Below, in pieces: positions 1-64,000 of a stretch of 64,000 nucleotides of DNA; position 1 is the stretch's first letter; each line of letters starts with the position of its first letter. Position numbers and translations under genes: made by a program. Below the pieces are notes generated by a model. The model was not told the origin of the DNA. It saw nothing but the letters and a program-made list of their open reading frames with translations, and made no database searches. Origin of the DNA: Podarcis bocagei (lineage: Eukaryota); assembly GCA_964188305.1 (NCBI GenBank), contig OZ076888.1; one strand, given 5' to 3'.

Positions 1-263
1 AATAATTAGAACCTCCCCCCTTCCCCCAAAACAAGTGCATATGAACTGGTTATCTTTAGATATCTTTCGGCATGAAGCACTAACCCCCAGATTTATTTAT
101 TTTTTAATGATGAAAGACCAACTCAAACTGAAGCCAACAGAGAATCATATCCGCTATAGTTAAGTGAGAAAAGAGGGGTTTCTGTGGTTATATGTAAACT
201 TGAAATACGCTTTCTGAAGAGGGTATGCAACAGGGTGCCAGACCTTGGCAGATGACTATCCGT

Positions 264-383
<120 letters not shown>

Positions 384-1115
384 CTAGAGAATACAAAAAT
401 GTTACAATGTGAGTACAAAATATTTACTGAGCTCTCATTGAATACACATACAATGTTAATATTGATCTGACTTGGAGAAGTCATTGAATAAGGAATATAA
501 TGCTCCTTAATTAGCTTGGGTTTCATATTCATTTTCTAAATGGCACAAGGTAGCCAATAAAGTGGTAACTGAATACTTCTACAATTTATTAAGCACAGGG
601 ACCTACCCATTCTTTCTAAATGTTGGGGCATTGACATTCAGCTACTCTGATCCTGGAAGAGGCTGAGAAACACACCACAGAACTGATGACAGAGCAAACC
701 ATTTTAAGTCAGCTGCCATTCCAGACAGATGGTAGAAACGAGGAGCTGCCTCAGTGTATTCACTCTGGTTTAACTGAGACAGACAGTGCAATCATATGCA
801 TGTACACACTCTGCTCAAAAGGGCTTCCTATTGAGCTTACAACAGGGAACAGGGCAGCCTAAAGCAACACTAACCAGGCACTTCACCAGGCAGAACAGCC
901 TCCACTACTTGTTGAATATTTTTTTGCTCATCAGCAAGTTAGAAAAATTATAGAGTTCATTTAATGATCTGTGTAGGTTACCCAATGCTGATTAATGCAA
1001 CCCGGAAACTGGAGCGAGGAGGAACAATTTCACCCTATTATGTGCCTCTGCAATTTACCTTTGGATATAAGGTGTCAACACAAGTTTAAAGCTTCCAACA
1101 TTACATAATACATAC

Positions 1116-1178
1116 CCTAGCAGAACGCTCCATGGTGTAGGCCAAACCAGAATGGACAATGTCTTTTTCAGATGCACC
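1116..1178 (-). CDS. GLUD1: GLUD1 exon 12 (pivot helix)
   Basis: 63 nt; GASEKDIVHSGLAYTMERSAR; AG/GT flanks. Confidence 0.97.
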
Positions 1179-2675
1179 CTATATTGAAAAGAATTGCAAT
1201 GAGTAGTCAGTCTGAAACCAGCCACAGACCCCATTTTGTATTTTTTTAATATTAGTGCTTAAGGGATTGATATATTATGCCACTTTTTGTATACCCCTTT
1301 AACTGCTGGATAGAAAAGGAAACTAGCCAAAGCCAAACCAACCTAAATGTGTTTAATTTAACTGTTTATATTCAGTTGACATACTAACAAGGCTATTCCC
1401 TCTGGAATTTCTATTTAGGAAGCCAAGCAATAGATTATCCTGGATGTATATAACATGCATGGTATTCAGCACACTTCAGAGTACTGTGTCAGTAAATATT
1501 CAAAGTTAGACAACAATTGTGGCAAGCTGCAAATTCCCAGCCAGTCTCTATGTCCCAGCTGCAGGCCTTCCAGGACTATCAAAAGGCAACACACCTTTGT
1601 GGTGAGCAAGACAGTTCCCCAGTCTATGTGGATGTTGCACAGAGTATCCAGGAGGACAAATCGGAGTCAGATCTACTCTGCCCACCCCACCCTCCCAGGT
1701 CTTCACAATACATCCCAGGTTGGCCCATTCATCCGCAAAAAAATCATGGATAAGTCACTAGCATTAATTAACAGCACTACAAAGTCAGAAGGCACAGTGA
1801 AACAACTACCAGGAACCTGTGGACAGGGGAGAAGTTTGCTATGGGGCATGGGACGCAGGTATCCATAGTCTCATCTCCCACAGTGACCCCCATACACTTT
1901 TGCCAACTGCCCCATTGCCTGTGATCACTGGAATGGGACACTCACACTCTTTCCTGTTCCCCAATGGAAACTTTGCCAAGGCACGTAGTACCATGGTATC
2001 AATTCAAGCATAAGAAAGTACACAGAGTCGATAAGCACGAGAGCATCTTGCTGCATCCCTGTGTCAGCACTTTGTCAAACGTTCAGGGCCCCCACTCTCT
2101 CTCTCTCTCACCTAGAAAGTGAAGCGCTCCCACCCCATACTGTGTTCAATAACTTCCTTCCTTTCCTCCTCACTAGTCAGAATACATTCATCTGGGCTGG
2201 TACCAAAAGAAAAGCATCAAGAGGTAGTGTCTTACACTTGTGTGACCCTCCCCCCCAAAGTAGAGACCCCTTTTAGTGTCAACCTACTGGTAACCCACCT
2301 ACAGCAGCCATACTGATGTGGTCTGACATTTAAGTTGCTTCAATCTAGGGAGTCTGCCAGCTCCCACCTCTAGTACCCAGCTGGGGCTTGTTATAGCACG
2401 ACATGTTCAACATGAGCTGCCATGGACTAACAAAGATTGTGCGTAGATATAAAAAAACCACCTGCATTTCCCCTCCAAAATTCAGCAACCTCTGGAACTA
2501 TAACCCACTGAAAGAAGCTAAACAAAACACATATTATGTCCTTCATACTATAAGTAGTAAGGTATTTTTACTCTAGTCTGACAATTATACAACTTGTGCC
2601 CACAGATTGGTTTCCTTTTTTGCAATAGACATTTATCAGATATGCAACGAGCAAAATCTTGCAGCAGCTACTTAC

Positions 2676-2767
2676 AGATATTCTATCCTGGAATTCTGCA
2701 GTAGGCACAACTGGAATACTTCCACCATGTTTCCCAAACTTTCTTTCCAAGCTTTCCTGGACAGACA
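2676..2767 (-). CDS. GLUD1: GLUD1 exon 11 (antenna region)
   Basis: 92 nt; [30 protein letters not shown]; AG/GT flanks. Confidence 0.97.
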
Positions 2768-3299
2768 CTGAAGGAGGGAGAAATAAATAAGTCATGCTGC
2801 TTTCCTATGCATGATTCTTAAATGAAGCAAGTTTCAGTCCAGACAGTTACAATCCAATCCTATGCCTGCTTATTCAGAAGTAAATCCTGCTGTATTCAAT
2901 GAGTGTGCAGCCCTGGCTGACTCAGAAGGCAAGTTTCAGCAGTCTCTCTCAGAAGCACTTGCTTTGCTACTTCTAAGTTTCCTATATTTCACCTGAAGCA
3001 ATTCTGCTGCAGGAAGACAGAACTCTGAAGAGATTCAAAGATAGACAGCCGGGTGACGAGACTTGTAGACTAATGCAAAATGTATCTACTTCCACTTTTA
3101 AGCTGAAATTTGCTTTTCAGTATTGCCAGAAACGTATCTATAAACTTTCACTATAGAACAGAAAATCTCATTCTCCAGTATTATTTATTTGCATTTACAT
3201 AGGGGGGTTTTGGGCAATATTATTCTATTTATTGCATTATGCCATACAAAAACAAGTTCTACTAAAAGATTCTGTCAGAATATATCATAAACTAATTCA

Positions 3300-3602
<303 letters not shown>

Positions 3603-4420
3603 TCAAAACTGCAAAAGATGGTAATTTGGAAAGGTACGCTTTGCAACAGACAGAAATTTTTAATATCACAAACTCTAGTACCACTTTGTAAAATGAAAAA
3701 TAAAGCTGGTTGAAAAATCCAGTTTAGCTGCTATTACAGATAGCAACACTCATTGAGCACAACACACTTCAAATCGGGTTCAGTTGCTGGGTGTCACCTT
3801 TGCAGCTTCTTCCATCTCATCTTGCTGCATTTAAATTGGGGTGGGGGGTTGAAGCAGAGGGAGCTGAGGAGGCAGCAGTCAGAAGCAGACCTTGGAGAGT
3901 ATAACATCTTTGCACTGGCTGCTAACATGCTACAGGCACAGGCAGTGCCAGAGGGTGGTTAAGTGCCCCCCCCCAAATCCCCAAGGTGGTTTCTTGCACC
4001 CCATTGCTGGACTCTCTCATAATGTATTTCAGATGTGAGCTTTCCCTTCCATGACATTGCCACCCGTACTACTCTTCATGGGGATTCTCCCCCTACTCCT
4101 AAAATCAAGACGATTGTTCAGGTATTACCTCCTGCAGCTGTGCAATGTTTGATCTACTGGAAGCCAAAAAGATACCAACAGCAGATGGAAACCCCAAGGT
4201 GATAAAGCAAGTCAAGTTGTTAGTTGTCTTAACAACTGGAATGCAGTGACTTAAGGGGAGTCAATCAGGAGCTATGCCTTTGCTACCTAGGCAAAGGCCA
4301 GCAAAGGCCAGCATTCTTGCCGGGTTGTGGGAGGGTTTAACTATATGAATTCTTTATGCATCATATAAACATACCTCTTTTCACATTATCAAATTAAGTA
4401 GAAGCAATTATTTAGAGTAT

Positions 4421-4483
4421 GCATGGCTGACGAAGCCCGGCAGGGCAAAACAAAGTATTATTCCGGGAATCCTTGTCTTAACT
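4421..4483 (+). ncRNA. Degenerate type I hammerhead ribozyme motif (Penelope-like element relic)
   Basis: CTGACGA-A-GCCC/GGCA/GGGC-AAAAC, then ACAA/TTGT stem III and a GTC triplet at 4475-4477; G12 is replaced by A and stem I is weak. Confidence 0.5.
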
Positions 4484-5117
4484 TCTTTCGTATTTTTCGT
4501 CTGATACCTGCATACAGCAACTGCATACAACTACACTTTGCAAAGGCATATGTGGAACATTACAAACAACAAGTTCATTTTCTACAAGTACTGCTTCTTA
4601 AAGTTGTCGCGTCCGACACTTGTATTAGTAAAGACGTACGTGGAACACAAAAAAGCTTCTATTTGGACATTACATATATAAGAACTGATCTATTTGTGTT
4701 TTCTGTTCAAAATGTTGGTTTTAATGGCTTCTACTTAATTTGATAATGTGAAAAGAGATATGTTTATATGATGTATAAATAATTCACATAGTTAAACACA
4801 GCCAGTTACGTTGTGGGTGTTATTGTTAGTTGGATTTACGTAACTATAGGTTTGATATTGTTGTGGGATGGAATAGAGGGCTAGCATATATATCATCTGC
4901 CTGTGGGACTTTAAGGTTGGCTGGCACTGTCCAAGGAGTACTATATCACTGCTCCAAGTCAAGCCACAGTGAGGAGCAGCAGCATAGAAGCACCCCATTC
5001 CTTTGGATGCAGACTAGGGGCTTGTGAGAATGTGGCTGTGAGTGATGAGAAATGGGGTGTTGTACTAAAAGCCTGCACTTCTTTCCCTTTACATTCCAAC
5101 TAGGCTAAATGACAGTA

Positions 5118-5226
5118 CAGGTACCCCCCCCCCTACACTGGGGTTACATTCGAAGGCATCACGCGTTTAAGTGAAATTGTGTATATTTGAAACACCACTG
5201 AAAAAGCCTTCAAACACCCCATTCTG
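5118..5226. mobile_element. Truncated inverted copy of the 40211-40422 MITE
   Basis: Matches the reverse complement of ~40315-40422 (TTTAAGTGAAAT...TATATTTGAAACACCA...AAACACCCCATTCTG). Confidence 0.75.
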
Positions 5227-5669
5227 TTATGAGTAACAGCTTGGAAATACAGAAGTGAAAGGAAAGATAAATCTGATCAGTGTTAGTAGGCTTATTTGTA
5301 TGGGATACAATTAATCTTCAACCAGGATGGATCCCTTGCCCAAAATTCATTCTCAACTTGAGTCCTTGAGTAATTTTATAACTCTGTGGTTTTCTTTTTT
5401 AACTATCAATTTACAAAGTTATGCATCAAGTTGTGATGTATTCCCCTGTACCACCCTTGCTATACAGAAAATGGATATTCATAGGGTACAAATCCAGCTC
5501 CATTAAAATCATTGGGAATTTTGCTAAAAATTTCAATGCACTCCAAAATGATAGCACATTTTTTTACTGCCAAGTTTTATATTCCCAGAAGATATTTGGC
5601 ATGTAAAACAGGTATTTTTTTAAAAAAAAATGAATGCTAATTTTGGCATGGAGGAATTATATACCTTAC

Positions 5670-5750
5670 CGGAATAACCATGATATTCCTTTCCAGGAAG
5701 ATTTTATCTGCCTCAGGAGTTGTGGGTCCGTTAGCACCTTCAGCAATTAT
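5670..5750 (-). CDS. GLUD1: GLUD1 exon 9
   Basis: 81 nt; [27 protein letters not shown]; AG/GT flanks. Confidence 0.97.
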
Positions 5751-5883
5751 CTGGAAAATAAAATAAAATATTACAGCTGAATATAGAAAAACTTGTGATC
5801 AAAAATAACACAATTTTTCCACAGCAAGAAGATCACAACTTCTGGATCCATTATCAAGCATTTATTCTGCAGGCTCCTCTTAC

Positions 5884-6021
5884 TTTTGCTTTGACCTTGT
5901 GGGCATTGGCCTTTGTTAACTGTTTTTCACTGGCAGCTGGGATGAGGATGTCACAGTCTGCTTCAAGAATGTGGCAGTCCAGGGGCTGTGCCTTTGGGTA
6001 GGTGAGAATTGATCCATGTTG
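5884..6021 (-). CDS. GLUD1: GLUD1 exon 8
   Basis: 138 nt; [46 protein letters not shown]; AG/GT flanks. Confidence 0.97.
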
Positions 6022-6129
6022 CTGTTTGGATACAAAAGGGAAGTCAATGGCTCATTCCAGTGAATTCAAATAGAACAGAAGTTTCAATAATCCAATCTGC
6101 TTCTATATCTAATTCCATAGAATTAGGTA

Positions 6130-7270
6130 TAGAATTAGATCCAAACAAGCAAGGGCCAAAAATGGCCTGGAGACTGCCTGATACACCTAAATTTGGGGTG
6201 GATAGAAGACAAAATATGGCAGACTCATAATAATAAATTCAAAATTGGGGGGAGAGAAACTATTTTATATAAAGAAGTCCTTCCCCGACTCCTTAAAAAA
6301 AAGGGCCCCATTTAAAGACCTTGGAGGTACTCTCAGAAGAAATGACACCAGGTACCACTGGGAGTACCCAGAAGGTAACTCTTTAACTTATAAACATAGA
6401 ATCAGAGATGAAAAGGAGGTAAGAGAAATTCTGTAGGAAGTATCATAAAGATATTGGAGGTACAGACCCCGCTCTGGAAGGTGCAGTAGGAGGACAGGAC
6501 CCAGAACAATCAGAGGATAGTGTAGACAGTCAGGAGGAGGAAGAAGATAAAAATAGGAAGAAAAAGAAAAGTAAAAAAGACAAGACAAGACTTTGAAACC
6601 TAACCAATATGGCAGATATGAAAATATTAAGCTGGAATGTAAATGGACTGAATGGAAAAGTAAAAGTAAATAAAATAGCACATATTTTAAAGAAACAAAA
6701 TTTAGATACAATTTGTTTACAAGAAACACATATTGCTAAAAGACAGATTACTGATAAACAAAGGACATTGTTTGGAATTTGTATCATCAGACAGCACCAA
6801 GCAACGAGGAGTAGCTTTGTATATTAGGCCCAAATTTGAAACACAATTATTATTTAAAGATGAATTGGGAAGAGTGATTGCGACACAAATTACAATGCAG
6901 GGGGGAAAGTTGTAATTGTAGGAATATAAGCCCCGAAGGAAAAGAAGGCTGATTTTTTAAAAGATTTAAAAAACAGGCTAATGGAGTACATGGACCAAAA
7001 TATTATTATGTTAGGAGATATGAATGGAGTATTTTCTTTAGAGATGGACAGAACAATAAGGAAATCAGAGTCAAAAGAAGGGAAATTACCACAAACCTTC
7101 TTTGCAATGATTGAAAATTTAAATTTAATTGATGCCTGGAGGTTTAAACACCCACTAGACAGAGAATATACTTTCCAGTCAGAAGTACATCAGTCGAGCA
7201 GTCGGATCGATGCTATATGGATCTCTTAAGGAAATTTCCTTAATGGTAAAGTCAGCAGATATACTTTCCA
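6130..7270 (+). mobile_element. Decayed L1-clade LINE fragment (ORF1 C-terminus plus ORF2 endonuclease); boundaries approximate
   Basis: ILSWNVNGLN...DTICLQETH, IIMLGDMN, DAWRFKHP...YTF...SRIDAIW are APE endonuclease motifs, broken by frameshifts and stops; ORF1-like KRAPFK...YHWEYPEG upstream. Confidence 0.9.
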
Positions 7271-7442
7271 AATACAAATCTATGGTTAAATTCTGTATAT
7301 TGAGTAGTCCTAACACACATTTATGGAACACTTTCCCCCGTTTTATTGATCAAAATACTCAAATGTACCTTCTCCATTGCCAATATGTTGTTTAATTTTG
7401 CTGTACAAATTTGCAATGAAATCAAGAACCAGTTTTTCATAC

Positions 7443-7580
7443 CAATTTGTAATCTTCCAACTCCTTTGGGTCAAGTCCATCAGGATTCCAAATTGCGCCA
7501 TCTTTTTCTCCAATGGCAACACATTTTGCACCATAACGATGAAGATACCTCATAGAATGCAATCCTACATTGCCAAATCC
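7443..7580 (-). CDS. GLUD1: GLUD1 exon 7 (Rossmann GFGNVG motif)
   Basis: 138 nt; [46 protein letters not shown]; AG/GT flanks. Confidence 0.97.
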
Positions 7581-7669
7581 CTGTAAAGAAGAGAAGTATA
7601 TTTAGGCTCAAGATCACTGTACAAATAAACGGGAGATATCAAAACCTTTGCTGGTTAAATCACAACCTA

Positions 7670-8406
7670 CCGTATTTTTCACTCCTTAAGATGCACTTTT
7701 TGTTTGTGCGTATTATGGAGTGAATGTGTGGTCCCTGGAGCCAAATCACCTGAGTGCGATGCATGCCATTGCCCCACCCTCCCGGGTTGCTGGCAGCCTT
7801 CCCTTTCCCCTGAAGCCCCGGGAAGGTTTGGGAGAGGCAGGCAGGCTGTGCGACACTGCCTCGCGCTCTCTTTGAGAGAGGCTTAGCCGACGGCCTCCCC
7901 TTTCCCGATAGCTTCAGGGATGTTGGCTGGACGATGGCGGGAAGAGGCAGTTGCCGAGAGAGGGGAGAAAGAGGACGGAGAGGAGGGGGACTGAGAAGCG
8001 GGGCGAAGGGAGAGGAGGTAGGTTGCTGCAAGTGGAGAGTCATGGTAGAGGGCAAAGGAGAGGCAGCAGTGAAGGGGAGAAATTGCAGGCGTCGCCTGAG
8101 GAGTTTGGGTGAAAGGGATGGAGAGGAGGAGGCTGGAAAAGGGGGCTGTGCTGCTTGGGGAGAGGGAGAAAAAAGTGGGGAGAAGGAAAGGCTCCCAAGC
8201 CTCTGCAGGAGGAGAGCGATCCTTGCAGAGGCTTAGGATGGAAGCTGCGCCCCATCAACCATATGGCTGGTGGATGCGCAGCGTCCCTCCCAAGCGTCCC
8301 AAGCCTCTGCGGGGATCACGCTCCTCTCAAGGAGGCTGTGATTCAGATTATTATTTTTCTTGTTTTCCTCCTCTAAAAACTACGTGCGCCTTATGGTCAG
8401 GTACGG
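7670..8406. mobile_element. Non-autonomous Tc1/mariner-superfamily DNA element
   Basis: TA|CCGTA...TACGG|TA termini; subterminal TAAG/CTTA inverted motifs; purine-rich interior. Confidence 0.7.
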
Positions 8407-8719
8407 TATTCACATTTCAGGGGATGCCATGTTTGTTACTGGGGATATAAGAAATTAGCTGAAAGTCCATGAAAGATTTCACCACCACCCATTAAAGCAA
8501 TGTGTTTAGTTTTCACAAAGGTTACACTGAAAGATACTCAGTTTCAAGAATATTTCTTCCTCTTCCCAGTAGTTTGGAATGCTGATGCTGAACTCTTTAA
8601 GCTGGAGAAGAGGAGGTTTGGATCCTCCTAGAGGAAAATTCATATGGTTTTGGAACCCAATCCTAGATGTTTGCACTAGGAATGACTACTTAGGATGCAA
8701 GTAAACTTGCACTAGCATA

Positions 8720-9275
8720 TGCCATGCCCTGGCTGGATGCAGAGGAGTGGTGGGAGGCACCAAATGGGGAACCCCTAAGGAATCCCCCGGGGAAGAAGGA
8801 TCAGAGCCTAGTGGAACAACAAGGAGTAGTCAGAGGGAGAAGGAGCAGACTGGGAGGCGGTGTCAGAAGCAGAAGAGGTGACAGGGTCTAGTGCACAGGA
8901 AGAGGCTGCTGCAGGGCACATTTCAGACTCCAAGGCAGAAGCCAGTGAGTATTCTGCTCTTGCTCCAACCAGCTTCACTCCCATGTGGTCTTTATAACTC
9001 ACAGAGAAATGAGACAAACAGAGCAGAGGTTGGTTGTGTGCAGATGCAGCCTGAGACTGCGTAGGAAAGACCCTGGAGAGGAGGAGCCCTAGTGGGCACT
9101 GGGAAGGTGGGGACCTTCAGTCCTTGCAATTACTTCATCGGGGCAAGACCTCCTAGAAAATGTTTCAGAGACAAGTAGGCCAGAGCTGTGGTTGGTTTCC
9201 TTGAATAAATAATTTCACTGGGTTCAGTTGATTTATTGTTTTGTTGCTGACCTACGCCAGACTCCAGCCCTGACA
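8720..9275 (+). mobile_element. Older, degraded solo LTR
   Basis: TGCCATG...CCCTGACA termini; AATAAA at 9204; purine-rich body like the other two LTRs; TSD degenerate (GCATA/GTTTA). Confidence 0.65.
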
Positions 9276-10223
9276 GTTTAGCAGTCTGTACAGCCTATTT
9301 CAGCTAATTTTTGAATCAGTTACTTCAGAGGGGAAAGGATGCAACCTACTTCCAGCTTTATTCAAGGACAAAGCTTGCCTGTCTCCATTTTCCCCCTTAT
9401 TATTTCCCTGTTTGTTTGGGCACAGGCACACCCCATTTCAGCTCTGCCAACACAAGCATTCCAGAGCGGCAGTGTTGGCATCCCTGTTTTCACAGGTCAG
9501 AATTCCCCTCTCGCTTATTAATTGGCAAAAATACAGTAACTCATTAGTACAACCCCATATTTAGCAAGGGCAACTTTCCTTTTTAACAAATCTAAAATTT
9601 GATTCTACGTAGCTCTAAATAAAGGATTCTAGCAAGCAATACAAATACAAGTTTCTGAACTCTAGGTAACTGTAAAATTCAAAACTCTGACTGATACAAT
9701 CATATTAGAAAGAGAAGTACTATTTGTGACATTTACCCAGCTCCATGGTTTTAGTTGCTCTTATTGTTATGTTATTATGCTTGGCTGTTCATGAAATTTT
9801 ATGGAAACTAGCTTGTCCTGCACCCTGGAATCCACTGAGATGGAGGGTAGGCTATAAATGCTTTTAATAAATGAATAAAAAGTTGTCTACTTTCAGACTA
9901 CGCAGGTGGCACAGGACCTGGAATGCAGTACAGCAGCTACTGTATGTTCATGAAACCCCCATACACTGGAGGTTGCTTTACAAAAAAAGGACCTATCTAC
10001 AGAAGATACTACTTCCAACATGATTGATATATAATGCACACATTTTTTCTAAGCATTACACAAAGATTTTTTATGAAGTCACTTCCTGCAGGCTTATGAT
10101 CTGACACAATACAAAAGGAAAAAAGAAAAGGAGCTAGACCTCTTTACCAATGTCAATTACAGTGTCTGGTTTAGCAGAATCTGAATGTCATACTGTGTGC
10201 CACGTCTGTTCTTTAAGGTTCTA

Positions 10224-10478
<255 letters not shown>

Positions 10479-13341
10479 CTAAAAAGTAATAAAAAAAATT
10501 AGTTAGGCTCATTCCCATGGGAAACATCTGTCAAAACATCTGAATTTTTATGTGTTAATGATGTCTAATGTGTTTTAGCTTCACTGAAGTCAACATATCT
10601 AGTTGCTGCTCCTGCAAACAAATCAGTTTATCACAATACTGTACTTTCACCAATTTAAAGGCATTTGCATGACATAGGATGCCTTGAGGATCTGCTTACT
10701 GCCCAGCAAAGTGCCATGTAGTAAATTTAGCAGAAATATTAATGTAATTGCCAGAAAGAAGAGATACCAGATTACTCAAGATCACCTTGACATATTTTTA
10801 AACAGCTTTTTAATTAGATTTTACATCAGTGTGCATTTGCTCAAGGGGTGGATTTGGTTCACAGCAGGGTTTCCTGACAAGTAATGACACACACTAGTGA
10901 TTTCTGTGAATGGGTACACCCAAGTTTTGAATGGTTCATAAATGTCATTTGCACCCTTTAGGTAACGGAACAGCTTCCTCATAGTTCACTTATTGATTCA
11001 ATGTATCTTAAAAAGCATGTTAGTCTAGCTTTGCTACCCTGCTATATTAAAACAAGCTTATAAGAAATCCCAATTAAACTATGCTTAAAATATTATCCAC
11101 TTTGGGTAGACTTTGTCGACTTTGCAATAGCACATAAGAGGATCTGAACCTTCTATGGGCAGTTTACAACTAAATCAGCCAAAGCTGTTTAATCACCTTT
11201 AAAATAATCTGGCAACGGGAACATAAAATACAATTATTTGAAAACTATTAGCATAATCCTTTAATTTGTTAAAAGCCCAGGCAGATATCCAAGCCTATGC
11301 ATAGCAGGGTAACTCTTCTAATTATATAGTTCTTTCTGCACTTTTTTGGTTTCATCTTCTTTTTTTCAGACTCTTTAAAAACAGCTGAAGCATGTTTCAC
11401 TGCTCCCTCAATGAAAACAAAGCAGAGAGGGGCTGGCTGGTTAATTTGTAGTTTAGCACATGTGTATTCATTACACAAAGGGTGAGTTAAACATGAGGAC
11501 CACCACGAAAAGCTGGCAGTCTGGTGTCAAGTTCACTGTGTGCTTCCATAACACAGGGCTGCCACTGGAGGGAACACCTCCCACAAATGACAGATGGAAA
11601 GCTTATTCCCCATATTACCAACGTTCTGGACAATTTGAACTTCCTTAACAAACTTCCATTTCCTTCCATTTTTCAACTGCCTCTTTATCTCTAAATTTAC
11701 TTTTTGCAGGAGCCCCTTAAAACTCTCGGCAGCATTCTTCTTCTTGCTACGCCTTAGAACAACATCTGACTCATAGCATAAAACTATTTTCTTTTGCTGA
11801 TGACTCATATAAGAATTGCTTCATTCACAAGTGAGCATTAGTGTTTTCTCTCATAGCAAGTGCATCTGGGATTACAATCCCACAACCACAGGACCCAGTC
11901 CATAAACCTGCTATATCACACAACAGTGTGGAGTGTTGTGCTTGGCACACCTAGAGTGCAGGGCATGAACAGGGACAAGATACTGCATGACTCAACTGGT
12001 CTGGAAGCAGCTGTGGCTCCACAGGCAGGTTGGCACCCAACACTTTGGTTGGGAGCTGTTGCACCTACAACAGAATCAATGGGTGCTGCAGAGCAGCTTG
12101 GCCATTTCTAGCTTGTCAAGATTCAGGTGTCTGTGCTGAATTGGGAAAGGACTGTGATTTTACAGCAGGAAACATCTGAGGATCACCATCAGAATGTTTT
12201 ATAGAAAGTCACCTAGATTGTCTTACAGCTAAGATGTCACTCATGCTTTTGGGAAAGGGAAATTACTCTTCTTGAATATACAATGAACAACTCTGCCAAC
12301 TCCTACTTATTGCAAGCTTTTGAACCCCACAAAACACTTTCATGCATGCCTATCTATGCCCTTTTGAAAGCAGAAGTTCATACAAGACTACAGAACTAAG
12401 CTTTTTCACTTTAAATGCACGTGAGGCATGCCACACTGTTGCTTCAAAAAGTTAGGCAATACTTGAACTGAAAATGAACTGGGTTTACAATTCAATTTGA
12501 CTAACCTTGAAACACCAAGTCTCAAACTAATTCCTAGGGCAACACATTGCATGAAACAATTACTGAGCTAGAGATTTTCAACTGACACTTAAAACCTGCA
12601 GGTTTGCAGAGAATTATTAACTAAGTTACCCCAATACTTATGTTTTGCCTGTTTTTAGGCATCCGATGCCCAGAACTAACATGCAAACATTCCCAGGGAC
12701 AAAAAATCTCTTAGAAGTAGTGCCTTGAATCACAAGATAAAAGAGGAAAACAAAAACTGTAGAGGGACACTGGTCTACTGTCCTGAATACTAAAAAGTTT
12801 GCTACAGTAGAATTTAATCACAGCAACATGCTTGTGGGCCAACAAAGACTTTAAATCTTAACACTTCTCATTGCTTTCTACTTTGTGTTTATTAGAATCT
12901 TTATCATTTTGCCACTTAACTTGCAAACAAAGTATAAATTGAATGTAACAGGCCGAATGAAGAAGCTGCTCCAGAAACTTGTTTCCATAGCCACCTTGAA
13001 CAAGCAAAATGCTAACTCACAGCAATCTAGCCAAAGGAGCTGTGGAATTATTCAAAAGCTTTCTCATGCATGAATAATTAAGAACTCTCAAAGGCCAGCC
13101 TGTTGTATCCTGAAAAAGAAACACTTTTCCTGTTGTGGTATAAATTATGACAGGGAATTCAAACTGCTTTACCAGGAGGCATACTTCTGTATTCTCGTGC
13201 CCTGTTATTCAGAGATGAGCAAGTGTTAAATGGAAAGAGGCAAAACAAAGCCAGCCTTGCAGGACGTATAACCACCACAATTATTTTTCTTTTAAGAGAC
13301 TAAGGTCCACCTCCAGTTATACTACAATGAATAAAAATATA

Positions 13342-13566
13342 CAGTGATACCTCTAGTTATGAACTTAATTTATTCCGGAGGTCCATTCTTAACCTGAAAC
13401 TGTTCTTAACTAGAGGTGTGCTTTCGCTAATGGGGCCTCTTGCTGCCACTGCGCCGCTGGCACACGATTTTCGTTCTCATTCTGGGGCAAAGTTCCCAAC
13501 TCGAGGTAACTCTTCCAGGTTAGCAGAGTTTATAACATGAAGCATTTATAACTCGGGGTACCACTG
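13342..13566. mobile_element. TA-flanked Tc1/mariner-pogo MITE, family A (inverted relative to the other copies)
   Basis: CAGTGATACCTC...GGGGTACCACTG; TA TSD; interior shared with 38510, 40813 and 60531. Confidence 0.85.
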
Positions 13567-14605
13567 TATAGACAGCTTTAGAGTGAATTTGACCACTGGC
13601 CAGTACTACTCCAACTTGCGGCAGCTGGACAAAATCTCAGGAATAGGCCTTCCCCATCACTACAATGATTTCGTCCCAATAATCAAGATTCCCTGTGTGA
13701 CCCCCAGCTACTATTGTCTGACTGGTTCCAGTTGGTGGTTGCAGGTATGAGTAGCTCAGAGGCCTGAATCTCATTTTATGAATAGGCCTGAACAGCAATA
13801 TTCAAGAGGCTCCCTAACACACAGAACTAGTATACAACAGAACAGGATTTAACCCAGCCTTTTCTTAGCATGATTTTTCCTTGGTTTGTACATTACCGAA
13901 GAGGTAGACAACTGGGTGCCCTTCAGATGTTAGGCTCAGAACTCCCATTAGTCACACTAGCATGGGACATAATTTCACCAGAGATTATGAGTGTTATAGT
14001 TCAACAACATCTGGAAGGCACTGCATTAGAGTAACATTAGGTATACGACTCTATAATGCAAGAATTAAGATTGGGGGAACAGGTTCTACTACCATATGTA
14101 CAAGTTCCTGGGGGCTGCAACGGGCCTTAGCTTCTCATGTGTACATGCAATAGAAAAACTCAAGTATGGATGTATATTATGGGAACATTATGGTTCATAG
14201 AATGTAGCCACACTAACTTCATCAATGTGTGAAGCTACCCAAATTTTTTAAACACCACCAATTTAGAATGAAACAACAGCCCAAAGATGTACTGAAACAG
14301 AGGCAATTACAATTGTTTTACTCTGCAATATATAAAAGCATCAAGCAACTGCTATAACAGCTTTTACTAGTTTTGTACATTCAAAACTAACGCCAAAATT
14401 CTATCAGGAATAAGACTCAAGTAGCAATACAAATGACTGTGGTGCCGGCTTGTTAAAAAGTGATACAAGCCTTCTGCATTGTATTGCACATGCGAAATAC
14501 CACAAATCTGTTAGTCATAGTGCTTAAGATTATAGAAATGGTAAATGTTGCACAATTGGCAAAATGGGTTGACTAATTCTACCTAAATTAAAGCGTGTGC
14601 CTTCA

Positions 14606-14743
<138 letters not shown>

Positions 14744-15188
14744 TCAAACACGAGTCTCAATTGTATCAATTTACAGCCAACCTTAAGTGATCAATATCAT
14801 AGCAACTCTTACACCGTTTTGTGAACTACAATACAGTACAGTACTGGTTTGTGGTTTATAAACAATGAATCAATATTTCTTATGATGCACCCACATTTTG
14901 GAGGCTGCTTGGAAGACTTCTGGATCAGATGATTAATTATCATCATCTATAGACCAATGCAGCAGCACTGTATACTAGAGCCACATGTGAGGTTAAGTGG
15001 AACCATTCCCGGCTTTTCACATGTTCCATATTACTGAGATGTTTGTGTCTCACGTTAATATGACTCAGGACCAAGTTTGTGTTACTCGGTTTACTCTGGG
15101 AAAAGGTATTTAATGCTTTCCTCTAATTTTCTTCATGGTTTTGGCGTGAAAGTGCATTTAGGATTACTGGCAGCCTAGAATCCCTGTA

Positions 15189-15430
15189 CAGTCATACCTC
15201 GAATTGAATGTGCTTCGGGTTGAGCGCGTTCGAGTTGCGCTCCACGGCAACCCAGAAGTAACAGAGCATGTTACTTCCAGGTTTCGCAGCTCACGCATGC
15301 GCTCAAAATAATGTCACGCGCATGCGCAGAGAAATGCGACTGGCGCAGACATGCTGTCGCGTCTTGCGTTCCATTCAGGATGCAAATGGGGCTCAGGAAC
15401 GGATCCCATTCGCATCCCGAGGTACCACTG
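15189..15430. mobile_element. TA-flanked MITE with related TIR
   Basis: TA|CAGTCATACCTCG...CGAGGTACCACTG|TA; internal GAAGTAAC/GTTACTTC palindrome. Confidence 0.8.
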
Positions 15431-17021
15431 TACAGTGTTTTTTTGAAGAAATATCTTTAAGCAGGAAAACAAGGCAAAGATAACAATAATTCATTTACAG
15501 AAGTATTTTCCTGTTAGACCAGAAGCAGTTCAGTTCTTTGCAGTATTTCTCATGTAGGGACAAGCCCCTTTTTACAGAGTTATGCCTGGTTATGAGAAGC
15601 CATTCAAAATTTTATGGGGGGGGGGAATTCACATCAAAAAAATGGAAACAGAACAATTCACACACTAGTGAAACTTATAAGGGACATTAGTAAAGGCTGG
15701 AAAACACAGTATAAGATAGTCATTTCTGAAACCATCAGGTTATTTTGGAAAGCTATGACAAAGCCTTGTTTTTTGGTTGCTACAAGGTGGAGCTTCAATT
15801 TCCTTCCTCAACTTCCTTTAAAACTGGCACAACTTCGACCAGCATGAAAAAGCTAACAGTAACAAAATTGCTCTGAATAGCAAACTGACCAGGTTAAGAA
15901 GAGCTATTTTGCTACGTTTGCACAGCTGTTAGCTACTCAGGTGCAATTCTGGGGCCATAGAATGAAAGCATTAACTCTGCACAAAGTAAATAGTGTTCAG
16001 AATTATTAGGAAAGAAAGCAAAAATAAGTGACAGCTGCTGAACAAGTCTATGCTACATATACATGCAAACATGTGCAACCCTGGCCACAACCACATCAAC
16101 AAGGTCTTGGTATATTTGAAAAATATACAAAAGCAACTAAATACTCTGGAGTATGCCAACATCTTTCTTTTCAAGTAGAGATGACCAACAGTAACTAGAT
16201 CTGAGCCATAAAGCAGTTTTGCAACTGGCACCACTAAAATTTAATCAAGGTTTGGTAAATTTTTACCCAAATATCACACGGCAAAGCCCTTACTAGAAAA
16301 GTTATGTTGCTCTTATGGTACAGTCTGACCGCCTATGAGTGGGTCAGAAGATGTGTATATGTCAGTGCAATATACTATGGACCTTGGGCTAAAGTCAACC
16401 TCTTGGATTCAGATATTGGCAATCCCTGTTTTAAGTAAAGACCAAGTAGCTTAAGCTTAGAGAAAAAAGAGGCAAGGGGAGTTTCAAAAAGAAGAGATAA
16501 TGGTTTAAATCTGAAAGTAAGTTAATGGAACGAAAGATTCCCATCCTCCCTTTTTCCAGCATGCCCTTTCCTCCATCCCTCATGATAAAGGAGAGCCCCA
16601 ATATTGGACAGGTTACTAAATAAAACTCCACTGTATTATAAATATGAGAGCTCTACTCAGTGACTGGATGGAAGGTGTTATCTGGCAAGTCACTCAATTC
16701 TCACTGGGGAAGTAACCCTGTGTCTGGGCTGTACCACTTCAAACAATATGGGGGAATTGGCATGACTGGGTACACCTCCATAAACAATAACTCTTTGCGC
16801 TTTGGGAACCAGCAGGTCAAAGAGAAGCTAAAACTCTTCTCGGCATTCAGTCACAAGAATCTGCAATCAGAAGTGGTGCAGCCCAGACACAGTCTAACTT
16901 GATAGATTTGTTGGAGGAAAGATACAAAGCACTTTGGCATTTCTGCATGTACCTAGAGGTGATAAATGCAACAGTTACACTGTGGTGCATGAGTTACTCA
17001 AAACATGCTAAGCAACTACTA

Positions 17022-17171
<150 letters not shown>

Positions 17172-17801
17172 CTATAACAAAAAAGCAGTTAAGGTCCAGG
17201 TCCCAAGACATCAACCATTAATGTCATATGTTAAAGATTTTACCAAGAAAAACATTCAACAATACTTGTGTTTCCATTGCTTATGTGCTCTTAGTCATAC
17301 TACAACAACTCTGCTTGGTGTAGGGGACACATCCCCCCAGTTACATTGTGCTTGAAACATTCCAAGCACCTTGTAAATGCAGTGCAACTACGGGAGTAAC
17401 CTCTTAATCCAATCTCTGGATCTAAACTTGGAACAGCAGGAAGGAGACATGGGATTGACGCCAACCTTGCAATGAGTTTGAGGAACAGTGAAAACATCCA
17501 GCTCTTCTGGGGGGGGGGGGAGAGCAGTGTCTTGGTGAATTTAAATGTTTGGTTAGCTAACAAGGTCAGCCAAAATATGTGGACCCCTGTAAATAAATTT
17601 AAGCAATGTAACCTTTTACACAGGAGATTCTGAAACACCTTACTTGTTTTAAAACCTTAAATTGCGAATACATTGCCTATGTTTCATTCCTCAACATGCT
17701 ACAGAATACAAGATTTCCACCCCTACTATAGCAGAGTTATTTCTCAAACTTACCCAACCTAAGCATGCTGGTTAAAAGATTTCTGTCAGATTGGAACTTA
17801 C

Positions 17802-17857
17802 TGTATAATTTCTAGGATTGATCTTTACACCAGCCTTTGCACCACCAAACGGCACGT
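17802..17857 (-). CDS. GLUD1: GLUD1 exon 3
   Basis: 56 nt; [19 protein letters not shown], containing the catalytic-lysine GGAK motif; AG/GT flanks. Confidence 0.97.
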
Positions 17858-18934
17858 CTGAAAACAAATGTTTGTGCTTAAGTTAAACAAGAATACAAAA
17901 CTTGCAAAATAAGAGTAGGGGTAAATGATGGGGAAAACAGAACCTGCCACTACTGGTGATGAGTATTTGGCATTTTCTATTTTTATTAACAAAATAATAT
18001 ATATACCCCCCCTTGCAAAACGCCAGGGTGGCGTACAGCAACATAAAAAGCCTTTAAAAGCAATGCAGATTGTTAACTGGCACTGAATCACAAATATATG
18101 GAGATAAATCATAGAAACTGAAGAATTTTGCTGAGCCCAAATTCCCACAGATTTCGAAGCTGGGAAAGAAAGCAGGGGAAAGACTATAGGACCCTGAGGT
18201 ATAATCCTAATCCCTCCTTAAAAAGGGAACACCTAAACTGGCCTATGTGTATGTTTTAAAACAATGAATTAAGTCTGACTTATGAATTAGTGGGGCTTAA
18301 CAGGCAGCTTTAACACCATATAAATTGTAGGTTGATTTGGTGTGCTCCCAAATCCTGTTAATCAGTAAATATGGTTATTCCCCATATAAACCCTCTCTGC
18401 TGCCAACACATCCCACTAATTTAGCCCTGTTAGAAAGTTCACAAAAGTTACTAACTGGCAAAGAATGTTTACTAGACTGCTGGGATATGGTAGAGAAGGG
18501 ATGAGTTCTGTCATTCCTGCAGCAGCTATATTTCTAGGTTGGGTGTGAAGGTAGCTTTTCTTCTCTGGCAGTCAGCTTGGTTTCCATGCTGGGCACAGAA
18601 GAGGGTTGAAGTGATCCATCTTCTCTCCACAACCCAATTTCCCTAGCTGCATGCAACTCTTTGTTGCCCATGGCTAACAGTCAAGTGCTTAAATAAAGGC
18701 TAGCTATGCTAATTCAATTCTAAACCTAAATTTCTTCTCATTTTAAGCAGATAACTGCTTCACTGAAAACATCAAATGAAGAACAGTTGGAATTAAATAT
18801 TTTATATATAATAAATACGTAAGTAGCCCATCTCATATTCTAATGTAATGCTTGAGATTTAAGTTTGACATGGCCTCAAGATTCTTAAATAGCATTGGCA
18901 ATGACTGAATGTACATGGACCTTTACAAACATCA

Positions 18935-19075
<141 letters not shown>

Positions 19076-19383
19076 TCAAAGGCTAAGAATTAAGTGCCAT
19101 TTGCACAAGAAGCATTGCAAAAGAATCACTGTGAAAAAGTCCCACACAAGCAATTTTTCAGTTCTCTGGAGTCAGACAAAAAACATCCCAAATTTGTATG
19201 CAGCAAAGGTATCCAAGAACTAAAATACTGCGTACTTTGGGTCTATGGACCACAATAAAGCTGTGTGTGTATTCAAGGACTAAAACTGAATACCCTTCCT
19301 TGATTAGTAGCAATTAATAAATATGCCAAGAAGCTTACTGACACAATCTGTCCTGAAGGTTTGTGCTAGAATGCATACCCACT

Positions 19384-20167
19384 TGTCAGGGGTTCAGAGA
19401 CAGAGGCACAGGTGAGGGAGGAGACGGAGAGCGACGAGGAAGAATCCCAGGACAGTGAGGAAGAGGATGACAATGACTTGAGATCTTCCATGAGTCTCTC
19501 AAGTGAATCGGAGGATTCTCAGGAGGGGGCGCCCCTAGTCAGGACAAGGGGGGTCACAGGGGGGACCTGCCAGGAGCAGGGAAGCAGCAGGGAAACCCCG
19601 AGCGGGAGTGGGAGATCGGGGCCGGCTTCCCAGCAGGAACGAAGGGAAGAGAGGGGGGTTCCCAGTGTGACACACGGAGCGGAGCAGGAAAGAGACAGGG
19701 GAAGGAGATCTGGGGAGAACGTCCTGGCGGAAGAGGCGGAGAGTAGTACAGGGAGTAGTGTAAGTGTCAAAAGGAAGGTCAGGGGTAGCGAGCGCGCGCC
19801 AAGTTCAAATGTGGAGGCGCGCGGAAATGGAGAAAGCCCGGAGGAGGAGCCCAGCCCCAAAGCACGAAGGAGGGGGGAACAGGCATCTCAGGAATCCGCT
19901 TCAGGAGAGAGCAGGAGGGAAGGAACCCAGGGGGGCAGAAAGACCCTGCGGAAAAGGAAAGACAGGAAGAGGTGGTCTAGCACAAGCCTCTTAAGTTGGT
20001 GCAGGGGCGGGACCGATTCAGAGGGGACTTCAAATGTCTAACGTTAGAGACTCGGGGCTGCGCGCCTCGGTTGTGGAATCAATAATGAACTGCAATAAAC
20101 ATCCTTGTATATAAGAAGAGCTTGGCGTTGGTCTTTTGTGAGCTGAGACCTGAGGCAGCCACTGACA
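19384..20167 (+). mobile_element. Solo LTR (784 bp) with an internal open reading frame
   Basis: TGTCAG...CTGACA termini; perfect 5-bp TSD CCACT (19379-83 and 20168-72); AATAAA at 20094; frame open 19385-20041. Confidence 0.88.
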
Positions 20168-22372
20168 CCACTCTAAGGAAGTTTTTAATGTTTGACTGTT
20201 TTTAGTATTTTGCTAGATGCTGCCCAGAAGGGCTGAGCAACCCAGTCAGATGGGCAGCAAGTAAGCAACAAAATTATTATTATTGGTTAACACCCCTGCA
20301 ATTCTGACACTGTTTTGCAGTGTTAGAGGCAAAGAACTGGTATACTCCAATTCTAGCTTTTATGCACTGGAGCAAAATGCTGTCTTCACATTTGGTTGTT
20401 AGTGTGTGGTTTGAAAATTACTACCATATGCAGGAAGCTGTTGCTCAAGAGGATAGTTTTGCTTGCTTGGAATACCTGAAGCCACAATATGAATAATTTC
20501 TACTTTAAAGAAAAAGAATTCTCCCCCTTCATTTTGATATTACAGTGACTTAATAAAATCTAAAATGTAAACAAAATTTATTATCCTTTGCCTTTTGTGA
20601 AAGGGGCTGGGCAATGACCTATGAATTACTTCCTCTTGATATACACTTGCTTACAAAGAAAGGACAGCTAAATGAGGTTTCAATTCTGTACAAAAGTGGC
20701 TTCTAGAAACTCCATTTGTATTTAAGAAACACAAAATCAGCTCAAATGATTCCTCTTTCAATTCTGCATCTAGAAAGTAAACTAATTGTTTAACTATAAT
20801 ACATGAAAAATTAGTGTTAAGACAGGACATGCTGCCTTTTTCAAGGAACTACTTGAACCATAAGTTGTGATGTTGTTGCCATTAAGAAAATATAAGTGCA
20901 GGACCATTGAGAGTTGAGACAGTACAATGAAACAAGAGCCATCCACACTGTTCTGCGTAGCTGCTGCATTCTGAATATGGGTATTCCCTTGACAACTCTG
21001 GTATCATTTGCTGGAGCAGAAATGTTTCAGTTTACATTCGCCTTCATTTCTGAAGCCAAGCTAGTAACTGCATATGGAGGAAAGAGATGAACCACTTTTT
21101 AATGGTAACATGCCTGGAATGTACAAGGGCATACAGTATTGCAGTGTTTGTTCTAGCTAGAGTCAACATTTCATCATTCCAGTCTTTCGGAAGCACATTA
21201 ATCGGAGGCATGCCTGCTGTCTGCTAGCACACTTAGGGTTGCCCAATCCCCTGAGCAAGGCAGCAAGTTCAGTAACTGTCACGACAAGTTCGTTCCAGCA
21301 GTTAGAAATTTACCACGTTGGATCCACAAGGCAGCTTTTTTTTTTTTAAGTGAGATACTGTACTGCTTTGTACTGAAAATGCCACCAATACCATTAGAAA
21401 GCATAAGCAGCAATTCAATACTTGAGAACCCAAACTACACTGTATATGCACTAGAATCACTCAATACCTGGGCACTCTAGATAAGGATATACATATTAAT
21501 TTGAGCATAGTGATAAAGTTTCAGCCTTAGTTTTCAGTCAACTTATTCTTTCCAGTTTGACTGGAACCAAAGACTAGGACCCAAAGAACTATGAGAGTAG
21601 TATGTGAGCTCAAAACACAGTGTTCCAAGAGGTAGAGCATTCATCCCCCACCCCCACATAAAAATCTTTTATGCTTTTCTAAACCTGCTGAACTAGTGCA
21701 AGCCCCTTGCATATGTAGCTCTCCTGAATCACAACTAAAGGCTGGAATATTTCCAGCTGCTTGGTGCTAGCATCAGATGTAAGTATACTTATATGAACTA
21801 TCTCATTTATTTTAAATGACAACCTTAATAAATGAAGGAGTTTGAGGCAAAATCCATTCAGCTTTGGACCATCTGCAATTAGGTGCACTACAGAATACAG
21901 AACACAACTAATCTTCAATAGAGTAAGACTGTATGTAATGTCTGTCTGGCAGCTACTTTTATTACACCCTACTATGGAACTGGAGCTAATTCAGCAATAG
22001 TAGGTTACAGATGTAATGATGAAGGTAAAGACCATTTTTAGCAAATGTAGTCATATTCCCAAGTCAGTGGAGTGGTGAAGTTGACTAGTCCAGAGTGCAA
22101 GCAGCTTCTGTGCAGTCAATTCCATCTCGTAAGTAAAACGAATAAAATATTATTGAATATGATGCAGCTGCAGTCCATATAGCAAAAAGGGAAATTGACA
22201 ATAATACATTAATGAAATGGTGGGATGCAGGAGTTACGTAGCCACATATATTTTAATGTTTAAAGTGCTGTAGATGTATAAATATCAGCAAGTATAGACT
22301 GTACTTAAAAGGGCCTAAAAAACTGCTTCAGGTATTCTGTGCAAGGAAGCTAGTTGCTCATGACTGCAATAC

Positions 22373-22745
22373 CTCAAGGATACCTCTTTCCATATGAACC
22401 TACCCGGACCCTAAGATAATCTTCTGAAGCCCTTCTTCGTGCGCCTCCTCCTTGAGAGGTGCGGAGGGTGGCAACATGAGAACAGGCCTTTGCAGTGGAA
22501 TGCTCTCCCCAAGGAGGTTCGCTTGGTGCCTACATTATACACTTTTAGGTGCCAGGCAAAAACATTCCTCTTTAACCAGGACTTTGGTTGATTGTCATCC
22601 AATGCCCTTAAAGAAAATGGGGGGGGGGGCGTTATTTGGTTGTTTCTGTTTTTATTTGGATTATGTAGTCTACGTTTTTATATTGCAATTTTATTTTGTG
22701 AATCACCCTGAGACCTGTGGGCACAAAGTGGTATATAAATTATCA
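22373..22745 (+). mobile_element. L2-like LINE 3' fragment
   Basis: GGCCTTT...GTGGAATGCTCTCCC...AAAACATTCCTCTTT ORF end followed by a CCCTGAG...GGTATATAAAT tail. Confidence 0.65.
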
Positions 22746-24902
22746 TCATCACTGATCCATTCAACTCAGCTACTGAATAAGATTCTGGAGCAAACCACCA
22801 CCCCCATAGATTGTAGTGGTACCAACTGCTAGAAGCTTTCTATGGCTTTTCCCAACTCCCATTTGAAATACTACAGAAAACAGCACACTAGTTTGGACAA
22901 GAGACCATGATGGGTCACAAAGAACATGTGCTCCAATGAGCAGCTTAGCTCTGCAATCAGATATCAAAATATCTGCAAAATTATCACCTGTAAGTCAAGC
23001 TGGGACTAGGGGAGACAGTGGTTCAAATAACCTCTCAGTCAAATCACTGGTGAAGGTATCTTTGCTCCCGATCAGCAAAGAAGGGAAATAACTATATTGT
23101 GTGCATTTGGCAATGCATCTAAGTTTATCAACATGACATGTAATTTTAAACAGCCCAATCTGTTGCATCAGCATACCAAAAAGGTTAAAATGTTGTATCT
23201 TGGCATTATCTGTTTGACGGAACACCAGAAGACTAAAAAGAAATAAACTAAATGGCAGGAGGATCTTGTTACTGATAGCTCACTGATACTTTGTTTTTAA
23301 TCAAGTAAGCTATGAAAACTACCCACTGTTTTATGAAGCTAAACAAAGAGCTCCATTGGAAAAGTGCTGAAGGGCAGGGGCAAGGCCCCTACATGGAAGT
23401 TACACAGCAAAGTTAACATTTCTTATTTGGTTGTGCACAATACTGTTATAACTCCTAAAACTCAAAGGCGAGGAGACAAGATGCTTTTCTGTAAAAGACT
23501 TAAATGACTCATAGCTATGCAAAATACTTTCCACTTGAACCAGCAAAGAATCTTACTTGTTTAGGGATTTTCCTTCCCTGGCACACCCAAAAATGCAAGC
23601 TAACTTAGAAAGACATTGTGATTTATTAACAACTGATTCACCTCCTTTGCAATGGAACAGTAGTGAAAGTTACTCTGGAATCATCAGCAAACTTGAGAGC
23701 AATCCTGTAACTTCTGCTTATGAAAGGAAGAATAAACTATAGAGTTTTAAAATACGTATTTCACATATTTTCCCCCTCTGGCTGTCTCCATATCAACACA
23801 CACAAACTAGGTTAGCACACTTGAGTGATCTGGATTTAATGCTATTTAGACATTACTAGATATATACACGTTAGGTATTTTTTAATAATAAAATCTTAAA
23901 TGAAAGGAAAAGTGAAGATGGTTGTGTTGACAATAAGAACCTTATTAGTATGAACAAAGGACAAAACAAGTTGGCCAATTTGTTTCTGCCTGTGGGATTT
24001 CCATAGGCATCTGGTTAGTGAGAACTAGATGTTGGACTAGTTGGGCTTTCAACCTGATCCAGCAGGGCCCTTCTGTTTATGTTTATGACATGAGCAAATG
24101 AAGTTGCCACCATACAAAGTCAGACTAATGCAGCATCTAGCACAGCACTATCTACTCTTGACTGGCAACACCTCTTCAAGGTCTCAAAGGTAAATCTTTC
24201 TTGAACTTGTTTTTTTTCATACAAAAAGTCCCATGTACTCTATCACTGATTTATGACATGTTCCGTAAGTACTACTACCACTCATAACCATACGAAACTA
24301 ATCCTATGAAGCTAACGAGTGTCAGATCACTATTCCCCATTGCAGCAGCCTCTACACAGCCTTAGGGAAGGGACAGCCAACATCTTATTAGGCAACAGGT
24401 AGGCAAATACCCCACAGCACATAAGGACAAGTCGTGTCATCGATGAATTAAAGAATCACACCGGAGTCTGCCAATCTGAAATTGTCTGTTTCCCTATTAT
24501 ATACATTTTTAAAAAACTGTATAGTACAATCTGAAGAGTACATGACTGCCAACATACACGGGCATCACTTTATTGGGGCCAAACTCAATTTAAGAAGAAG
24601 AAGAAGAATGAGAAGGCAAAAAGTTCAGAATGCTAGGGTCCATACTAGAAATCTATAGGATTTAATTGTTGAGCAGATTCATGGGAGGACAAACTACCTT
24701 TATACCAGTATTTCCAAATTTGTTTTGTTTTATGCACACTATAAAGAATATATGGTTCACTGAGTAAACAAACAGCATTTGAGATTTAAATATCAGCAGT
24801 AATTCAAAAGGTAGCAAGTGATATAAAATTATGTAGTTAGAAACAAGTAACCATAGGTAGTTTAATTTTTATGTTGTGATCCAACAGAGACACTTGCAGT
24901 TA

Positions 24903-25132
24903 CAGTGGTGCCTCGCAAGACGAAATTAATTCGTTCCGCAAGTTTTGCCGTCTAGCGAATTTTTCGTCTTGCGAAGCACGGTTTAAACGGTTTAACAAAG
25001 TCGCAAGACATTTTTGTCTTGCGAAGCAAGCCCATAGGGAAATTCGTCTTGCGAGGCAAATCGCGAACGAAAAAACCTTTCGTCTAGCGAGTTTTTTGTC
25101 TTGTGAGGCATTCGTCTTGCGAGGTACCACTG
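24903..25132. mobile_element. MITE family B (similar TIR; internal CGTCTTGCGA repeats)
   Basis: TA|CAGTGGTGCCTCGCAAGACGAA...TTCGTCTTGCGAGGTACCACTG|TA. Confidence 0.88.
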
Positions 25133-26092
25133 TATTAATCTAGTATTGGTTAAAACTGCTACGACTTTAAATATATTACATACCAATATGCAAGGCTGAC
25201 AGGATTTAAGATCCCCTGTTTGAACAGGATCCGAAGTCAATCATCTACTCTTGCTGACAAAAGAATCAGCACAGATTTGTTCATCACTATAGGATCAAGA
25301 GTTTACTTTCAGGCCCAGAATCTGTTGGTCTAACAAGCTTTTGCTATGAGAAGTACAGACAGAGTCAGAAGTTTGTTGCACATTGCTAACTCCTACTTCC
25401 TGTAGTGGATACATTTAGTTCTCTAGGCAGCTGTCTATATGATTAGCAAGAACAGCTGTAGTTTCCCGTTAAGCACCGCCTCGAAGCACGCAGTCAAACA
25501 GGCAAAGTGAGATCTTGGGAAATTTTTGCATTTCTTTATATAAATGATGACTTTTTATATAAACTATATTATTTGTATTAATGAATTACATTATGTGCCA
25601 TGTGTTACATCAAACAGGATTTCTTTTATTAGTCACTTATATAGAGCATTTGCAATTCCCTTATCCTACAGGTAAGCAGTACCATGCATTAAAAAAAGAA
25701 CCCAGCAGTTTCTATCTGCTTCCCACCACAAGTATAGTAGAGCAGGGTGTGCATATGTGAGAGTTTGGGGGGGGGTAAGAACACCATGTTGCTTCAAACC
25801 ACAAAATCACTAGGTGCATTACTATATCTCAGTATGCCAGCTCTGATATGGCAATGCTATCTACCTTACAGAGTTGTTTAGAATATTAAGATAATGTGTT
25901 AAAGTACTCTGATCACCATAGAAGGTTCTCAAATTGTGGTCTATGAATCATCCGTGTGTGAGCACGATTCTGGTGAATGATGGAAAGGCTGCTTCTGTAC
26001 AACGATTCCCTCCCCCCCCAGATGGGGTTAAGTGCTTTTAGACTAGGGACAAATTTATCCAATAAGCAAACAAGGCACTATAGCCCCTAGAG

Positions 26093-26349
26093 CAGGGGTC
26101 AGCAACCTTTTTCAGCCATGGACCAGTCCACCATCTCTCAGATCATGTGGTGGGCCAGACTATATTTTGGAAAAGAAAAAAATATTTGAACGAATTCCTA
26201 TGCCTCACAAATAACCCAGAGATGCATTTTAAATAAAAGCACACATTCTACTCATGTAAAAACACGCTGATTCCCGAACTGTCCGTGGGCCGGACTAAGA
26301 AGGCAATTGGGCCGCATCCAGCCCACGGACCTTAGGTTGCTTACCCCTC
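26093..26349. mobile_element. hAT (Charlie-like) non-autonomous element
   Basis: CAGGGGTCAGCAACC...GGTTGCTTACCCCTC termini; 8-bp TSD CCCTAGAG. Confidence 0.85.
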
Positions 26350-29300
26350 CCCTAGAGCTTACGATTTTCCTTTGATGCAGTTTACTACTTTCTGCCAAAA
26401 AAATTAAAATAATAATAATTACCAGAAGGGGACCTTCTCAGCAGCTTGGTGCAAGTCCCGCACGGTAATTTTCATACTACAGCACTGGTTGTAATGATGT
26501 TGGTATGAAAGAAAAATGTTTATAAAGTGGTCCACCAAGACTACCAAGCTGTCAACAACAAAAGAGAGCTTGAAAACTGCTTCCCTAGAAGCACTACATA
26601 AATACTCAGTATGAGCTCCTTAAAAGAGCCACAGTTCTATGGTAGATCACATGCTTTGCACGCAGAATGTTCCAAATTCAGTGGCCTTGAATCTCCAATT
26701 ACAGGGCCTCAAGTAGCTGAAAAAACCTTTGTTTTTAGAAAAATTAACAAGTGAAGCACTCTAAATTTCACTGAACATCTGACATCATAACCTTAGTAAA
26801 GAATAAAAATAATTCAAAATCCTTTGACTGATTAACATTTCAATGTATGCAAATCTTTAAAAAAATCCACCACTTTTGACCTTTTGACTTTAATCTTCTG
26901 AGTATTTAACACTGATCCTGGTAAACAGCAGGTCTTATCTTTCAGCTTAGTAGTTGTTCCGTCCTAGATTAATGATTTCTTTCAGCTATGCTGACAGCAA
27001 ACAGCCAAAGCCAAATTTTGTTTATTATCCAAGCATCTACTTGAAGCTCAAACCTTTACTTTATCCTATCTACCCCAAAGGATCGAGCATATATATTTTT
27101 AAAAATCATAAGTAGGCCCCAATACTGGTGTTTCTAAGTAAATCTTCCTTCAATTATCTATGCTGTATCAAGAATCAGTATATGAACATCTGTCAGTACA
27201 CAGCAGTGAAGTCATAAAAAGCTTTGCTTCTAGCTTTTCCAAGTACTAGAATATAACGGTCAGACTTCTGCAGTAAGGTGTCCAGGCAGGATGTGAATAC
27301 CATCCCTAGCTGAACAGAGTGAGGATTTATTTGGGCATGGGTTTTTCTACTAGTAAACCCCACACTATTATTTTTTCTTAAAAAGTAGCACTGATGTGGG
27401 GAAAGGGTCAGATATTCACAGCTGTCCCAAACCTCCCTGAATGCACACAAACCTTTGGAAGCCCCTAAAGGAACTGTCTGGATCCTATTACAAAAGAGGT
27501 CTCCTCTGGGATGCAAGTTTTTATTTTTCAAGGAGTCAACCAGCAGCAACAAGCTTTCATAGCAAGCCTATCAAAAGTATTAGATACTTCCCACTCTAGG
27601 GCACATTATGGACACCTGGAGCTTAGTTTACTAACTCGGGAAAGCTACGCATCTCAAGAGGCAGCTGTATGGGTGGCACAAACTACAACTGGATCTGTGC
27701 TTTTTGTCATACTCACTACATAGATCACCATCCCACTCCGTCCATATACTTTTTAAATTTAAACTTACTAAGTTTTTAATTGCAAATAAATAACAAATGA
27801 AGCAGACAAAGAGTTGGAGGGAAAGGGAAAGAGCTAGGGGCATGACTGTTAAACTTACCCAGGGGATGATATAAATTTGGTTACCACCTCCAGCAGTCAC
27901 TACAAAGGTACATATATACAACATCACTACTTCTCAGCTGACTTTCTACCACTCATACTGTTTTCCCTACATAGAAAATGTTGAAATAATGCATGAAAAT
28001 CATAGGAATTATGACTTCCCAACTCTGGGGAAACTTGAGTATGGAGCAGGTCACTAAAGTGTAGAATGGGGATTTGGGGATCTCAGTTGCATTTATACAT
28101 AAGCCAATCCAACCTAACTGAGCTTCTTGTGCAATACTGTATGCTCTATTGGTAACTAGGTGCTATTCAATAAAACACTGATAAAAGTTAATATTGCAAA
28201 ACTACTATGTCAGCAAGACATAGGAGCTGCAAGCAGAATACAGCAGTTGCTTTGTGCATCTCTTAGGTTATCTTCACCATAATATCTGGTCACTAAAGAA
28301 TAAATCAGTTCCCTTCCAAAGGTGTAGTTATTTTACTCACTATTATTCGTACAATCATGTGATGTTAACCAATTTTGGAAAAGATTTTACGTTAGATATG
28401 GTTCTGCTAGTATTTATAGGCTGTATTATAGGATTTCCTTTCCATTTGTTATTCAGATTTAGTGAGCATTTATCTGGATGTTTCAATTTCTTTTGTAAAC
28501 TCCACTGTCTGAAGAATAAACATACATACTGTTCTGCGTTACCAAACTTAGAGCATGATTTTGGCATACCAAACAGCTCTTGTACTTACATCTGAGGCTG
28601 ATACAGCCACTGAAGATTAAGCAAAAATCACAGGAGCTTCAAGGAGGACAATCCCAATAAATAACCAGCTTCTTTGAAACTTTGTACACTAAGTTCCTCT
28701 ACTCCACAAAGGACCTTTTTATAAAACTCTACAGGAAAGAAGTCTGTGGTGAGCTGCTGCAAGAATTTGGAGGAAGTTCAGTTGTCATAGGGCTGAGATG
28801 AGGATAAATGTTGAAATGATTTTCTTTCGGAACAAGAGATTAAATTCTCTGATTGCCAAAATGCACCTTAACAACCTTTGTACCAATGTAACCTCATCAG
28901 GAGCACAGAATACCATAGAAAGGATGTTTTTAGAGTTCTTAAGTTTTTGCAGGATTTGCCCTTAGGCAACTGACTGCCACATGCATTATGGTTTAATCTG
29001 CCCCCCACCCCAATTATGTTTTTCTAGCTACAGCAGCCCAAATATCTATTTTTTTTTATTAACGTAGTTTCAGTACTGGGCAGACACGTTTAAACCTCTC
29101 CACAAAGCCTCCTCAGGAGGATGCAAATTGTCCCCTTTCTGATCCTTTGCTTCCTCAGCTAATCTGCATGGAACATATGAGATGTCACAAGAATAAGCCA
29201 TGCTGAAAGTCTTACTTCTGAGTAAACATGTATATGATTGCATTATAGTTCTACCCTGATCACACAAGCAAGCAGACAAAAAAAATTAAAAGGCACTTAT

Positions 29301-29936
29301 TTAACTTAATGATAAATGCCAAAGCTCTACTCCTCTGTCTTCTATGAGTGTATGTTCTCATGTGTGGAGTGAGGCACCTAATACTGAATAATCCCTACAG
29401 GATTACTCAACAATTTGCCTTTGGAAACAGTATTTCCTCCTCCATTCCCAAAGAAATTAAGTGTTGCCACCCAAGGCACAAACAATTACTTCCATCTTAC
29501 ATACCCTCAAGGCACATTTACTCCCAACGTCATGAATATAGATATGGTGCTGGAGTATGTAAATCATAGATGAGTTCTTCTGCAGGAGAAACTGCCTACT
29601 ATACAGCATATGACTACTCCCGAAAGAGCAATTTTTAAATAGTAATTACCTACTTAAATTATATAGGTGGTATGGAAACAATTATGGAAAAGCACATAAG
29701 AATTCTACACTTTATGTAGCTAGCAAACTAGAAAACAATTTCTGTAAGAAGTGTAGGAAAGAAGACCAGTGTTAGAAACTGAGATATGAAAGCTAGGAGC
29801 TAAATGGCACCTTAAACCTAGGTTATGGGCGCAACAACGGAATGTCTAGGCGTGCTTTTTTTATAACAAGAATACAAAGCTGAAAATGGATGAACGGCAG
29901 CTAAAATATTATGTTAATTTTTCCCATAGTCTAGTC

Positions 29937-30236
29937 CAGGTGTTGGCAACCTAAGGCCCGTGGGCCACAAGTGGCTCACGGTGGTTGTTTAACTGGCCCA
30001 CAAGCCACCCCTGAGCTGAGCCGCCTGCTCGTCAAGTTCCCGCACGCAGCGCTAAACCAGCGCAGCACGGGGTGGGAACTTGCTTCCGCTGCACCAAAAA
30101 TTGCATCTGTGCATGTGCAGATGCCAAAAATTGCATCTGCGCACACACAGATGCAGGAAAATACATCTGCACAGACACAGGAGGGATCTCGGCTGGAGTG
30201 TACCCGCTCAGGCGAAGTAAACCTTGCTGACCCCTG
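29937..30236. mobile_element. hAT non-autonomous element with internal tandem repeats
   Basis: CAGGTGTTGGCAA...TTGCTGACCCCTG; perfect 8-bp TSD GTCTAGTC; repeated AAAATTGCATCTGYGCAYRYRCAGATG unit. Confidence 0.85.
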
Positions 30237-30664
30237 GTCTAGTCCTTCTCCTGCCAACCTCCCTAATATTCTAAAGAGGGTCTCTTCTCCAGTCTTCAGA
30301 GAGTAGTTGGAAGTGGGGAGGCAGAAAAAGGTCCTCCTTTCCTCCCACTTTTAATCTGAAATCTTAGGTATAGTACCGCGCCCAGAATTCAGAAACTGCT
30401 CAGGATAATGAAATTGTAGCAAAATGAGCCTAGAACAATGAGAGTTTCAAAACCGGAGAAGGTACTTACTCTTGGTATGTACTATTACAGCAAAGCTGAA
30501 TTTCTCAGCTTTTTAAAGGGAATTTTTTATATTTCCTCCCTTCACTGCTTAGAAAGAGCCCACTGCAGAGGTTTCTCTGAATATTCATAACTATTTTTTT
30601 TGTGGTGGGTGCCATTTCTCTTCCACAATACCCCCAAACAGTGCAAGATCCAAGGCACTGTGGA

Positions 30665-30790
30665 AAATAGGAACATAGGAAGCTGCCTTATAGAGGTAGT
30701 GGCCCTCCAGGATTTCAGGTAGAAGTTTCTCCCAACCCTATTTTGAAATGCCTGGGATTGAACCTAGGACCTTCTGCTTGCGATGCAGAT
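30665..30790 (-). mobile_element. Old tRNA-derived squamate SINE fragment (Squam3-like)
   Basis: ATAGGAAGCTGCCTTATA tail and GGGATTGAACCTAGGACCTTCTGC B-box region; relatives at ~24100-24250 and ~26620-26710. Confidence 0.55.
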
Positions 30791-31136
30791 TCCCTTCATG
30801 ATGCCAACATGGCAGCCAGGCTAGCCACACATTTGCCTACACAAAATAGTTAGTTGCCATGTATTTTATTCTTTGCATGTGTGAAACTGCCTGGTTGGCA
30901 GAAATTTAGCAGGCGAGCTTTTCACATTTTTGTTCTGTGCAGACTTCACCAGTTAAGAGATTGCTCCCACTTTCACTTTCAGCTCATGATGACTTATGCA
31001 AGTCATTTCTTGGCAGATGCAAAGAAGACACCACGTATTTAGAAAGGGAGAATCTGAGACACAAAAACACACACACACCTCACCATGGGTCAGTCTCTCT
31101 CATCCCAAACTACTTTAAGATACTGTTACAAAGCTA

Positions 31137-31443
31137 CAGTGGTGCCTCGCAAGACGAAAAGAATCCGTTCTGTGATTCTCTTCGTCTAGCGGTTTTTTCA
31201 TCTTGCGAAGCAAGCCCATTGACGGATTAGCGGGTTAGCGCTATTAGCGGCTTATCGGATCAGCTGATAAGCGGCTTAGAAAAAGGGGGGAAGGGAAAAT
31301 AACCCGCAGGAACTTGCAAGACATTTCGTCTTGCGAAGCAAGCCCATAGGAGATTCGTTTTGCGAAACACCTCCAAAACAGAAAACTCTTTTGTCTAGCG
31401 AGTTTTCTGTCTTGCGAGGTATTCGTCTTGCGGGGCACCACTG
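31137..31443. mobile_element. MITE family B
   Basis: Same long TIR and internal repeats as 24903; TA TSD. Confidence 0.88.
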
Positions 31444-32507
31444 TAATAATAAGTGGAATCCCCAATCACATACACCACAGGAAGGTAGGTTACATACAAA
31501 TTCAGTACTATGATACTTCCTGTTAACAACTATACTTTCTAATGGAGTCATCCCAGGTACAATAATTGATTGTGATAAATTAAGTGCTCAGCACGTATGT
31601 GCAAGTGACCTAATCCAAGGAGCTTCATCTTATATGCACGTTTACTCCAAAGCTCTTTTGGGTTACACAGGACTTACTCCTGAGTAAACAGGCACAAAAT
31701 TATAATCTTTTTTTCAGCTGTTGAAACCACAATAGTCATATTAGAAGGGAAAGCTCTCAAGGGGGCAATGACTACATTCCAGCCAACCCACTCAGCAGAC
31801 CTGTTTACTTCAGTAGCAAAGTACATGGTGTACACAAACCCAATGCAAATGGTAACTCCAGACTATATTGGTGGGTAAGATGGTAGGAAGGGATTTACTT
31901 TGCTAAAGTTACTGATGAGGAAAACTCAGCTCTGGGCTACCCCTTTCAGTGGTCCACTGCTGCAGAAAAAAGAGCTAAGAGTCATGTGCCACTTCGAAGA
32001 CTGTGCACTTTCCAAGCTACAATGGATACACAGTTATTTTGGCTGAGACACAGAATACAGCGCTAGTTATCTTGGCTGGGACTATGCTGTTTCCCATTCA
32101 TTGTGACTCAGGGTTCCCCCGTCCCTCTTGTTTTCTTTGGTTTTAATGAACAGGCTTTAAGCTGGCCTTTTTTTCTTTTCTTTTTTCATTGAGGCTCAGG
32201 TAGAGCCATTCAGAGAGGGAGCCGCATCAATCAACTGGGAGGAAGAAAACCAAGCAGCTTGGCGAGGTGGTTTTTATTATTTATACAGCACGCCACCATT
32301 TCTTCCAAGGAGCTCAATGCCGTGTGCACGGCTCCTCTCCTCCCAAAACCCCTGTGAGGTAGGACTCGCTGTAAAAACCGTGTTTATGGATGACAATTTT
32401 ACTCGGCTAGGAGTGATCCCCAAAGAAGCAGCTAAGTTCAAGGCCACCCAGAGAGCTTCGTGGCTCATTCGAACTCTGGTCCCCCAGGCCATATTACAAC
32501 ACACTGC

Positions 32508-32637
32508 TGGCGTTTCTCAAACTTAGGTTCTCGGCTCTGGTCCGACTACAACTCCCATCATCCCTAGAGCTAGCAGGACCGGTGGTCAGGGACGATGGGA
32601 GTTGTAGTCCGACAAGAACCCAAGTTTTGAGAAAACA
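32508..32637. mobile_element. Palindromic hAT MITE related to 59344, next to the GLUD1 exon 1 donor
   Basis: TTTCTCAAACTT...AAGTTTTGAGAAA arms; core CTACAACTCCCAT...GCTAGCAGGAC.GGTGGTCAGGGA shared with 59344. Confidence 0.78.
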
Positions 32638-32697
32638 TTACGCCGCACACGGAAATAAGCGGAGGAGGGGCTGGGTATTCGGGAAGGCGAGGCTCAC

Positions 32698-33145
32698 CTC
32701 CCTTGCAGGGGGTGCGGTGCTGGCTGTGCTGCGCCCGGTAGCCCTCGACCACCTCCCACTCGCCGTTTTCCCGCTTGATGGGGAAGGAGACGCTGAGCAC
32801 GTGGTTGCAGGGCTTGATGATGCGCAGGATGCCGCGGACGCGGTGCCGCTTCTCCTCGGGGCTCTCGCGGGTGCGCAGCCCTTCCACCAGCTTGTCCTCC
32901 ACGATGCCGGCGCCCCGGTCGAAGAAGCCCTCCACCATCTTGAAGAAGTTGGGGTCGTCCTCCGACGCCGACACCGCTTGGCTGTATTGGCGGCGCCCGC
33001 CGTCGTCCCGACTCGTCGTCGTCGCCCTCCTCCTCCCCGGACCGCTCCCCGCCAGCAGGGCAGCCGCGCACGGCTCCGCGCCGGACAGTGCCGGCGAGCC
33101 CGCGGCGCGGACGGGCGCCAGGAGCTCCCCGAGGCAGCGGTACAT
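32698..33145 (-). CDS. GLUD1: Glutamate dehydrogenase 1, coding exon 1 (mitochondrial leader plus mature N-terminus)
   Basis: ATG at 33145; MYRCLGELL...RRQYS...[18 protein letters not shown]...[15 protein letters not shown]; GTGAG donor at 32697; 448 nt, phase 1. Confidence 0.98.
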
Positions 33146-33499
33146 GGTAGCGGCGGCGAAAAGGGGCTCGTGGGGCGGAGGGGGGGCGGCCGGCGGTTTA
33201 CCTCAGCGGCGGCAAAAGGGCAAGGGAGACGCTGGGCTGGCGCTCGCCGCTCTGAGAGGGGGGAAAACTGAAGGGCGTCGACGCGGCAGGGCGGGGGAAA
33301 AGGGGTGGGAGGAGCAAAGCTGCTGCCCAATGGCTCGACAACAAGGGCAAGCGGGCCCCCGCCGCTGCCTTTAAATGGGCCCCTCCGCGGGAGGCAAACA
33401 GGGGGCGGGCCGAAAGGGAGGGGAAGGGAAGGGGTCGTGGTAATACCTCCTCCCATTGCGCAGGCGCACCTATTCCACTAACCGCCACCTCTTTCGGCA

Positions 33500-33590
33500 G
33501 CTGTGGGAGGAGCCCGTGTTCTCGGGCGGCGCTTTTTTTTTTTGGAAGCGCGCCTGCGCGGTGCGGCGGCGAAGGGAAAGCGGGTCTGAG
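33500..33590 (+). other. SHLD2: Probable non-coding first exon of SHLD2 (start approximate)
   Basis: Strong donor GAG|GTAAGA at 33591 in the CpG island; second strong donor GAG|GTAAGT at 33711. Confidence 0.55.
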
Positions 33591-34028
33591 GTAAGAGAGA
33601 GCTTTTTGATTGGGTGAGGGATTCCGGTTTGTCCCGCCTCCTTTTCAGCAAAGCGCGCGCAGCGGCGGTTTTATTTTAACCGTTGGGGTGTATGTTCGGG
33701 GGCGGGGGAGGTAAGTCGGCTGTTTCCGGGCGAGGTCGGTGAGCGCGGGAGGGTAGCTGCCGTGAGGCTCCCCGCTTTAGTAAATAAAGGAAGGCCTCGC
33801 TGGCCTCTCGGTCCTTCTGACAGGCACCGAGGGCCGCCTTGCATTCCTCTCCTCCCGGGCTTAGGCCTTCCCCTGTATTGCGCTGCTCGGCGGTGGCTTC
33901 CCTCAGGCTCTCCTGGAAATGTCTTGCCTCACACTTGGCACACCGCATCGATGAGTGACCAGTGCTGCTTTCCTGTTTTTATCGGGGGGGGGGGAGAGAA
34001 GGAGAAACTCGCCAGGAAGTTTATGTAA

Positions 34029-34163
34029 TGTAAGATGTGATTAATCAACTCAAACAGACCATGATCTGGATTTAAAAAGACCACAGTTTTATTGATTACG
34101 GATACAGGTGGATTTTTGGCTCGGGCATTGGGTGCATGTATATCCGTTCCAGCCCCCCGGACA
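34029..34163 (-). mobile_element. Possible short or deleted LTR remnant
   Basis: TGTAAG...GGACA ends; minus-strand AATAAA ~60 nt from the end; no clean TSD. Confidence 0.3.
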
Positions 34164-35794
34164 AATAATAATAATAAAAAATTTTAAATAAGTAAAGGGA
34201 CTCCGTTCCCCAGAGTTCCTGCTCAAAAGAACCCCTGCAAGTGACCCTTTACTTTTTGATCCAGAGTTCTTCTTACTCAGTTTTGCTGGAACTTATTAAC
34301 TTAAAACATCAAGCATTTAAAACTTCCCTATACAAGACTGCCTTTAGATGTCTTCTAAAAGTCAGAGTTCTTTATTTTTTTGACATCCTACAGGAGGGCA
34401 TATCACAGTGTGCACTCGACTATAATAATAATAATTTATTACTTACACCTTGCCCATTTCCCCAGCGGCTTCCAACAGGAGATTAAAAATACATTAAAAC
34501 ATCAGAATAGGGCTGTCTTCAGATGACTACTGAGAAGGCCTAGAACAATCCTGGAAAAATTCTTCCCTTAGGAAAATAGCCTAGAATCACTGTTTTTCTG
34601 TGGTGCAAATGACCAAAATTGGTGACAGTGCACCTTTAAGACTGTGTTCTCTTGGAGCTGCTTCTAGTCTAAGAAATGGTTATTTTTCCTCCTCCATACC
34701 TTGGCAGATTGCTTATGGTGTGTTGTTTGCTTATGGTGCACACAAAGAGAGTAGCAGATTATTATTTTTTACAAGTAAACAGCTGACTGGCATGCTCACT
34801 TAGAACCAATAGATCTTTTGATGGATAATAAATTAATACATTATTTATATGTTGCCTTTCTACATTGAGTTTGCCCAAAGCAGCTTACAAGAAAAATCCA
34901 CTTACTATTAAATACAAAACGCAGAGGTTGAGGTCAGTGGAGAAAGCAGTTTACGGAATAAATTCAAAGAAAATGAAATCAATAATTCAGCAAGCATAGA
35001 AAAAAACAGAAAGAATATACAATAAAGTTCCAGTTGCTGGTGCTGATCTTTTTGTCAAGGAGCCTTAGCAGCCTGGCTTAAATACAGTATAGAAAGATTG
35101 TCTCACTAGGTTAGATAATTTACAGCTGGCTTTCTCGTTTCTCTTCCAGAGAAGACAAACAGCAGAAAAAGAGAGAGATACTGGGGAGGGCAATGACAGT
35201 AAGTAATTTTCGCCAGCCTCCTGGACGTTCCAACTGCTGACTTAGCTAGAGTTTGCTTGCCAAGACTTGAAAGGAAGGGATCTAGCCGTGAAACAGCAAG
35301 CTGGAATCCTGTCTCATGTGTGGTTCAAATATAGGAAGAGCTTCAGTTTTCAGACTGGGGCACCTACTAGTGGACAGGATGAAGCCTACCAGCCTGCTGT
35401 TAGACTGAAACAATAACAGCACAAGGAATGTTCCAAGGGAAATAAGTACCTCTTCAATCAGGTAATTTGCTTTCCACCAGCGAACTCCAGAAGTAGTGCC
35501 CTGTTCAGAGATGTCAACAAGAGATGTCAACAAGAAAACTGCCAGGAGTGTTTCATCCATTCATAGCACATTTCCTGGGAAAAGCAGGAATATGTGACTG
35601 CTTTTGTTCACTGGGTAACTGGAATTAACCACATTTCTTGAGTTTGCCATATAATTTAATATTATTGTTTCCTGTGTGAGACACCATATCAGTTCTGCAA
35701 AATGTAGCCCACATTGGAGATATGAATGATGCCTTATTTACATCAATTCTATGAATGACAGGCTGTACGATGCACACAGCCCTGTGTGTGTAAG

Positions 35795-35948
35795 GTTATC
35801 TCCCACTTGGACTACTGTGACATGCTATACGTGGGGCTATCTTTGAAGGTGACTCTGAAACTATAACTAATCCAGAATGCAGCATCTAAACTGGTGACTG
35901 GAGCAGCCGCCAGAACCATATAACCCTGGTTCTGAAAGACCTACATTT
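35795..35948 (+). mobile_element. L2-like LINE ORF2 fragment
   Basis: Reads LDYCDMLYVGLSLKV...LIQNAASKLV...HITLVLKDLH, like the L2 LDYCN...LQ.IQN.AARL...HITP.L..LH motif; contains a stop and a frameshift. Confidence 0.75.
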
Positions 35949-38509
35949 TACACACACGTCCCAGAGTTTGAGAAATAATAACTTGGCCATAACCAGAGAA
36001 TTGACCCGTGGAATTTAAATTTAGTTCTCCAAATCTAACTCCATCAGCACTGTACTAGTTTTTCTTACTATATTTATAATAAAGTTCTGTCAATTGGGTA
36101 ATGTGTAAACATTAGACCATTATAAAATACTTTAGCCCTGACTTTTACAGGCCTATATTTTAGCTCATAATATCAATCTCAACATGTTGTACCTGGCAGT
36201 TTGAAACACTGCCCTTGCATTAAACTTGTGTTGCCTATATGATCTGTTGGCCAGCATAAACTGGTTTCATGTACTCTGTACTCCCTTACTGCTTCTTGCT
36301 TGCTATGGCCTTTTACATAAATATTTTTCCTTAAAGTTCTTTATCAGGTGCCTGGGTATTGCAACATCAACTAAGGTTACAGGGCTGGGAATACATGTGA
36401 AGTGGAAAGAACAGTGTGCATTTAAATTAGTTTATGATTGTAGGGAGATTGTTCTAACCAATTTTATGAAAAACAAAACCTTTTTAGCAATGGGAAATAC
36501 TTTTGAGGCTATATGAATAAAAACACGTTGGCTATAGCATCCTTAGACTACTGCCTTGTATTTCAAAAAGTAAGTATAGTTGTCTCTTGGTATGTAGAAA
36601 GAGGAGTGGGATGATGTGTTCAGGGTGATTTAATGGCTGGAGTTTTTATAGTTTATTGTTTGCTGTTCTCCATTTTGTTATGTAGGTTACATTATGTTGA
36701 CAGTTCCCACTGACAAATATTAGGGTGCAGTTCTATGTGTCAGTGACTTATGTGACAAAAGGTACATCTTACTTTCCTTTTATAATCACATTTACATTCC
36801 ACCAATTCATGTAAAATATTCAGGCACTATACAACAATAGAAACACAATGATTTTTTTTTAAAAAAATGCATGAATGGCCATATTTTTGTGCAGTGCATA
36901 ATAATCCCCTTTGAAATAATGTTACTTGCTATAGGTTGATGCAAACCATAATATGGCCAAGCCAGTTATATAAGCAAGTAGCTGCTTTGCCCTTTTAGTA
37001 TTTGTCTTCAAGAGTGTTTTGGACTGAGTTGTTGGAGTACACACATTTTTCTTTTTGTGTTATGCTAACTGGAGTTTTTGGCATTACAACTTTCTGGTTA
37101 TGTGTTGATTTAAGAGTGTTGCATACATTTTCCAGATGAAAGGGAGCTTCCTATTGCCTGGTTCTGACAAAGTCTTCTCTCACTATGGTTTTATTTCTTG
37201 ACTATATCTTTCTTGACCATTATATATTCTCCACTGTAAGAGCGATTTTCCATAGTTCAGTGGGGAGTTCTTAAAGGCATGTGGATTCTGCAGAGGAAGC
37301 ATCTTCAAATGAAGTCTGTGTTTATGAGAGAAGCCAATTTGACTGAAGAATGAGTAAACCACATCTTCCACCATGAGTCATCTTGCAAATCCCAAGCAAG
37401 AAAAACTTTGTAAAATGTATCTTTTCACCTAAAGGATCACAGGGGGTTTAAAGGCGAGAGCTGCTATAACAACAAAACTGAATAACTAAACTGCTTCTTT
37501 TTCTACCATCTCAACCTGTTGCAGACATAATGGGACATGGTTTGCAAAGGGACATTGCCCCCTGCCCCCCATGGTTTGTTTTAAGCATAGTTTGTGAACC
37601 CACCACAAGCCATGATTAGAAGGGCAATCGTAGTTAACTTTAACTATGTGCTGATATCACTGCAACAGGACTCCCTAGTTCAAGGACACGGTATGCAGGC
37701 AGTCAACAGCCCTCAGATGGCAGCAATCAATGAAAACCAGGGATCTGCTTCTGCTTTTCTTAACACAATCTGCACTGACTAGATTTTGGTTCTGCCCTTT
37801 GGAACATATCTATAAAAATGTAATTGAAGTGTATATTTTTGGAGTGTATGCAGAGTCATTTGGTATCTTCAAGCAAATATTAAAAGGCACTATTACTTGT
37901 GATGCTTGCTGAATTCCAGTTAAAACTACTGACTATTCTCTGCAAAATAAAAATAAAAATGGGAGTTGATAATTTTGGAGCACAATTTACCAGCACAATA
38001 TTGCACTTGATAACTGCAGCTGAGACAGGGCTTTTCTATTAACCAAGATAAAGAAGCAAGTTGTTTACTTGCTTATTGGTACAGCTGGTTGTTGTGTGAG
38101 TAGCTGCTAAGCCCCATAAGCCCCTAGAATTCATTTTCTTTCTGCTGTAATGCTGCCTCTGTAGAAGATCCATCTGCTTAGTTCTCTTATTACTAGGTTT
38201 GCTGATGGTGTGTGGGTTATTTAGTTATTTATATTTTTTATTTACAGTATTTATAGCCCACTCTTAGTTGTATGTTTTCAATCCCACTGTGGGGAACAAA
38301 GTAATAACAATAAATGGTGAAAAACAATATAGAAAAATTACAAAATATTATAAACAGGACCAATAAACAATGCTATCATAAGTTAATCAAGCAAAACTAC
38401 AGCAGCAAAAAGTAGCATTTTAAGTTTAACCAAATATGTATGTAAAAACAAGCAAAACATTTAAACTGATTAAACAACCAACGGTATCAGCAATAGTTCC
38501 CAACCCATA

Positions 38510-38739
38510 CAGTGGTACCTCGGGTTACAGACACTTCAGTTTATAGACGCTTCAGGTTATAGACTCTGCTAACCCAGAAAAAGTACTCAGGTTAAGAACT
38601 TTGCTTCAGGATGAGAACAGAAATCACGCAGCGGCAGTGGGAGGCCCCAATAGCTAAAGTGGTACCTCAGGTTAAGAACAGTTTCAGGTTCAGAACGGAC
38701 CTCCAGAACGAATTAAGTTCTTAACCTGAGGTACCACTG
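38510..38739. mobile_element. MITE family A
   Basis: TA|CAGTGGTACCTC...GAGGTACCACTG|TA. Confidence 0.88.
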
Positions 38740-39441
38740 TATTTTACTCATGGCAACCCACTCTCTTCCTCTTTGTCTCCCATACAACGAGGGCCCCACT
38801 ATGTGCCAACAGATTATCTCTCTGGCTTTTGAGTAACTTAACATATTTCATCCCCAGCTGGTGTTTTGCTCCCCTTCCCAGGCCTGAGGAAACTCACAGG
38901 CCTCCAGGTCAGCAGGGCTGCCAGGTACTGACATGCACATGGTTCCCTCACCCTACACTGAATATTCAATCTGCCTGCCTTAAGTATGCATTTGTCCCAT
39001 CCACCTGCCCACCCAATGAAGAATTTAAAGCGTTATGATAGCTGACTCTTTTAAAAAGTAGTTCTGGTCTTTTACATCTTGGAAAATAACAGTGCTAATT
39101 TTCACAGTTGTGTCATAGATGAGGGGTCACCCAAAGCATGAAATACTTGAATGGTAAAAAATGTCGCTGAGAAGGGCTACATAATATATTCTTTTTTCCT
39201 TAAAGTTAAACAGCTCTAGAAGTCAACATTGCTCTTGCTGATGCCAAATGTCTTACAGATAAGTGGCATTTGAGCTAGAAACAGCCCAAAGTCAGTAGTG
39301 GCAGACTGGTTTCTTTCCTATTTAAAATGAACAATTAGCAGAACTGTTTATATAAACAGAGAACATTTTGTTGAAACTGCTAACATTCACATGCCGATAA
39401 CAAGCAAGTAGATAACCAAGTTCTTTATTTTTTGTTTACAG

Positions 39442-39539
39442 TGAAAATGCCTTTTTGAAAAAGGTTTAACAGTATGATCCTGTGAATTGATCTGAGTTAA
39501 GCTGCAGTGACTACTGAATTGTGTTCAACTTTCTGTGAG
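39442..39539 (+). other. Candidate SHLD2 5'UTR exon
   Basis: TTCTTTATTTTTTGTTTACAG acceptor and GAG|GTGAGT donor; 98 nt. Confidence 0.45.
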
Positions 39540-40210
39540 GTGAGTCGGGGGGGGGGGGAGAATGTTTCAAGACTGTCACAAGATTGTGGGTAGGATTAAA
39601 TCACATGCTGGCAAATTCAGGTTCCACCATTAAAGCTGATTTGGAGGACTTGTGCAGCAAGTCCAAGAATAATGTCCAAGAATATCAGCGGCAATAAGGA
39701 AGATGACAGGAAAATGTACAGGAACGTGTAGAATAGTGGTTGCTTGGCACAGCATTGTCTAACCTGGCAAACATAAAAATGAACCCTCAATAAACAGGTT
39801 GTCTGGAAGCAATCAAACCCTTGGCTGGAATTAGATATAGAGATTGAAATATAAATGGGAATGCCTGCTTCACACCTTTTGGTGAGGTCTTACTCCTTAT
39901 GGCATCGGTATCAGAAGTCAAGCTGATGACTGGCTGTGAGCCTCAGAACCTCTTCTGACACTTCAGTTGTAAATCTGGCTCACAAGACTCAGTTGGTTCA
40001 ATCGGAATCGTTTTAGGAAAACTAACATCAGGGGGTTTGGGGGGAGGGGTTAGAAAATATTTTCAAAACAGTATAAAAATATTAATTTTATGGTGATTTT
40101 GGTTATAGATTTACTTTTGAGTTCTTCTATGAAGTTGTAACTTACTTTGGGTCCATCCTGTGAGGAAAATCAGGCTATAATCAAGTAAATAAATATGCTG
40201 TCCCTACATA

Positions 40211-40422
40211 CAGGCAACTTCACCTTTAAGCATGTTCAATATGTGTGCAGCTCCTCATATGCACATTGCATAACCCAGAAGTGACCCAAAAACCTCACAA
40301 AAACGGGTGTGGGCAGAATGGGGTGTTTGCAGGCTTTTTCAATGGTGTTTCAAATATATGTGATTTCACTTAAATATATGGTGTCCTGGAAAGTAACCCC
40401 TATGTAAATTGGGAGTTGCCTG
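40211..40422. mobile_element. Tigger-like MITE
   Basis: TA|CAGGCAACT...AGTTGCCTG|TA. Confidence 0.75.
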
Positions 40423-40812
40423 TATTTACTTTAAAGTGAGCCATCCTGTTCAATGAAGCTTATTGTCAATTAAAATTGTAGAAAATTAGCTACATATCAA
40501 GCTAACTTTTAAAATATTGTTCAGAACTATTAATGCAGACAATTCCAACTTTATTCCTTGTATTCCATAGATTTGCCTCACATTTAAATGTGAGTGAGTA
40601 CTTTAAGCTACCATTCTAGGGGAAGCTCAATTACATTCTGCATGGATTTTTTCATAAGTAAGTTGTTACTGAAACAAAACACCTGTTCATTTGAAGAAGA
40701 TCTCAGAGGTCAATAGCTAGTGAGACTTTCCACCCACATTTGGAATTCAGCAAAAAGAAAAGCTAAGCAAGTAAATGCAGATTATAGTGTTACAAAATCT
40801 GTCAAGAAAGTA

Positions 40813-41054
40813 CAGTGGTACCTCGGGATACAGATGCTTCAGGTTACAGACGCTTCAGGTTACAGACTCTGCTAACCCAGAAATAGTACCTCAGGTTAAG
40901 AACTTTGCTTCAGGATGAGAACATAAATTGCACGGCGGTGGTGCAGCGGCAGCGGGAGTCCCCATTAGCCAAAGTGGTACCTCAGGTTAAGAACAGTTTC
41001 AGGCTAAGAACGGACCTTCAGAACAAATTAAGTTCTTAACCCGAGATACCACTG
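40813..41054. mobile_element. MITE family A
   Basis: TA|CAGTGGTACCTC...GAGATACCACTG|TA. Confidence 0.88.
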
Positions 41055-42149
41055 TACTTGCCTCAGGGAACATTTAGCCTCATACCGTATTCTTGGGGTC
41101 CACTCTGTTCTCTAGATAGTGGTGTTGGAGCCAGTGTATTTTGCTCTACAAGCAATTTATTTGTATGTAGCTGGCCCCATAAAAAAACTGGTGCCACTAA
41201 GCAGTAAATGCTTCCCAAGGGAGGAGCCTGTGCACATAAGCTTAGCAGTACATACAGATATGGAAGTTTATGTGATGTGTTCACACATGCTGCATAGGAA
41301 ATAAAAAGATGTAACATCTCTTAAAATTTGAAAATAATTTTTTGTTAGAGCAAAATATTTTATGACCCCAAGTACAGCAATCGGCTTGACATTCAAAATG
41401 CTGTAATCCTTATCCATTGTTTGTTCCCAAAACACATCTGGGCACAACTCTGTCCCAAATCTATCTTGAGTAGAAAGCACTTCCATTGCGTAAGTTGACT
41501 ATGCATTACACTTTAACCAAGAGCACTTGACATTGTATAACCGTAAATATTTCTGATTGTACCAAAGATGTCTATTCACATTTTAGATCAAGTGTTCCAC
41601 ATCACTGAATTCTTGGAAATGCAAAACTGTTTCTTCCTGACCAGTTTCCTGTGAGTCACTAATATACCTTTGCAGGAAACTAAAGCAGAAACTGTTGTAA
41701 TAACATATGATTTCAAAGGGGTAATTATAAATTTGGGTTGCGAAGTCTTATTTCAGGCGAGGGGAGTGAGGGACAGGTTATGGTGTGTTTGTGATGCCCA
41801 TGACAGTTTCTCCAGTTTGCAAATGTGCCGATGGGTCCAAAAATGTCAGTGGCTGAAAAGGTTGGTATCCCCTGATCTGAGAACACCTGCAATAATTTTC
41901 AGCCATGAACTGGAATGCCCAAGGTTTTCAATTTCTGCCTTTATATTGGAAAGCCCAGGTTGTCCATATCTTCGCTACTACTTGCAAGGCACCTAATCAC
42001 ACCCATGATTGATGCCCAGGAATAAAAGTGTATATATATGGCATAACTATATGGTGGAAACAGAATTGCAGTTGACCCTTGAAGAGCAGGATTGGATGAC
42101 CTTGTGGTACAAGACAAACATCAATCTATGTTGGCAAATGTGAGGGAGG

Positions 42150-42270
42150 TATTAGCATGTTAATGGTACCTGACACCAAATTGGATGGCTCATATGTCAT
42201 TGAGCTCCTTCCTCATGTGCTGGAGGGACTGCCAGGATATTGGCACTTACTGGCACATGTGGTGGGACGG
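42150..42270 (+). mobile_element. L1-clade ORF2 C-terminal cysteine-rich fragment
   Basis: WYLTP...CWRDCQDIGTYWHMWW motif. Confidence 0.7.
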
Positions 42271-42685
42271 TTGTTTGGCTGGGAGTAGAAACAGGTTAGG
42301 AGAAATCAATCATTTTGGAGACTGAATCATGTGTCCTCTTTCCACCTCACTTGCTTTCCCCCCCGGAATGCAAATTTAAATAACGCCTTGAGTAGTTTTC
42401 AGATTGAAATCCCAAGTGTTTCTCTTGTCCTCAAATTGTGATTTTAAACGTGTGAGTTGTGCACATACTACATTTTCATTCTAGCTGTTCTGTGTACAAC
42501 AGTAAGTGTTATATAAGTAACCTCTAACAGCCAGTTAGGCCTCCCTAAGTTTAGGTGTGCCTAACTCTGCATAGAATTAGGCTGTTAATTGTTTTGCTAA
42601 GAAGTAACTATAACATTGTTCTCTAATTTGGTCTTTGAAGTGATGAAAGATAATTTGCTAGACAAAATAGAACCCCCCACAGATT

Positions 42686-42688
<3 letters not shown>

Positions 42689-42762
<74 letters not shown>
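42689..42762. repeat. Compound microsatellite (GT)16(GA)21
   Basis: Directly visible. Confidence 0.97.
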
Positions 42763-42765
<3 letters not shown>

Positions 42766-43956
42766 GGTATAGCAGTGTTTTGTGTCAAAAGACTTTCTAT
42801 CTTATTATGTTGCTTGTGCAAGCCCTTTTTTTTCTTTCATGGCTTCTAATTGTGTAGTAAGAGCCGTTACAACAATCAGTTGCAGCTCGTAGCAAAGCTC
42901 AAACTTGCTGATGCAGTTAGTCACATTTTAAGAGATCATTGACCCATCAGTAAGACTCTGACCACCTCAGAGATAAAAAGCTAATGTTCTATTGGCCACT
43001 TATAGTGGAACAGATTAAGAAATGGTGTAATAATTAACAAAGGTAATGGAAATGTGCCTTTTAGTTCTAACCAGTATATGTCAGTTGCAGGTTTTATCTC
43101 TCTTTTTTACTTTAGTACAGCATCTAAATGTAATATAAAAAACTGATTGCCATATGTCACTAGAGAAATGCAGGGCAATTGACATTTATTAACAGCCTTA
43201 CTGTAGCATTCTCTTCTTCCATAATTTTAAAATTGTTCTCCCATATTCTTCTGTGTATTAGATATTAAAAGCAAATGAAAGGTGAAATGTGTTTAAGGCT
43301 TTACAAGCATTTGAGCAAATAATTTTAGGATTGCTGCATAAATAATTCCTGTCATAAAAACACATTTTTCAGATAAAGTAACTTGCATTGTTTCCGGCTT
43401 GGCTATATATTGGGGTTTATACCAAAAGGCAGCTTAGGTTGTGCTTGTTGCAGGTGATTCGATGGATATCGGTTGATTTCAGCTGAGGGTGTGGGTAAGG
43501 TGCTTGACTGGGTCTGTGCCATGATGTGCCTGCTTGACACTTGTCCTTTCTGATTTTATAACAAGGGTCAATGAATGCCTCATAAGCCTCCATGAGATGA
43601 AACACAAAGCATTGCTTAGCATTATGGGAATGAGCCTCTGTGAGCCTCAAGCTCATACGCACCTCCCTTCTCTTTCTTCCTCCTGCATGGCCACAAGTTC
43701 AAGCATTGTTTCCTGTTTTAAATTAACTATGGTTTATTATGTCTTGTGGTTTAATGTTACTTCTAAACTGTTCGTGCTAATCTGAAAGAGTGAGTACTTG
43801 CAGGTCTGAACAAAAACCAACTATTGTTCCTTCTAATCTAGGCAATTATAGTGCAGTTTCAAATTTATCATCTTTGGGGCAAGATGCTCAGGTGGATCAA
43901 CAGTCCAACAATCCAACAGTCTCTTGGATGAATCCAGTTATTTGGATTCAGGTATA

Positions 43957-44198
43957 CAGTGGTACCTTGGTTCTTGAACGGCTTAATTGTTGAACAAATT
44001 GGCTCCCGAATGCCGCAAACCCGGAAGTAAGTGTTCTGGTCTGCAACTGTTTTTCGGAAGCTAAATGTCCAACCCGGCTTCTGCTTGAGTGCAAGAAACT
44101 CCTGCAGCCAATTAGAAGCCGCACCTTGGTTTTCGAATGATTTTGGGAGTTGAACGGACTCCCAGAACAGATTAAGTTTGAGAACCAAGGTACCACTG
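43957..44198. mobile_element. TA-flanked MITE with related TIR
   Basis: TA|CAGTGGTACCTTGGTTCT...AGAACCAAGGTACCACTG|TA. Confidence 0.85.
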
Positions 44199-45483
44199 TA
44201 CACACTTAGTTCTGCTGTGGTCACCTAGTTTAAAAGCATAGCATTAGATGCAAGATTGTATCCCCAGATTGTAAACATTTAATTCCAAAGCAACAGTTTT
44301 TCTTTTTATTATTGTATAGATTTAGCTACAGTCTTTGTGTAGAAGATGCAAAGCTATAAATAATGTAAAGTTCCCCTCTGATTATACAAAATCTCATTTA
44401 AAGTAGACATGGCTTGGGAGTGGGTGAATTTTTTGTAGCCTGCTTCTACATAGCAAGAATTGCATGAACCTCAGCCCAGGTAGCTAATGTGAGAGAGAGC
44501 CCCACAATCTTGGCCTTCATATTCAGAGATTGCAGTCTGAATGAACATCTGTCAGCAGTGATTTGGAGTGCTGCCATTGAAGAAGGTTGTTCCCATCTGT
44601 GGTATCAACCTCTAGGAATGCTGAGTGAAACCAGTGTTGTTCTTTCTCCCCCTTTCCTGTTCCTCCATTGAAAAGGTTTGTTTTTTAAAAAATTAAATCA
44701 AAAATTAAATTAAACCAGTGTGTTTTAATGAAATCTGAGATTATAATGATTTTGTCAGGTCAAGCATGGAGTGCTTTCTTTACTTAGGTGATCTTCTATT
44801 TCTGAATTGACCTTTGCAGGAACCTAATTTAGTGGGAAACATTCCCTGCTGTTTACAGAAAGTAGCTTAGTACTGTATATCTCTCTCTGTGTGTAGTACA
44901 GCTCCTCCTGTTTTTGTTAGTATGCTTGAAGTAGTGCCTCAATATAGTGATAACCCTACTATGTGGGGAAAATGCATTTCTCCCAGAATCAAGCACAATA
45001 CAGCTTCTCCAGAGTTTTTACTGCTCTAGAGGCTCTATCTCAAATTGTTTGTAGTATTTTGTTTCCTACTTTCAGGAAGTTCTTCAAGGTAGGAGGAATG
45101 AGCAAAGAATTGAAGTGCTGTATATACTAATAGTATTCTCAGGTACTGAGTTATGATGGCTATATAATCTAAATGGTGCCACTGAGAAGAAGGTATCAGC
45201 ATGTTTAGAGGAACCCCTAGGTTTGTAGGGGAAAGCTTTAGGAACAACCCCCCTCTGCCACCCAGCAGCCATAGGAGGCTACATGTATGTTGTCTGGGAG
45301 GCCAAAAGCAAGAGGAGATCATATAATCATAGAATTGTAAAGTTGGATGAGGAATTGAATGGGGAATCCCAAAAGGAGACATTGTTGGATGACTAGAACG
45401 CTGAAGAGTAGTACTACACACTGCAACATTTTGTTGCAGTTCCCACTTGTATATTTTACTTTCTCTTTATGGGTAAGACAAAG

Positions 45484-45590
45484 CAGAGGTTGGATGGCTA
45501 TCTGTCATGTATGATGTAGTTGCAATTCCTGCATTGCAGGCATTTGGATAGATAGACACTTGGGATCCCTTCCAACCGTAATTCATTGTA
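45484..45590 (+). mobile_element. CR1 LINE 3' end
   Basis: GAGGTTGGATGG...CCTGCATTGCAGG...TTGGA...TCCCTTCCAAC pattern. Confidence 0.65.
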
Positions 45591-47589
45591 TATTTAAACT
45601 CTTGTACTGATATTACTTCTTATATGGCTATTGGTTTTAAATGTTTAAATGGATTGATATTTTTTTTACCTATGTGTACACTGCCCTATGGGAAGAAGGG
45701 CTGGATAAAATTATAACAAAAGTAAGTTAAATGTAATATACCTATGAACAAATGGGGCAAGTGGTCTCAAACCTATGCTCTGTGGGGTTGACCTAAACAA
45801 ATTATTTACTCTTGTCATTCCTCTGTCACTTTTGAACTCTACAACTCAGAGGTAGCAGACTCCATCCTGTTGATAGTAGGCCAGTGCCTAAAGTTTCATC
45901 ATTACTTTTGTCAAACACTGCATGACCTTTAATCTCTACTTTGGCACTGCTGTTTCCAGCAGTATTGCATCTCTCAGAGTTTGTGGTTCATGATGACCTT
46001 GGCTGATCTTTTTCTTTTACCAGACCCATTTAAATCCTACAGATGTTATGAAAACCTTAGCCTTGGATTAGGCAACACTGAACAGTGTTCTCAATTTCTC
46101 CTTTTTTACTTTCTGTCTACTTCATCCCTGCCGTTATATTCTCTTTATAAATTACTTATAAATACTGGGTTATTGTTTCCGCTGGATGTGATCAACCCAC
46201 TGTGCTGTTGAACTTGGAACAGTTGCTCATCCACAAGATCCATGAAGCCACAATAAATACTTTGTTCCTAAAGTACCCATTCCCAGTTGATCCTGCCCAC
46301 TGCATCTCACATTCCTCTTTCACTTTTGGTGTGTCCCTTTGTTCTGATTCTTCCTAAACTGAACTGCTTTGGCTGATTTTTGGCTTTGATCTTGGGTTAT
46401 AAATTGGTATTATTATAATGAGGCTATTATTGGACTGTAATTGAAATCTAATAAAAAAATTATTTCATAAAAAAGGAATCTCAGTTTTAGATTCCACTTG
46501 AAATAAAATACTTGTCCATACTGGGGCAGACAGTAAATAAATAAATATGTTAGGGTATGTTTAATATTGCTCCAGAACTGGATTAATTATAAAATGTCTG
46601 TATATATATATGCCTCATACAGTCATGCTACAATGTAGAGTCTACTCATAGTTTTCTAAGGATTTGGTGACCTCTGATGGGCAACTAAGAATATGGATTA
46701 AATATTTTCTGATAAAATGAGAGGCAAATGTTTCTTATTGTAACCTACTCTGGGTTCCTCTTTAAGAAGGAAAATAGAATATAAATAATTGTTTTATGTG
46801 TTAAGTAATAAATGCTTAAGAATTTTATTGAGCGTTGTGCTTGTTTTTTTTAAATATTTTACAGAAGATCAAAAATCTGGAATACGTATCGGAGATCTTG
46901 GGCTCCTGATTTCAAGTGGAAGCATTCATGATTGTGCATGTTTCGCCATCACTTAAAAAAAATAAAATGCCAGATGTGAGCAGAAGCTGATGTCCAAAGT
47001 GCCAAGTAGCAGTGAACATCCAGATTTGAATAATATGAAAATCATAATATTTCAGCATAGAAACATGACTGAAAAATTTCATTAGTGATGTTGTCATCTT
47101 GTCTTCATGCATTTTAATAAACCTGGATATTTAACTAAAAGTTAACAAACACAGCTAAGTTTTAGAGACAATTGTACTGTATCCCTTAAGAAGTCTGATG
47201 CTGTTGAAGCGTGTTTCCCAGCTTCACTGTGACTCTTCGCTAGGGACCAAAAGTAATAAGGAACATCCCATAAAAGTCACATGGGTAGAAATGGCTGTTG
47301 GACACCATAGTGTTCTGGGCTCTTTAAAACACAAACTACCATTATTAAGTCTTTCAGTTGTATGATACATCTCAGTTTGTAATGTTTTATTAGGGATACT
47401 TAACCAACTTCCAAAATCAGTAGGATGGAATTTTTTATTTGGGTAATGTGTATGAAATATTAATATTGCTAACCTTTAATGAATTGTTTGAAAAATGAAG
47501 AGTGATTATAAGTCACATTTTAAGCACTGTGTGTTAAATGAACTATTATATTAAAATTTTCTTCATAATCAAAAAACTGAAAGAACAGC

Positions 47590-49027
47590 ATGTCTGCAGC
47601 ACCTCAAATTCATATTTTCTTTGGTGCACCTAGCCTCCCAGCCTCATTAAAGACTTCTAAAGAAGAGAGGTTTTCAGCATCTACTGCTGAAAAATGGCAG
47701 AAACTCTACTTTTCATTACCTAAGGACACTTTTAAACTTTGTACTAGAAAATGTATGTTTCTTGAACATGTAGATCATCGGACACCGAATGATACAGAAT
47801 TGACTGCTCAGTCCAAAGATCACTTCCCCCCAGATGGTGGGAAAGAATATGGGCTGACTGATGTTATTTTGACAGACTGTGGAGCTGGTGCTGGAAGAGT
47901 AAAATTACTCAGCAATGAAGCTAAGCACCTTCCATATCAGCAGCTTCTCACAGATATAAAAACAGGTGAACCAAGCAAGCAATCTGAAGATGCTGAAGAA
48001 GGTACCAGTAAGATGCATAACCTTACTATTCCTCCCTTGGCTTCTAGTACCGAAAAGTTTAGCAGAGGTCTGGAGTCTATAGGACAGGATGAGAAACCAT
48101 CAGATGTTCCGTGTGCTCATTACCAGCTCTTGAATCAATACTTGGAGGGATGTTTCCCACAAGTAATGAAACAATCAAAGACTGGAAAACCACTAAATGT
48201 GTGTTCAAATCTTCCAGTTTCAACAGACACTGAATTCCTTAGTATTCTGACTTCAAGCCAAGTTGCTCTGCTTTCAGGAGGGCATGCTGTAGGACAAAAT
48301 GAAACACAAAGCAAATCTACAAAGGCGAGTGGAACAGAATTGGATGGACTTTGTAGGGAAGATGAAGCATCCACAGAACTGCATATTCAGTTAAATGAAA
48401 ATGGTGGTTTGTGTGCAAATATCACTGATACAGATAGCTCTCTTGAACTGTTTGACTTTGATAGTACCGTGAAAAGCAACTCGTATTTGAGAGAAAATAG
48501 CTTTCAAGAAAATGCTGATATGCCTACAGACCATTTGTGTTCATCTGATGATAAACCTAAAAAAGAGGTACATTATATTGAACCATGGAAGAAAGGAATA
48601 TTGTGTTCCCAAGTCAGCCACTCTGCTAAAAGATCTCAAACATCTGAAGATATTTCACCGGCAACTTACATTACACTTGGAGACCAACAGCAATCAAAGA
48701 AAGCCAAATTGATTTGTTCTCCAGTTTGTGCAGTTCCACAAATAGAGCAACTGAGAATTTCAGGGTTTAAGAAAGTTTTGAAACGTCCATCCCTGCTTAA
48801 AGACTGTTTATGCAAAGGTCAGAAGTACACCGTCTTAGTCACAGTTCTACATCCTTGCCATATTAAAGAAATACAAACAAAGCCAGGATCTAAACTGTCC
48901 TCAAGAGTCCCCCTAGCCACAGTCGTAGTTTTTGATCAGTCTGAAGTACAACGAAAGATTGCATTGTGGAGAGCAGCAGCATTTTGGTCACTTACAATGT
49001 TTCCTGGCGATATCGTACTGTTCACAG
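47590..49027 (+). CDS. SHLD2: Shieldin complex subunit 2 (FAM35A), large first coding exon
   Basis: MSAAPQIHIFFGAP N-terminal motif; STDTEFLSILTSSQVA; GILCSQ; start of first OB fold (VTVLHPCHIKEI...LWRAAAFWSLTMFPGDIVLFT); GTGAG donor at 49028. Confidence 0.95.
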
Positions 49028-50049
49028 GTGAGGGTTAAAATGGCGCTTATCAGTTCATTTTTGACATTTTCCATAGGAAGTATTTTAGATAGTGAACTGG
49101 TCGATGGTATATACCTTTCTGCTGAGTCTCGGGTACAATGTTAAGTGTCTCCTGAAACACATTCCATATTGTAAGCACATTTATAAAAAACACACTACAG
49201 CTATAGAGATGTGGTAGAGGAGTTGCTCTCCAGCCCCACCCTACAATTAATGCTTCCTAGCTATTAGGAATATCCAAGAAACCTCTATCAAACAATATCA
49301 TAATGCATAATCTATTTCCCTCCGCTCCCCGCATTTGTTTTTTAATACTGCCTTGATTCAAGGCAGCAACTGAATTGGCGTACTGTTAAATAAGGGATTT
49401 TTCTTTTCTCAACATGCATCTGCTCAGTTTGGATGATCAGAAACGACCTTTGCACTCCTTCCCTCGCATGTGGCATCACTGTCAGTTTGCAGCTTAACAA
49501 TAAGCATGATTTGCTGTTGCACTGGAATTGAAAAGCATTTAGTGTTTGCCCTCCAAGTCAGGGTTTGAAGTGAGTTTCTGATTTTTGTTGGGAGGTCAAG
49601 TGCTGATCAGTGTTTGCTACAATGATGGAGGAGAAAGAAAACAGTTGGTGGCTCAATTCATAAAAACATGGATTGGAGGCTTGGCAAAACTCATATGCTA
49701 TCTCCGAAGACTCAGCTTTGAAAAATCATTCTTTTTCCCCATCAGAACTGTATTTACTGTCGCCCTAACAGAAACTGGCAGTGGTGAAGGGTTCTCCACA
49801 ATGTGTTTTGAAGCCAAAATTTGAATTCAAAGCTGGACTTTTAATATTACCATATCTTTGCCCACTTCAGACAGACTAAATATATAAAAAGTCATGCAAA
49901 GCTTGAACAACTTGGTGGTGGCTTTCAGTTTTCGAACAGGGGCTAGTCCAGTTTGTAGATTTGAAGTGGGATATGTCTGTGTCATCGTTGTCCATCCCCC
50001 CCCCCCGCCCCCTGGTGACTTGGACTGAGGTTTCTTCTCTTCGTTGCAG

Positions 50050-50157
50050 ATGTGATTATAAATGAGAATCGCTGGAATGGGGAAATATTGCTGCAGTCAA
50101 CGTTCACTAGTCGGTTATTGAATCTTGGAAGCTGCTCGACTATTAATCAGAACAAAT
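50050..50157 (+). CDS. SHLD2: SHLD2 coding exon 2
   Basis: 108 nt; DVIINENRWNGEILLQSTFTSRLLNLGS; AG/GT flanks; phase consistent with neighbours. Confidence 0.95.
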
Positions 50158-50265
50158 GTGAGCTTTAATACTTTGCATACAGTGAACTCTTGTCCCAATT
50201 CATGATTTCCTTAATAATTCAAATCTAGTATTTCCCAAACTTTCTTGAAATGGTTGCATAATATC

Positions 50266-50713
50266 TGTCAGATGGCAGTGGTGGTTGCTCGTGAGTAACT
50301 AGGCAGGCCTCAGACCTGTCTTTTACAGGTTTTATTTTAGTACAAACTATTTACAGTGCAGAGCCACAAGTTCATGTCTACCTCAATCGCTAGCAGAATC
50401 CGGGAGTGCTTGTTTCCTGGACCTCCCCCAACATAAAAGTCTCATTACGCCCAGCCATTTCCTTCCTTCTTTGCACTTGAGATTTCTGCGCAGGGTGGGT
50501 GACGGAAGGGGCATGCTTCCTTCCTGGCCGGCTTGGCCAGGAGCGGTACTGAGGCTCCCACCAGCATCCTCTGGTCCTTTCACCTCTTCCCCACTGGAGG
50601 TGGGGCTTTCCTCATCACCGGAAGAGGAACTGCTTCGCAAGATTTTCGGAGGCTCCCTGTAACACAACTGCCCCTCTGTTTCCTACCCCTGTTCTGATGG
50701 CAGTTCCCTGACA
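50266..50713 (-). mobile_element. Solo LTR (448 bp)
   Basis: TGTCAG...CTGACA termini; perfect 5-bp TSD ATATC (50261-65 and 50714-18); minus-strand AATAAA at 50336-50331. Confidence 0.88.
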
Positions 50714-51446
50714 ATATCACTTCTTTTACTAAAGTTCATACCCTTCAGACAAATTTAATCCAAATATTTAATGCACGAGGAGCACTAGAATGTGTGTGGC
50801 ATACCTATGGCTCAATCAAACATTTTTCTACATGAAATGTAAATGTTATATGCTTGTCCACTTACTTTCTTCCCTATCCTGCTGTCCCCAATAATACTTC
50901 TGTATCCCAATATCAACCTGAATTTCAATCTATGTTCAGACATTAGGTTCAGGGAAGGCATGGGTGCAGGTGATATGATTGAGCATCAATTTCTGTCTGC
51001 TGCTGAGAAGAGCTGAGGATGCTCTCGTAGAAAGAAATTGAACAGGGCCAATGTGATAAAAAAAATCCTGAATAAACACACCATACTCATCAGATAAATG
51101 ATGCCTTTTTTAAACACATGAATCACAGTGGCAGCATTCACATATCATGGTAAACCACATGGCAGATGTGCAGAAGGCTCTTTCATTCCTTCCCTCTAGC
51201 CAGCAGTAGCAGCAAACCATGATCCCTGGAGAATCATGATTTGTTCCACAGCAAACAAGCCATGGTGTTATCAAGGTTTGTGTTTGGTTTACTAATCAAG
51301 GTTTGTTTGGATGAAACAAGCTATGGTATAAGCTTGGATACAACAACATGGATTGTTGCTCCCATTGGTTAGTGGAGAGGAACAAAACTATGTTTTATCC
51401 TGATGTACAAATTGTGCCTTTATGAGTGCCTTCTGAGTGGTATTAA

Positions 51447-51537
51447 ACTAAGTTTTACTCAGTAGAGCCGCTGAAATTCACGAACATGACTAAGGTCTAT
51501 TAATTTCAATGGGCTTACCCTGAGTAAAACTTAGTTA
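51447..51537. repeat. Short fold-back element
   Basis: AACTAAGTTTTACTCAG ... CTGAGTAAAACTTAGTT, perfect 17-bp inverted repeat. Confidence 0.75.
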
Positions 51538-51785
51538 ACTGTCACTTCTGAGATTGTATTTGCATTGAATATATATCTTTTACATTTATTTCTAACTGCT
51601 TAGAAGCTTATTTTGGCATTAAGTAGTACATAATTTTTAAATTATTATTTCTGAATTAAGTTAAGAACATTGCTAGTTATGCTTGCAAGTGATATTTTGG
51701 TCTGGGATTACCATAGGTGAAACATACAGCCCCCCTGCCCAAAAATTAGAAATATTTTAAAATTTTTATATGTGTTCTTTTCTAG

Positions 51786-51980
51786 TCTCGCATATAGTGG
51801 ATGTTAATATTCTCCAGGATTTGCTGGCATATGTGTCTTCCAAGCAAGCCTATCTTCAAGCTCTCCCCCAAAGGCAGACCCAGACTTTGAACAATATACA
51901 GCATATTCAACTAGATCAGCTCAAACCAGATAGATTGGTGCACACAATAGTGAAAATTATCAACATCACTGTGCTATCAG
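51786..51980 (+). CDS. SHLD2: SHLD2 coding exon 3
   Basis: 195 nt; ILQDLLAYVSSKQAYLQALPQRQ...LVHTIVKIINITVLS; AG/GT flanks. Confidence 0.95.
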
Positions 51981-52702
51981 GTGAGTTGACTTTTTAATCC
52001 TATATTTCACTGGGGCTGTATCTTAAGATTGAAAAGAATAAGGTGGGCATGGTAGTTCCCTAGCTACAGATTTAAAAAACCTAAGAGTAGACCTTGAAAA
52101 GATACCTCCCTCCGACTTACCTGTCTGAGAGAAAACAGCCACTAAGCATGTTAATGCAAATATTTGAAAGGAAGCTTTTATGTCCAGGATGCAGAGTACT
52201 ATATGGCTTATTCCATGTGCCCAAAGACTTGTTTTTAAAAAACATCCCTTCATGTTCCACATAGTAATCCCTTTTCAAAACCAAGGGGACTTTCAAAGTA
52301 TATAGTTTGTGCTCTGGCATGGAGATCTGCTGTTCAAAGGGGGAAGGTCAAAACCAAAAGTAGTTCATTGTCTTGTAGTCTAAAGCAGCATATAAATACA
52401 ATATATTTGATGGGGCCAGGTCACTCAATGTTTGGGAAAAGATTTTCAGGAAATGTTGATCAACCATTAACTTGTACCATTTCCTAATTGTGGTTCATAA
52501 TAGTTTCTGAAAATATGATTGTTTAATATGGTGTAGTTAACCAGGTTTCACCTGGTGCACGTTCAGCTGAATTGTTAGTTTTCCCCTCTTGCATATAATT
52601 TTAGGTGTCAAAATTCTGCTTGACTTAACATCAGCACCCTCAACTACTTCCCCCTCAACTTCTATATAAATCATGTTTGCGTTTGCAATATTTTATCTAT
52701 AG

Positions 52703-52837
52703 AATCTACATACAGTTACAAAGGAGAAACAAAAAGAAAAATTATTTTAACAGTGGAACAGATGAAGGACCAGCATTATGGCTTGGTGTTATGGGGCGCT
52801 CTATCGGCTCACTGTCCTCAGCTTCAAAGGAAAAGAG
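52703..52837 (+). CDS. SHLD2: SHLD2 coding exon 4
   Basis: 135 nt; [32 protein letters not shown]...PQLQRKR; AG/GT flanks. Confidence 0.95.
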
Positions 52838-54034
52838 GTAAAAAGTCACTACTTGGTTTAATGCAATATTTGTGGAATTCTTTGTGTAATCCATTGACAT
52901 AGGGCAACAGAAGGGAGCAAACAGTATGTTATCATTTGACCCTAATCTCCTTTTTGTTTGAAATGGCTATCTCATACTGTATAATACAAATGCCTGTCAA
53001 ATATATGGCTGATTTCTTACTTCTGAAATAGCAATATCAATCACTTTTGCAACTGTTTCAGTTTGTTTCCAAATAGTTACTAACTAGTTAAGGCTTTTGT
53101 GTTAAGCAACACAAATTCACACAGTAGTCTTGATTTATGTTAGAACTAGCAAACTGCCTATCGTTATGTGATATATGTCCATGTATATTGCAGGGTCATC
53201 TTGTGTGTCCCTGTGCAAAAATATTAAGATTTCTGCTCTTTAAACAACTGCAGGTAGCTGACTGCTTTTTATAGCATTTATTTCAAGCTCTGCTTTGTTA
53301 AATTAAGGCAAAGAAATCTAGCATTGTGCCCTTCTTTGTCATTCAACCTTGCAATTTAGTCTACAGTTAGTTTTGTGAGTAATTTGAAATTTCAAACAAT
53401 TTGTGTTTAATCATTAAAGGACTATATCTGGAAGGTAAGATAAGACTTGTGTTCTTAACTGTCCAAATATCTATCTCTGTTGAAAAATCCTAAATGTTCC
53501 TATCAAGACTACCAGGATCAGGAGTTTACTTCATGCCAACCAGGGCTGTAGGTCATGACAACTGAGCATTATGCCTAACTCACCATAGAGCAGCATGTGG
53601 TGGTCATTCATAGTACTACTGAGCATAGGAAAATAGATCAGCATACAGAGGTCATTTCTGTTGGAAATCAAAGTATTTACAAGCCATTATTTCATTATAA
53701 ATATATTAAGTATGTGAGAGTGTAATCTTGAGCACGTTCCTCAGAAGATACAGTAACATTTATTCTGAATATAAAGAAGTGTTCATATGTATTGAAATTG
53801 AAATACCACTATCTTTTGTTGCAAGGATTGTAAAGAGATGTTGGGCAGCAGTTTTGGTCATGATCTGTAAGCCAGGAAATTGAAATCTCTTCCCAGCTAT
53901 GAGTACACTAGGAGACCTTTAGCGGTTGCCTTCTCTCAGCTTGATTGTAATGAAATATTCATCCAATAGGAGCAAGCCCAAACCATGCAATACGTGACCT
54001 GTGTGGGAATTGACCATATGTTGTGTGTCTATGT

Positions 54035-54339
54035 CATTGTCATAGCTGTCAACTTTTTCCTTTTTTTAAGGGAAATTCCTTTATTCCGAATAGGATTCCT
54101 CTCAAGAAAAGGGAAAAGCTATGGTGATGGGTAGGCAAACTAAAGCCCGGAACCGGCCCTATCACCTTCTAAATCCAGCCCGTGGACGGTCCGGGAATCA
54201 GCATGTTTTTACATGAGTAGAATGTATGCTTTTATTTAAAATGCATCTCTGGGTTATTTGTGGGGCATAGGAATTCGTTCATTATTATTTTTTCCAAAAT
54301 ATAGTCCGGCCCCCTGCTTAAAAAGTTTGCTGACCCCTG
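54035..54339. mobile_element. hAT element (inverted relative of 26093) interrupted near its left end by a second short element
   Basis: Perfect 8-bp TSD GTCTATGT (54027-34 and 54340-47); insert CATAGCT...AGCTATG at ~54041-54123. Confidence 0.75.
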
Positions 54340-54816
54340 GTCTATGTGATTTGGATTCTAAAGGCATTGGCCCTGTGCAAACTTTCATTGGCTGAGGAAC
54401 CTGTGGCCCTCCAGATGTTGCTTGACTACAGCTCCTAGCATCCCTGTCATTGGCCGTGCTGGCTGGGACTGATGCAAGTTAGGGTCTAGCAGCATCTGGA
54501 GGGCCACAGCTTCTCCACCCCTGCTTTACATTCATACATGGGACAGATGCATTTGGTGAGTAGGATGGGTTGGTCCTGATGTGACTTCCTCCACCACTCA
54601 TAGCATCTCCCAAGCAAGATGTTTGTGTAAACTAGGCAAATTTATCTGGTTTGTAAACACTCAAAATGCTATCTATTTATTTTTTGCACACAGCATTGAA
54701 GGTATTCCTCTTTTTCATCATCTCTGAAAGTGCACTATTCCATCCAAAGTTTTCTGTGGCTATTAACAAGGAATTAGAATCTAAAATTCTAAGTGGGGTT
54801 ATTCTTTTCTTCTTAG

Positions 54817-55023
54817 ACCACATATGGGAATTCAAATACCTATTTGTAAAACACAGTCCTATCTCTGGTGAACTCGAATTGCATACAACACCATGGACAT
54901 CTTTGGAGTGCCTCTTCGATGATGATAGAAGAGCTATTGAGTTCAAAGAGAAGTTTCAGAAGGATGTCACATCACTGATGGGTATAACTACTCTTGCTGC
55001 ACTTCTGGAGGGGAAATGTTCTG
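54817..55023 (+). CDS. SHLD2: SHLD2 coding exon 5 (symmetric, 69 codons)
   Basis: 207 nt, phase 1-1; DHIWEFKYLF...LELHTTPWTSLECLFDDD...GKCS. Confidence 0.95.
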
Positions 55024-55537
55024 GTGAGATTTTCATTCTTTTTTCTTTCCTCTTTTTAAGGGAGTGGGATTTTCTTGCTCCTTTATTAAATTGTACTGAA
55101 GAGCTTTGAGAGGGCAAATTACAGCAATTAAAAATAAAAAAGGAGCACACAATGCCAAGTATCTAATTAAATTAGAGTTGTCCCACATCTGTGCAGTCCT
55201 GGTGATTGAATGCCAACCCAAAGGGAAATATGTTTAATGCTCTTTCAATAAGTATATGGACCATTAGGAAAAGAGAACTCCAAGTGTCACTCCCTGTGTC
55301 CTTGTTGGTCTAATTTGGTTCAGTGAAGAAGAGCTGTTTAGGCTGCAATCTAACACACCTTAAAAACAATCCAATTGAACTCAATGGGGTTTACTGTAGA
55401 CTAAGATTAAGATTAGAATAAGATTAAAATTAGTTTACATGATAGTTCAAGTAGCTACCATTATTCAGTTGGCAATAATGATTTACCTGTTTTCTTGGCA
55501 GCAGAAGAGACTAGACAACTCCTTTATGTTTCCGTAG

Positions 55538-55772
55538 GAATGATCCAAGTGAAAGCCTGCATCTCAGAGTTGAAGTTTGCTGTTGCCTCTTCTCCACATG
55601 GACAACTTGTCTTTGATTATAAAACTTCACTGCAGCAGATATTTGCTTCTCTTACTCAGATCACCTATGCGGGCTGTGCAAAATGTGGACTTGAACTACA
55701 AATAGATGATAACAAGATCTACAGACAGTGTGTTAGCTGCTTACCCTCTAATAAAGTGAAGATATTCTACAG
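55538..55772 (+). CDS. SHLD2: SHLD2 coding exon 6 (CxxC...CxxC motif in the third OB fold)
   Basis: 235 nt; YAGCAKCGLELQIDDNKIYRQCVSCLP...KIFYR; AG/GT flanks. Confidence 0.95.
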
Positions 55773-56530
55773 GTAAAAAAGTGTGTATATAATGAATATA
55801 TGAATGAATGTGTGAGAGTGAAGGAGAATCACTTTACGGTAGCTGCCATGTTAACATATGAATCTGGCCCGCAGGAGTATTATTGTAAAAGGGGATACGT
55901 TTTATTTATACTTCCACATTCTATCCATAACATTGTTTTAAAGGGAATCAGTCCAGTCTGGTGAAATGCTCCCAGGGTCAGATTGAGTCAATTACATTCA
56001 CTAGGCTTGTGGTTTTCTGTCACCCTACTCTTACTGCTTTGGTATGAATGGGTAGTAGAAAAACTGATAATACTTTGTGTGAGTTTTTCACAGAGGGTTG
56101 AAGGGTAAGTAGATTCTTCTGGTAGATGAAGACAAATCCTATGGAAGGGCAAGTGTACAGCTGTGTGCCTTGGCATCCCTATCCTGTTGCAGCCCATAGC
56201 AATGAGCACCTTGTGGAGGAGCCAAGTGTCTCACACTCCTTTCTGGGAATTATGAGATTAGCAGGCCAGGTTATAAATGCAACCTTTTAATATAAGCATT
56301 GTTTACACCATTTAAATATTGAACGTGTTTATGGTGTATAAACCCGAAAGACCATCAAGTTCCCATTTAAAGTATTAGTTTAGTTTTTATGTCCTTCCAT
56401 ATACCAAGCAAACAATGTTGTGGTGCAACAGGATAAAAACACCTCAGTCTAACAGAAACTGTGTTTGGTCAGTGTTACAGAACTAAGTGTTAATGCATAT
56501 CTTTGTATAAATTACTATTACTTCATTAGT

Positions 56531-56594
56531 AATTTCGTTGTCCCCGAAGGGGGCAATGACAATAAAGATATTATTATTATTATTATTATTATTA
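56531..56594 (+). mobile_element. LINE 3' terminal stem-loop plus (ATT)n tail (Rex1/Babar-like)
   Basis: AATTTCGTTGTCCCC-GAAG-GGGGCAATGACAATAAAG hairpin followed by ATT repeats. Confidence 0.55.
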
Positions 56595-57769
56595 CAAAGT
56601 GTGATCTTTGGGTTGTATCAGCCAAAGTCCATCCCAGTCACACAAGGACTTCAGCTTGTGCAACAGAACTTCCCCTTCCACTCCTCTCTTCCGAAGGGAA
56701 CCCCCAAGAACAGCTTTGGTATACATGCAGGGGGAGGAGTGGGGAAGTTCCATTGCACAGGCAGAAACAGGATATACAAACAGGATGGTTTCATTGGATA
56801 GAAATCTCTATTTTTATCTATCTGTTTTGGTGATTCCCATGGTAATAAAAGTTGCTGACAGAGCTTGAGGCTGAAGTCCAAAAGGTTTATGGGTACCAGT
56901 GTAACACAGCGACCCCTGGAAAACTGTTGGAGCAGCAATTCATTAAAAACTAGAAACAGCATCATGTTTTAAGAAGCCAATTACCTTTCTGAAATAATTC
57001 AGCAACTTCTGTTGGAAGAGAAACCTGACAACAAACACTAGGTGGCAGTAGTGGATAGTTTATGCAGGTGGGAAACCCCCGCCCCACAAAATCCACAGAT
57101 GCATCTGACTTTATTATATATAGCAATAGCTGATATTTGAGGTGGTCTCTTTCAGAAATGTTAAGGGCTTTGTAGCAACTCTGCAGTTAGCATTCACATG
57201 GAGACAATTTACTGTAGAGAGAGGCAAATGGCGGGTTTGTCCATAGTCTTATACACCAAGTTTTGTACAACATAATTTTGTACTTGTCTGCAAGAGATGT
57301 ATAGAAATCCTATTGTGAAAATCCTATTTGAAAGGGTTTCTTAAATGAATTTATCACCTACCAACATTTCTTTTGCCTATTAGATTTGTTGAAAGGCAAA
57401 TACTGGATCTGATTTGCATTTATGATTATGGATTCTTGTCTGGTTTAAGGAACTGCATGCAACAATTAAATTAACGTGACATTTCTCTTTCCTGGTCCAC
57501 TTAATTGCTCCTTGGGTTTCTACAGCTTATTTTTAACTCTGCAGCAAGGATTGAAAATAATGGCATGGCGGGCAGTTAAGAATGTGAAAGTGTGCCTTGC
57601 ATCTCTCTTTCTCTCCCTTTATGTATATTAATGTAAAGTTTCTATTTCAGGTGTGGGTATGTGAATTTACATCCTGCCTTCCGCCTCCCTCCTCCCAAAA
57701 ATGGAATTTAACATATTATAATAGTTAAAATCTGATTGTTGTAGTAAAACCAAATAATAATTACATCTA

Positions 57770-58110
57770 AAGGTAAAGGGACCCCTGACCATTAGGTCCA
57801 GTCATGACCGACTCTGGGGTTGCGGCGCTCATCACGCTTTATTGGCTGAGGGAGCCGGCGTACAACTTCCGGGTCATGTGGCCAGCATGACTAAGCCGCT
57901 TCTGGCAAACCAGAGCAGCGCATGGAAACGCCATTTACCTTCCCGCTGCTATTTATCTACTTGCACTTTGACGTGCTTTCAAACTGCTAGGTTGGCAGGA
58001 GCAGGGATCGAGCAATGGGAGCTCACCCCATTTCGGGGATTTGAATAGCCGACCTTCTGATCGGCAAGTCCTAGGCTCTGTGGTTCAATCCGCAGCGCCA
58101 CCTGCATCCC
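57770..58110 (-). mobile_element. Sauria-type SINE
   Basis: tRNA-like head at the right end, ACCTTT-repeat tail at the left; 14-bp TSD AATAATTACATCTA/AATAGTTACATCTA. Confidence 0.9.
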
Positions 58111-58671
58111 AATAGTTACATCTACAAGCCTTTAATTTCCTGTAGTGGTTTTGACTTTATAAGAGCATGACGTTTGGTGAAATCTTTCCCAGTGACCTTA
58201 TCAGGAACTGATAATGCTGTAGTTAGAAGCCAGTGTCCTGTGTTAATTATTTAGTATATTTCGAAATTAAGCATCTCAACCTGCTTCTCTTTGAAATTGC
58301 AATTTATTTGTAGTTGATTAAAAGTATTAGTGGGGGACTGAAATAGCTGCTCAGCTGCCAACTGATTTGGTTCACCTTAATTGCTTGCATACAGAGAGCG
58401 AACTGATTAAGCACCACCATTAGTCAAGTGTTTGGAACTTCAAAGCTGAGAACGTCCTTGACTCAAGAAGCCAAAAGTTAGATATGCTTGAGTATACTTC
58501 CCCCCCTTGAATTTATTCTGAATCACATGACCTGTTTTGAAGGGTCAGCTGCAAACATGTATTTATTTTTTATTTATTTTAAAAAGCTTAGTCTTATTGC
58601 TCTACTTCTCTCCCCCCCTCCGACTCTGCCTTTGTGGATTTGAACAACAAATGGAGGTGTTCATAAGTATA

Positions 58672-59023
58672 AAGGTACCCCTGCCCATACGGGCCAGTCT
58701 TGACAGACTCTAGGGTTGTGCGCCCATCTCACTCAAGAGGCCAGGGGCCAGCGCTGTCCAGAGACACTTCCGGGTCACGTGGCCAGCGTGACAAAGCTGC
58801 ATCTGGCAAGCCAGCGCAGCACACGGAAACGCCGTTTACCTTCCCGCCAGTAAGCGGCCCCTATTTATCTACTTGCACCTGGGGGTGCTTTCGAACTGCT
58901 AGGTTGGCAGGCGCTGGGACCGAGCAACGGGAGCGCACCCCGCCGCAGGGATTCGAACCGCCGACCTTTCGATCGGCAAGCCCTAGGCGCTGAGGCTTTT
59001 ACCTACAGCGCCACCCGTGTCCC
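58672..59023 (-). mobile_element. Sauria-type SINE, second subfamily
   Basis: Collinear with 57770-58110; perfect 14-bp TSD TGTTCATAAGTATA (58658-71 and 59024-37); CpGs retained. Confidence 0.9.
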
Positions 59024-59343
59024 TGTTCATAAGTATAGAACTTCATAAATGAGTGGTACTATTTTCTTTGGGAAATTATAAGATGTTGTCTTTAGGCACA
59101 GCCCTCTGACACTGGATGGTCTCCAAGATCATCATTTCAGTTTTCAGTTATAGGGTAGAGAACAAGATTCATAGCACGTTTCAGATGCCTGTCCTTTGAC
59201 ATTTTCAAGATTTTAACTGCACTACAGTTAAACTGTTTCATTTAAATACAGCTTAAAAAACTAACAGTATAACTGCACCGTAACCTCTCCCCCCTGTAGC
59301 CCCCAATAAGCGCTCAACTGTGTGGTTGGGGGATTCTCAAGAG

Positions 59344-59479
59344 CAGGCTTCCTCAACCTCGGCCCTCCAGATGTTTTTGGCCTACAACTCCCATGATCCC
59401 TAGCTAGCAGGACTGGTGGTCAGGGATGATGGGAATTGTAGTCTCAAAACATCTGGAAGGCCGAGGTTGAGGAAGCCTG
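59344..59479. mobile_element. Palindromic hAT MITE
   Basis: Near-perfect fold-back CAGGCTTCCTCAACCTCGGCC...GGCCGAGGTTGAGGAAGCCTG; TSD CTCAAGAG/CTCTAGAG; older relatives at ~13905-14025 and ~54395-54523. Confidence 0.85.
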
Positions 59480-60396
59480 CTCTAGAGCAAGGGAGTTGCA
59501 ATCGATAAGCTCCCCAAACTGTATTTTATTGTGGTTAACTTATAATACCTCACAATAACCAGATATATGTATTCCCCTCCCTATACAAAAGGCTGAGTCA
59601 AAAGAACAAAGTTATTGATTACATTTCCCCAAAGATTCTTCCAATATAAAGATCTTCTCTCTAAGCAACAATGCAGTTGAGCTTCTTCCTACGGATCCTT
59701 GTTCATCTGGAATTACAAGGGCTTGAAAATATGAGCATATAATTTTGTGGCAACCTTTTGAACAGGCTTTTCTTTTTAGAAATTAAACAATGTTCTTCTT
59801 AATATGTATTTTATTATTTAAAATGCCCAAATACCTGATATTCAAGTACATGAGATCTAGAAGGAATTAGAAATTCTTCACGTAATCATAGTTTCCCCTC
59901 TTGCTCATGTCTGGAATATCCGAATAGAGTGTTGCAGTCACTCTGGCTGTAAGTATTCAGCTTCTAAAGTGTCATAAATATATTACCACTTTAAAATACA
60001 AGGAAAGGCTACTGAAACAATACACTAGCATATTGTGTAGAAGCAAATTTTGCCTGCTTATTCAATCAAGGTACCTTACCGAGTCATTAAATCAAGATAA
60101 TGTCATTAAATCAACTTGTCATGGATAACAGTATGCGACTGAATGTGATAATACTCTTAATTATCTTATCCTCAGGTTTAATGAAAAATTAAGCCATTAA
60201 ACACAAGCACTGACAGGACACGTATTTTAAATACGCTTAATTAGTATATTGATTGTTAAACCCCATATTGATATTTTTTATTGTTTATGTAGAGAATTAT
60301 GCATAAAAACTGGTTTAATAAGCCGGCTGTTTCCGTAATAAACATTGACTTGACTTGACTTAGTACTGATAGCACTTTTCCTGTTTCCTCCTTTAG

Positions 60397-60512
60397 ACCT
60401 GCACTGATGACTGTAGAGGATGGGAAATGTGATGTGTCCGTTCAAGTGGCGTCAGAACTAATGGAGAAAATGTTCCTCAATATTCCAGCAGAGTGGCTGA
60501 ACAAGGCTATAG
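60397..60512 (+). CDS. SHLD2: SHLD2 coding exon 7
   Basis: 116 nt; PALMTVEDGKCDVSVQVASELMEKMFLNIPAEWLNKAI; AG/GT flanks. Confidence 0.94.
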
Positions 60513-60530
60513 GTAATACACTATGAATTG

Positions 60531-60764
60531 CAGTGGTACCTCGTGTTACATATGCTTCACGTTACATGTGCTTCAGATTACAGACTCCGCTAACCCAGAA
60601 ATAGTACCTCGGGTTAAGAACTTTGCTTCAGGATGAGAACAGAAATCGTGCTCCGGCGGCAGCAGGAGGCCCCATTAGCTAAAGTGGTGCTTCAGGTTAA
60701 GAACAGTTTCAGGTTAAGAACGGACCTCCGGAACGAAGCGAGTACTTAACCTGAGGTACCACTG
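60531..60764. mobile_element. MITE family A
   Basis: CAGTGGTACCTC...GAGGTACCACTG|TA; left TSD reads TG. Confidence 0.88.
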
Positions 60765-61923
60765 TATTTGTGTAACTGAATAAAAAAAGCAGACAAAACT
60801 TAGTGGTCAAATGTTTGCGGCTATTCAACTTCTACTTATGTGAAGTGGGAGTTCTCCCTAATGCCAGTCCTTTAAAAAAAATCCTCATTAAACTTAAACT
60901 GGGAGAGGTTTATTCAGGTGTTTCTCCGACAGAGACATATCAACTGTTCTGGGAACTTTTTCCACTCTGGGGGCAGAGGCCTGGTTTGCATGCTCCATTA
61001 AACCATAGTTTGCTGCTCCTGGCTCTGCCATGTGTGGGGGAAAACAAACCAGCCTGGCTTGGTGCAACATGCAAACACAGGTGTCATGGGTAGGTAAGTT
61101 GAGGGTTATGTGGTCTGGGAGGGTAAACTGGGCCAATGGGAATGTTACTCCGTTTTCTAAATATATTGCAGCCTATCTTAGAGCCCTTATCTTGTGCTTT
61201 ATCCCCGTCTCAGGCCTCTTTCCTTTGCTTTTCACAATATCTTGGCAGGCAGATATTGGCTCTAGCATGAGAAAAAATGGTATAAAACAACATTTGCCTT
61301 TTGCCCCTTTGCACCCCTGCTATCTTGTTTTACTTTGGCTTGCTTTTATAACAAAAGCACACAAACCAGCTTTGGCCTTGAGGTGTGGTCACAAATGAGG
61401 AAGGAGTAAAGCACTCACAAGCACCAAACCATAGTCCAAGCAATGGTTTGATGCTATGTGTTAACCAGGCTGTAGATGACTTCGCTAAGTGAATTATTAA
61501 CTACTGTTTTGCATCTTCTGAATGCCATTGAACAGTATATCACCCCTTCTACTTTAGAAAACCACAGGAGAGAGGGGTGGTGCTTCTGTGAGTATTCTGC
61601 AGACATCCACTGCCCCCCCCCTTGTACAGTCATGGGGTTTCCTCAGTATTAACCAAGAATCCAATGTCAGTGACAGGCTTCACTCTTTCTGAACACTTAT
61701 ATTTTTAAATTTTAGATAGTTGTGAATGGATTACCCTGCTTTACTGAAAGTCACAAAATGCTTCATATTGTTCTAAAGGAAAGATTATTGGGGAGCCCTG
61801 TTAGGGCCTATTTTTCCTGTTCTTGTATGAGGAGGCTTTTCCAGGGAGAATAGCTTATCTTGAGTGTAAACTGGAAAGGAGTCGTGTGATAATAATGTTT
61901 GAACCATTCATTGTTTCTTGCAG

Positions 61924-62096
61924 TGCCTTCTTTAGAGACCACATACGGCATGATAGTAGCAGATCTGTGTCATTCGCTGCTCACAGACACACAAGCATCC
62001 TATATTTTGGAAATCAGGAGCCATTTTGTACTGGATGAAAATAGCTACCCTTTGGAGAAGACTTTCAATTTGCTGGATTTTCATCTTGATCTCTGA
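61924..62096 (+). CDS. SHLD2: SHLD2 final coding exon
   Basis: 173 nt; [20 protein letters not shown]...[23 protein letters not shown] then TGA; spliced total 2607 nt = 868 aa. Confidence 0.95.
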
Positions 62097-62425
62097 ATAT
62101 ATATACTGAAATCAAATATTTATTTTTAATGATTTTTAAAATATCCCAGGTTTTGTATTTTTGTAGATACCCTTTGTATTATTTATGAGCAGCAATTATT
62201 TCTGTGCAAGATCCTTCTGGTAATTATTATGAAACTAGCTTTTGTGACTAATATTGCTCTTGCCATTATTTTTCTTCTAGAAGCAAGATTAATTATTGGG
62301 GTATTTTGAAAACATCCAGTCAACATTTTAAATGTCTTACCTAAGAAACTACTTTTCCCTACTCCACCCTTCCATATGAACCCCAATTTTCTTACCATTT
62401 TTTACCATTGTACAGTGATATTTAT

Positions 62426-62431
62426 AATAAA
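62426..62431 (+). terminator. Probable SHLD2 polyadenylation signal
   Basis: First AATAAA ~330 nt after the stop, followed by T/GT-rich sequence; another AATAAA near 62542. Confidence 0.55.
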
Positions 62432-63659
62432 ATTCACTTTTGAAAGTAGATGTGTACTTCAGAGTCTGATCTTTCTTTATTCCTCTGAAGAGCCTTTCAT
62501 GGACTTGCAGATTGTGACTTCAGCTATTTTTTAACAAATCAAATAAAACTGTTGACTAACACTTCTGCATTCATACCAGAAATCTCTCATTTCCTGGATT
62601 GAAGTTAAATGTCACTACAGAATTGCAGACGTGTTCCAGAGCAAACACTTGTTTCTATAGTGACATTCAGAGAAAGAAAGAAAACAATTTAAATTACATT
62701 TCATTTAATAGAAATCTAATGAACACATGCCGCTACCACCACCACAAAAGCTGATCTGTTTATTAGGCTTGTTCTTTGTGGGGCAGGGGGATCAATGTCT
62801 AAACTACAGCTTTAAATTGCTTTAACAATCATTTCCTCTCCCCAGTGTATCCTTGAACCTCTAGTTGTTGTGAACTTTGGATGGTTTGTAGTGGCCCACC
62901 AACATTTCAGTCACATGAGAACAAATGCCCACAACTGAAGCAACAAGAAGTCAGCATGGGCTAAGGTAGAGACTTTTTCTCACACACTGAATGGCTCTGT
63001 CTCATGACTCCCTTGAGTGTGTGTTGTAACTTGAGGAAAAATGCAGAGTGAGATTCTGAGAAGCTTTATCACCACAATCAGAAGCAATTACTTGGCTGCC
63101 GTTAACCACTTGGCGTGCAATTTTTGCCATCTGAGTGGCTTCCCTGAATATACAAGGACTTTCCTTTAAACGTCTCTGATTGGATTCTTCCTATCCATCA
63201 TGAGGCAGCTTTCAAAACTCTCAAAGGAGTGGGTGTGGGTCTCACAATTAATTGTGTTGCAACAGGCCAATGCTTAAGGGCAAACTCAGTCCTATGATAA
63301 GGAACCAGCAGGAAGCAGCCCTAAACTGACACCAACTCACTAAACAGCCTAGCATCTTATGAGAAGCAGACTACAGTTACCAGAATAACACACTGGTTCA
63401 AATTGTTTTTAATCACATAAAATGTATTTTTATATATAACAAGAGATAGACACAGGAAAGGGACAAGGGAAATGCATTTTTTCTAAGGCTTCACAGCACT
63501 TGTTTTAACATAATGCAAAACGTTACAGACTAATAACCAAAGCATAACTGACCCCCAAGAGATGACCGGTGCTTCATTTCAAGCAAAAACCAAGTAACTG
63601 CTCTCAGCTTGCTCTGTCGGTAAGAACAGCACATAAATAAACTTGATTTTCACTTCCTT

Positions 63660-63800
63660 TGTAAGAATGTAAGAGCTCTGTTGAATCTGGCGAATGACCC
63701 ATCTAGTCCAGCATTCTGTTCTCACAATGGCCAACCCAGATGCCCAAAAGTAGGACTTGAGCACAACACCCCACTTTCCACCTCTGATTCCCAGGAACTG
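63660..63800 (-). mobile_element. CR1-like 3' fragment; forward relative at ~23990-24087
   Basis: TAAGAATGTAAGAG...CCCATCTAGTCCAGCATTCTGTTCTCACA..GGCCAACC pattern. Confidence 0.6.
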
Positions 63801-64000
63801 GTGGTATTCAGAGGCATTTTGCTGCCAACAGTAGAGGTCACATTCGTATATGGAGTCTGTAATATTAAAAAAAGTTTTATTATTCATTTTCTCTCCTCCT
63901 TAATTGTTGTTGTTAGTTCACTGTTTTAATAAACAATATATATATATGTGATGTGTTTCCCCCCCAAAACCAGCTTCAAAACAAAGTGAAAAAATAAATT

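Follow-up and report, generated by a model that had tools for sequence, protein, structure and literature searches.

The window analysed here, a 64,000-nucleotide stretch of the Podarcis bocagei genome (GenBank assembly GCA_964188305.1, contig OZ076888.1), contains a solo LTR that consists mostly of one open reading frame. This raises the question of whether the frame is a gene of its own, a part of a larger protein or an accident of base composition. Protein-coding use of U3 is known from MMTV sag and lentiviral nef, which are separate genes expressed from spliced RNAs in enveloped retroviruses, and the original prediction, made from the sequence of the window alone, was of a comparable accessory protein encoded in the LTR. 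The features of this element and of a second, older LTR in the window are as follows:

19379–19383, no strand: 5′ target-site duplication CCACT, a perfect match to the 3′ copy
19384–20167, plus strand: solo LTR, 784 bp, TGTCAG...CTGACA, from a chromovirus family of recent origin (clade A)
19385–20041, plus strand: frame of 218 codons and TAA (20039–20041), corresponding to the last 218 residues of Pol in full-length copies
19418–19471, plus strand: acidic, Ser-rich block; the net charge across codons 1–30 is −13
19850–19873, plus strand: first basic cluster, PSPKARRR (clades A and C), inside the segment with the lowest dN/dS (0.23)
19949–19999, plus strand: second basic cluster and end motif, common to clade B and protein P0014
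19991–19995, plus strand: TATA-like TTAAG, 29 nt upstream of the presumed transcription start, over the LLSW codons; putative promoter element
20020–20030, plus strand: self-primer, complement of the 10–11-nt primer-binding site that follows the 5′ LTR
20094–20099, plus strand: AATAAA polyadenylation signal, 53 nt past the frame stop
20168–20172, no strand: 3′ target-site duplication CCACT, a perfect match to the 5′ copy
50266–50713, minus strand: older solo LTR (clade B, related to clade A), 448 bp, ATATC duplication, frame in the same register as in the 19384 LTR

The termini and duplication of the first LTR, the opening of its frame at LTR nucleotide 2 (19385), the length of 218 codons and the position of AATAAA were all as originally predicted, and translation reproduced exactly the three peptide blocks that had been described. 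The self-primer would mark the U3/R border and the start of transcription, in which case the frame spans the whole of U3 plus 22 nt of R. The prediction came with the caution that the strand is poor in T and that long frames may therefore arise by chance. This caution was warranted: when the whole LTR was dinucleotide-shuffled 5000 times, 28 of the shuffles reached 218 codons, and shuffling the ORF region as often gave 57. By itself, the length of the frame is only moderately unusual.

The LTR belongs to a large family of recent origin. Its best 40 matches in the genome are 99–100% identical to it, the mean difference among 29 clade A LTRs of equal length is 0.36%, and the first 24 nt of the clade A LTR have 1195 exact genome matches; clade A LTRs are scattered along the contigs listed. 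We studied seven copies with two LTRs, each about 6.54 kb long and carrying only gag and pol. The two genes overlap, with pol in the −1 frame, and inside the overlap lies GGGAAAC, which we take to be a slippery site of the PEG10 type and which is present in 18 of 19 elements across all clades. Pfam analysis of a full-length copy gave the Pol order PR-RT-RH-IN-SH3-chromodomain-tail, with an SH3 domain resembling that of Tf2-1. The clade A chromodomain was weak in Pfam (E 0.026) and matched HP1 by sequence (E 0.003); the HP1 chromodomain fold matched the clade A model with an rmsd of about 1 Å, and the top fold match was Ty3 integrase. No tRNA primer site was present after the 5′ LTR; the 10–11 nt at that position are complementary to LTR nucleotides 637–647. 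The pairs of primer site and LTR segment (9–11 nt) differ among clades A, C, B and F yet remain complementary, and for clade B the primer site was predicted from the LTR and then found (of four matches, two proved to be true elements). The Tf1/sushi group is marked by self-priming (PMC6317226). The element is a self-priming Ty3/Gypsy chromovirus of the Tf1/sushi type, young and abundant. Protein searches also found near-identical proteins in Podarcis muralis.

In five of the seven two-LTR copies, Pol is open for 1519–1520 codons from stop to stop: it crosses the polypurine tract and terminates only at the stop codon in the LTR. In the remaining two, a G run directly before the LTR differs in length by one base. 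Past the chromodomain there are about 145 internal codons and then the 218 LTR codons, giving an acidic-then-basic tail of approximately 360 residues. The LTR frame is thus the end of the integrase-bearing Pol and not a free-standing gene. The expectation that the peptide starts in the internal region was borne out, whereas that of a separate gene like sag or nef was not: the frame is continuous with Pol, downstream of the integrase and chromodomain, in an element that is a chromovirus with gag and pol only rather than a retrovirus. Because reverse transcription copies U3 to both ends, every 5′ and solo LTR carries the frame as a passenger. The solo copy at 19384–20167 has no Pol upstream, and its frame is therefore probably not translated.

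The arrangement is widespread in this genome. A pattern across the junction of polypurine tract and LTR had 4023 genome matches, compared to 1003 for a control pattern. Among the first 30 junction matches listed, 28 were from the lineage, of which 22 were open from the chromodomain to the LTR stop, with 195–209 LTR codons. Clade C subfamilies differ in length in ways that preserve the frame (195, 208 and 209 codons). Clade B Pol enters the LTR for 100–109 codons in the same register as clade A; the 25 distinct clade B junctions include many old ones, and 12 are open as far as the motif and the stop. In clade F, in which Pol is 46% identical, the frame opens at LTR nucleotide 2 and runs for 109–117 codons, with its stop just before a canonical TATA box. 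Altogether, three clades of the genome read 100–218 codons into the 3′ LTR in one register, at Pol identities down to 46%. (Contig C19 holds a large share of the full-length clade B and C copies, many of them near-identical repeats, perhaps because it is a repeat-rich sex chromosome. It also contains, twice and with identical flanks, a clade B two-LTR element deleted from RT to the polypurine tract; L110 and L111, G000:C19.)

Outside this genome, the UniRef entry P0002 (Podarcis muralis, automatically named) has a matching tail with 55% identity, and proteins from Rhineura (an amphisbaenian) and a viper have a similar acidic-then-basic tail, which, judged from the proteins, may also be LTR-encoded. 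In an HMM search, 72 of 146 hits had at least 80 residues after the chromodomain; the strict end motif occurred in two and a looser form in P0014. Most of the 72 are gene-model fusions to unrelated host exons. Snake, lizard and frog models (P0017, P0020, P0047 and others) join pieces of chromovirus integrase to cytochrome P450 or vomeronasal receptor sequences, and such fusions in public models are probably annotation artefacts. The LTR peptide itself had no usable match in Pfam, the ESM Atlas or the PDB, and word-indexed protein searches returned only the Podarcis entries and two distant chromoviruses.

The older LTR at 50266–50713 had been put forward as sharing the register, the layout and a K.K...W...LL.W.R motif with the first. 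The register and the basic/end motif hold, but the family frame of 109 codons is interrupted here by a stop at codon 10, and the first W of the motif occurs in this copy alone: relatives that are in frame read KRLG, with L or V opposite the W of the 19384 element. Its 99 open codons were matched in 480 of 5000 shuffles and are not unusual alone. Of its 30 closest relatives, 16 passed a filter of 100–112 open codons plus the motif. What the two LTRs truly share is a basic cluster followed by a hydrophobic residue, four residues of any kind, two hydrophobics, S or C, and W. Apart from the first W, this basic-x-hydrophobic-W end is kept across clades A/C and B, and so is the acidic/basic, apparently disordered character of the peptide, both as originally envisaged.

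Whether the tail is maintained as protein was assessed from dN/dS between single copies; the A/C set consisted of 35 copies picked for an unbroken frame. In this set dN/dS was 0.09 for the integrase, 0.13 for the chromodomain and 0.38 for the internal part of the tail, and the U3 tail had a value of 0.40 (p = 4e-15), falling to 0.29 over the last 36 codons. When the U3 tail was read in the two shifted frames, dN/dS rose to 1.71 and 1.15. Clade C alone (26 copies) gave 0.44 (p = 5e-10), and without clade A all six 36-codon segments lay at 0.23–0.53. Since protein-guided alignment can lower dN/dS, the test was repeated on alignments made from DNA only. In one such pair, mismatches at the three codon positions numbered 32, 28 and 78 within the frame (78 of 138 at the third position, p = 2e-8) and 6, 12 and 7 after the stop (7 of 25), where there was no third-position excess. 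Three further pairs, which are not independent, repeated the pattern. (At 30% divergence, indels counted between clades A and C in DNA-only alignments cannot be relied on.) The 12 clade B copies had an overall dN/dS of 0.47, which fell to 0.21 within the basic/end motif, and the LTR part of clade F (15 copies) was under weak selection (0.58, p = 0.034). In 16 old solo B LTRs the last 36 codons gave 0.47 and the N-terminal part 1.01; a signal limited to the end would be expected if most of the change came after insertion. The U3-coded tail is under purifying selection. A dN/dS near 0.4 fits a constraint on composition rather than on a fold.

The end motif required separate consideration, since the LLSW codons overlap the TATA-like TTAAG. 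In clade B the motif is written with six sets of codons, most of them without a TATA-like word (a word of the TTAAG type is absent from most clade B copies), and the residues nevertheless stay hydrophobic-hydrophobic-C-W. In clade C, IL, VL and LV are interchanged. Because the residues survive synonymous change, the end motif is maintained at the protein level, including where it also serves as promoter; that it is merely a TATA box is rejected for clade B. The end motif is not universal: the basic motif of clade F is a different one, and its frame ends ahead of the TATA box.

Frequent frame-breaking indels had been named in advance as a sign against a coding function. Shifts are indeed common at the G runs of the junction, but most of them are scattered on the trees, and the subfamily lengths of clade C stay in frame. 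In clade A/C, 9 of 50 distinct junctions were shifted, at different G runs and without grouping on the tree; the idea that shifted copies form a lineage of their own is unsupported in clade A. In clade F, 13 of 38 records were shifted, in a sample that is biased by the query and includes duplicates; the G runs were both longer and shorter, and three shifted copies grouped with a support of 75. In clade B, 16 of 26 records were shifted at the junction. The simplest reading is homopolymer slippage, either in copying or in assembly. The tail may be dispensable in some lineages, such as the three grouped clade F copies.

Structure prediction, from an alignment of six sequences, gave a confident SH3 domain and chromodomain and a tail with pLDDT under 50. 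The aromatic cage of the clade A chromodomain is lost, with R and A opposite the W and Y of HP1 and N at the first site, and the three aromatic cage residues that define group I (methyl-lysine-reading) chromodomains are accordingly absent. Clade B retains only the W, and clade F, which has a strong chromodomain match, retains all three. Tail length runs opposite to the state of the cage, at about 360 residues in clade A, 200 in clade B and 120 in clade F; with only three clades, this inverse relation may serve as a lead. (Clade F, L167–L179, is a young family of chromoviruses in which paired LTRs are identical, the cage is intact and the LTR-coded tail ends in RRSARL.)

Considering all of the above, we think it probable that the LTR frame represents the last 218 residues of a self-priming chromovirus Pol, reached through the polypurine tract and U3, and that this selected, predicted-disordered tail holds signals for nuclear import and chromatin tethering in its basic end motif. 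In the mechanism that we propose, Gag-Pol would be made via −1 frameshifting at the gag/pol overlap, and the integrase would be released with the tail still attached. The acidic stretches could then act as a spacer and the two basic clusters as a nuclear localisation signal; the C-terminal region of Ty1 integrase has a bipartite signal of this kind with a long linker. The end motif might bind a chromatin factor of the host, as the C-terminus of Ty1 integrase and the CR motif of CRM elements suggest; for plant centromeric elements, too, a role in delivering integrase to nucleus or chromatin has been proposed. A more far-reaching version, which we consider unlikely as a whole, is that in squamate chromoviruses the chromodomain is decaying and integration targeting has passed to a new peptide that binds chromatin and is encoded across the LTR promoter, as an independent vertebrate counterpart of the plant CR motif, with clade A/C perhaps also making a spliced, separate form. 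In this version, the spacing of nine residues from Arg to Trp in the end motif would be reminiscent of nucleosome-binding motifs, such as that of CENP-C.

The alternative that survives best is that the tail is selected for another role, such as particle assembly, Gag-Pol solubility or chaperoning of nucleic acids in reverse transcription. As such roles would allow, low-complexity sequence with only moderate constraint makes up most of the tail. However, the constraint is strongest at the basic clusters and the end motif, and the longest tails accompany the most decayed cage, albeit in a comparison of three clades only. We regard another role as clearly less likely than targeting, though a credible contender.

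It is improbable, in our estimate, that the clade A/C tail is additionally made as a separate accessory protein, by way of a spliced RNA or release by the protease. Clades A and C do have a donor-like GTAAGT or GTAAGC just after the 5′ LTR, and in all four A/C copies tested a pyrimidine-rich CAG or TAG at the end of the chromodomain is followed 4 nt downstream by an in-frame ATG. Further in-frame ATGs occur at LTR nucleotide 5 in clade F and, in A/C, within the polypurine tract. However, these candidate splice signals have other reasons to exist, because the donor-like letters are those of the primer-binding site and the acceptor-like letters encode the conserved end of the chromodomain. Clade B lacks the signals, with GCAATC or GCAGTC at the donor position and GTG or GTT in place of ATG. 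Contigs from four runs presumed to be RNA contained no GT..AG joint, which weighs little given their patchy coverage of the element.

Finally, that the frame is open merely through a purine-rich, T-poor U3, with the end motif a by-product of the TATA box or promoter and the tail tolerated junk on Pol, agrees with the roughly 1 in 100 shuffles that attain 218 codons, the overlap of LLSW with TTAAG 29 nt before the presumed start and the frequent junction frameshifts, but is very improbable and largely refuted by the selection and motif tests: substitutions are three-base periodic within the frame and not past its stop, dN/dS is 0.40–0.47 in frame and above 1 when shifted, the motif outlives synonymous changes that remove the TATA-like word, and the length variants of the C subfamilies preserve the frame.

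We return to the reading of the frame as a targeting tail of Pol and compare it with known elements. The Tf1/sushi chromoviruses (Sushi-ichi and Amn of the V-clade, and fungal Tf1) share the PR-RT-RH-IN order, the SH3 domain and chromodomain, the self-primer and the 5-bp duplication (PMC6317226). In contrast to that group, the present elements have an acidic-then-basic tail of 115–360 residues after the chromodomain, which fills U3. In fish chromovirus proteins from the same HMM search, no more than a few tens of residues follow the chromodomain. The fish-type proteins P0022, P0037 and P0045 have a basic PRGRGRP stretch directly after the chromodomain and end soon afterwards, a different layout of a basic signal. 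In plants, ORFs of the centromeric CRM group A and of beet Bingo1–4 and 7 continue into the 3′ LTR, which in CRM elements encodes the CR motif (PMC3059260, PMC3605345). The likeness to CRM group A, a polyprotein that runs into the 3′ LTR, is one of layout. CRM elements use a tRNA-Met primer and have their chromodomain replaced, whereas the elements described here have a self-primer and keep a degenerate chromodomain ahead of the polypurine tract. In Ty1 integrase, the C-terminal half is disordered and its end segment tethers the protein to Pol III (PMC10050235). This resemblance, of a disordered integrase C-terminus with a short end segment, is likewise one of layout, and Ty1 is a copia element whose integrase is internal to Pol, with its coding sequence outside the LTR.

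Plant elements already offer examples of Pol running on into the 3′ LTR; the vertebrate case appears to be new. A literature search returned no report of such an extension in vertebrates or of selection in U3, and the accessible parts of PMC3601003 and PMC5053271 held nothing bearing on vertebrate Pol extension. The 2001 description of vertebrate Tf1/sushi elements, or Repbase and Dfam entries, may already mention the extension. U3 is usually seen as a fast-changing regulatory region; here, in young LTR families that are among the most abundant of a lizard genome, nearly all of it codes for protein and is subject to purifying selection. The annotation and dating of such LTRs need to change accordingly, and many solo LTRs with long open frames are explained. 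The short conserved motif at the integrase end also provides a handle on nuclear entry and site choice after loss of the chromodomain cage.

Within the window, host exons of the glutamate dehydrogenase family and of the SHLD2 OB1 domain lie head to head, at 3300–3602 and 32570–33142 on the minus strand and 47581–49035 on the plus strand. The solo LTR at 19384–20167 is antisense between glutamate dehydrogenase exons; both LTRs are antisense to the surrounding gene and, judging from the exons, would be intronic. The window also contains short elements with TACAGTGG ends at 13332–13569, 24898–25139, 31132–31450, 38505–38753, 40808–41068 and 60526–60778, presumably miniature transposons of the Tc1/mariner type.
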